A DNA stretch of 63,223 nt, counting the filler, from Olpidium bornovanus S191 (lineage: Eukaryota; Fungi; Olpidiomycota), in NCBI GenBank assembly GCA_017911155.1. It is 28 parts of 28 records of this genome, joined end to end, with 100 filler letters (N's around TTAATTAATTAA, not from the genome) between each part and the next. Parts side by side here need not be neighbours in the genome. Positions count along the whole stretch, not along the records: positions 12,511 to 14,466 come from JAEFCI010002369.1; 27 more parts are not named here. One strand, given 5' to 3'. Below the pieces are notes generated by a model, which made no database searches, was not told the origin of the DNA, and saw only the letters and a list, made by a program, of their open reading frames with translations. Every line of letters starts with the position of its first letter. Positions within the stretch are counted from its first letter, which is position 1. The translations under genes were made by a program, and so were the position numbers. Shown in pieces: positions 1 through 63,223 of the stretch.

Positions 1-700
1 AAAAAAAACAAAAAAAAAACAAAAAAAAAAAAAACAAAAAACCGCGCCCGCACGCGCGCCCGCTTTCCACGCCGCCGCGCCCCCGTCTTCCTCCTTCCTC
101 CGCGACATCCCCCTTCCGCCCGCACCCTCGCGCGCCCCCGCCGGCCTTTCCACCCTTCCCCCCTCCTAAATTCCCCTTCTCCATTTCGGGGACGGAAAAG
201 ATTGGAGCGGGGACGGGGAAGGAAGGGGGGGGGGGAGGGAGTTTAGATGCGGAAAACATCTCCTCCCTTCTGCCTCCCCCCTTGGCCTTCCTCCTCTCTC
301 GGCCTCCCCCCCCCCCCTTTCCCGGCGAGAGATCCGCGGTAGCGGAAGAAGGGGGGGGGGCCGTGTGTTGATCTCTCTTTCTCGTTCGTTAACTATTTGC
401 TATTCTATCTTTTCTCCGTTGACTCCCACTCCGCTCGCTCGCGGAAGGGGTCGTCGTTGTTTTCCTGCTGCTCTCTCCCTTCTGCCTCCCCCGTTCCCCG
501 AGCCCCTCCTTCCTTCGGCCCGCGCGCGCTCCTGCTCTCCCTGCCCTGCCGGCCACTGCGAAATAAACCGGTGCTCGGCCGGGGAACCCCGCTTCCCCTA
601 TACCTTCCCCCCCCCCCTCCCCGCCCTCTCACCTCCAATACCCCTCTCCCCTCCTCAACCTCTCGCCCTCCCGTCGTGACCGACCCTTGCTCACCCAAGC

Positions 701-2618
701 ATGCCGCTGGCGGACCTCATCAGGAACTCCGCCGCCGTGTTGTCGCTCCGCTACCTGCTTGGCATTGCCTGTATTCTTCTCGTCGTGGTTCTATGGGTCG
801 GCGCAGGGTTCCTCACCGCTCACGTGTACGAAGCCTACTCGCCGAAGCCCGTGAGTAGTGGGGGAGAAAAAAAAAAGCAAAGAGGTTGGAGAGGAGCTCC
901 GCGGATGCGCCGTTTCGCCCTCTCTTCCCCCACCCGCCCTTCGGTTTCCCGCGGGTTTCCCTGCCTATTGTGTTCTCTCTCTCTCCCTTCTCTCTCTTTC
1001 TCGGCTGAACCGCTTTTTGCCACGCGCACTGAATTTTCTTTTGCTTTTCAGTTCTTCGTCACGTATTACAACACCGCCGCGTTCTCGCTAAACTTCTTGG
1101 TGCTCGCCATAAAGGCTCTCTTGGAGCCGGTGCTCACCCGGCTCAGGCCGACGAGTACCGAGTTTGCGCCTCGCGGCGAAGCGTGAGTGTGTGTGTGTGC
1201 GTGTGTGGGCGTGCGCGCCCTTGGGTGCCGCGCGCCGGGGTGTATGTGCTGCCCGGGCCGCAAACATAACATTTCGCTGCCCCCCGGGTTGTTGAAATGG
1301 CATGTTTTGCTCGCGGTGTAGCGAGGTTCCCGGGCAGGAGAAGGACGCGGCCGCAGGCCAGACCGACGGCAGAACCGTCCTGCCCTCTGCCGCCGTGCCC
1401 ACAACCGTTGCCGATCCCGAGAATTCCGGGGGGTGCAACGCTTGCCCTTCAAAAAAGCAGGCCGGCAACACACTCAGCGCAGCGGCGGCCGCGCCTCCCC
1501 CCGCGACCTTCAGACAGGTGAGGCGGGACGGGGTTCGGACAAGGCTCGGTGGGACCGTGGCGTGGCGGGCGGCTGGCTGTGCCGTGCCTGAACTTGCTGG
1601 CATCCCGCATGCCAACCCCCCCGCCTCCCGCATTTTCGATATTAGACTCTGGTGCTCGCGTTTCAATTCTGCATCCTATGGTTTGCGGCGAATTGGGCTG
1701 GAAACGCCGCATACAACTATACCACCGTCTCCAATTTCTCCATCCTGAGTTCAACATCCGGTGAGTCAGGTCCGCCGACCTGTGGGGAATTTCGCGTTAG
1801 CATGCTAACCATTCGACTGGCCCGCGCATTGCCCGGGCCCTCGTGATTCCAGGTTTCTTCACCCTTCTTGTGGGAGCGCTTTTCGGGACCGAGAGATTCA
1901 CATGGAAGAAGATTTTCTCGGTGGTGATCTGCCTGGGTGGCGTGGCCCTGGTCATGACATCGAGCGAAAACGGGGACCAGAAATCAGGTATACTGGGCGA
2001 CTGCCTGGCGCTGCTGAGCGCGCTGCTGTACGGATTCTACGCCACTCTAGTCAAGAAACGGATGGGCGTTGGCGAGTCAGTGTCGCCGTCCCTGTTTTTC
2101 GGACTCGTCGGCATCCTCAACATCGTCATGCTCTGGCCCGGTTTTGCGATCCTGCACTTCGCCAAAGTCGAGCACTTCGATTTGCCCGCTTCGAGCAGCT
2201 TCTGGAAGCTCATCACGATCAATGCCGTTCTCGGAACCTTCTTGTCCGATTACGCCTGGCTCTGGGCAGTGCTGCTCACCAGTCCGCTCGTTGTCACTCT
2301 AGGGATCTCGCTCACGGTGGGTCCATGCTGCCCAACCGGGTGACGCGCTCCGCGGGAGCCTTTTCCTCCGTTCTTTTGCTGACCTCTCCCGACGCGATCT
2401 CATCGCAGATCCCGGTGTCGATGGTCGCTGAATCCGCGATTAATAACCGAACTATGAGCGCCTTGTACTTCCTGGGCGCTTTCCTCGTCATAATCGGGTT
2501 CGTGCTGGTCAATCTGGCTGCCTTCTTCGATAACGACAAGGCTGGCCGTGCGAAGAAGGACGAAGCCGCCACCGTACATACAGATCCAGATCCGAAGCCT
2601 GTAGCAGATGTTATATGA
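701..2618 (+). CDS. DMT/EamA-superfamily transporter, SLC35F5/Thi74(YML018C)-like; complete, spliced (6 exons)
   Basis: Exons about 701-850, 1052-1182, 1322-1517, 1646-1760, 1852-2316, 2409-2618 with GT-AG introns. Motifs: LLVVVLWVG, KPFFVTYYNTAAFSL, FCILWFAANWAGNAAYNYTTVSNFSILSSTSGFFTL, GDCLALLSALLYGFY, SDYAWLWAVLLTSPLVVTLGISLTIP. Confidence 0.85.
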
Positions 2619-2733
2619 TGTTACCGTTCGTCCATCCCCCCGATTGCCTGGATCGGTGGCCCAAACCAGCCCGCGGTTGAAAGACTCAAGTCGGAGACGC
2701 TCCGCGCGCTCTCATCGCGATCTGTGCGCATGT

Positions 2734-2833
2734 NNNNNNNNNNNNNNNNNNNNNNNNNNNNNNNNNNNNNNNNNNNNTTAATTAATTAANNNNNNNNNNN
2801 NNNNNNNNNNNNNNNNNNNNNNNNNNNNNNNNN
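2734..2833. other. Artificial contig spacer (44N-TTAATTAATTAA-44N); first of 27 identical spacers
   Basis: The same 100-bp spacer recurs at 2734, 5741, 7386, 8655, 10758, 12411, 14467, 16368, 19235, 22693, 24919, 26491, 27729, 30375, 31843, 34928, 38679, 40069, 41884, 43492, 45345, 46766, 54046, 55390, 57150, 59907 and 61935. TTAATTAATTAA gives stops in all six frames. Confidence 0.99.
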
Positions 2834-5800
2834 TCATGGGTTGCTGCGAGAAGAAGCAGCTAAGCTTGGATAAGGAATTTCCCAACGAGCACCTGTGTGC
2901 CCGAGCCGCGCAAAGTTCGCGTAATAACAGCAACAGCACGCTTCGTCCGGGCACATAAGATCGGCCGCGAGCAGACTTTTCCGCCTGAGCCCGACGACGC
3001 GGGCGTCTTCGCCTTCCGCTCGTTCGCGTTGCTAGTAGCGTACGGCATTGACGGGTTGGGAGCAGGACCGTCATTTGTTGTAATGCAAAAACCCACAGGG
3101 ACGGCGCCACCCCGGCGTCTGGGCCATTGATATCCGGGATTGCGTGGAGAGCGGGGAAGAACGCCGGCAGAACCCGCCGTCGACCCGAAGCGCGCGGACA
3201 TCACGGGCGTGTCACGAGGATGTCAGTCTGCACTTGTCGTAGCCAGGCCGTGGAGTCGGGGAACAATCTCACCGCGTCGTCCTGGACGGCGGCGGCAATT
3301 GCGACGGTTCCACAAGGGACACGCTCGTTTTGCCGCGGCGACCAGCAGGTGCGGCACGGGCGTCGCGGCAAACGCTCCGGGTACTTTAATAACCTGCCGT
3401 CCCGCGAGCGCGCCCTCTTCGCCATCGTTGATTGCTGTATGGCCCAGATCGTTCGACCTGCTGCGAGCCGGCCGCGTTTTTTGCGAAAACGGACGCATTT
3501 CAGCGTGGATATCTCAGACGGACATTTCCGTGCGGGAATGTTAGACGGTCACATCCCCGCACGGAAACGGGGCTCACCAAAAGAACGAGAGACAAGACCC
3601 GCCAAAACGAAAGGCGGAACCTTCTCCGTCGCTTCTTCCAGCTGCCCTCCTCGGAACAACAGCTTTGCGCTGCCCGGCTCGCCTAGTTACGGCGGAGAAC
3701 TTCTGATTTGCCGGCCCACATCTCCGCACGCACAACCACAAATAACTATCCGCCATCAGCGAGAACCTCCAAGGGTCCTGGGGCCAGTTTTCCTCTGACA
3801 GACGGTGATTCCTCAGCGTCGCGGTGCCGCTTGCATCCGTTGGCCACGCCGCGGTGATAATCAGCCTGTACAGGATGCATTAGCCGGGCACTGCCGGCTC
3901 TTTACTTCTCCCACTCGCCAAGAGTCCGAAACCCAACACACGAAGCCCACATCCCAGCCACGATTGGCGTCAAAGGTAAAGTGCCAATGCATCATCGGCA
4001 CCTAAGGTAAGTGCAATGGTGTATTGCCCTGCCTTGTTGACTTTGTCGGGGACTTAACACGTCGGGGAGCACCTGCGGCAGCTTGCGGCGCATTGCGGCG
4101 CATGGGGCTCACGGGTTCAATGGTTTCCCCGCCCTCTTGACCCACGTCGACGTACCGCGAAATGTGGGATTCGCCGGGAGGGATCGCCGTATGGACACAA
4201 TATTTCTATCAAGTAGAGGAGACCGAAACGATATACAACAGACCAAAGAGCCAATGATATGTATGGTGCCAAACAATGAATTCGAGTGCTTTGTAATTGC
4301 ATGCTGGTAATTGGCGTCAGCGGGCTACTCCACAATATTGGGATCTGGTGTTGCTCTGACCTGGCTGACATCTCATTGCCTGTTGTGTGTGTGTCCCACA
4401 GGTCAGGTGAAATGACGTGATTAGAAATTCTACTTGGGGATATGTTGGGGGCGAGAGTGAGTGGGGGTGGGTGGAACCTGGGCGGAGTCCCGGCTCTCCT
4501 GGGCGGAGCAGAATAGAGCCGGGGTCCCACCCGGACCATAGGTCATTTACGGCCCCTGAGGCCAACACAGCGCCGGAGGCCACCGCCCCGGGGCCATCAC
4601 AGCCCCGAGGGACCCACTGGGTCCGCCCTGCTACTGCATGGCGCTAGCTCACTGGCTAATACAATAGCTCGTAAGGGCGTTGGTCTATCTCTATCTATGA
4701 CTCGCCATGGGAGCTCGGTGTCTCGCCAGCGGCCCCCACCAGATACACACTGGCCGAAATGATGCTTGAAACCACTGCAGTTATACTTCATGATGAGTGA
4801 TCCCATACAGGATGCAGCAAGGATACAAGCCACCACGGCATCAAGCATGGCCCATGAGAAGGCCTGGACGCTCACAATTCATAGATCCCCAAATACCAAA
4901 AAGCTAACTCTACCTCAGTCTCCGCTGGTCCGGTAATAATGGACGCATTCCGCGTGGACGGGATCTGTTGATCGGTAGTGCTGCCATGTGTCTTGACGCT
5001 AGCGGTCTGGACGCCCCGCATCCCAAAATACCAAAACTGGTGCCAAAACTGGTCCATTTTCTGCCAAAGCTGGCGTGCCTACCGGCGCCTCCGCCGAAGC
5101 CGGCGCCGTCGCCGGGTTGCTCGACAATGCGCACCCCGGTACGGTTGCCAGAACAGATGTGGGCTCTCCGACTTCCGGCCTGCTCTTCGATGAGCCCTTC
5201 ACTGGTGGGCTGGGCGGCTCCCCTGGGAAAGAACGCTCCCGGGAGGCGCTCACAGGTGAACTCGCGCGTCACCCTCACTCAGCAAACACACCAAAACAAC
5301 CCGCTCCCCGCTCTCGCGAGCGCACACCCGACGCCGTCGAGGCTCACCGAAGTGGAGAATCGGCTCTGTTCTTGACCGCCCTGTACATGTGCTTCCCGCG
5401 CCGTCGCATACGCCCATTGCCCCGTGCCTCACGCCACCGCTACCCTCCGCCGCCGTTGCCGTCAAGAAGGAATAAATGCATGTCGCGCCGGTCGCCCTTG
5501 CTGAGCTTTCTGCGCCCTCCGTTGAGGCCGCCGCGACCCTTTGCATTTGCCGCGCCCGTTGTCGACAGCCTTGCAGACTTGGAGTGCCCTGCTCCCGACA
5601 GCGGCTCGTCTACCACGCTCATGGTTGTCCCCGCCGCCGCCGTCACGGCGCAGAAGACAAGGAGATGCGACGCCGGGTCCTCCGCTGAGCCTGCTGCACC
5701 TACGCCTCCGCCGGCGCCAAAACCGACGGGCCCACCGCCANNNNNNNNNNNNNNNNNNNNNNNNNNNNNNNNNNNNNNNNNNNNTTAATTAATTAANNNN

Positions 5801-6237
5801 NNNNNNNNNNNNNNNNNNNNNNNNNNNNNNNNNNNNNNNNACGCTCTCTCTTCCGCGTGCTCTCGGCTTCTGACCAGGCGCTTCACCAACTCGCTGAAGC
5901 GGTGTGCTCGTTGTTAACCAACCTGTGCGATCAGTACGAGCAGATGGCTGACGACGGGAAGTTTGGTGGCTGCGGCACGTCGTTCCTGGCGGACGAAGAT
6001 ATTTGCCAGAGGGGAGAGGAAAGCGATGCAAACCTTTCCATGGTCGAAGAGCACGCCAAACTGCTGATGGACGTTGCTCACCATTTCAGCTGTATGGTGC
6101 ACAGCTATCCGCAGGCCGCTCGATTCCCGAGAAATACCGGTCTCGAAGGTTTCGAGCGGCAATAGACGGTGGTGCGCAAACAAGAAGTTACACAGAACGC
6201 GGAAGCCCGACACGAGAAAGAGTCCAAACTGTACACC

Positions 6238-6283
6238 AACAAACGCAAAACAAACGCAAAACAAACGCAAAACAAACGCAAAA
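6238..6283 (+). repeat. 11-bp tandem repeat (AACAAACGCAA) x~4
   Basis: Seen directly; lies just downstream of the GTAAGT donor on the minus strand, so probably intronic. Confidence 0.85.
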
Positions 6284-6295
6284 GCAGACGGAAAC

Positions 6296-6543
6296 TTACG
6301 CCTCAGTTTCACGGAGATGCCGCCAAGCTTCGAGGCGGTAAAAAGCGCAGCTGACTTGGCCCGCTGGGCGGAACTCTCCGCGATTTTTTGAGACCGGGCG
6401 GTAATCTCGCCGATAAAGTTCTTCGTCTTCGACGCGGCGTCCCCCGCGGCCTCCCTCGGAGCGGAGGACGATGAGCTCGCTTGACGGAACGCAAACTTCC
6501 GCGTCGCCGACTTCGTGGCCGCAGCGGTTCGCAGGAGCATCAT
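6296..6543 (-). CDS. Possible first exon of a mitochondrially targeted protein
   Basis: MMLLRTAAATKSATRKFAFRQASSSS is Arg/Ser/Ala-rich like a presequence, and the exon ends at a GTAAGT donor near 6299. It loosely resembles the N-terminus of fungal ATP synthase subunit g, but I could not assemble matching downstream exons. Confidence 0.25.
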
Positions 6544-7485
6544 CCTTCTCGACGCGAGGTTGCGCAGAACGCCGGGTGGAGCCCCGGAAGGCGAAGCACA
6601 AAAGACGAGGGTAAAAATCGCAGCTGCAATTCAACCACTACGATTTCGCTCCGATCCAGTTTTTCCCTTTTCCCACGGCGCCGCAAAGTGAGCGCGCGGC
6701 GAGAAGCGGACGCGCGGCAGACACGCTTGTAAGGGCGAGGCCGGGGATGCGGAAGGGAGTTGGGGGGGGGGGGGCTTGACGTCTCACGCCGGGAGATTCG
6801 AGGCGGCCTTTGCAAACAGCCGGGCGGCGCCTCCGGCCGCCGCGCGCCGCGTCGTATCCGGTGATCTGCCCGTTGCCTTTTCCGCTTCGGCGGACGGTCA
6901 CATTCACATCCGGCACGGCAATCGGGCCTGTGTGGCCTGTGACCTGCGCGAGGCCCCCCCCCTTGTCGCAGCCCGCATCCCCCTTTCCCCCCCCCCCTCC
7001 CCGCCTCTTACGTCGGCCGGCAACGGGCAGGTGGCGTGCAGCTAGCTTTCGGGAGCCGCGGGCGCCGCGGGTGCCTGGGGAAGAGAGAGGAGAAGTGACG
7101 GCCTCTTGCCTCTTGTTTCCGTTTCCTGCCGCGACAAGAGCAAACGGCAGGGCGACACGTTCGTGTGCGGCGGCGTGGGGAGAGCGAAGGATGGGAAATG
7201 CGGGGGCGGGGAAGAGGGGGAGGGACGGCGCGCGCCGCTGCGGCCGGAAAAAACGAAACCCACCGGGAAAACAGAAAGTGCAGAGTTGGCGGAGAGAACA
7301 GTCCTCATAGGGGACCTCGACGGCTTCGATGTGCAAACAGCTTCGATGTGCAGACGGCTTCGATTGCAAACAGCGAATCTGCATGNNNNNNNNNNNNNNN
7401 NNNNNNNNNNNNNNNNNNNNNNNNNNNNNTTAATTAATTAANNNNNNNNNNNNNNNNNNNNNNNNNNNNNNNNNNNNNNNNNNNN

Positions 7486-8593
7486 CATGCCCGGGTTCGC
7501 CGCAGTTGTAGCATGTGAGGTTTCTACCTCCCCCTTCGCGGCCGATCCATGCGCGCTGCTGCTGACGGTTTTTCTCCTGATCGACGAGATAGCACAAGGC
7601 CTGGCGCAACTGATCAGTCTCCTGCGCCTGGTGCTGAACGCGCTCGGTCAACTGTTGGATCGGAAGAGTCATGCGAGCGAGAGCTTCCGTAACAGCATCC
7701 AGTGCAGCATCCCCCGGCGCAGCCTTGTCTTTCGTCGAAGGCGCTTTGTCCTTGTCCTTCTCCTTCTGTGCTGGTTCGCGAACGCGGTGTCGGCAGGTTG
7801 TGGATGCAATGGTTTTCTTACGATGTTCGTCGTCTTCCGATTCCGTCGAGTCACGCTGCGAGTTCGTCTCTTCTGCCTCCGAGTCAGTTTCCGAGGAGGT
7901 CAATTCCGAGGAGGTCAATTCCGAGGAAGAGCTCCCATCGGACTCGGCCCTACGGTGGCGGCGGTCCCGTTCCTGCGCTCGACGGGCGCGCCGCATAGTG
8001 TCGATGATGCGCTTTGACACTGCGTACGCGTCGTCCAGAGTCTTCAGTTCGGCGTCCTCAACGCGCACACGGAGCTTCAGCGGCCGGAGTGCTCCGACAA
8101 AGACGTCCTTGGCAAGCGGAACGTCCGGACGTTCCAGGGCCTCGCGAGCACGACGGCGGACGCGATCCTGGAGGCGATGCACGGTGTTGCCGGCTTTCCA
8201 TTCAATGTCGAGCAGACCCCGCAGGGCCGTCGAGTCCTGCTTTTTCTTACCAAAGCGTGCTTCCAAGTATTTCCACGCGAGAGGCAAGGTGGCTACCTTC
8301 CCTTCTTCCTTCAGGTATTTCCATTCCGTGGCCGCGTCCTTTTCGAGTACGCCGCGCAGGATGGCCAAGATCTGTCTTTCCAGACGCAGAGGGCGCTCAT
8401 CTGCCGGCGCAGGCTGTCCTCGCCACAGAGGCTCCCTGTCAGCAATCGCTTGAAGGAGCTCTGGACCGTAATCGGGGGAAGCTTCGAACGCGGCCAGGAA
8501 CTCCTCCTTGAAGTCATGAAAGTTCTCTTTGCGTCGTCCGCTAAATGTAGGCAGGCTCAACGTGTTCCCCGTGAAGACGCGCCGAGGCGGCAT
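7486..8593 (-). mobile_element. LTR-retrotransposon Gag ORF (capsid-like plus CCHC zinc knuckle), truncated by contig end
   Basis: Intronless ~370-codon ORF with LPTFSG..ENF..F and FVGAL..LR..V capsid-like motifs, a Ser/Glu linker (SSELT x2), a coiled coil, and TCYNCGEPGH (CX2CX4H) at the contig edge. Confidence 0.8.
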
Positions 8594-8789
8594 GGTTCGA
8601 GGTCGAGAGTTCGAGTGCGTTCGTGAATGCGCAGGCTCAAACGCAGATGACGCGNNNNNNNNNNNNNNNNNNNNNNNNNNNNNNNNNNNNNNNNNNNNTT
8701 AATTAATTAANNNNNNNNNNNNNNNNNNNNNNNNNNNNNNNNNNNNNNNNNNNNGCGTATAAATTTGCCGCCGACGGTCCACCTTACAG

Positions 8790-10283
8790 AGCTTGCGTGC
8801 ACGTCGCTGCCCTCAGCGCGCGGATATCCCGGGGGACGTAAGCGCAATCTCCCATTTGGCGCTGAACGTCATGCGTGAGGTCATTCGCGAGTTGCCGTAG
8901 AAATGTCTGCAGCGCCGGGCCAAAATCGGCGGTGAACTGGGAAGGAAGAAAAACCGGTCGGGAACGGCTGACGGCGCGGATGTCCTTTGACGAACAGCAG
9001 TCGACAAACTGCCCTGAAACCGTTCCGGCCCTGCGCCCAGGCAAGCGCACTTACCAGCGCGGGCGTGAGGTCAAGGCCTTCGACGGCGTCCAGCGCGGCG
9101 CTGACGTTCGACTGGTACTCAGTTTGGAGGTCCTAACGGGGCCGCCAGGGCCGGGCCGCGACTCGAACTGCGGTCAGCTGTCGGATTTCCCCGCGCAAAG
9201 GGCCACCCAGAGTCGGCGCCGACGGTCAGGTTTGATAACCCACCCGCAATCTCGGCAGCAGCGAACTAGCCGCCGCCGAGGCGTCCTCCACCGCCGCCGC
9301 CTCCGCCTGGTAGTCGTTCAACGAAGCGTTCACCTGGCCGATCTCGTCGGCGAAGGCCGAGAGCATAGGCTCGAACTGCGCGCGGGCCTGGCCCTCGGAG
9401 ATCCTCCCCGTGACGATTTCGAAATCGTCGTCGGCCAGTCCGCCGTCGACCTCGCTCCGCACGGGCCCCGCGAGGCCCGCGACGCTCGCCGTGTCGTTCG
9501 TCGCGTCCGCCGCGGCAAGAGTCCGGTACGCCCGCAGGGCCCGGGTGAGGTTCGCGGAGGCGGCGGCCGAGATGACCGGCCGCGACAGGTTCGCCAGGGC
9601 CTCGCGGGTCCCCGGCAGGTCGGCGCCCGCCAGGACCACCTCCACCCTGCCGGGCGGCAAGCCGGCTTCCGCGGCGGCGTCGGCCGCCTCGGAGATCACC
9701 GCGAACGACTCATCCGAGACGGCGCCCATGTCCGCCAGGACGGCGTAGACGCCGCGGTCTGCGGCCGCCTCGCACGTCTCGGCGGCGCGGGCGAGGCGCT
9801 CGATCAGGTTCGCGACGTCGGGGTGGCCGTTCGCGCGCAGGTCCTGGGCGAAGTCGAGGGAGCGGGCGACGTCGGCCGAGTGGTTGCAGAGGGTGTCGAC
9901 GCCGACGCCCAGGGCGAGGTAGAGCGCCGTCAGGACGAGGGAGATTCCGGCAAAGACCAGAAGGAAGACGGCGGTCCTGAGAGAGGGTTGGGGAGAAAGG
10001 GGGGGGGAAGGTGGAAGGCGCGCGCGCGGGTTGGCGGCGGAGAGGGTAAGCGGGGCGTTCCCGATCGTGAACGATTCACTGGGCCGCGGGGCGGGCGCGG
10101 GGAAGGCAGGCGGGGCACGTGACGGGCGGAGGGTTGATTTTTTTTCAATATATTTCCGCGCTTGGCAACAACGCGTCCTCGTCCCCCTGGCAACCCACGC
10201 GCGTATTCTCCCTCATCTCGCACGTTTTCCCCCCGAGAGAGAAAGAGAGAAAGAGAGCGAGCGCGACGAAGGGCAGAAAGAGA

Positions 10284-10324
<41 letters not shown>

Positions 10325-10327
10325 CAC

Positions 10328-10393
<66 letters not shown>

Positions 10394-10757
10394 TGAGAGA
10401 GAGAGGGAGAGAGAAGAGAGAGAGAAAGAGAGAGAGTGAGAGAGAGAGCAACCGCTTCCCGCTCACCACATCGCAGAGTGTCCTCGCGCCCTGCACGCCG
10501 CGTCCAGGAGAAACGGCAGGAGGACCGCCGTCCCTACCAGGATCAAAATCGTCAGCACCGACCGCGCGAGGTTCCCCCCCCGCACGCTCTGCCTGAGGCC
10601 GTCATCGAAGATCAGCCGCGCCCGGTCCCAGTCGGCCATGAGCTGCTGGAGCTCCGGCGACTGGTCCACCGACTGCAGGATCTGCGTTTCTGCGTCCGCC
10701 ATCGCCTGCGTCGTCGCGTTCGTCACGTCTGCGCTGCGGCGGCCCGGAAATTGCGCC
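8790..10757 (-). CDS. Prominin/Tweety-like multi-pass membrane glycoprotein, internal fragment (at least 4 exons)
   Basis: Exons about 10757-10467, 9976-9244, 9110-9054, 8938-8790. Two TM helices (SVLTILILVGTAVLLPFLL; TAVFLLVFAGISLVLTALYLALGVGV) ending GVGVDTLC, then a ~300-aa helical loop with several N-X-S/T sequons, then QMGDCAYVPRDIRALRAATCTQAL, the Cys pair that precedes prominin TM5. Confidence 0.65.
10255..10448. repeat. (GA)n-rich microsatellite in an intron of the prominin-like gene
   Basis: Seen directly. Similar tracts lie at about 15735-15955, 31992-32215 and 53260-53290. Confidence 0.95.
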
Positions 10758-10857
10758 NNNNNNNNNNNNNNNNNNNNNNNNNNNNNNNNNNNNNNNNNNN
10801 NTTAATTAATTAANNNNNNNNNNNNNNNNNNNNNNNNNNNNNNNNNNNNNNNNNNNN

Positions 10858-11793
10858 CATGATCAACGAGTTCAACGACGAGCGTGAATTCGCTGTATTT
10901 CTAATCTCAGCTAAAGTACTGGGTTGAACCGTCCAAGTTAAACTTCGACGGTGGGGGCGCTCGCGGTTACTGATCTTTTTCTCGGCTGGCGCGCGTTTCG
11001 CTCGTTGCCAGACAGGCGGGGGAGGAGGGAATTTGGCGTCTGCCAATCGGGTGATCCTATTTGATATCGGATGGAACCCGAGTGACGACGAGCAAGCAAT
11101 TGCTAGAGTACGTGCATTTGGCGCTCGAAATTTGCCTGAAAAGACCCTTCAGAATGATGACAGCGCTGCTCTTCATATGCGCCAGGCGTACCGGTACGGT
11201 CAGGAGCGCGAGGTTTCGGTGTACCGACTCCAGACCTTCGATACTTGGGAGCACAAATTGTTTAAGCACAACGTGCACAAAGTCGGCCTCGCGATGTATG
11301 TTTACAGCACTTCACGAGGTGCCGGTGGTGCATTGAGTTTTCGCGTCAAGTCGCCTGACTGCTGTCGCTGGAAAACGTCGTCGTTTACTTCCAGGCGGGT
11401 CGTTGACGGGACCACCGTCGAGCGGCAGATCGCGCGAACAGAGCTAGCCACCTATTTCAGGAGGCCGGCCGAGCACGCGGAATCTCAGGTTCCGGCCGAA
11501 GCCGAGTTTCAAGACGACATCGTGAACACTGTGGTCGGGAGGTGAGCGCGCGAAGGGCGTGAAGAGGGCGCTGTTTTCTACTCTCCTGTTGTCGGCGCCC
11601 TAGCTTATCTGGTGACACCCGTCTGCAGCAACCGCGACGCCCTGGTAAACGTGCTTGCACACGAGGGCCTGCTCAGCCTCGTCGACGAAGAGCTGGACTC
11701 CGAGGAGCGCCGCGAGGCGGAAGAGTTTCTCAAAGCGGAAACCAACCGCATCGCAACATCGCAACTGCGTCCGCAGATCAGGGCGAGTTGTTA
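10858..11793 (+). CDS. SNF2-family helicase C-terminal domain, ATRX/RAD54L2-like, partial and spliced
   Basis: FNDEREFAVFLISAK..GGNLASANRVILFDIGWNPSDDEQAIAR|AYRYGQEREVSVYRL (helicase motifs V-VI), then RRVVD and HEGLL..EEELDSEERREAEE, typical of the ATRX/ARIP4 C-terminus. Confidence 0.8.
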
Positions 11794-12510
11794 GTTTTCC
11801 GCCAACAGGCGCATAAGGGTTTCCAACCACAAACCTGGCGCACCCAAAACCAGCATCGTCGGCACCGTTCCGGACGAAAGTGGTTCCGCTCAAGGGCTCG
11901 ACAACGTTCCGCTTTCAATTGCGTACACCTCTGCCCCCGAATTTCTCTCTAATTTTTTTTTTGTGTGTGTTTTTGGGTCCTACGCGCAAATATATCCCAC
12001 TCCCGTTACCCTCGACAACGCTTCAGGATCAAGCTGTCAAAACAGTTTTTCACGGGACCTTTTGTGTTATTTTACCGATGATCCGGCAGCCGTTAAGAAT
12101 GAATACCGAGTGAGGTTTTTTGAAGAGCTGCGTTACCTGTTGATTGGTGGTGTCCATCACCAGCTGGCGGACGCACTGTCTCGGACCACCAGACTCTGCG
12201 AACTGTCCAAAAATGTCGCGCCAAGCGCCCGAATCATCGAGTGCGAGCGAGAGTGGCAAGCGCACTCCGAGCTCGACGACATTTGCGAACATGTCCGACG
12301 ACACCAGGGTCCTGATCGGGTCCTGCCGCTTTTCCCCCGGCCTTCCTTCCCTCATCCCTCCCAATTTTCTTATATTGCGCTTTCCGCGTCAAGAATTACA
12401 CGCGATGCAGNNNNNNNNNNNNNNNNNNNNNNNNNNNNNNNNNNNNNNNNNNNNTTAATTAATTAANNNNNNNNNNNNNNNNNNNNNNNNNNNNNNNNNN
12501 NNNNNNNNNN

Positions 12511-14287
12511 CATGAGGTTACTCGGCCGCTATCGAAATGCTAAGATCTTGTCTTCCGTCAACGGGTTGTCGACCAGGCTGCATCAAATATTGCGGCAATG
12601 CTGCTCAACAACGCGTGTGCGGACGCGCGGGTTGTTGCCGGAATGCTCGAAGCGATACAGTTCCTTTTTGGAATAGAAAAGCTTGGTGATCTCTTTTGTG
12701 CCGACGTACGGACCTTAAGAACGTTCCACGGCTGGTTTGGCCAACGTTTGAAACGATTGGTCTTGAAGTTGACCGACTCCGCACCGGTTGCCCTGCTTCG
12801 CATGCCGGACAGAATTCCCAGTCGACGGCGTTGGCTTCGGGCATATCGCTGAGACTGTTCGACAGGAATTGGGCAGTGCGCGACACCACGCTGGAATTCT
12901 TTTCCGAGCTCTTTGAAAAGGTTCGATGCACGGATGAGCGTTCCAGGCCAATCATGGGCTTGGATGCGAGGATTAACAGGGACAGAAACACTCATTGTTT
13001 TGGTAGATTCCGCATAGGATAACCAGTGCATCACGCTTTGCGGTTGCCTGGGAGTTCCCAAAGAAAGTCGCCCAACGGATCGCCGACCGCGAGCCGTACG
13101 TCCGTGCTTCCGCGCTCAAAGCATTAACCGTACGCGTCGCATGGGAAAAGGTGTACCGCGGCTGCACTTGCGGCCCGGTTCTATGACGAAACGCAGTGCG
13201 GAAGTTGCTGACTCTGAGTTACACTTTGCTTCTCTCGTTTTCCGGCGTTCTCGCAGGGGATCATTCTCCACCCAGCAGGCTGGGAGGCGGTGAGCCCGGT
13301 TCTGCTGACGTCCTCTTTTTTCAGCTCCTTGGGACGGCTGGATGCTGCGCCGGACGAAACCTTACGGGAAGAGGAAACGCGGCTCGACGTGTTACTCAGC
13401 GATACAACGGCTCTCGTCAGGCGAGCCGCTCTGCGGTTCCTGACGTCGCTCATCGCCCACAGAGGGCACCTGGACATGCTCTTTGACAAGGGCAAGCTGC
13501 TCAGGTTGTGGTGGAGGGGTAGTTTTGTTTTACTTCCTGCCGGTGCGCTTGTGGAGGGGGGCGTTTTCGTGTTCCACATTGTTTACCGGACGTTTGGCTC
13601 TCCGACCGGCGACAGCGCGAAGCTTATTCACCAGCTTCTTGAGGACGACGACCACGAAGTTCGGACGGAACTGTGCAAGCTCCTGGGTTCCGCTTGGCAT
13701 TACTCGTGCCACTCGCCCGTTGACTGCAATGCGCTCCGCACGCAAGAGCAAACCGCGGCACGGCGTGATGCCGCGGCCGCTGATTATCACCAACACGTCG
13801 GGTGCCTCTTCTTCGAGATGGACGGAGTTTGCACCCTGGGAATTGCGGTAAGGACTGGCCGTTTGACGCACAAATTTGTGGAGCGCCCTGCGGGCCACTG
13901 CGCTCAACCTAGGGGCGGCGCGCGTTCCAAGAAGTGACGCTTTTCGCTTGAATCACCAATAAAACACAGGCGAGGGACGCCAGCCGACTGGTGCGCACCA
14001 CAGCCCGCGGCGTCCTGCGGTCCATAAAGGAGGACGTGGCCGGCTTGATATCAGGTCCGCCGCAACAACCAGGCGACCTCCCAGGGAAGTTCAGCCTCAA
14101 GCGGCGGCTTGCAGAAGTGGAGCTGCCGCGCCTGCGGGAGTTTGCCGACTGGCTGGCACAGGCGGACCTCGAGGACGAGCGGAGCAGCCGCGACTGCTAC
14201 TCGCAGGTCGATGACCTCGTCAGTTTGGACGAGCGTCGGAGCTATGTCATTGCCCTGGGAGGACGGTGCGAGATGGACTGCGAGTAA
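12511..14287 (+). CDS. BRAT1: BRAT1-like HEAT/ARM-repeat protein, C-terminal part, spliced
   Basis: Four collinear blocks match my recollection of human BRAT1: RLFDRNWAVRDTTLEFFSEL (cf. [20 protein letters not shown]), ADREPYVRASALKAL (cf. QDPESYVRASAVTAM), SDTTALVRRAALRFL (cf. VDTEGFPRRAVMQVF), EDDDHEVRTE (cf. RDLDWEVRAQ). C-terminus is EMDCE* (cf. EADCY*). Confidence 0.75.
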
Positions 14288-14566
14288 AGGAGGGGGGGAA
14301 AAAAGGCGCCGTAAATAAGTCTTTTTGGCGCTGCCCCGCGTATCGCCGAGGAATGACGAAGGTCAGTTTGTGCCACGAGGCGGTTTAAAGGGCCGTGGCG
14401 AGTTGCTTTCCCTTTGCGCTTTGGGGCGGTGGGGGAGAGGGAGGGGAGAGGGGGGGAGGGGGGGGGNNNNNNNNNNNNNNNNNNNNNNNNNNNNNNNNNN
14501 NNNNNNNNNNTTAATTAATTAANNNNNNNNNNNNNNNNNNNNNNNNNNNNNNNNNNNNNNNNNNNN

Positions 14567-15658
14567 GGCCCTTCCACCCTCGCATGCACGTCTTCCGCCT
14601 GCCGCGCAAGCCCGGGACTGCCGATTCCAGTAATCCCCGCCGGCGTTGTCACCCTGAACGCGTTGGGATCGTGCGGATTGTTGGCGTGCTCTATATGGTA
14701 CCCGGGCGGCAGGAACGTGTTGAAACCGGAGACCAGTTCGGGATGACCACGAAACAACGTAGAAACCTGCTGGATTACACCCGGCGTGTCGATTCTTTGA
14801 CAGTGAAGTAAGGGCCCGAGTAGGAGAAAGGGAAGTACGCTGTTAATGCACCGAGCGTTCCGTCCCCGAGCTGTTCAGGGTACAAGTGTCGTGGGAAGCC
14901 GACGGCGCGGCTTTCGGCCATCTCACGAAACAGGTACAAAAGGCGGTCGGGGGTGCCAACGATCGGCGGCAGTCCGAGCTGCCGGAGAAGCGCGCCGCAA
15001 ACGGCAAACGGCGAGCTTGTACGGCATAAAAGACGACGCGTGGAATTCGGGCCCCGAAACACGCTTACCCCTGACTTTTGAACTCCTTCATAATATCCAA
15101 GAACCTGCGCCCGGGATTCGGTTCAGAAGGGCCAAAAAGGACGGTACGCAGGCGTGAGGATAAGTTTGCGGGCGGGATGTGCGCGCGCGACACGGAAAGC
15201 CACCGCCCCACGTCAGCATCAACAGCGCACCTGTTGTAGACATCGGGCTGGTCCTGAAATCGAACCTTGACCTGATCCAGGTACGACAGTGCGTCCTTTA
15301 CGTTCAATGGCCGCTGCTGCACGGGCGACGGCGTGTTTGGGGCGGCCGGTCGCGGCGAGAACGCCCGCGGCTGGTCGTCAGGCCTCGGCGCCGGAAGCGG
15401 GCTGGAGGGCGGCGCCGAACCCGCGGCTTCGACCGGTTGTGGCAGCGGCGGCGGCGGCGGCGCCGCAAGGCCGGGCGGCGCAAAAGCGGGGGCCTGCGGG
15501 CCGTAGTACGTGTCCTGTGGCTGAGGATGCCAGTGCTGTTGCTGTTGCTGCTGCTGCTGCTGCTGCTGCTGGAGGGCCTGCGGCTGCGGCGGACCCCGCT
15601 GGTGCGGCGGCGGTTGCGGATGCAGCTGCGGCGGGGTTTCCCCGCGGTACTCGGGCAT
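14567..15658 (-). CDS. SIN3: SIN3 co-repressor, N-terminus with PAH1 domain, 3'-truncated
   Basis: [26 protein letters not shown]|[11 protein letters not shown]|[33 protein letters not shown], after a polyQ/Pro-rich N-terminus. Confidence 0.95.
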
Positions 15659-16066
15659 GGCGCCAGGTGCCGCAGGGGCGGACGGGGCAGGCGGACGGCC
15701 GGGACCCGAGGGCGGAGCGGGGCGAGAGCGGAGCGGGGAGAGTGAGAGAGGGAGACGGAGAAGGAGAGGGAGGGAGAAAGAGAGGGAGAGAGAGAACAGA
15801 GACAGAGAGGGAGCAGAGAGAAAGAGAGAGAGAGAGAGAGGCGGCGGAGAGAGAGACAGAGCAGAGAGAGGGAGAGAGAGAGAGAGACAGCGGAGAGAGA
15901 GAGAGAGTGAGAGAGTGAGAATGAGAGAGTGAGAGTGAGAGAGTGAGAGAGAGAAATAACAGAGAGAAAAGGTGGAAACGGGGTGGACGAGGACGAAAGC
16001 GGGGGCGTGAGGGGGCCGGAAACGGCGGGGGGGGGGGAGCGCGGGGGGCGGGCGGGAGCGGGGGGT

Positions 16067-16132
<66 letters not shown>

Positions 16133-16467
16133 GCTTTGATACGTTGTGCACCCGTGCGCAAGGTATTATTTTGCGCACCCCCGCGGCTACGCCGCAGAAA
16201 CCACCACACCCAAAATTGCTAGACGCCCGCTGTAACGGAGAGAGGCCATGCCGCATCTGCGACATTCTCCAGCGGGCTTTCCGCCGCGTTCAATTCATTT
16301 TCTACGCTTTTCGCGTCAGCAAGGAGAAATGCAAACAGGCCACAGGTACTTGAAAGCGGCCACATAANNNNNNNNNNNNNNNNNNNNNNNNNNNNNNNNN
16401 NNNNNNNNNNNTTAATTAATTAANNNNNNNNNNNNNNNNNNNNNNNNNNNNNNNNNNNNNNNNNNNN

Positions 16468-16570
16468 ATCGATGGCCGCTCTGAATTGCCCCTTTGTCAC
16501 ATACCTGGCCGTGTACTTACCAATACTGCCGTCTGGTCGAAGTTTGACTTTATATACACCCGCTTTCCCT
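16468..16570 (-). mobile_element. Degenerate Ty1/copia reverse-transcriptase fragment
   Basis: GVYKVKLRPDGSIGKYTARYVTKGQFRAAID corresponds to copia RT W(V/I)(F/Y)KxKxxxDGSIxRYKARLVAKG..Q..GID. Confidence 0.75.
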
Positions 16571-18259
16571 TTACAGGGCGCACGCCGCGGCGGCGCGGAA
16601 CGAGCTCGAAGATGGCGAGACGCCATGGCGCCGCCGCCGTCGTCGTCGCCGGGGGGGGGAAAACGTAGCGCAGGTTTGTTTTGGTTTGGCGAGGGCGGAA
16701 GCACGAACTCACTTGCGGACGCATCACCGAGATAAATTATTTCCCTCCTTCCCCTCTTGGCGGGCCACACAGCCCCAGGAGAGCTGTCAAATGGACGCAT
16801 TGAAGAACGGAGGGCCGCATCAGAAAGTGCATCGGAGCGCGTGTCAGAGGGGCACGTCGCGAGCGCACCGGCGGCCGCGCCGACGACCGCTGTCGGAAAC
16901 AGATCGAGCCGCCGCGAGCGCGGTGAGCCGACGCGGTAGCCGGGCGGTCGGAATCGCGCCGCGACCAAAGGCCGTTGCCCGCAGCGGTAGATCAGAGCTC
17001 GGCGAATCGATCGCCCCCCTTCTCCCGGCGACACGTAGAAAGCGGCGGAGCCCGCAGGATTGTCAGTCGATTCGCGCCTCGCCCGTTTTTTTTTCAAAGC
17101 GACCCCGCCGCACAACACAAACCAAAATAAACTCGGCGCAGTCGGCGCAGCCGTCAGGCGCCGGTCCGTCCTCCTCCGTGTCGTTTGTTTGGAAGCCCTG
17201 CATGCGGCAGCGTTCGGCTGCCTCGTCCGGGGCATCGTCCTCCGTCGTCGTTCTTCGGTTCTCGTGCGCCGCCGTCGTGGTCGCTTCGTTTGCGTCGCGT
17301 CGCGACCCGTCGCGAGGGTGTCGGGGCAATTTGACGCGTCCCCGCCGCGCAACTGTCGAGACGAACGGCCGCACTACCAACCTACAGATCCGATCACGCG
17401 GAAGTGGCCCCCCACCGCGCTCCCTCCCCTTCTTGACCCACGCGCCCCGCGGGTCACTTGCCACCGTGTGCATGAGCATCGCAGAAACCTCCTCTCGTCA
17501 GCTCGAACTCGCACGTTGCGACGGACCTGGAACAGTGCGAGGCCAGTCGCACCGCCCCGCACAACAGACTGACTTACAGCGTCCTACCGCCCCCGGCGAG
17601 GGTATAAAGGGCGTCCAGCGTTTTGCCTCCATCGCACCTCCCAACACCCTACAAATTGCCACTTCGACAATTTCTCCACTATCTCCCACCACTTTAGTTT
17701 TACGACGACCGAATCTAGTTTTACGACGTGTGTGAATCGTGCCCAACCGACGATGACGACCATTTCTTCCAACGTCCCCGCAACATCAAGCTCCCCCGGA
17801 TACTCGACCATGTTTCGCTTGATCGCAGCTCGGTCCTAGCTGCCACGGAGCACATCCAGTACGCGACCCGAGCCCAGGCTTGGATATTCACATGAACAAA
17901 CATGCCGGACGAAAATAACGCACGTGGAACGCTGCACAGGCGTTATATTACTATTGTTTAAAAATTAGTTTCCATATAAAACATGAATTTGTACAGGGCG
18001 GAACGTGTGCGCCGTGGCCATTGCCAAAAAAAAACAAACAAAAAGAAAAAACGTGCTCATGTTAAAGCGGAAACAGAGGGGACTGTCTACAGATTAAGCC
18101 CTTTCGACTTGACCGGACCTCAATCTCATTACAGCGGCGAAGCGGTCGATATCTTGGTAATTCTGCAAAAATCGCGCGCGAGGAATTAGGGTCGCGTCAG
18201 CGCGCAAAGAAATACTATGAAGCACAGTTTTGTCATGACATGAATCCAAAGCACGGACC

Positions 18260-19234
18260 CCTTGCTCTCGAAGAACCTGTGGAGGACGGGAATAAGCTGT
18301 TGGGCGACAGTGAAACTAGTCACGTCGGTACCAAGATTTAGCGTGGGGCCAGGATACGGGGTGCCAGTGGAACGGGAAGGCTTTTCCTTCCCCACGGACG
18401 GCCACTCACCCAAAAACCAGCTTCGGGCCGACAACGACGATCTTAGGGATAAGGCCTAGCGAGAAATGGGCGCGGGCATCACCACGCTGTGCCTTCTTCC
18501 CGAAAAAATTGCAAAAAGAAAAAGTATCAATTGCGCGGTTTACCTTTAAAGAACGCGGAGGGGCCCTCCTGTCGAATCATTTCCCGGACTATCTGCGCCC
18601 CCGACTTTGGACTGTCAAACGAACGGTTCTGGATACGCGTTTTTACGACATCCAGCGGAGAGGACACGGCGATTGACGCGACCGCGCCGCCGGTCGCCGC
18701 GGCAAAATTCTGGTAAAAACGACGCCTCACTGTAGTCCTTGAGATGGAAGATGTACTTTTTGACGAACGCCGCTCCGCCAAAGAGCGCGAAGGATCCCGG
18801 GGCGTTGCGTGTGGCTGTCCAGCCGGCCCCGCGGTAGAGGCCGCGTCCTTCCTCCCGGAAAATCGTGAACACGCCGCGGCCTTTGAACGCCACCGGATTC
18901 GTTTGCCGCTTGATTTTCAACACGTCGAGCGGCAGAAGGACGACCTCTCCGATTCCCACAAGGCTTTGAAATTTCCGCGGTAGCAACCGAGTCAGAACCC
19001 GCTGGTGACAGAATATGTCAGGCACGGAAAGGCAGAACGGCAAGTTCTCCCCGTCCCACCTTGTCGCCGTCGCGTGCATCGTTGCCTTCCCGGTCTTCTC
19101 GCCGAACAAATCCGTAAGTCTTCTTGTGGTGGGCGTTCAGGTAATCTATTACGACAGGCTGCCCGCCGAACTTGTAGTTACGCTGCAGAACCTTGTACCC
19201 AGCGGCGAAGCCTAAACCCGGGAAGAGGGACATG
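18260..19234 (-). pseudogene. GGC1: Mitochondrial GTP/GDP carrier (GGC1/YHM1) with two frameshifts, 5'-truncated
   Basis: SLFPGLGFAAGYKVLQR.YKFGGQP, LLPLDVLKIKRQTNP, RNAPGSFALFGG, PLDVVKTRIQNR, GPKLVFGFTVAQQLIP. The frame breaks near 19115 (HHKKT/TDLFG) and in the A5 run at 18715-18719 (ASF/YQNF). Confidence 0.8.
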
Positions 19235-20822
19235 NNNNNNNNNNNNNNNNNNNNNNNNNNNNNNNNNNNNNNNNNNNNTTAATTAATTAANNNNNNNNNN
19301 NNNNNNNNNNNNNNNNNNNNNNNNNNNNNNNNNNAGAGCGCAAAAGAGCCGAGCAGGAGGGAGAGGAGAGGGAGAAGCAGAGGACCGCCAGGGAAAGCAT
19401 TGCGACGCCCGGCTTGCGAGACGCCGGGCTAACTCCGCGGAGGACCGGTCGCATGGGACTGTGAACTTGTTGAATGATTTTTATGTTGTACAGTACACGT
19501 ACACCCCTTCCCCCCCCTTTTCCCTCCAGTAACAAATATCACCTTGGTGAAGCGGTCTCTGTCCTTTACCGGTTTTTCAGACATGAGGAATTACGAGGGC
19601 CTCGTATGGAGGGCCCGCAGTCGCCACATTTTTTTTCCGGGCCGGATGCCGTAAGCGTGAATGTCAAAAAATCGCGCGCGTGAGGGTGCAAAAACCGCAC
19701 GCCGCAAAATGGGCTCGCAAGCGTTCTCGTTGAGCAATTTGCTCGCGCTCGCGTCGAGAGGAGCGGCTGAGTTTGATTTGATTTGTCGACGCAACCTCCC
19801 CCCGAAAGTTGGCCCTGGGAGGGCCCCCCACACCGGCCTTTCTTTTCTAATTGTGGCCCCGCCTCGGCAAGTGGCCCCCTTCACGGCGCGGTAGAAAGGT
19901 ATATTTCCGTGACACATTTTTTTGAGAGCCGTGCGGACCTTGCTCAAATGCCTCACTGGAAGTTCGTTCGCAAGACGGCATTGCGGCGATGGTGCAAACT
20001 GCGGACCTTTTCCACAGGAGACCCCGTCGCCTTTTGCGACACGTGTGAGATGTACTCTTCCTACAGCCGCGGTTTGTACCGTAGAGAGTTTCTCGGCGAG
20101 GCGTTGTAGTGAAGTGCAGCACCAACTGTCATTTCAGTCTTGACACTTTCGTTTTCATTTCTACATTCCTCCATTTATTTGTTTGGAGGCTCCATTCGAG
20201 AAGGGGGTGTTGAGATCGTTCTGTAATGATCACCTTCCCACCCCCCGAACAACCAAACAAAAAAAAAAAAGCGGTGAATCTCTCCCGAAGCGCCGCCGTC
20301 GCGCCGGGTAGCAAATGCCCGATTTTTCTTCCTGCGTTCTAGCCCCATTGAGGCTAAACGCGCTGCCGGGGAACGGCGCCGTTTAACATAAAAATTCTTG
20401 CCGGACCTGAACGCACGGCGTAAACGACCCCGTTTAATCTGTCGTATATCACACCTCTTCATCACGCAGTTGACGGGGAACGGCCAGGAAAAAGCTTCCG
20501 TTTGAAAAAGTCCGATGGCGATTTGGTCGAATCAAAAGGGCGGGGTGGGAAGAAGGACACCCGCGAGTCCCGTGTGTGTTCAGAAAAAGTTCCCCGCCGT
20601 GTCAGGAAGATCAATCAGTTCAGGACTCCGGTGTCCGTTCCCCGGCAGTGCGTTTAGCTTCATTTCACGCCGGCGGTGCGATCACGTGATCACATCCTGC
20701 AGTGTGGAACGGGGGGCGGGGGGGCATTGGCCCCCCCCTCCCACATTCGGCGCGCGACGCGCGACCCATCCCCGTAACGACAAAGCTCGCGCGCAGTTTC
20801 GCCGAAGACCCCAACCGTCGCA

Positions 20823-22044
20823 ATGAACCAACAGCGGCGGCAGGCGCCCGCTCCGCAAAACGAGCTCGTTCTGTGGTACAAGTCCCTCTCGGCGGTGACG
20901 CGGTTCTTGTTCTCCGCAACAGTGCTATTCACCGTGGCCGGCACCCTTATCAATCCGTTCCTGTTCATCATGCAGTGGGACCGTGTCCTGTGGGAACTGC
21001 AGGTAAAAAGAAAAAAAGAAAGAAATAAAAGCGTTTTAAATGGAGCGAGTGCGGCGCTTCGAAGCACAATCTTCCGCGACGAGGGGCGTGCGTGGGGGCC
21101 CATTCCCCTCTCCCCACCGCTTGTTGCTTCTTCCTGTCAGAGCTCTAACCCAGTTCGCCCGCGTGGACAACAGATCTGGAGGCTCTTGACATGCTTCTTC
21201 CTGCACAGCCCGAACCTCAACTTCCTGTTTGACCTCGCGTTCTTCTACCGGTGTTCTAAGGATCTTGAGGAGCGTTCATTTTTCGGCAGAACTGCCGACT
21301 ACGGGTGGTTCGTCACGGCGGTGATGGGAATGCTCTTGGTGGGGTTTCTCGTCCCTTGGCAATTCACTCTTGGGAAAAAACCGCAAGAAAAAAGCACGAA
21401 AAACTTGATATAAAAGAGCTGGTGTGGGAATCGCGACTTTGCGCGAACTTTCGTTGCTGATGCCCTGGTCCGCCCGTAATGCTGGCGCAGTTGTTGGATT
21501 ACAACTTCAACTTTTTCGTTCTGGGACAAGCGTTGATCATGGCGGTCGGCTACCTGTGGGCCCTGCAGAACGCCGACATGATGGTGTCCTTCATGTTCGG
21601 GGCGCGGTTCAAGGTGCGGTACCCGAATACAGTCGCGTTGCTGCGCACGGCCTGGCTCGCGTCCACTTGTGGTCTCATATTCTCGGCCTATCCCCCTGTC
21701 GTTTCACTTAAACGCAGGCAATATATCTTCCTTGGGCCCTGCTGCTGCTTCATTTTGTTTCGAGCAACGGCCGAGTTCCATACGACGAGCTGGCGGGCAT
21801 CGCCTGCGCACACTTATACCATTTCTTGGAAAAAGTGTACCCGCAGATGAACCCGACCGCGCCGCGGTACATGGCGACCCCGCGGTGGTTCGCCGACTTT
21901 TTCGGCGACGCCCCCCGCGTCGCCGGCTTCGCCACCGAGGGGTCGGGGATCCGCGTCGTGGACGCCTCTCGAGGCGGAACCGGCACCTCGACGTCGTTCG
22001 GCGGGCACAGGTGGGGTGCCGGTCGTCCGTTAGGATCAGGATGA
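20823..22044 (+). CDS. Derlin (Der1/Dfm1 family) ERAD membrane protein, complete, spliced (4 exons)
   Basis: WYKSLSAVTRFLF, Q|IWRLLTCFF, NFLFDLAFFYRCSKDLE, FMFGARFK|AIYLPWALL, LAGIACAHLYHFL, and a C-terminal FGGHRWGAGRPLG SHP-box-like motif. Confidence 0.9.
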
Positions 22045-22938
22045 AAGAGGAGGAGGTTCCAGATGATCTGCCGTGAGGCGGAGGATGATGGAAAGAACGG
22101 ACGCGAAGAAATGGGATGTGCGTGGGCAATCAAAAGCGCGCCACGAGAAAACTTTTTGACCACTTCGCTCTTCCGGCGGCGGACTTCTGGATGGGGTGCT
22201 TCTGCCGAAACTCCGGACCCGTCTATTCAGACGCGTCGTGCGGTCTGTTACAGGCCCAATCTTTCAGGAAAGCAGAGGATTACGCGTCTGCTGAGCAAAC
22301 ATCGATTTTCCTGCCTGAAAATTCACCTTCAAAAATTCTCGATTGCACAAACTGCCCGTCCTCCCCCCCTTTCTTTTACCAGGTAAAACTCCAGAAATAC
22401 CCGAAGGTTACAGTGCCATTATCACGTCGAATTAATCCCGACCCCACAGATATTTTACCAAAGAAACCGAGTTGGGATCGTAGACCGTGCGCTTACTTCG
22501 CGATCGCGCAGTTACGATTGGTATGCACGTGGAGGAGTTCCTTGGTGTGGGCGTTCCACGGGAGGGTCGAGCCTTAAATCTGAGTTTGGGGTTGCCACCA
22601 TTTCGCTGGGAACTGAGAAAGCATATCTTTTTTGGGGTTGATCCAAATCGGATCAATTGACTCGGCCGCGACGGCGGCACCGACGAACCATGNNNNNNNN
22701 NNNNNNNNNNNNNNNNNNNNNNNNNNNNNNNNNNNNTTAATTAATTAANNNNNNNNNNNNNNNNNNNNNNNNNNNNNNNNNNNNNNNNNNNNCATGACAG
22801 TTCGTAAACTGCTTAAAGGGGCAGGCAGTTCATATTATAGCAACAAAATAAAAATCGAACGTTCGCCATATGTAAAGGTTAAATGAGTTGCGACGGCGTC
22901 CCAACGTTTATTATTTAGACAGTGAGTTGGAAAACTAT

Positions 22939-23400
22939 CTACTGGTACATAATAGCTATCTCTTCAATTACTTTATTACAATTTTTATCACAGCAACGCG
23001 GACGTCCGAGTGCATCCCGATGTAGTCCGTGAACGCAAAGTTGCACATGTGGTGACCACATTTCCGAAATATAATTGGTATTGTTGCTGTATCTCCCATG
23101 ACACCGGGGACATGTCAGACGAATTGCATTACCAACCCCCTTTTCACGAAGTTCTTGTTCAAGTTTCTCAATTATTCAAAGCGCTCTGTCTGGTGTGCTT
23201 ATGATAGGTTCATCTTCACCCGTGCCGTTAACGTTAACCCAAGTAATATCGGTTTTGCGCACCCACGGAGCTATAACGTAGATTTGACGGTACATGTTCT
23301 TCCTCGGTTGAGCATTTGGAACGCGCGGATGTACAAGGAGCCATTGGGAGTAATTTTGTTTATGGGGCGACTCAGAATTGCCGAGCGGTGACGGATATTT
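22939..23400 (-). pseudogene. Decayed intronless ORF with a coiled coil and C-terminal RING finger
   Basis: Allowing a +1/-1 frameshift pair gives IIEKLEQELREKG..TCPRCHGRYSNNTNY-FRKCGHHMCN-CVHGLHRDALGRPRCCDKNCNKVIEEIAIMYQ*. There is an in-frame TGA at 23178-23176. Confidence 0.5.
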
Positions 23401-24819
23401 ATATTCAATTAACGGGTGGTGGTCTTGTCGACACCGGCGCCCAAGCGGTCTCGCAAGACTGGTTCGGATTTTCCGGATTTTCCGGGTTTTTTGAACATTT
23501 CGGCAATTTTGTCCAACTTTCCGAAGGGCTCAGCCGTATCCATAGTTTCGGCAACGTTGCCGAAAGTCCAGAAATTTTTTTCTTCCTTTTGATGAAGAGC
23601 TGCTTTCGCCTGCTGAGCAGCACGGTTTTCTTCGTCGAGTAGCTCGAGGAGACCGGCAACGTCCTGCTACAATGCGGCCCTTGCCTCAAGGGTCTCGCGG
23701 GCGCTCCGTTGGATCATGTAATCCGGGAAGTTGGAGGCGAGTTAGATCGTTGAACTCCAGCTTCACGGCGTGCTTCTGTACGGTCGCTGTCTTTCGCCTG
23801 GTTTCCCAAGCGAGTATGAGGAGATCGCTGCTTTGCATGGAGCGGAGCCGGGCAGCACTTCCACCGACTGCGAGCCGCTGCATGAATCTTAATCTTAATT
23901 ATACGAATTCCCATTAACCATTTATTTAAGGTAATAGTGCACATGTAACAAATCTTATCTAATAATACAAAAAAATATCTAGAATACACGAATTTAGCTT
24001 AATCGATATCGATATGATATTTATAAATAGCTCATTTAATTATATTAAAGTAATAATCAGTTTAATCTTATGATATTGGTATCTTTAGTTATGGAATTAA
24101 ACCATTAATAATTTAATGGTAAATGCGAGCTTTTCTCCAGGGCCGCGTGCATCCTGGTTGTAAGGAATCGAACGCAGCAGCCGGACGGATATTGGGAGGG
24201 CTTTTTCCCGAGCAGCAAAAAACGCTTGTCGACCTGGCAGAACATGTGCGTTTGTGGTTGGGGAGGGGGGTGTGTTTGGAGCGAGGAAAGGGTGCAAACG
24301 ATGAAGAGTCCGGTGAACCGACGCCTTCTGTGGTTGACTCCTTTTTTCTGTATTGTATAGTGCGTGACACTTAAAGCCAGATACCTTCTGAGGCCATCGT
24401 AGCCACGTATCTGCATCGACCATAGCTGCTTTAAAGCTAAAAACACTCTATAAAGTTGATGTTTAGACGTCAGCTAACATCCTAATAGAAGCGGATTCCT
24501 GGTATCTTTTTTTTGGCCGAGTTATCAGCGGTCAAAAAAACGTCCATTTTTTTAAATTTGTATGACGGAGCGGAAATTTGGCCGCTGTGCAGAACTGTGC
24601 AAAACGTCGGTCTACTACGTCAACAACGGGGGGGGGGTGGGGCGCTGGAGCAATTCCCAAGCTGGAGAAATTTGTAAGGTGTCCATCTTCGGTTTGCACT
24701 GCTTGCCGCCTGCGCGGGACGCAGGTTACGCACGCCGGCAACGCAGCCGGTGAGACTTCCGCGTGTTACGCCCGCCAGGACAGTAACGCTAACCCTAACC
24801 CTAAGTGACCCTTTCCCCT

Positions 24820-24918
<99 letters not shown>

Positions 24919-25018
24919 NNNNNNNNNNNNNNNNNNNNNNNNNNNNNNNNNNNNNNNNNNNNTTAATTAATTAANNNNNNNNNNNNNNNNNNNNNNNNNN
25001 NNNNNNNNNNNNNNNNNN

Positions 25019-26388
25019 CATGCTGCCGATGATGTGGAGATTTACTTCATCGTACGCAAGTTAGAAAACGGTAAGGCAAAGTTGGGACGAAACGCAATTA
25101 CTTCTTGTGCCCAATTCTGGAGGTACTTGTACAATATTATCACATATGGGATGTGAGCGTGCAAGTGGTCGTCCATCTTGTCGAACTCGCCAAAGCTCTC
25201 AGCCGCCTCCCGAAGCGCCGGGAAAGGTGCGTCCAACCGGAGGTCAAGGGTGTGCTCCGGATGGGTTTCCACAACTAACCCACAGCAAAGAAGTGAGTTC
25301 GTAGCCTGCGACTCCAAGTAAATCCAGCCGGCACGCATTGAGGTCCAACACTCACTGCAGTGCTCTGGTACCACAATCCTCAGATATCCCATGAAACCGC
25401 ACACGCGAACAACGAACAGCGGTATTTGCATGGCCCAGAGTATATTCCCGAGCTCGAGCAGGTCCGCTTCCGGCAGGTCGGTGACGATAACGACGTTGAA
25501 ATCGAGAAAAAACTCCGGATGCTCGCGAATGATCTCTGACGCGTCCTGCGCGAGAAACGGAACGAACGAGTGACGCGCCGTCCACGGTAACACAACCCCT
25601 GTCCGACATTTCTAGCATGCGAGAGATTATACCTTGACGAGAAAAGATCCCTGCACTGATTCGTTGAGCTCATTCAGCAGTTCTTTCGTTCTCTTTGCAC
25701 GGGGTTCGGCGACCGCGTCCACAAAAAAATTGTTCCCCGTATCCGTCGGGCCCACAAGGTTCTTGTCCACTATCGTAAACGAACCGATCCCTGAAGACCA
25801 AAAGCGAAACAGAGCTCCACCGTAAACATCCCAATCGGACACCACTTTTTCACGCGCCAAGGGGGTTGCGGTGACGTGCCTGGCAAAACGAGGTTCTTCA
25901 GGACTTCGGTACCTGTGGCCGTGCCGTTGACGAGGCACACGCGGGCGCTTTCCAGCGCGGCCTGGCCATTGGCAGCCCACAACCTGCGAGAGAGAAAGCA
26001 TGGCCACGACTTAGTGGCTAACCCTCGTTCGCGACCGAAGAAAGCGAGGTTCGGAGGATACTCTCGGTGCGTCATACCGCAGCTGCCTGTCGTACTTCTG
26101 CGTCTTCTCGTCTCTACTCTCGCGGCAAGCGAGTGGAGCCGGCAAGGGGCGTGACAGTCCGCAGGAAAAAAAAAGGCGCTCGTTGAGTCGACGAGCACTT
26201 TCGCGCTGGAGACGATCTGCGGCGTTTCGTTCTACGCACATCATCATCATCGCGCCGGGCTCTGCGGTGTCCGTTTTCTGGCGTTTAAAGGGGTGCGTCC
26301 CCGGGATCGCGCACGTGCCCGGAGAGGTGGTCCTGCTGTGCCTTCGGTCGGCTGTTGCGTTCAGTTCGAGGCTGGCGGACGTCATCAC
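25019..26388 (-). CDS. ULA1: NEDD8-activating enzyme E1 regulatory subunit (NAE1/APPBP1/ULA1), N-terminal part, spliced
   Basis: KYDRQLR|[34 protein letters not shown]|[20 protein letters not shown], then [15 protein letters not shown] and [10 protein letters not shown]. Confidence 0.93.
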
Positions 26389-26590
26389 CTTCCCGTTGAC
26401 GAGGTAGGTCGCGCTTCTCCGGGGAAAGGGAGGGGGCGGAGGTGAGGCGGGGGGAGGGGGGGGGGGGGGCGGGGGGGGGGCGCGCGGGCCNNNNNNNNNN
26501 NNNNNNNNNNNNNNNNNNNNNNNNNNNNNNNNNNTTAATTAATTAANNNNNNNNNNNNNNNNNNNNNNNNNNNNNNNNNNNNNNNNNNNN

Positions 26591-26960
26591 CATGGTCAGA
26601 TGGTCCTTTACCTGGATGGTCTAAACCACAATGTCCGGACTGCCATCGCCGCCATTCCAGGCAACATTACCTTGCTCCTGACCTGCCAGGATGCTGCCTT
26701 GAAATTTGAAGCGGTTACGCGCACCTCACGCCCATCGTCCCAAACCGTTCGGTCTGAAACTGAGCGTCCTGACAAGAGTTCTTCTCACCCTCAACGTCCA
26801 AACCACAGGCCCGAGCGCAAATTCTCCCATCAACGTGATCGAGCAAACCACGGCCGACCAAATGCCCATCAATCTCAGAAACGTACCCCGCATTTTCCTT
26901 GCAAGTTCTGCGGTCAAATTGGACATTTTCCGTGAGACTGTCCGCTGATACCCGCCGACT
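26591..26960 (+). mobile_element. Retrotransposon Gag remnant with a CCHC knuckle broken by a stop codon
   Basis: LYLDGLNHNVRTAI...CKFCGQIGHFP*DCP, i.e. CX2CX4HX4C with TGA at 26933-26935. Confidence 0.75.
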
Positions 26961-27608
26961 TGCAAGCGAAGGCAAACGAACGAATCGCGAATGGGCACCG
27001 CCACCAACCACAACATCAGGTCGGGTGTAGTGTCCGATTGTAGTGCCCGCCTCGACTGGCACGTGACCTGTACGTATATAGCCACCAGTCAGCCCTCGGG
27101 CATACCCGAATAGATTTCGACTTCGACGTCCCACTACAAAGTGGGGAATCCGAGGAAGAACCATCCTTCGACCAGCTCCTTCGCTCTACAGTCCCGCCGC
27201 GCCGGCGCTCCGCCGCCGACGCGCCGCCTTCCGCCGCGCCATCCGAGGAAAAACTCCCTTCGACCGCTCTCCCAACGCTCTCAACACCCCTTCGACCACT
27301 CTTTTCGACTAACGAAAACCGCGTCGTCGTACCTCGCGTTCGACGCGCGCGCCTTTGCTTTCTGCACCGCTACGGTTGGCTGTTTTTTTGCAGAACTTTT
27401 TCTGCGTCGCTCCGCCATCGTTTTGCCGCAGCACTCGTTTTCGCGCTTGCGTTCGTTTGTTTTCGTCGCCGAAACGACGACCGTTTTGCGTCGTCTCCGA
27501 AACCGTTTCGTCGACTCATCTTTGTCGACTTGCCGCTTTCCTGTCGCTTTTCGCTGCTCGGCCCCCGCTGCGCCGCACCCGCCGCGCCGGCTGCACCGCC
27601 CCCGCCGC

Positions 27609-27728
27609 GCCGCTCCGCCGCGCTGTCACCACGCCGCTCCGCCGCGCTGTCACCACGCCGCTCCGCCGCGCTGTCACCACGCCGCTCCGCCGCGCTGTCA
27701 CCACGCCGCTCCGCCGCGCTGTCACCAC
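27609..27728 (+). repeat. Perfect 24-bp minisatellite (GCCGCTCCGCCGCGCTGTCACCAC) x5, running into the contig end
   Basis: Seen directly; the true array may be longer or collapsed. Confidence 0.95.
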
Positions 27729-27828
27729 NNNNNNNNNNNNNNNNNNNNNNNNNNNNNNNNNNNNNNNNNNNNTTAATTAATTAANNNNNNNNNNNNNNNN
27801 NNNNNNNNNNNNNNNNNNNNNNNNNNNN

Positions 27829-27867
<39 letters not shown>

Positions 27868-27969
27868 ATAAAGCAGAAAAAAAAAACCAAATAAAAAATA
27901 AAAAAGAAAAAATCAAAACCAAAAAACAACTCCCCCCCACTCCCGAGGGCTCGACGCGCGGCACACACG

Positions 27970-28013
<44 letters not shown>

Positions 28014-28035
28014 GGGCCCCACCCCCCGCTCACCT

Positions 28036-30374
28036 GACCGGCGCGGAAAAAGACTTTGGTCAACCCGACCTGGTACTTGTCCTCGACGGTGATAACGTTT
28101 TCCAGGATGGTCTGGCAGAGGGCCTTCGGGTCGGACGTCCACTGGCCGCTGCGGACGAGGAGGTAGTACCGGTCGACGAATTCCTCGAAAGTCCACCGCG
28201 AGGGGTAGCCGGCGCAGGAGATGCGGATGGTCTCGAGGACCCCGCAAGCCCTCAGCTGGTTCAGGACCATGGGCGCGTCGAAGCCCCACGGCTCCTTCTC
28301 CTCGTTGGGCTTGATGCAGCGGATGTAGTGCACGTTCGTGCTGTTGATGGTGTCCATCAGGGAGATCAGGGACGCCTTGAACACCGAGCCCAGCGTCGGT
28401 TTCTTCGACAGGCTCCGCCCGCTGTTTTGTCCGACGGCCCGAGCCTGTGAGGTGGACGGGGAAGGCTGTGTGCCATATATATATATATGTATGCATGTGT
28501 ATGTATATATATATATATATATGTAAAAGGGCCAGAAAAAAATTACGCGGCAGGAACGGGCACGCGTTTGATCAGCCGTCTCGGTTTTGGAACAGCACGG
28601 TGCAAATGCTAAAGAATCTCGCGCACAGCGACAGAGAGAGGTAGAGAGTGGATAGGGGGGGGGTGGGTGAGGGGGAGGGGGGTGTGGGGTGGTGTGTGGC
28701 TGATTTTTTCCGGAAGAAAACGTTTTTTTTTTCTCTCACCGGGTCCTCGTCCTTTTTGAGCACTTCCCTCACGAACTGGAAATCGCTCTCCTGCAGCACC
28801 GCCAGCAGCTCGTCGGGAACCGTGTCCTTGTTCTTCTCGATGAACCCCTCCGTCTCGTAGGTGACCTCGCAGGCGTAGTGGTGGACGGTGAAGGCGGAGT
28901 TGGAGAACCGCGGCTTGGAGAAGACCTGGCCGTGCTCCGGGGTCCCGAACTGCTTGTAGAGCTTGTTCGCGAAGCCCAGGTCCGATCCCGACGGCAGCCG
29001 CGACTCCTCGTCGAGGAGCGCGAGGACGCCCAGCTTGCCCTCGATCATCTCGATGGTCGGCGTGTTGTCGCTGTAGTTTATGAACGTCCACTGGATCTGC
29101 TCCTTGACGTAGAGCTGCTGCTCCAGGTTGAAGACGTGCTCCGCGAACTTTTTTTTTTTTTTTTTTGGCCGCGTTAGACGATTCACCCCCTCCCCCCCCC
29201 AAAAAAAAACATTTGCAGAACCTATCAACCCCGCCTGACTTCCCCCCACCCCCCCCTTCCTTTTCTAGCCGGGTCGAGGTTACCTCCAGCTGCAGCTTCT
29301 CGTTCGCGTAGTTTATGCAGAACTGTTCGAACGAATTCTTCTTAAAGTGCTCGAACCCGTAAATGTCCAGCACCCCGATGAACGAGTCGGACTCCTGCAG
29401 GCGGCCGGCGAGGCCGAGGCTGGAGTTGACGATGCCCACGAGCCAGTCGAACACGTTGGAGTACATGTACTTCGCCACGGCGTCCCGGACGGCCGTGGCG
29501 GCCGGGGGCTTGAGGTTGGACACGATCCTCTCGGAGCGCGTGGTGATCTGCCGCTTGACGAGCCACTTGCGGAACTCGGCCGCGTCGACGCCGAGGAGCC
29601 GCGCGGCGTGGCCGAACGCCTCGTCCGACTCCGGGATTGACGCGTCGCCCCCCCGGCCACCGCCGCCGCCGCCCCCGCCCCCGCCCCCGCCCCCGCCGGC
29701 GATCCGGATGTTCCCGATGTGGAGCAGCGCGGCCAGGAGCCGGAAGACCTGCCACTGCAGCTGCACGGCGATCCCGATCGTCGACAGGGCGCGCTGCGTG
29801 ATCTCGAACTCGGCCGCGTCGTCGATCCCGCTGATGTAGCACTGCTTGCCCTGGTTCAGGTAGTAGAAGTCCTCGAACGTGCCGCTGATGCCCAGCTCTT
29901 TCTTTTCCGAAGGCGGCGCCCCGGCGACCAGCTGGTAGAATATGTGATAGTTCCTCTCCGTGTCCAGCTGGAAGACCAGGCGAGAGCGCTCAAGAAGGTA
30001 CGTCCGGATTTTCGCACCGACGATGGTTTGGTTCTCGTCGAAGTTTATCTCGATGTATTTCCCGAAGCGGGAGCTTTTTGCGCGAGAACAGGGTGTGCGT
30101 GTGTGGGGATGGGGGACATAAACAAAAAAACAAAAAAAAATAGAAGAAAGAAAAAGGGGAAAAAAGAAAAAAAAATAAAGAAAAGAAAAAGAAAGAAAAA
30201 AAAAAAACAGAAAAAGAGCGGAAAAAAAAGAAAAGAAAAGAAAACAGAAAAAGAGCAGAAAAAAGAAAAGAAAAGAAAACAGAAAAAGAGCAGAAAAAAG
30301 AAAAGAAAAAAATACCCTCCTCCCCCACCTGTTGTCGTTGCGGGTCGTTTTTGCGTTTCCGAACGCCTCCATGA
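28036..30374 (-). CDS. MYO2: Class V myosin (Myo2-like) motor domain, internal fragment, spliced
   Basis: MEAFGNAKTTRNDN|SSRFGKY (switch I), LDIYGFE (switch II), [65 protein letters not shown]. Confidence 0.92.
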
Positions 30375-30682
30375 NNNNNNNNNNNNNNNNNNNNNNNNNN
30401 NNNNNNNNNNNNNNNNNNTTAATTAATTAANNNNNNNNNNNNNNNNNNNNNNNNNNNNNNNNNNNNNNNNNNNNCTTCTTGCATTATTTCGCTCGCTTGC
30501 GCCCGTCTTTTACTTTTGTCTATCGGGGTCACGTGCGGCGACCCCGTCCACTTGTTCGAAGTGTTTTGGTTTTGCCACCCCTTCTTTTTTTTCCCCACTC
30601 AAAAACCTCAACGTCGAACGCAACGCAAAACACCCCAAAACCCAACCATAGCCGATCCGCTTGTTCAAAATAAACAAAGCTG

Positions 30683-31600
30683 TCAGGCTTGTTCGAGCGT
30701 CATGAGGTCGAATGCGAAGAAATGCCTGGCGCCGCGGAAGCGTTGGCGAATCTCGTCAATTCGACCAAGGGGGGTGGCGTCCTTGATCGATTGTTTGTTT
30801 AGGTAACGGAAGTTCATGCACATGCGGAGTTTTCCGTTAGCCTTCTTAACGAACAAAACCGGCGCCCCCCACGGGGACTTGCTGTAGCGGATATGGCCGG
30901 CGTCAAGGAGCTTGGTCAGTTGGGTCTTCATCTCCGCTAACTCTGGTTCGGACATGTGGTACAAAGGAAAGGACTTCGCCTTTCCACCCGGTTCCAGTTC
31001 AATTTCGTGTTCTGCGGTGGCGGTAAGTTTGTCTACCGAAGGCAGCTTTGAGGGAATGACGACCGCGAAACGAGTGAGGAGGTCGGTATACTGTTCGCGG
31101 AGGCGGGGGTCCGTCAGGCCCTCCAGCTTGCCATTTATACGCGCGGCGAGGGGGAGGTCAGAGTTGAACGACTCGAGAGGGTTCTGTGGTTCATTCTTTG
31201 TTGAGGCGGTTTGGCGAATGGCGGCCAGCGATTTTGTCATTGCCGCGTCGCGGGGGGTCGCATAGAACCCGGTCGAGTAGGGGTGTCTGAGAAGGCGTCG
31301 AGCTTGTTTGGCCGTTATGGTGGCCAGCTTGACGCGCTCCGTGGTTATGTGTTGGTTGGTTATAGACTTGGGTCGGGAGTCTAATTTTGGAGCTGCCATT
31401 TGTGGCCGGCAGACTCCCGAGTCAAACCGGGCCGTTTTCAGCGGCGCAGCCCGCCGAGTCGGGGTCGGCAGCAGGGCGTCTGTTAAGCAGACTCTTGTCG
31501 AGAGTCTCCTTTGTCAAGCCGGGCCATTGTCGATGGCGCGGCCCGCCGAGCCGGGGTCAGCGGCAAGGCGTCTGTTGGGGTCGACTCTTGTTGAGAGTCT
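30683..31600 (-). mobile_element. Ty3/gypsy pol fragment (linker plus RT N-terminus), truncated after FDL
   Basis: HEIELEPG..PLYHMSEPELAEMKTQLTKLLDAGHIRYSKSPWGAPVLFVKKANGKLRMCMNFRYLNK..PLGRIDEI..FRGARHFFAFDL. The GYHQ and YxDD motifs are absent. Confidence 0.88.
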
Positions 31601-32009
31601 GATTTAGCATCAGGCTCCGGTGTCGGCAATTTCTTGCCCTGAGGACCGGGGCGCTCGCACGGAGCCTTTTGTTTCCCCCCCCCCCTCTCTCGTTGTAAAC
31701 AAAAACCTACCCGCGACACCCACACCAAAAATAATAAAAAAACGAAGGGACCTTCGAGCGGGCAGCGAACGTTTGGTCCGGACGCCGTGCGACCGTGACC
31801 CTCCAACGACGGAGGGTTGGCGCGCTCCTCGGGTTCGAGAACNNNNNNNNNNNNNNNNNNNNNNNNNNNNNNNNNNNNNNNNNNNNTTAATTAATTAANN
31901 NNNNNNNNNNNNNNNNNNNNNNNNNNNNNNNNNNNNNNNNNNCCAACCGCCGTCCGCACCTCCCTCTGGCGGCCGGAGAAGTGTGCGGGAGCGAGAGAGA
32001 GAGAGAGAG

Positions 32010-32070
<61 letters not shown>

Positions 32071-32077
32071 GAGAGAG

Positions 32078-32173
<96 letters not shown>

Positions 32174-32248
32174 AGAGACCAGAGACCAGAGACCAGAGAG
32201 AGAAAAATAGACAGAGAGAGACACAGGGAGAGAGGCTGAAAGAGATCC

Positions 32249-34084
<1,836 letters not shown>

Positions 34085-35027
34085 ATCTGTGCTATGATCA
34101 AAGTAATAATACACCGGTTGTAGTATATTTCGAGATCACAGTCAGTAAGTTTTCAGAATGAACTGCGCCGAATGCAGCGCACTGCGAGGCGCAGTCAATG
34201 TTTTGAGGCGGTTCGCCCGCCCGCCCCGCCCCACCACCAGGCTTGCCTTTTTTATATTGCTTGTTTTTTATTCTATCATATTTTGTTTTATTTTATTATT
34301 TTTTATTTTGGTTTTTTATTTTTTTTATTTTTAATTTTTGTTATTTTTTATTCTTTTATTTTTTTTTATTTTTTATTTTTTAATTCTTTTTTGGGCTTCA
34401 CGGAGTGAAAAAAAAATTCGACCTGAACACCAGTGCTGCTCCAACGGATAAAAATTGTCGACCCGGTGCGCCGGTCGTTGAACGTGGCGGGGAAAACGGC
34501 GCCTGAACGTGTCGCCTCAGCAGATAAACCCTTTTTTTTCCCTTTGGGGGAGGCAACGCAACAACGGGGAGGGTTCCAGATGGGCGGGGTAGGGGGGGGG
34601 GCGAGGGAAGGGATGAGGGCAACGGGAACCCCCAAAGGACGCCCTTCCCTTCCACTCTCCTATTGTCCTCGGGCCAAAAAAAAAAAAAAAAAAAAAAAAA
34701 CGGCTCGGTTGCCACGGGGAAAAAATTCCCCGTGCCTCTTTCCCTTCCGCATTGTTGCGCCCCCGATCATCATTTTCTCACTGCCACTTTACGCAGTATT
34801 TACAAACATGATTTTCGTTTCTGCTACAGCCAGGGACAATTAACAGTTTCTCTGCTGCGATAGTTGATTTCACATCAACGCCTGGCGGGCAGAATCTCCC
34901 GGAAACAAAAAAGCCTGTTGGAAAACGNNNNNNNNNNNNNNNNNNNNNNNNNNNNNNNNNNNNNNNNNNNNTTAATTAATTAANNNNNNNNNNNNNNNNN
35001 NNNNNNNNNNNNNNNNNNNNNNNNNNN

Positions 35028-35591
35028 AAAACGCACTTTATACGACTGGTTTGATCGCTGGGATACATCACCCGATATGCCAGCAACCGGCCTTTTGTGC
35101 TCAACATCTACACAACGAAGCTTCAAGCGCTTCGACTGCGCGGTCATGAGCGCAGAACAGCAGCGCGGCGACAAATGTTAGTGACGCGGCGAAGCCCCAG
35201 CAGAGCAGCTCCGAAAAATCCACTCCTGTACTTCTTTGTGATCGAAGTTCGCGGGTTTATTCAGGCTTATGCCGGAACACCGCCAGAGTTTGCCGACTTC
35301 TTTCGGTGATCCTGAAACTTGAGGGGGCTCGGTTACGGGGAAGCGCAACCTGGGACGCGAGCCTCGGCGTCTCTTCCTGGGCACGGAGGCGGCGGTGGAC
35401 GGGGGACCGATCTGAGCGTTCGCGTGTTTTGGGAAGGCTTGTTTCGCCGGGGGCGACGACGGCCGCTTCGGGCCCCTGCGGTTCTCGGCGTCCCCGGCGG
35501 CCTTTCTCTTCTTCACCGCTGAGAACCGGCCGGCGACACGGTCCGCCTGCGGGGCGCGCCCGCCCTCAGCCGCCGTCCCGTCGCTGCTCAT
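35028..35591 (-). CDS. Hypothetical protein (basic, NLS-like N-terminus), divergent from calreticulin
   Basis: ATG at 35591 opens a frame with KKRK and RKRRR clusters and a non-repetitive segment (NFDHKEVQEWIFR); no family recognised. Confidence 0.25.
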
Positions 35592-36811
35592 CCCTCCTGG
35601 GTTGGGCGAAGCGGGGCGGGAGCGGAGGAGGCGAGTAGAGTGGGGCAGGGGCGCGCGGAGAAGAAAATGTGGCTTTCGTCTTGCGGGCTTTCCGGGGCGG
35701 GGAGCCGCCGCGCGCGCGCTGTCGCGAACGCGCGTCGGTCGTGACGTGGCGCGCGTCAGCGCGGATTTAGAGAGGATTTTTTTTTTGTTTTCGTTTGGTT
35801 GTAAATTTTCGGGGGGGGTTTTTTTTTTTTTTTTTTTTTTTTTTCCTGACGTCGCCATCGCGCTCTGCGGGACGACGACGGCATAAAAATTTCGCACGCG
35901 AGAAAGAAAAACCGCGGGATGACGGCAACTCGAAATAAGAATCGCGTTTGTTTGGGGGAGGGGGAAGCGGCGGATTGCGTGTCGGAGGGCGCGCGCGTTT
36001 GGTCGCCGGTGTCGGTCGGTGATTCTAACCAGCGGAAGAGAAAGGAATGCCCGGCCAGTGTTTTCGGAGGATTCAGAGCCCGCCGCGTTGCTCACGCCGG
36101 TTTTTGTCGTGGTGCGGAGACGGCGAAGGCAAGTTTGTTCAACGGCATTCAGATCAAGCGTGCGCGGCCAACACACCGGCGCGGCGCGCGCGCGCGCGCG
36201 CGCTGCGGCGCGTCTGTCGGAAAAGCGCAAGCGGCCGCCGCGAAAACTCGTCGGCCGCATTCAGGGCCCGCTTGCGGCCGGGGAGCGTTCGTTCGTTTTG
36301 AGCCCCTCCGTTTCCCCCCATCCCCCCCCCCAAGGCGCAGATTAAAGCGATTTCGCCATTTTTTTTTCCCTTCTTTTTTTTTTTTTTTTTTTTTTTCCTT
36401 CCCCCGATCGGAGAAGCTTCGCGAAGAACCCCGGTCAACTCGCGTCTTTTTTTCGGGCTGTCGTCGGCCGGCGCGGATACGGCCGGCCCCGTCGAACAGC
36501 CGCTGGTCGGCGCCGCCGCTCGCCCCCGCCGACGCCGCGCGGTCTCCGCGTCGCGTCCGGTTTCCCCCGTCGTCGGCCGCGTCTTTCCCGACCGCCGACT
36601 GAGCGCGCGCACACCCCTCCCTCAGGCGTAAGTCGGCGCCCACGCCGGGCTTAACTGCGCGGAAAAAAAAAAAAAAAAAAAAAAAAAACCTCCCCCCCGC
36701 AGCGCACCCCCCCGCAGCAACTGTAATCCGCCGCCGACAATCTGTAACGGCGACAGCGGCGCCAAAAAACGCCCGACACGCATACGGGACGCACACGCCC
36801 GACTCCCCGGG

Positions 36812-38678
36812 ATGAAGTCCTCCCTGCCGTCTATCGCCGCGCTGGCCGCCTGTGCTGCTGCCCTGGCCCGGGCGGAGGTGTACTTCCGCGAGGATTTTTC
36901 CGCCGACAAGCTGGACACGGATCGGTGGGTCGCGTCGGAGGCAAGGCCTGATTACGGCGCGTTCGAGGTCGGCCCCGGCGCGTGGTTCGCCGACGAGAAA
37001 AAGAGCCGCGGTCTGCGCACCACGCAGGACTACCGCTTTTACGCCCTCTCCGCGCCACTCGAGAAGGTGTTCGACACCACAGGCAAGGACCTCGTCGTCC
37101 AGTTTTCCGCTAAAAATGAGCAGATCATCGAGTGCGGCGGCGGGTATCTCAAGGTGACGAGGCGGAGACGCTGAAGGGCGTCGGGGACGTGGTGGGGGGG
37201 AAAGGGAGGAAACGCCCAGACACTGGTGCGCCAGCCTACCTCTGCAAGGCTTCCGTCCCGTCGAACTGCGCGTCCTGCTCGCGCAACCTGGCGAGGGGAA
37301 CGCGTTTGTCTTAACCTTTTTTCAAAACCCTGGCACTCCCATCCAGCTAATGCCGCCAGACTTCTTACCCAAAAACTTCACCGGCGACTCGCCGTTCGAG
37401 TTGATGTTTGGCCCGGGTATGGGAACGTTGCTGTCACCTGTGCGCCCACCGTCCCGTGATTCCTTACTTCCTCGCTGCCCATCTATCTGACTTGCGCTAA
37501 AACCCCGTCGTGTTTACGGGGAGAGTCGTCCTTACACTTATTTTATTCACTCAGATATCTGCGGGTCTACCCACCGCCTGCACGTCATTTTCCGCTACAA
37601 GGGCGAAGGCAAGCTGATCAAGAAGGACATAACATGCCCAGATGACCATTTCACACACCTTTACACTCTCATCGTGAAGCCCGACCAGACCTACAAGATC
37701 CTCGTTGACCAAAAGGAAAAGCTCAGCGGCAGCTTGCTAGAGGATTGGGATTTCCTCTCGGCTAAGACCATTAAAGGTGTTATGGCCGATGTTACGGCCA
37801 AGAGTGCGAGGGAAGCGGTGTGGCAGCGGCCACATTGGAACCCGGTGAAGTAAACTAAACGTGCCTCATTGTATTAGACCCCGAAGTTAAGAAGCCGGAA
37901 GACTGGGTCGATGAGGAGATGATGGACGGTAAATGCGCCGCCGTTTGGAAGAGTCGGCGGCAAGTCGACGAGCCAACCTGACTGACGGACACCAACTGCC
38001 TAGACCCACAGGACACGAAGCCGGAGGGCTACGATGACATCCCGGAGTTCATCCCCACAGAAAAGCCCGCAGATTGGGACGGTGAGTTTGCTTCCTTGTA
38101 CCTTCACAGGCCATTCACGGTCGTTGACCACGATATTAACGCCCATTTCGTGGCGCTACTCTTGGACTTTGCCTCCAGATGACGCTGACGGGGAGTGGAT
38201 ACCGGCGAATAAGGAGAACCCAGAATACAAAGGCAAGTGGACGCCGAAAAAGGTACGGCCCGACACGCCGGCGTACGCCTGACGCAGCGGCTTGGCTTTG
38301 GGTCTCTTATGCAGATGCTGTCTCCCGCTAGATCAAGAACCCAAACTACAAGGGCGAATGGGTGCATCCCGAGATCCCAAACCCGGACTACGTCGCAGAT
38401 GATACGATATACGTGCGAAACATCGGCTTCATTGGCTTTGACCTGTGGCAAGGTCAGAATCGGACAGCTTTTCGTTCCCGTGGTTGCATTTGTCTTATTT
38501 AACTAATCCAAGCGATACTATTTGACTTCCCGCTTCCGCTACTAACTTTCGGTACGGCCGTCCTCCAGTGAAGTCCGGGACCATTTTCGATGACATTTTG
38601 ATCAGCGACTCAATCGAGGAGGCTGCAAAAGCAGCAAACGACTTCGAGAAGTTTCACACGAAAGAAGAAGAAGCCATG
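36812..38678 (+). CDS. CRT: Calreticulin, spliced (about 8 exons), C-terminal tail missing at contig end
   Basis: Signal peptide, EVYFREDF, DLVVQFSAKNEQIIECGGGYLK, MFGPDICG, THLYTLIVKPD, P-domain KPEDW/GEW repeats, GFDLWQ|VKSGTIFDDILISD. The short calreticulin-type P-domain and EVYF start argue against calnexin. Confidence 0.9.
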
Positions 38679-38778
38679 NNNNNNNNNNNNNNNNNNNNNN
38701 NNNNNNNNNNNNNNNNNNNNNNTTAATTAATTAANNNNNNNNNNNNNNNNNNNNNNNNNNNNNNNNNNNNNNNNNNNN

Positions 38779-39310
38779 CATGAGTCGTGGCCGAACTCGA
38801 AACTACCGAGGCAATACTTTCAGCGAGGGACGGGCCACGGCGGCGACAGTCTTCCCCGTCTTTGTCGCGGTCGTCATTGCAGCCGCGGCGGCCTCGCGGC
38901 TCGCCCTCACGCATCGAAAGTGCCTTGAGTAGCTGTTCGATTTGGTTGTCCTTGCGAGCGAGCTCTAGCCGCGTCTGTTCGAACATATGACGAACTTCTT
39001 TGGCCGAAACGAACTCGAAAGTGTTCTTCTCGATGGCCGGTAAGCCAGAAGGGCTGGTTCCCTGAGGCTCGAGGCGTTCCACGGCTTGTGGAGCTGAAGA
39101 CGGAAGCGGGGTCGGCTGCGCAGCGCTTTTCGGTCCGGGCTTCTCAGGACCGGACGACGCGCTCGACTCCGCTGCTGCTTTTCCTTTCTCACGAGAGGCA
39201 GAGGCGTAGCCAAGGCCAAGCTGAGAGTTCTTCGTACCGCGGCCGCCGAGGCGCGCTGCATCCTCCCTGGCCGCAAGCGCGCGGGGGGAAGGGCTCCTCC
39301 CAACGGTCAT
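38779..39310 (-). mobile_element. Putative Gag N-terminus of the copia element whose LTR is at 39498-39680
   Basis: Intronless ORF starting ~175 bp downstream of the PBS, with a coiled coil (FEQTRLELARKDNQIEQLLKAL). Assignment is positional only. Confidence 0.45.
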
Positions 39311-39483
39311 GGTCAATCCAAGATCGAAGGTTGAGCTCGTTGTCAAGGAGAGAAGAGCGGGAAAAAACACGTAAACAAACCAGGGTACGCTCCGGACAAC
39401 GAGTTCCTCAAGCCCGTCGCCTTCCAGCCGGCCCCGTATTTGACAGGAAAGGAGGAGTAATCAAGGTCTCTCAGAGAGTCTTT

Positions 39484-39680
39484 GGGCTCATAACCTCTGA
39501 GCTGAGCGGCTCAGAGGACAGTGGTGTACGGTCTGGTTTTGTTTACTTCTATTGTGTATGGTAGAGCGACTATGGAAGGCGTCTCTGGGAAGCCCTGTGT
39601 CATTCAGTGAGGCGAGCCCTGACTGGCTGGGGTCACCCGAAATCAGAGTCACGTGACCCACGCAGAAAAGTCCGCCAACA
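39484..39680 (-). mobile_element. 5' LTR (TG...CA, ~183 bp, 39680-39498) and primer-binding site GGTTATGAGCCC (39495-39484) of a Ty1/copia element
   Basis: The minus strand starts TGTTGG and ends CTCA, then GA + GGTTATGAGCCC. This is the exact complement of the tRNAiMet anticodon arm GGGCUCAUAACC, the PBS type used by yeast Ty5 (Drosophila copia uses a near-identical site). Confidence 0.8.
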
Positions 39681-40035
39681 TGCATGACAGTCTCAACTAT
39701 GGAAGCAGAGCTTGTGGCAGCTTCAGCTGCAACTCAGGAAATCATCTGGTTACAGAGACTTCTCGTCGCGATCCTGGGACCATGTCAACCGGCAAAATTT
39801 TTTGTTGATAATCAAGGCGCAGTCGACCTGTCAACATCCGTCCATCAAAGCTTATGTTGATTAAAACACACTGATGTTTGTCACTTTTTTGTCAGAGATC
39901 AAGTTCAGAGTGGCTTTATTCAAGTTTATCACCAGAACGGCCAATGTCGCCGATTTATTCACGAAGGGTTTACCAAAACATCGTTTTCTTGAGTGTATCA
40001 CTACGTTAAGATTGGGAGATACTGCTGTATCATAG
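39681..40035 (+). mobile_element. Degenerate Ty1/copia RNase H domain
   Basis: VSTMEAELVAAS..IWLQRLL..FVDNQGAVDL..*LKHTDVCHFFVRDQV..(fs)NVADLFTKGL; one stop (39858-39860) and one frameshift. Confidence 0.85.
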
Positions 40036-42211
40036 CCATCGCTTTCTTTTCTTTTCTTTGCACACATGNNNNNNNNNNNNNNNNNNNNNNNNNNNNNNNN
40101 NNNNNNNNNNNNTTAATTAATTAANNNNNNNNNNNNNNNNNNNNNNNNNNNNNNNNNNNNNNNNNNNNCATGGAGGGGAGGTGGTTTTTCGTCTTAAATT
40201 CGGCCCTCAAGCATTCGAGGTGAAACGCGCCCGGCTATCTCGCCTTTCGCCGTCTTACAGGGCAACCGGACACACGACCGTGCACACGAACTGGGATGTG
40301 CGCGCGTACATTCCCCGCCTTGTAAGTCCTCCTTTCGCCAAGAAAAGGCAAGGGCGATGAAAAAGGGCAGGCCTGCCTCTCCAAACAACAAAAAGGGGGG
40401 GAGGAGGGGGGTGGGAGGAAAACGCGGTTTGCGCGGCGTTTCAAAACGCCAGTAGCAGTGGAAACAAATCCAGCGGACGCTTATTCTAACTTTGTTTCTG
40501 GCCCCTGCCCTCGTTCTCAGCTGGTGGACTTCTACGCCGACCGGGCTCGATTCGTCAACGAAGTTTGATTTCCTTTTTCGGCGATCGGCAATAACTCGCA
40601 GACTTCTGCTTTTTTTTGGTTTTTTTTTGCCGCGCCTTTTTTGGGGTGATGTTTTTTTGAGAAAGAAGAACCGGGAAATGCTGGAGGCAAACGAGTAACG
40701 TTTTAGGTCTCCCTCGAGCCAATTCGGCTCACATCCTCGCACACTTCTCATGAAAAAGCAGCAGACTTGGCGGTCGCGGAACGCTTCTGGCTGTCCCAGC
40801 TAGCCGCGAAGTGCCGGTTTGTTTGCCGATGGTGTACCAAGCCTCTCTCCAGTCGCCGCAGCGCCGCGGCGCTGCGCCTGGAGGAATTGGTCGGAATCCT
40901 GGTCCCGCGTCCGGCCCCTTGCCGGAATGCGAAGTGGACGCCGTCCGGGCTCTCCAACGAAAGCGCTGCCCGCATCACCGGTATGGACGCGCGAATGGCA
41001 GAGCCGGAGTAAGGGAAGGCGGGATCAGGGGCGACTTGGTCGGCGCGCTGATGTCGATCTTTCAAAGCAAGCGCTGGAATTCTAGTATTGGCCGTTTGCG
41101 CGCCTGTCGTCGAAGTCGCAGCGACAGTGCGCATACCCAAAACACGCAAAATGCAAGGGCACGAGTCATAACGTTCTCCGTAATATAGGGGTTTTCCGCG
41201 AGGAGAGAGCGCGGTTGGAATGTGTGGAAGCAGAGCGTCGGAAAACTAGTTTGCGTGGATGTCTTGCATGACAAGACGACACACCAAAAATGCCGGTATC
41301 CCATGGAAACTCAACGAACATATAAATATAATTATAAATATTAATATAGTATTACAATAATAATAATAAATATACACCAAAAATCCCGGTAACCCATGGA
41401 AACACGGCGGCCGGGGGAAATTTTTCTGGCGAAGGCAAATAAACAAGAAACAGAAAGCTTAAATCACGATTTACGCATAGATAACCTTCCGACCGGGCGG
41501 CATCGGCCAGCTCCATAGCACTTTTTCCCTTTCCCATAGCAGTCACCGTAGCCAGCCCAAGCCCGGTCCTTTGCCGCAGCGTCGTTACCTGCGGCGTTGC
41601 AAGCGGAAGCCGTTTTCCTTTCCGCAGCCGCGACGCTCAGAAACGGTGGCTACACGATCGAAAGGAAAGCGGGCATGCCTAGCGCAAACCCGCCGATGGG
41701 GAAAAACCCCGTCTCTGACGTGGTGTGCGGACGTGTGTGTGTGGCGGGGCGCTTGCGTTTGTTGCCGGCCAGCTGGCTTTTAAGACGGGGGGGGGCAAAT
41801 CGCACGCCGCCCTGCCCGAACGCTTGCACCAGGAAGAGCACACTTTTGAGAAATTCATAGTATTTCATTAAGGATTTTACATGNNNNNNNNNNNNNNNNN
41901 NNNNNNNNNNNNNNNNNNNNNNNNNNNTTAATTAATTAANNNNNNNNNNNNNNNNNNNNNNNNNNNNNNNNNNNNNNNNNNNNCCCCCCCCCCCCCCCCC
42001 CCCCTTCCTCCGCAATCTTTCGTCAAACAATTCCGCGCGCGCGGGGGAAAGACCCCGCCGCCCTCCTCTGAGGTTGGGTTCTTCCAAAAAAAAAAATGTT
42101 TCCGCCCCGCTGAAATGTATTAATCCGCTACCATCGCGACACCCCCTCCCCCACATTTAACCCGGAAAAAAAAAAAAAACTTCCCGCCCCCCGTCGAATC
42201 GGGGACAACAG

Positions 42212-43173
42212 GGAAGCGGCCTCCCCCGCCGCCGCCGCCGCGGCAAAGAGGAGCAGGCCCGGGCGCCTCGCCGCAGGCGCAAGCGAGCGCGCCGCCGCCT
42301 CCTCCGCCGCCGCGCGCCCTTCCCCTTCCGGCGGCGGCGGCGGCGGCGGCGGCGGCCGAATCGCCGCGAACTTCGGCGCGGGCGCCGCCGGTGCCGTCCG
42401 CGCCGCCTCCGCCGCCGCCCCCGCCGACGGGCGGCGCGCCGCCGCCGCCGCCTCCGCCTCCGCCTCCGCCGGCCGCCGCTCCGCCGTTACCCGCTCAACC
42501 GGTCCGGAGCCCCGCGGTACCGCGCCCCGCCTCCACGCCGGCGGCGCCGCCTGGAGGCGGCGGCCGGTCGGATTTCCTTGCGAGCATCAAGAACGCCGGC
42601 GGAATCAGCTCCCTCAAGCCGGTTCGTCAAAATATTCAATGCTTTTTCCTCTTCTTTTTTTGGTTTCCTTTTCGTCTCGTTCGCGCCTCGCCGCTACGCT
42701 TTCTTGACGGTGGATGAGGCGTGGGGAAGGGCAGGGGAGGGGGGAGGTGGAACAAGGAGGGCCGGCGGAAAAAAAAAGAAGAATATACGCGCCCACATAA
42801 CGTTTTGGTTTCGTTCAATTTGTCATTTTTTTTTTCTCGCGTTGTGTTTCCCCGCCCCCCACCACCACGTGTGCGAGTGGACAGGCCGCGGCCCGCGAAC
42901 AACCAGACCCTCTGCCGGTGGATGACGGCGCGGGCGGCGGCAACGATCTGGCTTCGGCGCTGGCCGCGGCGCTGGCGGCAAGGTCGAAGGTGATCGCTGA
43001 CGAGTCAGGTGAGGGCGCTCGTCGCGTATACATATATATGTTTTTTTTCCCCCGCAGTTTTTTGTCCCCGACGCGTCCAAACAAGGTGGGAGTGGGATAC
43101 TGACCCGATTTCCGAACGTGACACGGGCGTAACCCTGATAGACGAAGAAGAAGAAGACGACTGGGACGATTAG
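42212..43173 (+). CDS. LAS17: WASP/Las17 C-terminal region (poly-Pro, WH2, central, acidic), spliced
   Basis: Poly-Pro tracts, RSDFLASIKNAGGISSLKP (WH2), DLASALAAALAARSKVI (C helix), DEEEEDDWDD* (acidic with Trp). Confidence 0.88.
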
Positions 43174-45444
43174 GAAAATCGTTTCGTTTTTATGATATCA
43201 TTTTTGTAATCATCTTTTGAAAACGGTCATAAAGATCTTCAAAAGGGCAATATGACCCCAAATCTTCCATAAATGGGAAACCCGGGAGGAGGAAGGGGCC
43301 CGTGAATGTGAGGAGGACGGGTGAAGCGTTAAAGTTTTATGTAAACTCTGGCACTACTGCTGCATATCCTATGTCTATCCATTCATCCCGGGGAAGAGGT
43401 ATCGATCCTTTGACGTGTCCCTAGGCAAGGCGGCATGTGCCGGCCTGCCTCATTCAGCCACGACGGCCTCGTCCAAAACCATCAAGCGAAANNNNNNNNN
43501 NNNNNNNNNNNNNNNNNNNNNNNNNNNNNNNNNNNTTAATTAATTAANNNNNNNNNNNNNNNNNNNNNNNNNNNNNNNNNNNNNNNNNNNNCCACGACGA
43601 AAAAAGCGGTCTGATCCACGACGAGCCGGCCGACGGGTTTTGCGCCGGCACAGCTGACGTTTGAGCCGTAATGATTTTGCCGAGGAGTTGGCAGGATTTC
43701 GGCGAAGTCATGGCCGCGGCACTTCATCCTTCTTCTTCCAGCACGAACGTCGTCGCTGCGTCCGGTAGGGGCGTGGGCCTGGGCGGGCGGGAGCGAAGGA
43801 AGAGAGTGTTTGGAAGTGTTGGAAGAAGGTCAGAGCGTTTGTTCGGGGAGGGAAGGCAGTGGTGGGAAGGGCCGGATGCCTTTTATCTTTCTGTGCCCGC
43901 ACGGGGGCGGCGCGTTTCTGGGCGAACAAAGAGGCGGGGAGGGGAGGGCGGGAGAGGTGCGCAATTTCTTCGCGCAAATCACGTGAAACGACGTGACACT
44001 GCAATGTGTGAACCTTGCGTTAAAGATGTTTTGCATCTGAAGTCACCCGTGAAAAAAGTACGCGCCGCGGCCCGTCCCGGGAATCTGCGTTTCGGCTGGG
44101 CAAAAAGCGCGCGGCCTCCTGTTTCTACCGCTTGCCGCCGCGACCTTGACACGCCCCCCCCCCCCCCCCCCCCCCCCCGCCCCCCCCCCCCCCCCCCCCC
44201 CCCCCCCACGCCCCGCGTCGATGCAGGCGCAGCCACATCCTCCCGCCTCTCTGTTACAGCCTGGCGACAGAAGCGGCAGCCGGGCGCCGGCACACCGGCG
44301 CCCTCGCGCGGCACGGCGCTGCTTTAGTCCCGGCGCCTCCCGCCTGGCTGTGCTGATTCGGCCGCGTGCTGCCCGCAACCGCTGTCGCGAATTGGTTATC
44401 GGCTGCTGCAGCTGTCTTGATCCCAGGCTCGTCCCTCCCGGCGAACCCGCCGTGCTACGCACGCGGACGGGCTGGACAGGACGGACCGGTTCATTTGACG
44501 GGGTTTGGGCTAAAGAAAAACGGGGGGGAAAAGTCCTTGGGGCGGGGCGCGCCAAGGACGGATGATCATCAGCTTGAAAGGAGGGCAAGGGAATTTCCGC
44601 CCCGCGGTGCGATGTAGCGTTTCTGTGGCGTCCCGTCCCTCCCCAACTTTGAACCCCAGAACAGAGCGGAATTCACAAGGTCGCACACGCATGCAGGAGC
44701 AGCCGCTCCCCAACGGGTTCTTCTCCGCGCAGAGCGCAAGGGGCGCGCGCTGCAAAAAGGACTCCTCGAGTCCCGCTTCGTAAGCGAATCGAGGATGAAG
44801 CGCAGGAGGAGCAGGACAAGCCGCTTCGCAATAACCGCCGGGCGAAAGCCGGGGACACGCAAGCCGAGTATAACAGAAAACGGGGAGAACACAAACGCGA
44901 CTTCCCGCAATTCCCTCCTTTTGTCTCTCTTGCCGACTAGCGACGGTGAGAAGGACGATAAAGCGGAGAGCGGGAGTGGGGAAGGGGAGAAGGCGACGAT
45001 GAGGGCCGCCACTTGTTTTTGTCCCTCTTGCCGGCCAGCGGCGGCGAGAGACGAAAAAGCGGGGGGAGCGAAAACGCGGCGACGAGGGCAGGTAGGTAGG
45101 TGCGGAGTCAACAAAACGTGGGACACGCGGCCGGACGAAGGCGACACCGAGCTAAAGGGGGTAGGAGGATGAGCCTGTAGAATCGTAGTAACGGGTGAGA
45201 ATGCTGGGGAGATAGATACTCCCTTCCACCACTAACAAGTCGCGGAACGGGTCTGTGCGAATTTCGAGCGACACTTCTACGTCTCAACACCGCCAAATAA
45301 AAAGGGGGGGGGGGGGGGGGGGGGGGGGGGGGGCGGGGGAGGCGNNNNNNNNNNNNNNNNNNNNNNNNNNNNNNNNNNNNNNNNNNNNTTAATTAATTAA
45401 NNNNNNNNNNNNNNNNNNNNNNNNNNNNNNNNNNNNNNNNNNNN

Positions 45445-45486
<42 letters not shown>

Positions 45487-45564
45487 CCCCCGCCCCCCCC
45501 CCCCCCCCCCCCCCCACCCAGCAACATAGTTCCTCCCGGACGCCCCCCCCCCGGCCCCCCCCCC

Positions 45565-45615
45565 ATGGCGTACTACGGCGGACAGTTCGATCCGTCGCAG
45601 GGTCTCCACCAGTAC

Positions 45616-45650
<35 letters not shown>

Positions 45651-46740
45651 CCACCAGCAGGGCTTCGGCCAGCCGTTCGCCGCACAGGCGTCGCCCTACG
45701 GCCAGTCCGCCCACTTGGGCCTTCCCGCCGACCTGCAGAAGACAACCCTCTGGTGAGGAAAAACCCGTCAAACGGGACCCTCCCTCCCTCCCTCGCCCAC
45801 CCTTTACATGTTTGTTTTATGTTTTACCCCACCCACTTTTGGCGACTCTGCTTGTCCCGCAGGGCAGCTAGCTGCGCGCCGCGAGAGACCCGCTCGGCCC
45901 ACGTAGAAGTGCGGCGGCGCGCGTCTCCGCCGTCGTGTGATGGTCTTTTGCGACAGCGGCGGTCGGGAACGTGAAGGCTGGCGTTTCGCTTCCCGGTTGC
46001 CGTTCGAGGAAGCTAAAATGTTTCCGTCTGTTTTGCCTGTTTCTGTACCGCGCTCGATGTTTCGAAAAGGATGGGTGAGCTTGAGCCGTACATGGACGAG
46101 CACTGGGTACGTACATCGTCGAACGCCTCTCCCCACTGCTCTGACGCGTTCAAAGCCTTTGTTCCCCAACCACGGCTTTCCCTTTACGCTAACGGGACAC
46201 GGACTACCGGCCTACTGCGCTTGCGCTTGTTGGTGCATTTAAAAGATTAAGCAGATATGGTATTCGCTTGGCGAGCATGTCCAGGTCAAGATGATTCGTG
46301 ACAAGTACACTGGGTGAGAAGTTCTTTGACAGTTGGCTGTCGCTCGGCTTGCCGGAAGCCAACATAACTTGTTTGTGCCTGTTTTCTAACTGTGGTCCGT
46401 CGTTTGCGGCGATGCGCTTTCCCGTGAAGTAGCCAGAATGCCGGGTATTGCTTTGTAGATTTCGGAAACAACGCCTCGGCCGTCAAGGCGCTCACCAACC
46501 TGCAAGGAACGTTTATGCCGGGCACTAACAAGCCCTTTCGGCTGAACTGGGCTTCCGGAGGCGGTTTGAATGACCGAAGGTTGGACTTTACGTCTGCTTC
46601 TTGCGCCTTCGGCGGGTCCCGTTTTCGACGGCTTTCCAACGGCAAATCTGCATTGTTTTTGCAGCCGGGATGATCGGTCCCCGGAATTTTCGATCTTCGT
46701 TGGCGACCTGGGCTCGGAAGTTACGGATCAGATCCTTTAC
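45565..46740 (+). CDS. NAM8/Ngr1/Csx1 (TRNAU1AP-like) multi-RRM protein, N-terminal part, spliced
   Basis: PolyQ N-terminus, TTLW|MGELEPYMDE, VKMIRDK, AGYCFVDF, KPFRLNWASGG, PEFSIFVGDLGSEVTD. Confidence 0.88.
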
Positions 46741-46865
46741 GTGAGTTCCACACCGGGACGCATGGNNNNNNNNNNNNNNNNNNNNNNNNNNNNNNNNNNN
46801 NNNNNNNNNTTAATTAATTAANNNNNNNNNNNNNNNNNNNNNNNNNNNNNNNNNNNNNNNNNNNN

Positions 46866-48120
46866 CATGACAGTGGACTCTGCTGCGGACACCTACCAGC
46901 GATTTCCAAGACGTCTGCGACCATATGACAATGTCGTAGTTCCTGTACGCCTCCGCCTTGGGCGACAACAATTTACAAAGCCTTTAATACCATTTGCGGA
47001 CGACAAATCGTTTACTAGTAAGAAACATACCTACGAGCAGCTCGTGCATCCCTGGCCTCATCAGCTCAACAAAACTACTGGCAGTGCTTTTGCAGTCGAA
47101 CAGCGTATAGTCCAAGTCCATTACCAGGAGGCTTTTCCCTGCCCACCGCAATTCGTTAGGACGAGGACGCTTACGACACGACGAAGACGTTTGCCATAGC
47201 GGAAGAAAGTTTCGTACCATCACGGGGAGGGTGGATGAGCTGGATCTCTGTCTTCAGAATTTTATCTGTCGAGTTAGAGCAGCGAGTTGCTGGAACGGCG
47301 CCCGCTCCGTTTCGGCAACATTCGCGTACCTTCTTAATGACCTCGGTCAACTTCATTCTGTTTTTCTGGTCGTTCAAGTAATTCTCGTGCGCGTCTGCGT
47401 AGTCGATATCAAAATCATTCAGCACCTCAGGAAGATCAAGGAGATCAGGGTCGAGGATGTCCGCCTCGGCCGTCCCCATCATCAGAATATTATGTCCATC
47501 CTTGAGTGAAAGCGATCCCAGTACGACGTCATCAGCCTACGCGTCCGGGGGCGGAAGCACCGGTTAGCACTGGGGGAATAGAAAGCGGCACCGGCTTCTC
47601 GACCAGCAGGAACCACTCGACACTCAGCACGCACCGGCAGCTTCCCCTTGACCAGGCCTATGAGCTTCTGCCTCTTCGGCAGCACGTTCGTCAGCCCCGC
47701 GAGCTGGCCTTTGAGCTGAGAAATCGTTTCTGTGGGCCGCACATCCAGCTGGATCGCCTTCGCGCTCCACGTCACAAGCAGGCGGACCGTCCGCTCCTCC
47801 GGGTCGTCCTCCTGCTCCTCGCTGGCCGTCCGTGGACTCCGCCGGCGCGCCTCGCCATCGGCGCCCTCCGCAGCCGCCGGCGGCGGCTCTGCGGCCGCCC
47901 TGATCCCGGGCTGCACCTCATACAGCGCGCCAAGCGTTTCCACCGCCGGCCTCTTCGCTTGCTGCGGCCATTGCGGCGCCATCTTGCGGCGGCGGCGGCC
48001 GTGCCCGTGCCGCGCCTGCGGTTGCGGCGAGGAGTCCTCCGCGCCTTCTGCGGCGTTGTGCCCGTCTTTGCCGCCGGTCGTGTCGGCCGTTCCCTGGGGC
48101 ATTTTGGCTCCGCTGGTCAT
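46866..48120 (-). CDS. UBLCP1: Ubiquitin-like domain-containing CTD phosphatase 1, 3'-truncated, spliced
   Basis: UBL domain (LTNVLPKRQKLIGL..LMMGT), VLNDFDID, and HAD motif LLVMDLDYTLFD..ELMRPGMHELL..YDIVIWS. Confidence 0.88.
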
Positions 48121-50361
48121 GTTGAGGCGGTGAGAGCTCTGAGCCTGACGGGCGCTATCCCCTCCAGCCTTGTGGAGATGACCTCGCCGGTTGGTAAAAG
48201 TGGCAGAGAACGTTCGAAGGATGATGTAGTCGGTGACAGGGTGAACGTGAAGTGCAGATGCTCATGAGCAACTGCTGGGGCGTGACAGGGCAGCACGCTT
48301 CTCAAAGATCCCGGCAGCCTGCCGACGTGCAGGCAGTGAAAGGAAGTATCACGAAGCCGGAAAGCAATAGCGTCGTCATGTCACCGAAGAGCGGCGCTGA
48401 GGCGTCTGGTGGCATTTTTGTGAAGATGAAATAACGGCAGGAGGATATGACTGCGCAGTTGTTCATTGCAAGGCCCGCAGAAAGACAGCTACGACGGCAA
48501 AGATAACGATGTTGGAGGAGGTTGAGCAGAAAGCCATTCCCCCGGCGTCTTTAAACTGAAAGCTTGATATTATTCTTCGTGAGGACTCTGGGTCACTGTC
48601 CGCTGCCGTTGTTGGAACGCGGTCTCCAAAAACGAACTTCCCACAACTTTATTATTCGATAACCGCGCGGGAAGCTTGGTTGTGTGGGCATTTTTGCCTG
48701 TCTCCCTCGGGGCGCCAACGAGCTAACTGCGGAGCAACTCGTCCAACACAGGCGTAGCTCCCGGGCGGCAGTGCCCAGTGATGCAGTGGCTACAGCACGC
48801 GACGGCGCAGTTTTTCCGGCAAAGCATGCAGGTACCTCCGAGCGCGCTCGCGGCACTGTCCCAGTCTGGTCGGCACGAGGCTTTCCAAGCGGCATTTTTT
48901 TTTTTTTTTTGCATTTCGCGGCCTGGTTTTGCTCACCCTTTGGCAGCGTAATTTTTCGGATCGCGTCTACTCTTCCCCCACTTCGCATCTACGCGACGCT
49001 CGTGGGAAAAAAAAAAATTCTTGTTTCCACGCCGGCGTACCGTTCTCGACCGCGTCCGCCACACGGACTCCCACAGTCTTATGGCCTTGGCGTCGACCGC
49101 TTCCGGCCCGCGGGTCTCTGCAGACAAACCGGGGCATTTTTTTGTCACGGGCGGCTCGTAAGGAAGATGCGCTTTTTTCGTTTTGCGCAAAACGTATCTC
49201 AGATCGGTCAGAGTATTTCCTCCCGCGGTGCCTTTTGCGGCGGAAAAGTCGGCGATCCCGGCTGGTCGAACATAAAACGGGGCCGGCAAAAAGTTTTGAA
49301 ACGCGGAGAGATGCGCCCCGGGAGTCAACGACGTCAGGGGATGTACAGGCTCTCGTCCGGACTCTCCGTGAAGTTGCAAAAGACTGTGGGGACGATCCCC
49401 CTACGACGAGAACAGGGCCCAGGAGGAGCAACGCTGCCAAAGGAACGATGTGGGGGTGGGGTGGGGGAGGAAGGTCTTTGTCCGCCCTTTGTTTGCTTTA
49501 TCCGTCTTTAACAGTGGGACGGACGGAGGAAGAGAGAGACAGAGAGAAGAAGGCTTCGGCAGGGCGTGCGTCTCGTGGAGGAGGGCCGTTCAAAAAGGAG
49601 ATATATCGGAAGCTCCGGGTCTCGAAATAAAATAAAAAAAGGAACCAAATCAAATCACATAAATAATTTAAGCGTTCGCTCCAGCGGAGCAACTCGCGGG
49701 GCCGCGCTACCGATGGAGCGGGTTGAGCGGAGGAGAAGAGGGGGGGGAGAAGTGGGGGCGGGGGGCGAGGCGGAGAAAGCAAAAAATTAGGGAAAAGGAT
49801 GGACGAGGTAAGGGGCGGACCGTTTTAGGGCAAGGAAGCTATATATGATATATATATTTATATATATTATGTGTAACGATGAAGCTTGGGAGTGAGAAGT
49901 AAATTTAATAAACGGAAAAAAAGAACCGCCGCGAAAAACGAAAGCCCGCGGTCGGGAAGGGGGGGGGGAATGGAGGGGCTGGTGTGTGTGTGTGGGCGGG
50001 GAGGGGTGTGGGTGAAAAGTGAAAGGAAAGCTCTCGAGTCTGGAAAGTCTCTTTTGTATAAATCGAAAACGAGAGCCGGAGAGGAGGGGATGTGGGGAAA
50101 GCGGGTGGGGGAAGGGGGGGGAGGGGGAGGGGAGGGGAACATTAGTACGGCGAGACGACAGAAAAAAAAAATTTAATAGAATACGGTGGATAGGGTCGAG
50201 CGAGCGAATTAGTGATAAACAAAAATCAAAGACGAGAGAGAAAAACGCCAGCCCGCGTGTAAAAAAAGGAGGTGGGAGGGGGAGAGAGAGGGAGAGGGAG
50301 AGAGAGAGAAAGTTGGAAAAAAAATCCGGAATCATCGCGCGCAAAAAAAAAAGTTTTTGTT

Positions 50362-52928
50362 TCACGACGAGTGGAACCGGAAAGCCTTCTCCAGCACGCC
50401 GGAAAACTCGTGCGCGCAAGGGCCGCTCTGAAGGCGGTCGGCGATGTTGCAGACGGCGGTGAACAGGCGGCGGAGGTCCGGCGCCGGCGGGCTGGCCGCG
50501 CCGGCCGGTTCCGCCGGGCCCGAGGGGACCGGGCGGCTGCGGCGGCGGTCGGGGCCGGGGCCGCCGTCTCGCTGCGCCGCCGGGACCTCGGCTTCGCCGG
50601 CGGCTCGCGGGCCGGGTCCGGGGCGCCCGGCGCCCGCCGCTTCGCCTCCGCCATCGCCTCCGCCGGTTCCAGCCGCCGCGGCGCCGGCGGCGGGCGCGGA
50701 AGGCCGCTGTCGCTGCCGAGGTCGAGACGGGGTCCGCGGCGGCGCGGCGGCGGGGTCGGGGTCGGGATCGGGCCCGGGATCCGCGCGGGCCGCCGCCGCG
50801 GACGCCGCGCGCTGCTCCGGGCCGGCGTCTTCGGGGTCCTCTTCCCCGCTCCCGCGCCCGGCCAGCGCCATTTCCAGAGCTTCCAGGTCGCCGCGGCTCA
50901 GCGACCGGAGGTCCCTCTGCAGCTCCCGAAGGGCCGCCGCTTTGTCCCGGAGCCACCAGAGCGCGCAGTCGTTGTCCGTCAGGTCCACGCGGTCGGGCAT
51001 GTGGACGAGCCCGGCCACGACGGCCAGCCGCGGGACGGCGAACATGACAGACGGGTGCAGCTCCTGCACTCTGCTCTGCGGTATCAGGTTCCCCTTCACG
51101 GCGCGGCCGAGCGCCTCGGAGATTAGCGCCGCGAACGTCTCGGTGCCGTCGTCCGGCGTGGGGAAGACGGCGGGGAACGTGTCCGGGATTGTGTCGGGAA
51201 CCGCCGCGTCGGAGTGGCGGCTGTAGGTGACGGCGAAGTAAGCGAAGCAGATCTTCTGCTCGAAGACGACCCACGCCTTGTCGAAGTCTATCAGCACCGG
51301 GTAGAGCGACGCGAACGGGCCGTGCCAGCGGCGCGCGGCGGCGCCGCCGGGGACGTGGCGCGGGTGGAGCGCCCCGTGGGCGGCGGCCGGAACCGTCGCC
51401 GACCGCCTCGCGAAGCGCGGGCCGCGCGAAGGTGGCGAAGTCTGCGACGGAGGCTGCGTTGCGGCGGGCGCCGCCGCCGGTCCCGCCCGGTGCAAGTCGA
51501 GAGCGCGCGAGCGAAAAACAAACCGCAGCGCCTCGAACCCGGCGCACAGCTGCTTCGCGGGGTCCAGCAGCTGTTCAGTAAACCGCTCGATGCCGCGTAT
51601 GCGGAAACCGCGGCTGAGGGCCTCCGCGGCGAAAAGGATGTTCTCGCTGAAGCCGTCGTCCAGCTCCTCCTGGTCCTCGCTCGGCAGGTGGCGGCGGTAA
51701 TCCCGCGGGCACTTGAGATCGTTATCGAGCCCGCTGTAGACCAGGTATATCGTGTCCAGCAGCAGCTTCTGCGCGCGGTGGACGCGCTCGGTGCACCGGT
51801 GGAACTTGTCGCTGTCGCCTTCGCGGACTTTGGACAGCGCTTTCACGGCGGACATCAGCTGCTCGTCTGACCAGTTTTAGTTGCGCCCGGAGCGTTTTCC
51901 GGGGGGAAGAACATTCAGCCAGAGGGATACGCGGCCCGGGGATTTTTTTTTTTCTGTTTTTTTTTTTTTTTTCTTTTCGTTCAAGCCAGTAAATCGAGAA
52001 GCGGCCCCCCACAAAAAAAAAAAAAAAAAAAAAAAACGTTACCTGCGTGGAAATACAGGCTGAGCGGCTGAGTTTCGCAAAGTTTTGGTATGCTGTCCTG
52101 CTTCATCGGCTTCCATTTCTGGAAACTAAAAATCTGGGCCATAAACGCGGCGCCTTCTCCGGCCTGCGCGTCGCTTGCGGGATGCTGCGGCGATCGCTGC
52201 TCTATATCGTGCTGCTCTTGGAGGGAAGAAGGCGGCCGAGGCTGCCCGGGTGCGGCCCCCGCGGTTTCCGCGCGCGCGCCGTCGTCCGCCGGAAGGCGGG
52301 CGGACGACGGCACCGGTGACCGAGGTTCGGCGAGGCGCGCCGGGCCGTCGGGCCGCGCCGCCCCCGCCGCCGCGCCCTGCGCCGTCCTGGCGCGCGACTC
52401 GCCGGAGCAGTCCTCGCGGTCGGGACGAGCGCGCTCGTCGCCGCCGGCGCCGTGCGGACACGCTGTCGGCGAGGTTTCCCGGCCGCCGACGGACGGTTCC
52501 TCCGGTTTCTCCGCCGCCCCTTCCGGGTGCCGCGCGGCGGAAGCGGCCGCCGTCGACGCGGCCGCCCCGAAAGACTGCGGCACCGGCGTGGTCGGCGTCG
52601 TGGGGTGGTACAGCGACCCGTGCGCCCGGAAGTCCGGCGGAGGCGGGCGGACGCCGCCGCCGCCGGAAAAGCCGGACGCGGGCGACCGGCTTCCCCCGCG
52701 CGCGGCGGCGAACTCCTCGTCCTCCGCCGGCGACGGGCAGGTCGGCGACAGCGGTTGGACCTGGAAGGCCGCTTGGCTCCTCCTCGGGGCGACGTGCGCG
52801 AGGGGCGGAGGACGGTGGGACACCGTCCGGGTCGCCGGCGGACGCGGCCCGACCGCGGCCGGCGGCCGAGCGGCCGCCCCTTGGGCGGCGGCGTAGAGCC
52901 TCGAGATCGGCGGAGTCAATACCGTCAT
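50362..52928 (-). CDS. LST2/ZFYVE28-like protein with no FYVE domain; 2 coding exons (52928-52043, 51866-50362)
   Basis: Collinear matches to my recollection of human LST2: SLYFHA|DEQL (cf. RFYYADEEL), PRDYRRHLP (cf. PRDFCVKFP), ILFAAEAL (cf. LWFGAECL), FDKAWVVFE (cf. FDVLFAEFE), PSVMFAVPRLAVVAGLV (cf. PALMFSIPRLAIVCGLV), RRLFTAVCNIADRLQS (cf. HRLFVCISGVADQLQT), then stop. Confidence 0.8.
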
Positions 52929-53257
52929 CGCGCGGAAATTTTTTCTTTTTCCCGCCGTGATTTATCGGAGGCAGGAGAGGGGGAGGGTGGGGGGGGGACC
53001 GAATCGCGCGTTTTTTATTCTGCGGGGTAAAATAAAAAAAAAAAATAAAAAAGGGCGCGTTAATTATTGTTCTTTCCTTTTCGTTTTTCGGCGTGTTGTT
53101 CTCGGGCGCGTCAGACGCCGGAACAAAAACTAAACTAAAAAACTAAAGACCCCCGCACCCCCCCCCCCTCCCCTCCTTTCTCCCGCGCGCGCGGCGGCGG
53201 AGTGGGGTGGGGAGGGGGAGAGGGCGCGGCCGACCGGCCGGGGGCGATCGAGATAAG

Positions 53258-53296
<39 letters not shown>

Positions 53297-53837
53297 AGGT
53301 GGGGCGGGGGGGAGAAGGGGGATGAAGGGGTGGGGGGGCGCGCGCGTGCGCAGAGAGAGAGAGAGAGGGCGGCATTTTGCGCATCCACTTACAAGCAAGC
53401 GAACAAGTATTAGGTACGGAGGTCTTCTTTAACAAGTCTTTTTTTTTCTCTTTCCTCTTCGTCTTTCTCGTCTATGAGGGCGGTGTAAAGCGGAGCATGT
53501 GGGTGAGCCGGGCGGGTGGTCTCGTCGTCGCGGGCGGGGGGAAGGGCCCGGCGCTGGCGGCGGCGGCGGCGGCGGCGGCGGAGGGGGCGGGTGCGGGGTC
53601 TTTCTCGTTTCCGGGGGAGGAGGGAGGGGGGGAGGGGGAGCGTGGAGCCGCGCGGGTGAGCTGGAGCGGGAGAGGGGGCGCGTTCTGCCCCAGCGCGGGG
53701 GACGGAGGGGGAAGAGAGAGAGAGAGAGAGAGCCGAAGCGCGCGCGCGGGCGCCGACCCCCGAGTTGAAGGAGGGAGAGAGCAGAAAGAGCAGAAAGAGC
53801 AAAAAGAGCAGAAAGAGGAGAAAGAGTAGAGAGCGAG

Positions 53838-53871
<34 letters not shown>

Positions 53872-53943
53872 GGAGACAGAGGCGGAGAATTAGAAGGCAA
53901 GTAACCACCCCCACCCAAGTGGTGGCCGCCACCCCAACTCTTT

Positions 53944-54007
<64 letters not shown>

Positions 54008-54145
54008 CCCCCCCCCCCCCCGCCCCCCCCCCCCCCCCCCCCCCGNNNNNNNNNNNNNNNNNNNNNNNNNNNNNNNNNNNNNNNNNNNNTTAATTAATTA
54101 ANNNNNNNNNNNNNNNNNNNNNNNNNNNNNNNNNNNNNNNNNNNN

Positions 54146-55234
54146 CATGTACCAGTCGTAAATGTCCCACCAGGCTTTGACGGCCTCCGCCTGGTACGGG
54201 TTGCCTGCGTCTACGACGTCGCCGTTCGGTCGTCGGAGCCAGTGCCAGGGCTTCTTCGCACCGATGAAGTGGAATATGGCTACGCTCTCGCGAAACGCGC
54301 GATATGCGGGAGCGTAACTGGATGGAAAAGATCCGTGGATCATTCATCTATGAAACTTCGAGCCAACCCTTAAGCGGGGACGGGTCGTACACGATTACCT
54401 GTATGTGGCCGACGGCGTCACGTTGTAGATGAAAGGTAGGCGGTGGGACGGGGCAGACCGAGACCACTGGTTGAAATACTGGTTCAGGAGACCTTGATCG
54501 CCACCTGCCGAGTATGGAATTGAGATCGCCGTCCTGGACGCGCCGATCTGGCGCCGCCGGCAAACGAGGAAACATGCCGTACCATCAAAGGACCCTTTCT
54601 CGGCCGCCATCTTCTGCAGTCCGTCAAAATCTTCCTCCGAAGGCCGGAACACGAAAACCCCTGAGTTGAACATGTCAGGCCAACCGATGTCCGGGGCTGC
54701 AGCAAACGGCTCGTAAGGCCCGTTCTCGCCGAGAAGCTCGTCGACGTTTCGCAACACTTTTTCCCACAGGCACCGCGCATGGGTGTTGTTTTGTTGTTGT
54801 TGTTGTTATTGCCAAGGGAAGCGAGAAGCCCAGTCAATTCTTTTTTTTTTTTTTTTTTTTTCTTGGCCCCCGGTCCCCCTCCGTCGGGGAATCCGCCCGC
54901 CCGGACGCCTACCGATCGTGTCCGCGTCCATGAAGCACGCCCTCGGGTACCGGGTGAGCTTCCAGGCGCTGATCTTGGAGAAGCTGACTCCGAGGTCTGG
55001 GCGGCCCAGTCTGGCCAGGTTCTCCGGGTCGTTCGAGTCCAGGGCGGGGACGCGTTCGACGAAATCGACGGCCTTCTCGACCGCCTTCAGGGCGTGCTCG
55101 GAGACCTTGTCGGTCACCAAGCAGCCGACGTCGTGGGCGGTGCGGTGGTGCTTCAGGGCGGAGGCCCACACCACAACGCCGACGGCATACGTGTCGTCCG
55201 CCAGCAGCGTGACGAAGGCGTTCCTCGGGGCCAT
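54146..55234 (-). CDS. Glycogenin (GT8), N-terminal catalytic domain, spliced, 3'-truncated
   Basis: AFVTLLADDTY, LGRPDLGVSFSKI..W, FMDADT (DxD), AAAPDIGWPDMFNSGVFV, GSFDGGDQGLLN, LPFIYNVT..Y|SYAPAY, HFIGAKKPW. Confidence 0.92.
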
Positions 55235-55313
55235 GGCCGGCGGGCTCCGGGGGCGGCGGGGAGGGCAAGCGGCGGGCGGGGGAACCGGGAGAGGAGCAAA
55301 AAAGGGAAGAAGG

Positions 55314-55350
<37 letters not shown>

Positions 55351-55598
55351 GGGGGGAAAAAAAAAAAAAAAAAAAAACGGGGGACCCGANNNNNNNNNNN
55401 NNNNNNNNNNNNNNNNNNNNNNNNNNNNNNNNNTTAATTAATTAANNNNNNNNNNNNNNNNNNNNNNNNNNNNNNNNNNNNNNNNNNNNCTCCCGGGAAG
55501 TGTTCTGAAAAACGTAAAACCAGCAAGTTTTTTGGCCCTACCGGTGAACCCCTACCGGTTTGGGGGGGGAGGGGGGGGGGGGGGCGCGGGGGGGGGGG

Positions 55599-55634
<36 letters not shown>

Positions 55635-56395
55635 CGGAAAAGGGGGGAAGAGGGGGGAACCCGGAAGAATGGCGGCGATAAGCGGCCAAAACTCACCTGC
55701 GGGCGGGCCGCCGGTCGGGCGGAAGCGTGCGCATGACGTCAACACCCGACAAACGGTCGGGCGGAAGGGTGCGGATTACATGACGATACGCGCACGGGCC
55801 GAAAAAAAAACGAGCCCCCTCTTCTGGCGGCACGAGCGCACGGTGCATAACGCGGCTTTGGGGCAGACGGGGTGCAGGCGCGGCTGATACTTTTGGTGCA
55901 AACGATAACAGGCGCGGCTGATATTTTTGGAGCAAACAGGCAGGCGGCTCCCATGCGGCTGGAGCCGGACGGCCGGTGATGCAGTCAATCCATGAGCGTC
56001 CGGTTCCTGAATTTGCATCACTGCATTCCCCCTGTTTGCCGGCGGCGAAATGTGTGTGTAGAACCGCTGGAGGGCTGGCGCGCTTTCGTTGCGACAATTC
56101 CCTGCGCCATCTCTTTGCTGTTCGCATTAAAGATCTCCGCTCTGCCGCGTACAGAGTTCTTTCCCTGCCCGGCCCTCCTTTTTTATATACAAATTTCTCC
56201 AGCGTCCATAAGCGCCGCCGGGCCTCCTCGCGCCTCGCCGCTTTCTTTAACAATCTTTATCCTTGTGCGCTACCCTCCTTTGTTCGCCTATGTATGCCCT
56301 GTGCGCTGCGCGTTTCGTTTGACAGGCCTACGTTTGCTCCGTGCGCAGCTGCCTCGCTGCCTTGCTGCCTTTCGTTTTTTTGGCCTCTGTTGCAA

Positions 56396-56779
56396 CCGCC
56401 GACGTACTGTTTTTTTCTGTGACGCCCGCCGGCGGTTTTTTTTTTTGCAGCAGCAGTCGGCGTACCTTTTTTTTTGTTGCGGCCACCGGCGTACCTCTTT
56501 TTCCTTTTTTTTTAATTTTCGTTGCAACCGCGGGCGTACATTTTTTTTTATTATGGCGGCCGCCGGCGTACTTTTTTTTCTTTTTTTTTTTTTCTTTTTT
56601 TTTTGTTGCAGCCGCGGGCGTACTTTTTTTTTCCCGGCCGCCGGCATATTGTTTTTTTTTCCGGCCGCCGGCGTACTTTTTTTTTCCGGCCACCGGCGTA
56701 CTTTTTTTTTTCCCGCCGCCGGCTTATTTTTTTTTCCTCGGCCTCCAGCGTCCTTTTTTTTTTGCTGCAGCCGGCGTGC
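56396..56779. repeat. Degenerate array of ~13 CCGCCGGCGTAC-like cores separated by T-rich spacers
   Basis: Cores near 56396, 56426, 56454, 56483, 56528, 56560, 56612, 56638, 56665, 56690, 56716, 56742, 56768. Confidence 0.85.
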
Positions 56780-57632
56780 TTTTTTGTTTCTTACTTTCAT
56801 TTTTCATTTCTCGTTTTCTATATTTTTATTGTTTTTTTTTCTTTTTATTGCTTCCTTTTTTATCACGACGGTCAGATAGAGACTGTGCATCGATTACGAC
56901 TATGTCGTACCCGGCATAATCAAAATTTTTATTCAATCCGGCTGCAGCTCGAGGAATCAAAGTGACATTTCAAGGACGCAAGTGCACATTGACCCTTGTG
57001 GGGACGACAATTGCCACCGGGCCACATTCATGAAGATGACAGAGGCGATCGTGCCATACCGAAAAATCAGCTGTGGCGCGGTGAGCCGAAGCGGACGAAT
57101 CTGACGACTCGGTCCAAGCTGCATCGGTCAATGAATGCACCAGCTTCGCNNNNNNNNNNNNNNNNNNNNNNNNNNNNNNNNNNNNNNNNNNNNTTAATTA
57201 ATTAANNNNNNNNNNNNNNNNNNNNNNNNNNNNNNNNNNNNNNNNNNNNAATTGGAACCGCGTTTGTCCCTATCGGATCGTTTGGTTTCCGCCTTGGAGA
57301 AGCCCTGGGGCTTAACGGCTGACTCCGCCTTCTGATTAAAGTACAATTGTAGTACAACAGCAGCGGCGGGGTTCTCCTCGGCGGAGAGTGCGGTGGTGGT
57401 GTGGGGTCAATTGACGGACGGGAAAGACCGAGAGGTCGTGTGCGGGCATGCCCAAATGTGTGCCGAAATAGGGCCAAAACGTGCCCCCCCAGTGCCCTGA
57501 AAGCCGTGAATGCCCCAGAAAAGTTCAAAACGCCGGGAAAACACCCCGAACGTTGTTCGGAACGCCCGTCTCCACGTCTAACGTCTCCAAGCCAATTATA
57601 TGGGGTCTAGCATATATGTACAAGAACGAGGA

Positions 57633-58948
<1,316 letters not shown>

Positions 58949-59166
58949 GGTCGCGTGGCTTCTTTTTATGCTTCCTTCCTTGGACGGTTTGTTGCGCGGG
59001 TGGGGCCGGGGGAGGGAAGAACCAAGGGGGGCCCCGGGGAGGCAAGGGAAGGAGGCGGGAGGGGGCGGCGGCCTGGGCGGTTTGGTTAGGAGCGTTTCCG
59101 GCGTTTCCGCGGCGTTTCCCCTTTTTCTTTTTTCTTTTCTTTTTTTATTTTATTTTATTTTATTTT

Positions 59167-59219
<53 letters not shown>

Positions 59220-59274
59220 CTTCCCCGACCCCACACACGTCCGCACACCCCCACTCCCCCCAGCGGCCGCCGCC

Positions 59275-59821
59275 ATGGTCCCGCCGTCGGACGAGTCCGG
59301 GGGAACCCAGCCGTCCGCCGCCCAAGCCGCCGCCGCCGCGCCCGCCGCCCAGGCCGCCGCCGCGCCCGCCCCCGCGCCGTCGCCCGCGAGCCCCAGGAGC
59401 GGAAGGTTGCCGCCCCCTGTGGAGCTGGCCGTGACGCCGGGGAAGGCCTGCGGCCCGTTCTCCCTCGGTGCGTGATAGCCCGTCTCCACCTTTCGCCACT
59501 TCTCTCGCCCTCCGCGCCCCCTCTTCTCATCCCGGGGGGATTTTTTCCCCCTCTTTTTTCCTCGCCCCGCCACCCTCGCTTTTTTTCTTTTCACTCCCGG
59601 AGCTGACTGGGGCGGGTCTTTTCCTTGAAACCCCTTCTTTGCCGGTACGCCGTGCGTTTTGCCGCGCCCGCGCGCGCGCCGCCGCCGCGCCCGCCGCCGT
59701 TCGTTGTCCCGGGCGCCGGAAAAAAAAAATTAAAGGATCGTGCGTCGGACGCGCGATCGGCCACACGCAGTTGCGAGAGTTCCGCTTCGTCTCAAACGTC
59801 GAGTTCAAATACAGCGACGAG
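59275..59821 (+). CDS. UPF0183/PHAF1 (C16orf70)-like protein, first two exons
   Basis: Spliced VELAVTPGKACGPFSL|GSCVGRAI..FRFVSNVEFKYSDE resembles the UPF0183 N-terminus (LEVVP..LG...F.LG...NVQVLYSE). Confidence 0.6.
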
Positions 59822-59875
59822 GTGCGTGGGCGTTGGGGGGAAAGTGGTCAGGGGAAATAGGCAAGAGGGGGTGGG

Positions 59876-59906
<31 letters not shown>

Positions 59907-60006
59907 NNNNNNNNNNNNNNNNNNNNNNNNNNNNNNNNNNNNNNNNNNNNTTAATTAATTAANNNNNNNNNNNNNNNNNNNNNNNNNNNNNNNNNNNNNN
60001 NNNNNN

Positions 60007-60129
60007 ACATTGATGTTCGCCATCAATTTGTCCGCCAAACTATTGACGACAAAATCATCAAGTTACACCGCGTCCCTTCAGCGAAAAATACGGCAGATTG
60101 CCTAACCAAGGCACTTCCCTGTCCATGAT
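60007..60129 (+). mobile_element. Ty1/copia RNase H C-terminal remnant
   Basis: HIDVRHQFVRQTIDDKIIKLHRVPSAKNTADCLTKALPCP*. Confidence 0.85.
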
Positions 60130-60960
60130 TGCGCCTTGATAAGCGGCCCCATCAGGTGGGCCCGCTGCGCAAGTCACGTGACGTCATAATTGCGCCTTTA
60201 CAAGCGGCCACACTGTGCTGAACGCAGGTTACGGGCGCAGGCTGGGCAATCAGGGATATTCTCCTAGGTCCCCCCGCCAGGACAGATGCGGACTGTAATG
60301 AAGTCTTTTATTGTCACACGCGCAAGCGTGTTCTGGTGACAATGCTCTGGAAAGACTAAGTCTAGCGGAAGGTCAAGGGTATTTGTGTTCAAGATCTGGA
60401 TTCTAAGGATCTAAGAAACGCCGGTCAACAATTTTATTTATGCGCGGGCGCGGACGCGGATGTGCGCGTGCACGCGGCCGTGCACGCCGGTGCGGGTGTC
60501 TGCGTGTGTTCGCCGTGCGTGTGTGTCCCGTACACCACACGTGTGGGACTCCCAAGCGGGAATTTTTGGGGAACAATCGACTGGGACCCGGGCACACCGG
60601 CAGGGGTGGGGAGCCAGATAGGCCACGTGACTTGCCGCCGCAATGTGCGCTCTGTCAACGCCCTCTGCAGTGACCGGGCGACGTGCGTGTGTGCGTCCCA
60701 TATCCTGGCGATATCCGCACGCCCGCAACACGGATCACGTGACCGAAGACCCCACTAAATTATTCTGCCCCCCCCCCCTGGCCCTCCTACACGCGGCTCC
60801 GCAGTCGATCTCCTCTCCCCTGACTGCCGCGAAGACACCGCTGGTGCCACAGCGCAACCATGGCTGACACGCGCCACGCGCACCGCAGCCAAACCCCTCT
60901 CTTTCATCCTTCCTTTCCGGCCGCCGCCTTCAACAAGGCAACAGACGCCTGCCGTTGACG

Positions 60961-61040
60961 GGGAGCATATATAGCGCACTCGTCTACCGGGAGCATATAT
61001 AGCGCACTCGTCTACCGGGAGCATATATAGCGCACTCGTC
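60961..61040 (+). repeat. 28-bp tandem repeat x~3 (GGGAGCATATATAGCGCACTCGTCTACC), each unit with a TATATA
   Basis: Units start at 60961, 60989 and 61017. Confidence 0.95.
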
Positions 61041-62451
61041 GTAGCGTAAATCGGGACACAGCTCAACGGTCGTCCAACCCCAAGAACCCGTAATCTAGCT
61101 AACTTAAAATATAAAAGACTTGCAACTCGAACCTCTCCGCCGTACACACACCAAGTGCCCCCGCTGTGCGAGTCATGTGACGGTAATGTAAGAAATAAGG
61201 CAGTTCTGAAGGCGACGCCGGGAGGAAATACCTGAACCAAAGAATTTCCAAACAAACACCCCGAAGTTCCAAAGTCCAATCTCAAACTGGAACACAGCCC
61301 CATGCCTGATCTTTTCTTCTCTCTGCCTCCGCTCTTCTGTCTTTCGACCTCCCACTTTTTTTCGCCGCACGTGCGGCAATCCTATTTCTCTCTTTCCCCG
61401 TTCGTTTGTCCGCATTCGCGGTTGTCTTTCTACGACTTTTTACCACGCGATACGTTTCGGTGTGGACGAAGGTCAAAAAAAAAATTGAGATAAACTTTTT
61501 CCCTACCTCCCCCGTCTTCCCCCCCCCCCAAAAAAAAAAAACCCCCCAACCACCAACCCATCACAGTCCTTTTTCTTTTTTCCTGGAAACAACCCGCAGC
61601 CTACATTTTTCGCACCACCACCCCGTTGTACAAAAAATGAAAGTGTTTACAAGAGTGTAACAAAAGTTAACAAAACGTATGCAACAAAAAAGATGTCGAC
61701 TTTGCGGGTCTTTGTGCGTGAATCATTTTCTGAGAAGCGGAGAAAGCGAGAGAGAAGAGGTAGGAAAGAATAAGGATAGAATGATGTCGTGAAAATCAAA
61801 TTGCGATAAAAAGGTGGTCCGGCAGGCCAGCAGGCGAAACGCAAAAATTTGAGTGCTAAAAAAAAAATCCGCAGGGCGTCAAAAATTTACCCTTCCTCGC
61901 CCTTTCCCGTGGTATGGTGGTGGGCCGGTTCATGNNNNNNNNNNNNNNNNNNNNNNNNNNNNNNNNNNNNNNNNNNNNTTAATTAATTAANNNNNNNNNN
62001 NNNNNNNNNNNNNNNNNNNNNNNNNNNNNNNNNNAGCTGAAGGTAATGAGTGGAGAGCAGCTGCAGGTAATCGCAGAGGCGGTTGTGACAGTCGGCGAGG
62101 TCCAGTTCCTCGGCCTTTTTTTTTGGAAAGCTTTGATGCGGTGGGCGCAGCATGCGGCAAATGTCGGACAGAAATCGGAGAACAAGCAGCGGGGAGGCAG
62201 GTTGCCAGTTTTTGGATGATTCTTTGAGAGGAATTCGCCTACTGAGGCGGCGACAAGGGAAGGGTCGACCGCACTGCTCACGAAAGTCGAACGAATCGAT
62301 GTACTGATGAACCGCCAGGCGGGGAAATAACGCACACAAACGCCCCTTTTAGCTTTTCTTCTATGCGCGGCCAAACAGCCGAAATTTAAATCCAAGTCTA
62401 CGCGCCTCCGGCCCAAAAGAAAAAAAAAAAAAGGAACAAAAAAATCACGGT

Positions 62452-63223
62452 TTACGGAAGAGTCGCCTTCTTCCGGGCCTTGTCCCGCACGCCGTCGCCT
62501 GCCTTCCTCTTTCTCGTGACTTTTTTCTGGCGCCCGGGTCCCTCGTCGTCTTCCGCTCCTTCGACGACTTTGAGACCCTTCCACACATCATCGTCCTCAT
62601 CTTCGGTCTCCGCATCCTGCGTCCCTTGATCCGCCTCTGTTTCTGCGTCGAAGGCGAGACACGACAGTCGCTGCTTAAGGTACACCTTGTGCAGCGGCGC
62701 CCGTTCTTTGGCAGCCGCAGCGGAGGACGGCGTGTTGTGCACGCGAAGGTGGCGGTCCAGCGCGACGGAAGCCAGGACGCCCGGGGAAGAATCCTGAGAG
62801 GAGGGTAGCGGTCCAAACCGGCAGAATTCCAGCGCCCGGGATGAGCCGTATGCGCCCTTGAACCGGCAGAGCGGCTTGCCCGTCGTCAGAGAGAGGCAAG
62901 TCAGGTTTCCTTCCGAGTCCGCGACGTATGCGTCACTTGTGGTGGTAGACGAAGAGACGCGTCAGCGCCTCAAAAATGCTATTGGGCAAAGCAGGATGCT
63001 TGCGAGAGGTCTCCGCGGATCCCGACTCCGAACTCACTCGTTCGTCCCCAGGGCCAGGGCCGAGACCGCGCCGAACCGGCTTTCTCGAACGTTCCAGCTG
63101 TGGATAGGCCTCCGCTGCTTCCCAACATCGTACACGCGGACCTGGCCGTATCCGGTTCCAACGACGAGCCCATTCCCGTCTTCCGTAAACCTGAAGTCGG
63201 TATTCCACACAGGAACGCGCATG
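62452..63223 (-). CDS. NSA1: NSA1/WDR74 60S-biogenesis WD40 protein, C-terminal half, spliced
   Basis: RVPVWNTDFRF, TGYGQVRVYDV..QRRP, ADSEGNL, FKGAYGS, LASVALDRHLRVH, LHKVYLKQRLSC, and an acidic DDVW..L plus basic tail. Confidence 0.85.

What the first reader, a model, noticed from the sequence alone, without database searches (positions are those of the whole stretch)
12511..14287. BRAT1 homologue keeping the terminal Asp-Cys motif: hint of Integrator cleavage-module machinery in a fungus
Seen: four collinear BRAT1-like HEAT blocks and a C-terminus ...GRCEMDCE* (stop at 14285-14287). Established: in human BRAT1 (..EADCY*) the penultimate Cys binds the active-site metal of INTS11 during INTS9-INTS11 assembly, and Integrator is absent from budding and fission yeast. 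Inference: conservation of the penultimate Cys implies an INTS11-like partner. The terminal Tyr is replaced by Glu, which could alter the interaction or indicate a different beta-CASP target such as CPSF73/Ysh1.
Basis: partly seen in the sequence, partly recalled or inferred. Interest (0 to 1): 0.7.

Follow-up and report, generated by a model that had tools for sequence, protein, structure and literature searches.

The report
Expressed HEAT-repeat gene ending in Asp-Cys-Glu
The piece holds the last six exons of a real, transcribed gene for a helical-repeat (HEAT) protein that ends in ...MDCE, which resembles the human Integrator chaperone BRAT1 in outline, but no search could show that it is BRAT1 or that the organism is a fungus with Integrator.

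Summary
The sequence facts hold. Spliced transcript contigs from two studies define six + strand exons (12577-14287) joined by five GT..AG introns. They give one continuous frame of 385 codons ending GRCEMDCE, with stop TAA at 14285-14287. Four exons each carry a HEAT-type block with invariant D-x4-V-R. All Pfam HEAT hits are below the curated cut-offs.

BRAT1 homology was not shown. phmmer of five exon pieces against PDB sequences found no BRAT1. phmmer of exons 4-5 against 1.84 billion representatives gave four weak, unspecific repeat proteins. The word search, atlas, and metagenome, genome and viral scans found nothing. AlphaFold2 models were too poor to compare.

The four blocks match generic HEAT consensus, so they do not single out BRAT1. 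The only specific pointer is the terminal Asp-Cys-X on a tail predicted, at low confidence, to be unstructured.

The joined protein could not be searched. The organism is coded, and its genome could not be checked for INTS11 or INTS9.

I rate a divergent BRAT1-like nuclease chaperone at about 0.5, as inference. The main rival is an unrelated lineage-specific HEAT scaffold.

The parts
12511..12576 (+). 3' end of an upstream intron; acceptor AG at 12575-12576; the 5' exons lie outside the piece
   Evidence: both transcript contigs leave the piece at 12576 and continue with unrelated letters. Contig X1 carries 1057 more bases on its 5' side.
12577..12705 (+). Exon 1 of the piece (43 codons, phase 0)
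12706..12812 (+). Intron, 107 nt, GT..AG
   Evidence: joint 12705/12813
12813..12920 (+). Exon 2 (36 codons) with HEAT block 1 (DRNWAVRD..LEF)
   Evidence: Pfam HEAT E 0.026, below cut-off..
12921..13006 (+). Intron, 86 nt, GT..AG
   Evidence: joint, cut +2
13007..13129 (+). Exon 3 (41 codons) with HEAT block 2 (DREPYVRASAL)
   Evidence: HEAT E 0.081; the only HEAT-type PDB match is a designed alphaRep..
13130..13256 (+). Intron, 127 nt, GT..AG
13257..13504 (+). Exon 4 (82 codons + 2 nt) with HEAT block 3 (DTTALVRRAAL)
   Evidence: HEAT E 0.063..
13505..13615 (+). Intron, 111 nt, GT..AG; a multiple of three and free of stops in the exon frame
   Evidence: joint, cut +3
13616..13847 (+). Exon 5 (1 nt + 77 codons) with HEAT block 4 (DDDHEVRTEL); Cys-rich second half
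   Evidence: HEAT_2 E 0.008..
13848..13969 (+). Intron, 122 nt, GT..AG
   Evidence: joint, cut +1
13970..14287 (+). Last coding exon (105 codons + TAA): three predicted helices, then a tail
   Evidence: helices at residues 2-28, 40-64 and 70-88 of the exon, mean pLDDT 53.
14234..14284 (+). C-terminal tail of 17 residues, modelled as coil, ending D-C-E (Cys codon 14279-14281)
   Evidence: residues 89-105 have no secondary structure, pLDDT 33-36, so confidence is low. Sequence.
14288..14417 (+). 3' untranslated region as far as the transcript contigs reach
   Evidence: table 8. The contigs differ from the window only here: one base left out at 14316 and A>G at 14359.

Best explanation
The piece is the 3' half of an expressed gene for an all-helical HEAT-repeat protein. 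At least 385 residues are encoded here. If the 2345-nt transcript contig is complete, the whole protein is at most about 737 residues.

The last 17 residues form a tail that is probably flexible, contains Cys and ends Asp-Cys-Glu. My preferred reading is that this is a very divergent counterpart of BRAT1. In that reading the HEAT solenoid wraps a beta-CASP/metallo-beta-lactamase nuclease dimer of the INTS11-INTS9 type. The free C-terminal tail enters the nuclease active site, and the penultimate Cys thiol binds the two metal ions. This keeps the nuclease silent and stable until it is handed to its nuclear scaffold.

Shown here: the gene, its splicing, its transcription, the HEAT-type blocks and the DCE end.

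Inferred only: homology to BRAT1, the partner and the plugging mechanism.
For: - Gene model and C-terminus: spliced contigs of two studies and one continuous 385-codon frame.
- HEAT character: four blocks with invariant D-x4-V-R and sub-threshold Pfam HEAT/HEAT_2 hits in four separate exons.
- Other frames and the opposite strand give no Pfam family hit; the only match is chance-level, E 0.077.
- The end D-C-X is rare by chance, roughly 1 in 600 from this protein's own composition. It sits on a tail that the low-confidence model leaves unstructured.
- The protein belongs to no well-conserved HEAT family. Importins, PP2A-A, TOR or TBCD would have given strong hits in 1.84 billion representatives, and only four unspecific repeat proteins appeared. 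This is what one expects of a fast-evolving family, and BRAT1 is described as weakly conserved yet broadly present in eukaryotes (eggNOG 5EM9B, cited in bioRxiv 10.1101/2023.08.10.552743).
- Position of the HEAT blocks: human BRAT1 is 821 aa with annotated HEAT repeats at 495-531 and 547-574 (PMC13706764), about 250-325 residues from its end. HEAT blocks 1 and 2 here lie about 322 and 278 residues from the end.
- Mechanism in animals: BRAT1 binding blocks the INTS11 active site and escorts INTS9-INTS11 to the nucleus (bioRxiv 10.1101/2025.03.05.641556, citing Sabath 2024 and Lin 2024). That the conserved C-terminal Cys binds the metals is from my own knowledge of Lin et al. 2024, which is not held here.
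- A lead from memory only, not a test: the human tail as I recall it shares a collinear DLE..RS / A-x-G-G / D-C-X pattern with exon 6.
Against: - No tool returned BRAT1. PDB phmmer at E up to 10 with every exon piece gave none.
- The big phmmer with exons 4-5 gave none at E up to 0.001.
- The atlas gave only generic HEAT families or nothing.
- The four 'collinear blocks' are generic HEAT consensus at the usual 40-50 residue spacing and would line up with any HEAT protein.
- The last residue is Glu, not the aromatic residue of the human protein.
- No relatives were found, so conservation of the tail is untested.
- The N-terminal half was not seen.
- Presence of INTS11 or INTS9 in this organism is unknown.
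- If the organism is a dikaryan fungus, the prior for Integrator is low.
Confidence: 0.5

Rival explanations
1. It is an unrelated, lineage-specific HEAT-repeat scaffold protein. The Asp-Cys-Glu end is a coincidence with no role in nuclease binding.
For: - Every homology search was blank or unspecific.
- The HEAT blocks carry only generic consensus.
- The protein is fairly Cys-rich near its end, with 8 Cys in exons 5-6, which raises the chance of a Cys near the terminus.
Against: - D-C-X at the very end is still expected in only about 1 in 600 proteins of this composition.
- It sits on a tail predicted to be free.
- The protein has about the size and HEAT placement of BRAT1 (PMC13706764).
Confidence: 0.38
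2. It is a BRAT1-like plug whose target is the mRNA 3'-end nuclease CPSF73/Ysh1 rather than INTS11, in an organism that has lost Integrator.
For: - CPSF73 and INTS11 are paralogues with the same di-metal site.
- The last residue differs from the human one (Glu instead of Tyr), as the sequence shows.
Against: - The known Cys-donating partner of CPSF73 is UBE3D/Ipa1. It uses an internal Cys144 and is not a HEAT protein (PMC11904178, citing Lin 2024).
- Nothing here speaks for loss of Integrator, since the taxon is unknown.
- No test of binding was possible.
Confidence: 0.07
3. It is a non-functional or mis-assembled locus, for example a decaying gene whose open frame has no meaning.
For: - No relatives exist in any collection searched.
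- Raw RNA runs X20 and X23, which carry the same species label, gave no reads.
Against: - Five canonical introns are removed exactly.
- 386 codons stay in frame across six exons.
- Transcript contigs have depth 10.8 and 29 in two studies.
- The raw runs were sampled at about 6%, and the table itself marks them as 'no test'.
Confidence: 0.03

Closest known systems
BRAT1 (BRCA1-associated ATM activator 1; Drosophila CG7044), assembly factor and inhibitor of the INTS9-INTS11 Integrator nuclease dimer
   Same: - All-helical HEAT-type repeats in the C-terminal half.
- HEAT blocks about 280-320 residues from the end, where human BRAT1 has its annotated repeats about 250-325 residues from its end (PMC13706764).
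- Comparable overall size: at most about 737 aa against 821 aa.
- A free C-terminal tail with Asp-Cys as the third-last and second-last residues.
   Different: - No detectable pairwise sequence similarity in exon-wise searches.
- The last residue is Glu instead of Tyr.
[quoted passage not shown]
- The partner nuclease was not shown to exist in this organism.
Generic HEAT-repeat scaffolds (PP2A A subunit, TOR N-terminal repeats, TBCD, designed alphaRep proteins)
   Same: - The D-x4-V-R-x2-A-L repeat signature at a spacing of about 40-50 residues.
- The atlas neighbours by sequence features are these families.
   Different: - None of these families is hit at a significant level in 1.84 billion representatives.
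- They do not carry a terminal Asp-Cys-X tail as a family feature (own knowledge).
UBE3D / yeast Ipa1, the Cys-donating partner of CPSF73/Ysh1
   Same: The principle is the same: a partner protein places a Cys in the di-metal active site of a beta-CASP nuclease (PMC11904178).
   Different: UBE3D is a HECT_2-type protein that uses an internal Cys144. The protein here is made of HEAT repeats, has a terminal Cys, and gets no HECT_2 Pfam hit.

Membership tests
BRAT1 family | Significant sequence similarity to known BRAT1 proteins (reciprocal hit or family profile) | tested here: not met
   Only exon-wise, single-sequence searches were possible. PDB phmmer with five pieces found no BRAT1 at E up to 10. 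The big phmmer with exons 4-5 found none at E up to 0.001. The joined model, the full-length protein and profile-profile comparison were not tested, so power is limited.
BRAT1 family | Alpha-helical HEAT/ARM solenoid with HEAT repeats in the C-terminal part | tested here: met
   There are four HEAT-type blocks. All Pfam scores are below the curated cut-offs. The AF2 model of exons 4-5 was too poor to confirm the fold.
BRAT1 family | Conserved C-terminal tail whose Cys next to the end binds the INTS11 metals | tested here: inconclusive
   The end ...MDCE is present and confirmed in RNA. The tail is modelled as coil at low confidence. Conservation could not be tested because no relatives were found, and metal binding is not testable here.
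BRAT1 family | N-terminal CIDE-N-like region and overall length of about 800 aa | not testable with these tools
   The 5' exons lie outside the piece. Contig X1 has 1057 nt upstream, which allows at most about 352 more codons.
BRAT1 family | INTS11 and INTS9 encoded in the same genome and bound by the protein | not testable with these tools
   Only this piece of the genome is available. No multimer prediction tool is offered.
HEAT-repeat proteins (Pfam clan of PF02985 / PF13646) | Tandem repeats of about 40 residues, each a helix pair with the D..VR..A..L signature | tested here: met
   Alignment A1 shows invariant D, V and R in four blocks spaced 44-71 residues apart in the spliced frame.
HEAT-repeat proteins (Pfam clan of PF02985 / PF13646) | Score above Pfam's gathering threshold | tested here: not met
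   The best scores are HEAT 22.3 bits against 23.5 and HEAT_2 24.5 bits against 27.7, for exons 4-5 read through the in-frame intron. The whole spliced protein could not be scored.
UBE3D / Ipa1 | HECT_2-type domain with an internal conserved Cys | tested here: not met
   No HECT_2 or related Pfam hit in any exon.

The most novel reading that the evidence does not exclude
A BRAT1-type chaperone that plugs a nuclease active site with its C-terminal Cys survives in a fungal lineage usually assumed to lack Integrator. That would mean either that the lineage keeps an INTS11-INTS9 cleavage module or that the plug has been re-aimed at CPSF73/Ysh1.
Probability: 0.12. Interest if true: 0.55.

Novelty: new member of a known kind. 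Interest (0 to 1): 0.3.

Why it matters
If the BRAT1 reading is right, the Cys-tail plug of the Integrator nuclease would be older and more widespread than the animal work shows. The terminal Asp-Cys-X tail would then be a simple marker for finding very divergent BRAT1 proteins where sequence searches fail.

It would also flag this organism as one in which to look for an Integrator-type cleavage module. As it stands, the result is a well-supported gene model for an orphan HEAT protein, plus a testable lead.

Tried and rejected
- Pfam on all exon pieces gave only sub-threshold HEAT hits.
- Pfam on the opposite strand and off-frame ORFs gave nothing, so there is no antisense gene.
- Rfam found nothing.
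- PDB sequence search with exons 1, 2, 3, 4-5 and 6 found no BRAT1. It returned only chance matches (RNase T, MarR) and one designed HEAT protein.
- The word search with exon 6 found nothing. It sees only proteins of 58-184 aa, so it says nothing about full-length relatives.
- The big phmmer with exons 4-5 gave four unspecific repeat proteins: a bacterial NACHT-HEAT protein, a tandem-repeat protein, an ARM-like protein and a Sel1 protein. None ends in D-C-X.
- Atlas searches gave generic HEAT neighbours, or nothing.
- JGI metagenome scans with exon 6 and exon 4, a GTDB genome scan and an IMG/VR scan found no relatives.
- AlphaFold2 without an alignment gave pLDDT 35.7 for exons 4-5 and 53.2 for exon 6. 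These are too poor for a fold search, so no fold search was run.
- Raw RNA runs X20 and X23 gave no reads at about 6% sampling, which is no test.
- The key structural papers (Lin 2024, Sabath 2024) are not held.

Left out by rule: joining the six exons into one protein for any search or fold. Everything was done exon by exon, by reference.

I did not type a BRAT1 sequence from memory into any tool. My recalled tail resemblance is reported as a lead only.

Full report
**What is in the piece.** The 1956 bases (12511-14466) are 58.7% G+C with no N. Laying public runs on it gave one transcript-like contig in each of two runs from different studies: X1 (study P1, 2345 nt, depth 10.8) and X2 (study P2, 1999 nt, depth 29).

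- Both contigs match the window in six blocks and skip five stretches that begin GT and end AG on the + strand: 12706-12812, 12921-13006, 13130-13256, 13505-13615 and 13848-13969.
- The exons are therefore 12577-12705, 12813-12920, 13007-13129, 13257-13504, 13616-13847 and 13970 onward.
- Added up, the coding part is 1158 nt, exactly 385 codons plus TAA in one unbroken frame. That is strong internal support for the model.
- Both contigs leave the piece at 12576 and carry on with other letters (1057 nt more in X1). The 5' half of the gene lies outside the piece. If X1 is complete, the protein has at most about 737 residues.
- The contigs are labelled only 'RNA?'. Exact removal of five canonical introns is what shows they come from spliced RNA.
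- Two raw RNA runs with the same species label gave no reads at about 6% sampling. The tool itself calls this no test.

**Check of the observation.**

- The C-terminus reads ...GRCEMDCE, with the Cys codon at 14279-14281 and TAA at 14285-14287. The transcript contigs agree letter for letter through the whole coding part.
- Four HEAT-type blocks are there, one each in exons 2 to 5. Aligned to each other they share an invariant D-x4-V-R followed by a hydrophobic pattern (alignment A1).
- Pfam gives each block a weak HEAT or HEAT_2 match. Exons 4-5 together come close to the curated cut-offs but stay below them.
- Other frames and the opposite strand give nothing. Rfam gives nothing.

That joined step was left out.

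- phmmer against all PDB chain sequences with exons 1, 2, 3, 4-5 and 6 returned no BRAT1 chain even at E up to 10. The only HEAT-type match was a designed alphaRep protein, for exon 3.
- phmmer of exons 4-5 (read through the stop-free in-frame intron) against 1.84 billion representative proteins gave four hits, E 1.6e-5 to 9e-4. All are unspecific repeat proteins and none ends in D-C-X.
- The word search with exon 6 found nothing, but it cannot see full-length proteins.
- The atlas gave generic HEAT families for exons 4-5 and nothing usable for exon 6.
- Two metagenome scans, a prokaryote genome scan and a viral contig scan found no relatives.
- With no relatives there is no alignment. AlphaFold2 gave pLDDT 35.7 for exons 4-5 and 53.2 for exon 6. 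I ran no fold search on such models.

**What the negatives mean.**

- They show that the four 'collinear BRAT1-like blocks' carry no BRAT1-specific signal that a single-sequence search can see. The shared letters (D..W.VRD, D.E.YVRASA and so on) are the general HEAT consensus at the usual spacing, so any HEAT protein would line up.
- They do not exclude remote orthology. The queries were 36-197 residues. BRAT1 is described as weakly conserved in domain composition while BRAT1-related genes are broadly present in eukaryotes (bioRxiv 10.1101/2023.08.10.552743). The E-value bar in a library of 1.84 billion is high.
- The blank also shows that this is none of the well-conserved HEAT families, which would have given strong hits. 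Not even the organism's own annotated protein is in the collection.

**What speaks for the BRAT1 reading.**

- The end D-C-X is expected in roughly 1 in 600 proteins of this composition.
- It sits on the last 17 residues, which the low-confidence model of exon 6 leaves without secondary structure after three helices.
- Human BRAT1 is 821 aa with annotated HEAT repeats at 495-531 and 547-574 (PMC13706764), about 250-325 residues from its end. The first two HEAT blocks here lie about 322 and 278 residues from the end.
- In animals, BRAT1 blocks the INTS11 active site and escorts INTS9-INTS11 to the nucleus (bioRxiv 10.1101/2025.03.05.641556, citing Sabath 2024 and Lin 2024).
- That a conserved C-terminal Cys binds the metal ions is my own knowledge of Lin et al. 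2024. That paper and Sabath 2024 are not held.
- From memory, the human tail shares a collinear DLE..RS / A-x-G-G / D-C-X pattern with exon 6. This is a lead, not a test, and I gave no recalled sequence to any tool.

**Rivals.**

- An unrelated orphan HEAT scaffold with a chance DCE end fits all tool results equally well. I give it 0.38.
- A plug aimed at CPSF73/Ysh1 is possible in principle. However, the known Cys-donating partner of CPSF73 is UBE3D/Ipa1, which uses an internal Cys144 and has a different fold (PMC11904178). I give this 0.07.
- A dead locus is unlikely given exact splicing and an intact frame. I give it 0.03.

**What could not be tested.**

- The organism: run labels are coded. 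The runs show only a soil-associated species whose label covers rather divergent strains, since DNA runs with that label hold only 8-17% of the words. 'Fungus' is therefore unverified.
- The presence of INTS11, INTS9, INTS4 or WDR73 in the genome.
- Conservation of the tail.
- Docking of the tail into a nuclease.

**Verdict.** The gene model is real, expressed and now well defined. It encodes an orphan HEAT-repeat protein with an Asp-Cys-Glu end. The BRAT1/Integrator idea is a sensible, cheaply testable lead at about even odds, not a finding. [quoted passage not shown] Even if the reading is true, the result would be a new, very divergent member of a known family rather than a new kind of system.

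Noticed in passing
window 13505-13615: The fourth intron is 111 nt, a multiple of three, and has no stop in the exon frame. Retaining it would insert 37 residues between two HEAT blocks without breaking the frame. An ORF finder reads straight through it as the 215-239 aa frame-3 ORF.
   Followed up: partly
window 14423-14466: A G-rich low-complexity run, about 3.5 copies of GGGGGAGAGG, sits at the very end of the piece. It starts just after the point (14417) where both transcript contigs stop. It may mark the contig end, or a spot that sequencing and assembly do not cross.
   Followed up: no
window 14316 and 14359: Both transcript contigs, from two studies, differ from the window in the same two 3'-UTR places: one base left out at 14316 and A>G at 14359. 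They are identical to the window in the coding part. This is a strain difference or a small error in the window's assembly.
   Followed up: no
window 12511-14466 (runs): DNA runs with the same species label hold only 8-17% of the sampled 31-letter words, and two large RNA runs with that label gave no reads at 95% likeness. The species label seems to cover strains that differ by several percent. Soil metagenomes hold 7-16% of the words.
   Followed up: no
window 13616-14284: Cys is unevenly spread. There is none in exons 2-4 but eight in exons 5-6, including C-x3-C at the very end (R-C-E-M-D-C-E). The two tail Cys residues might act together, for example as a small metal-binding pair.
   Followed up: no
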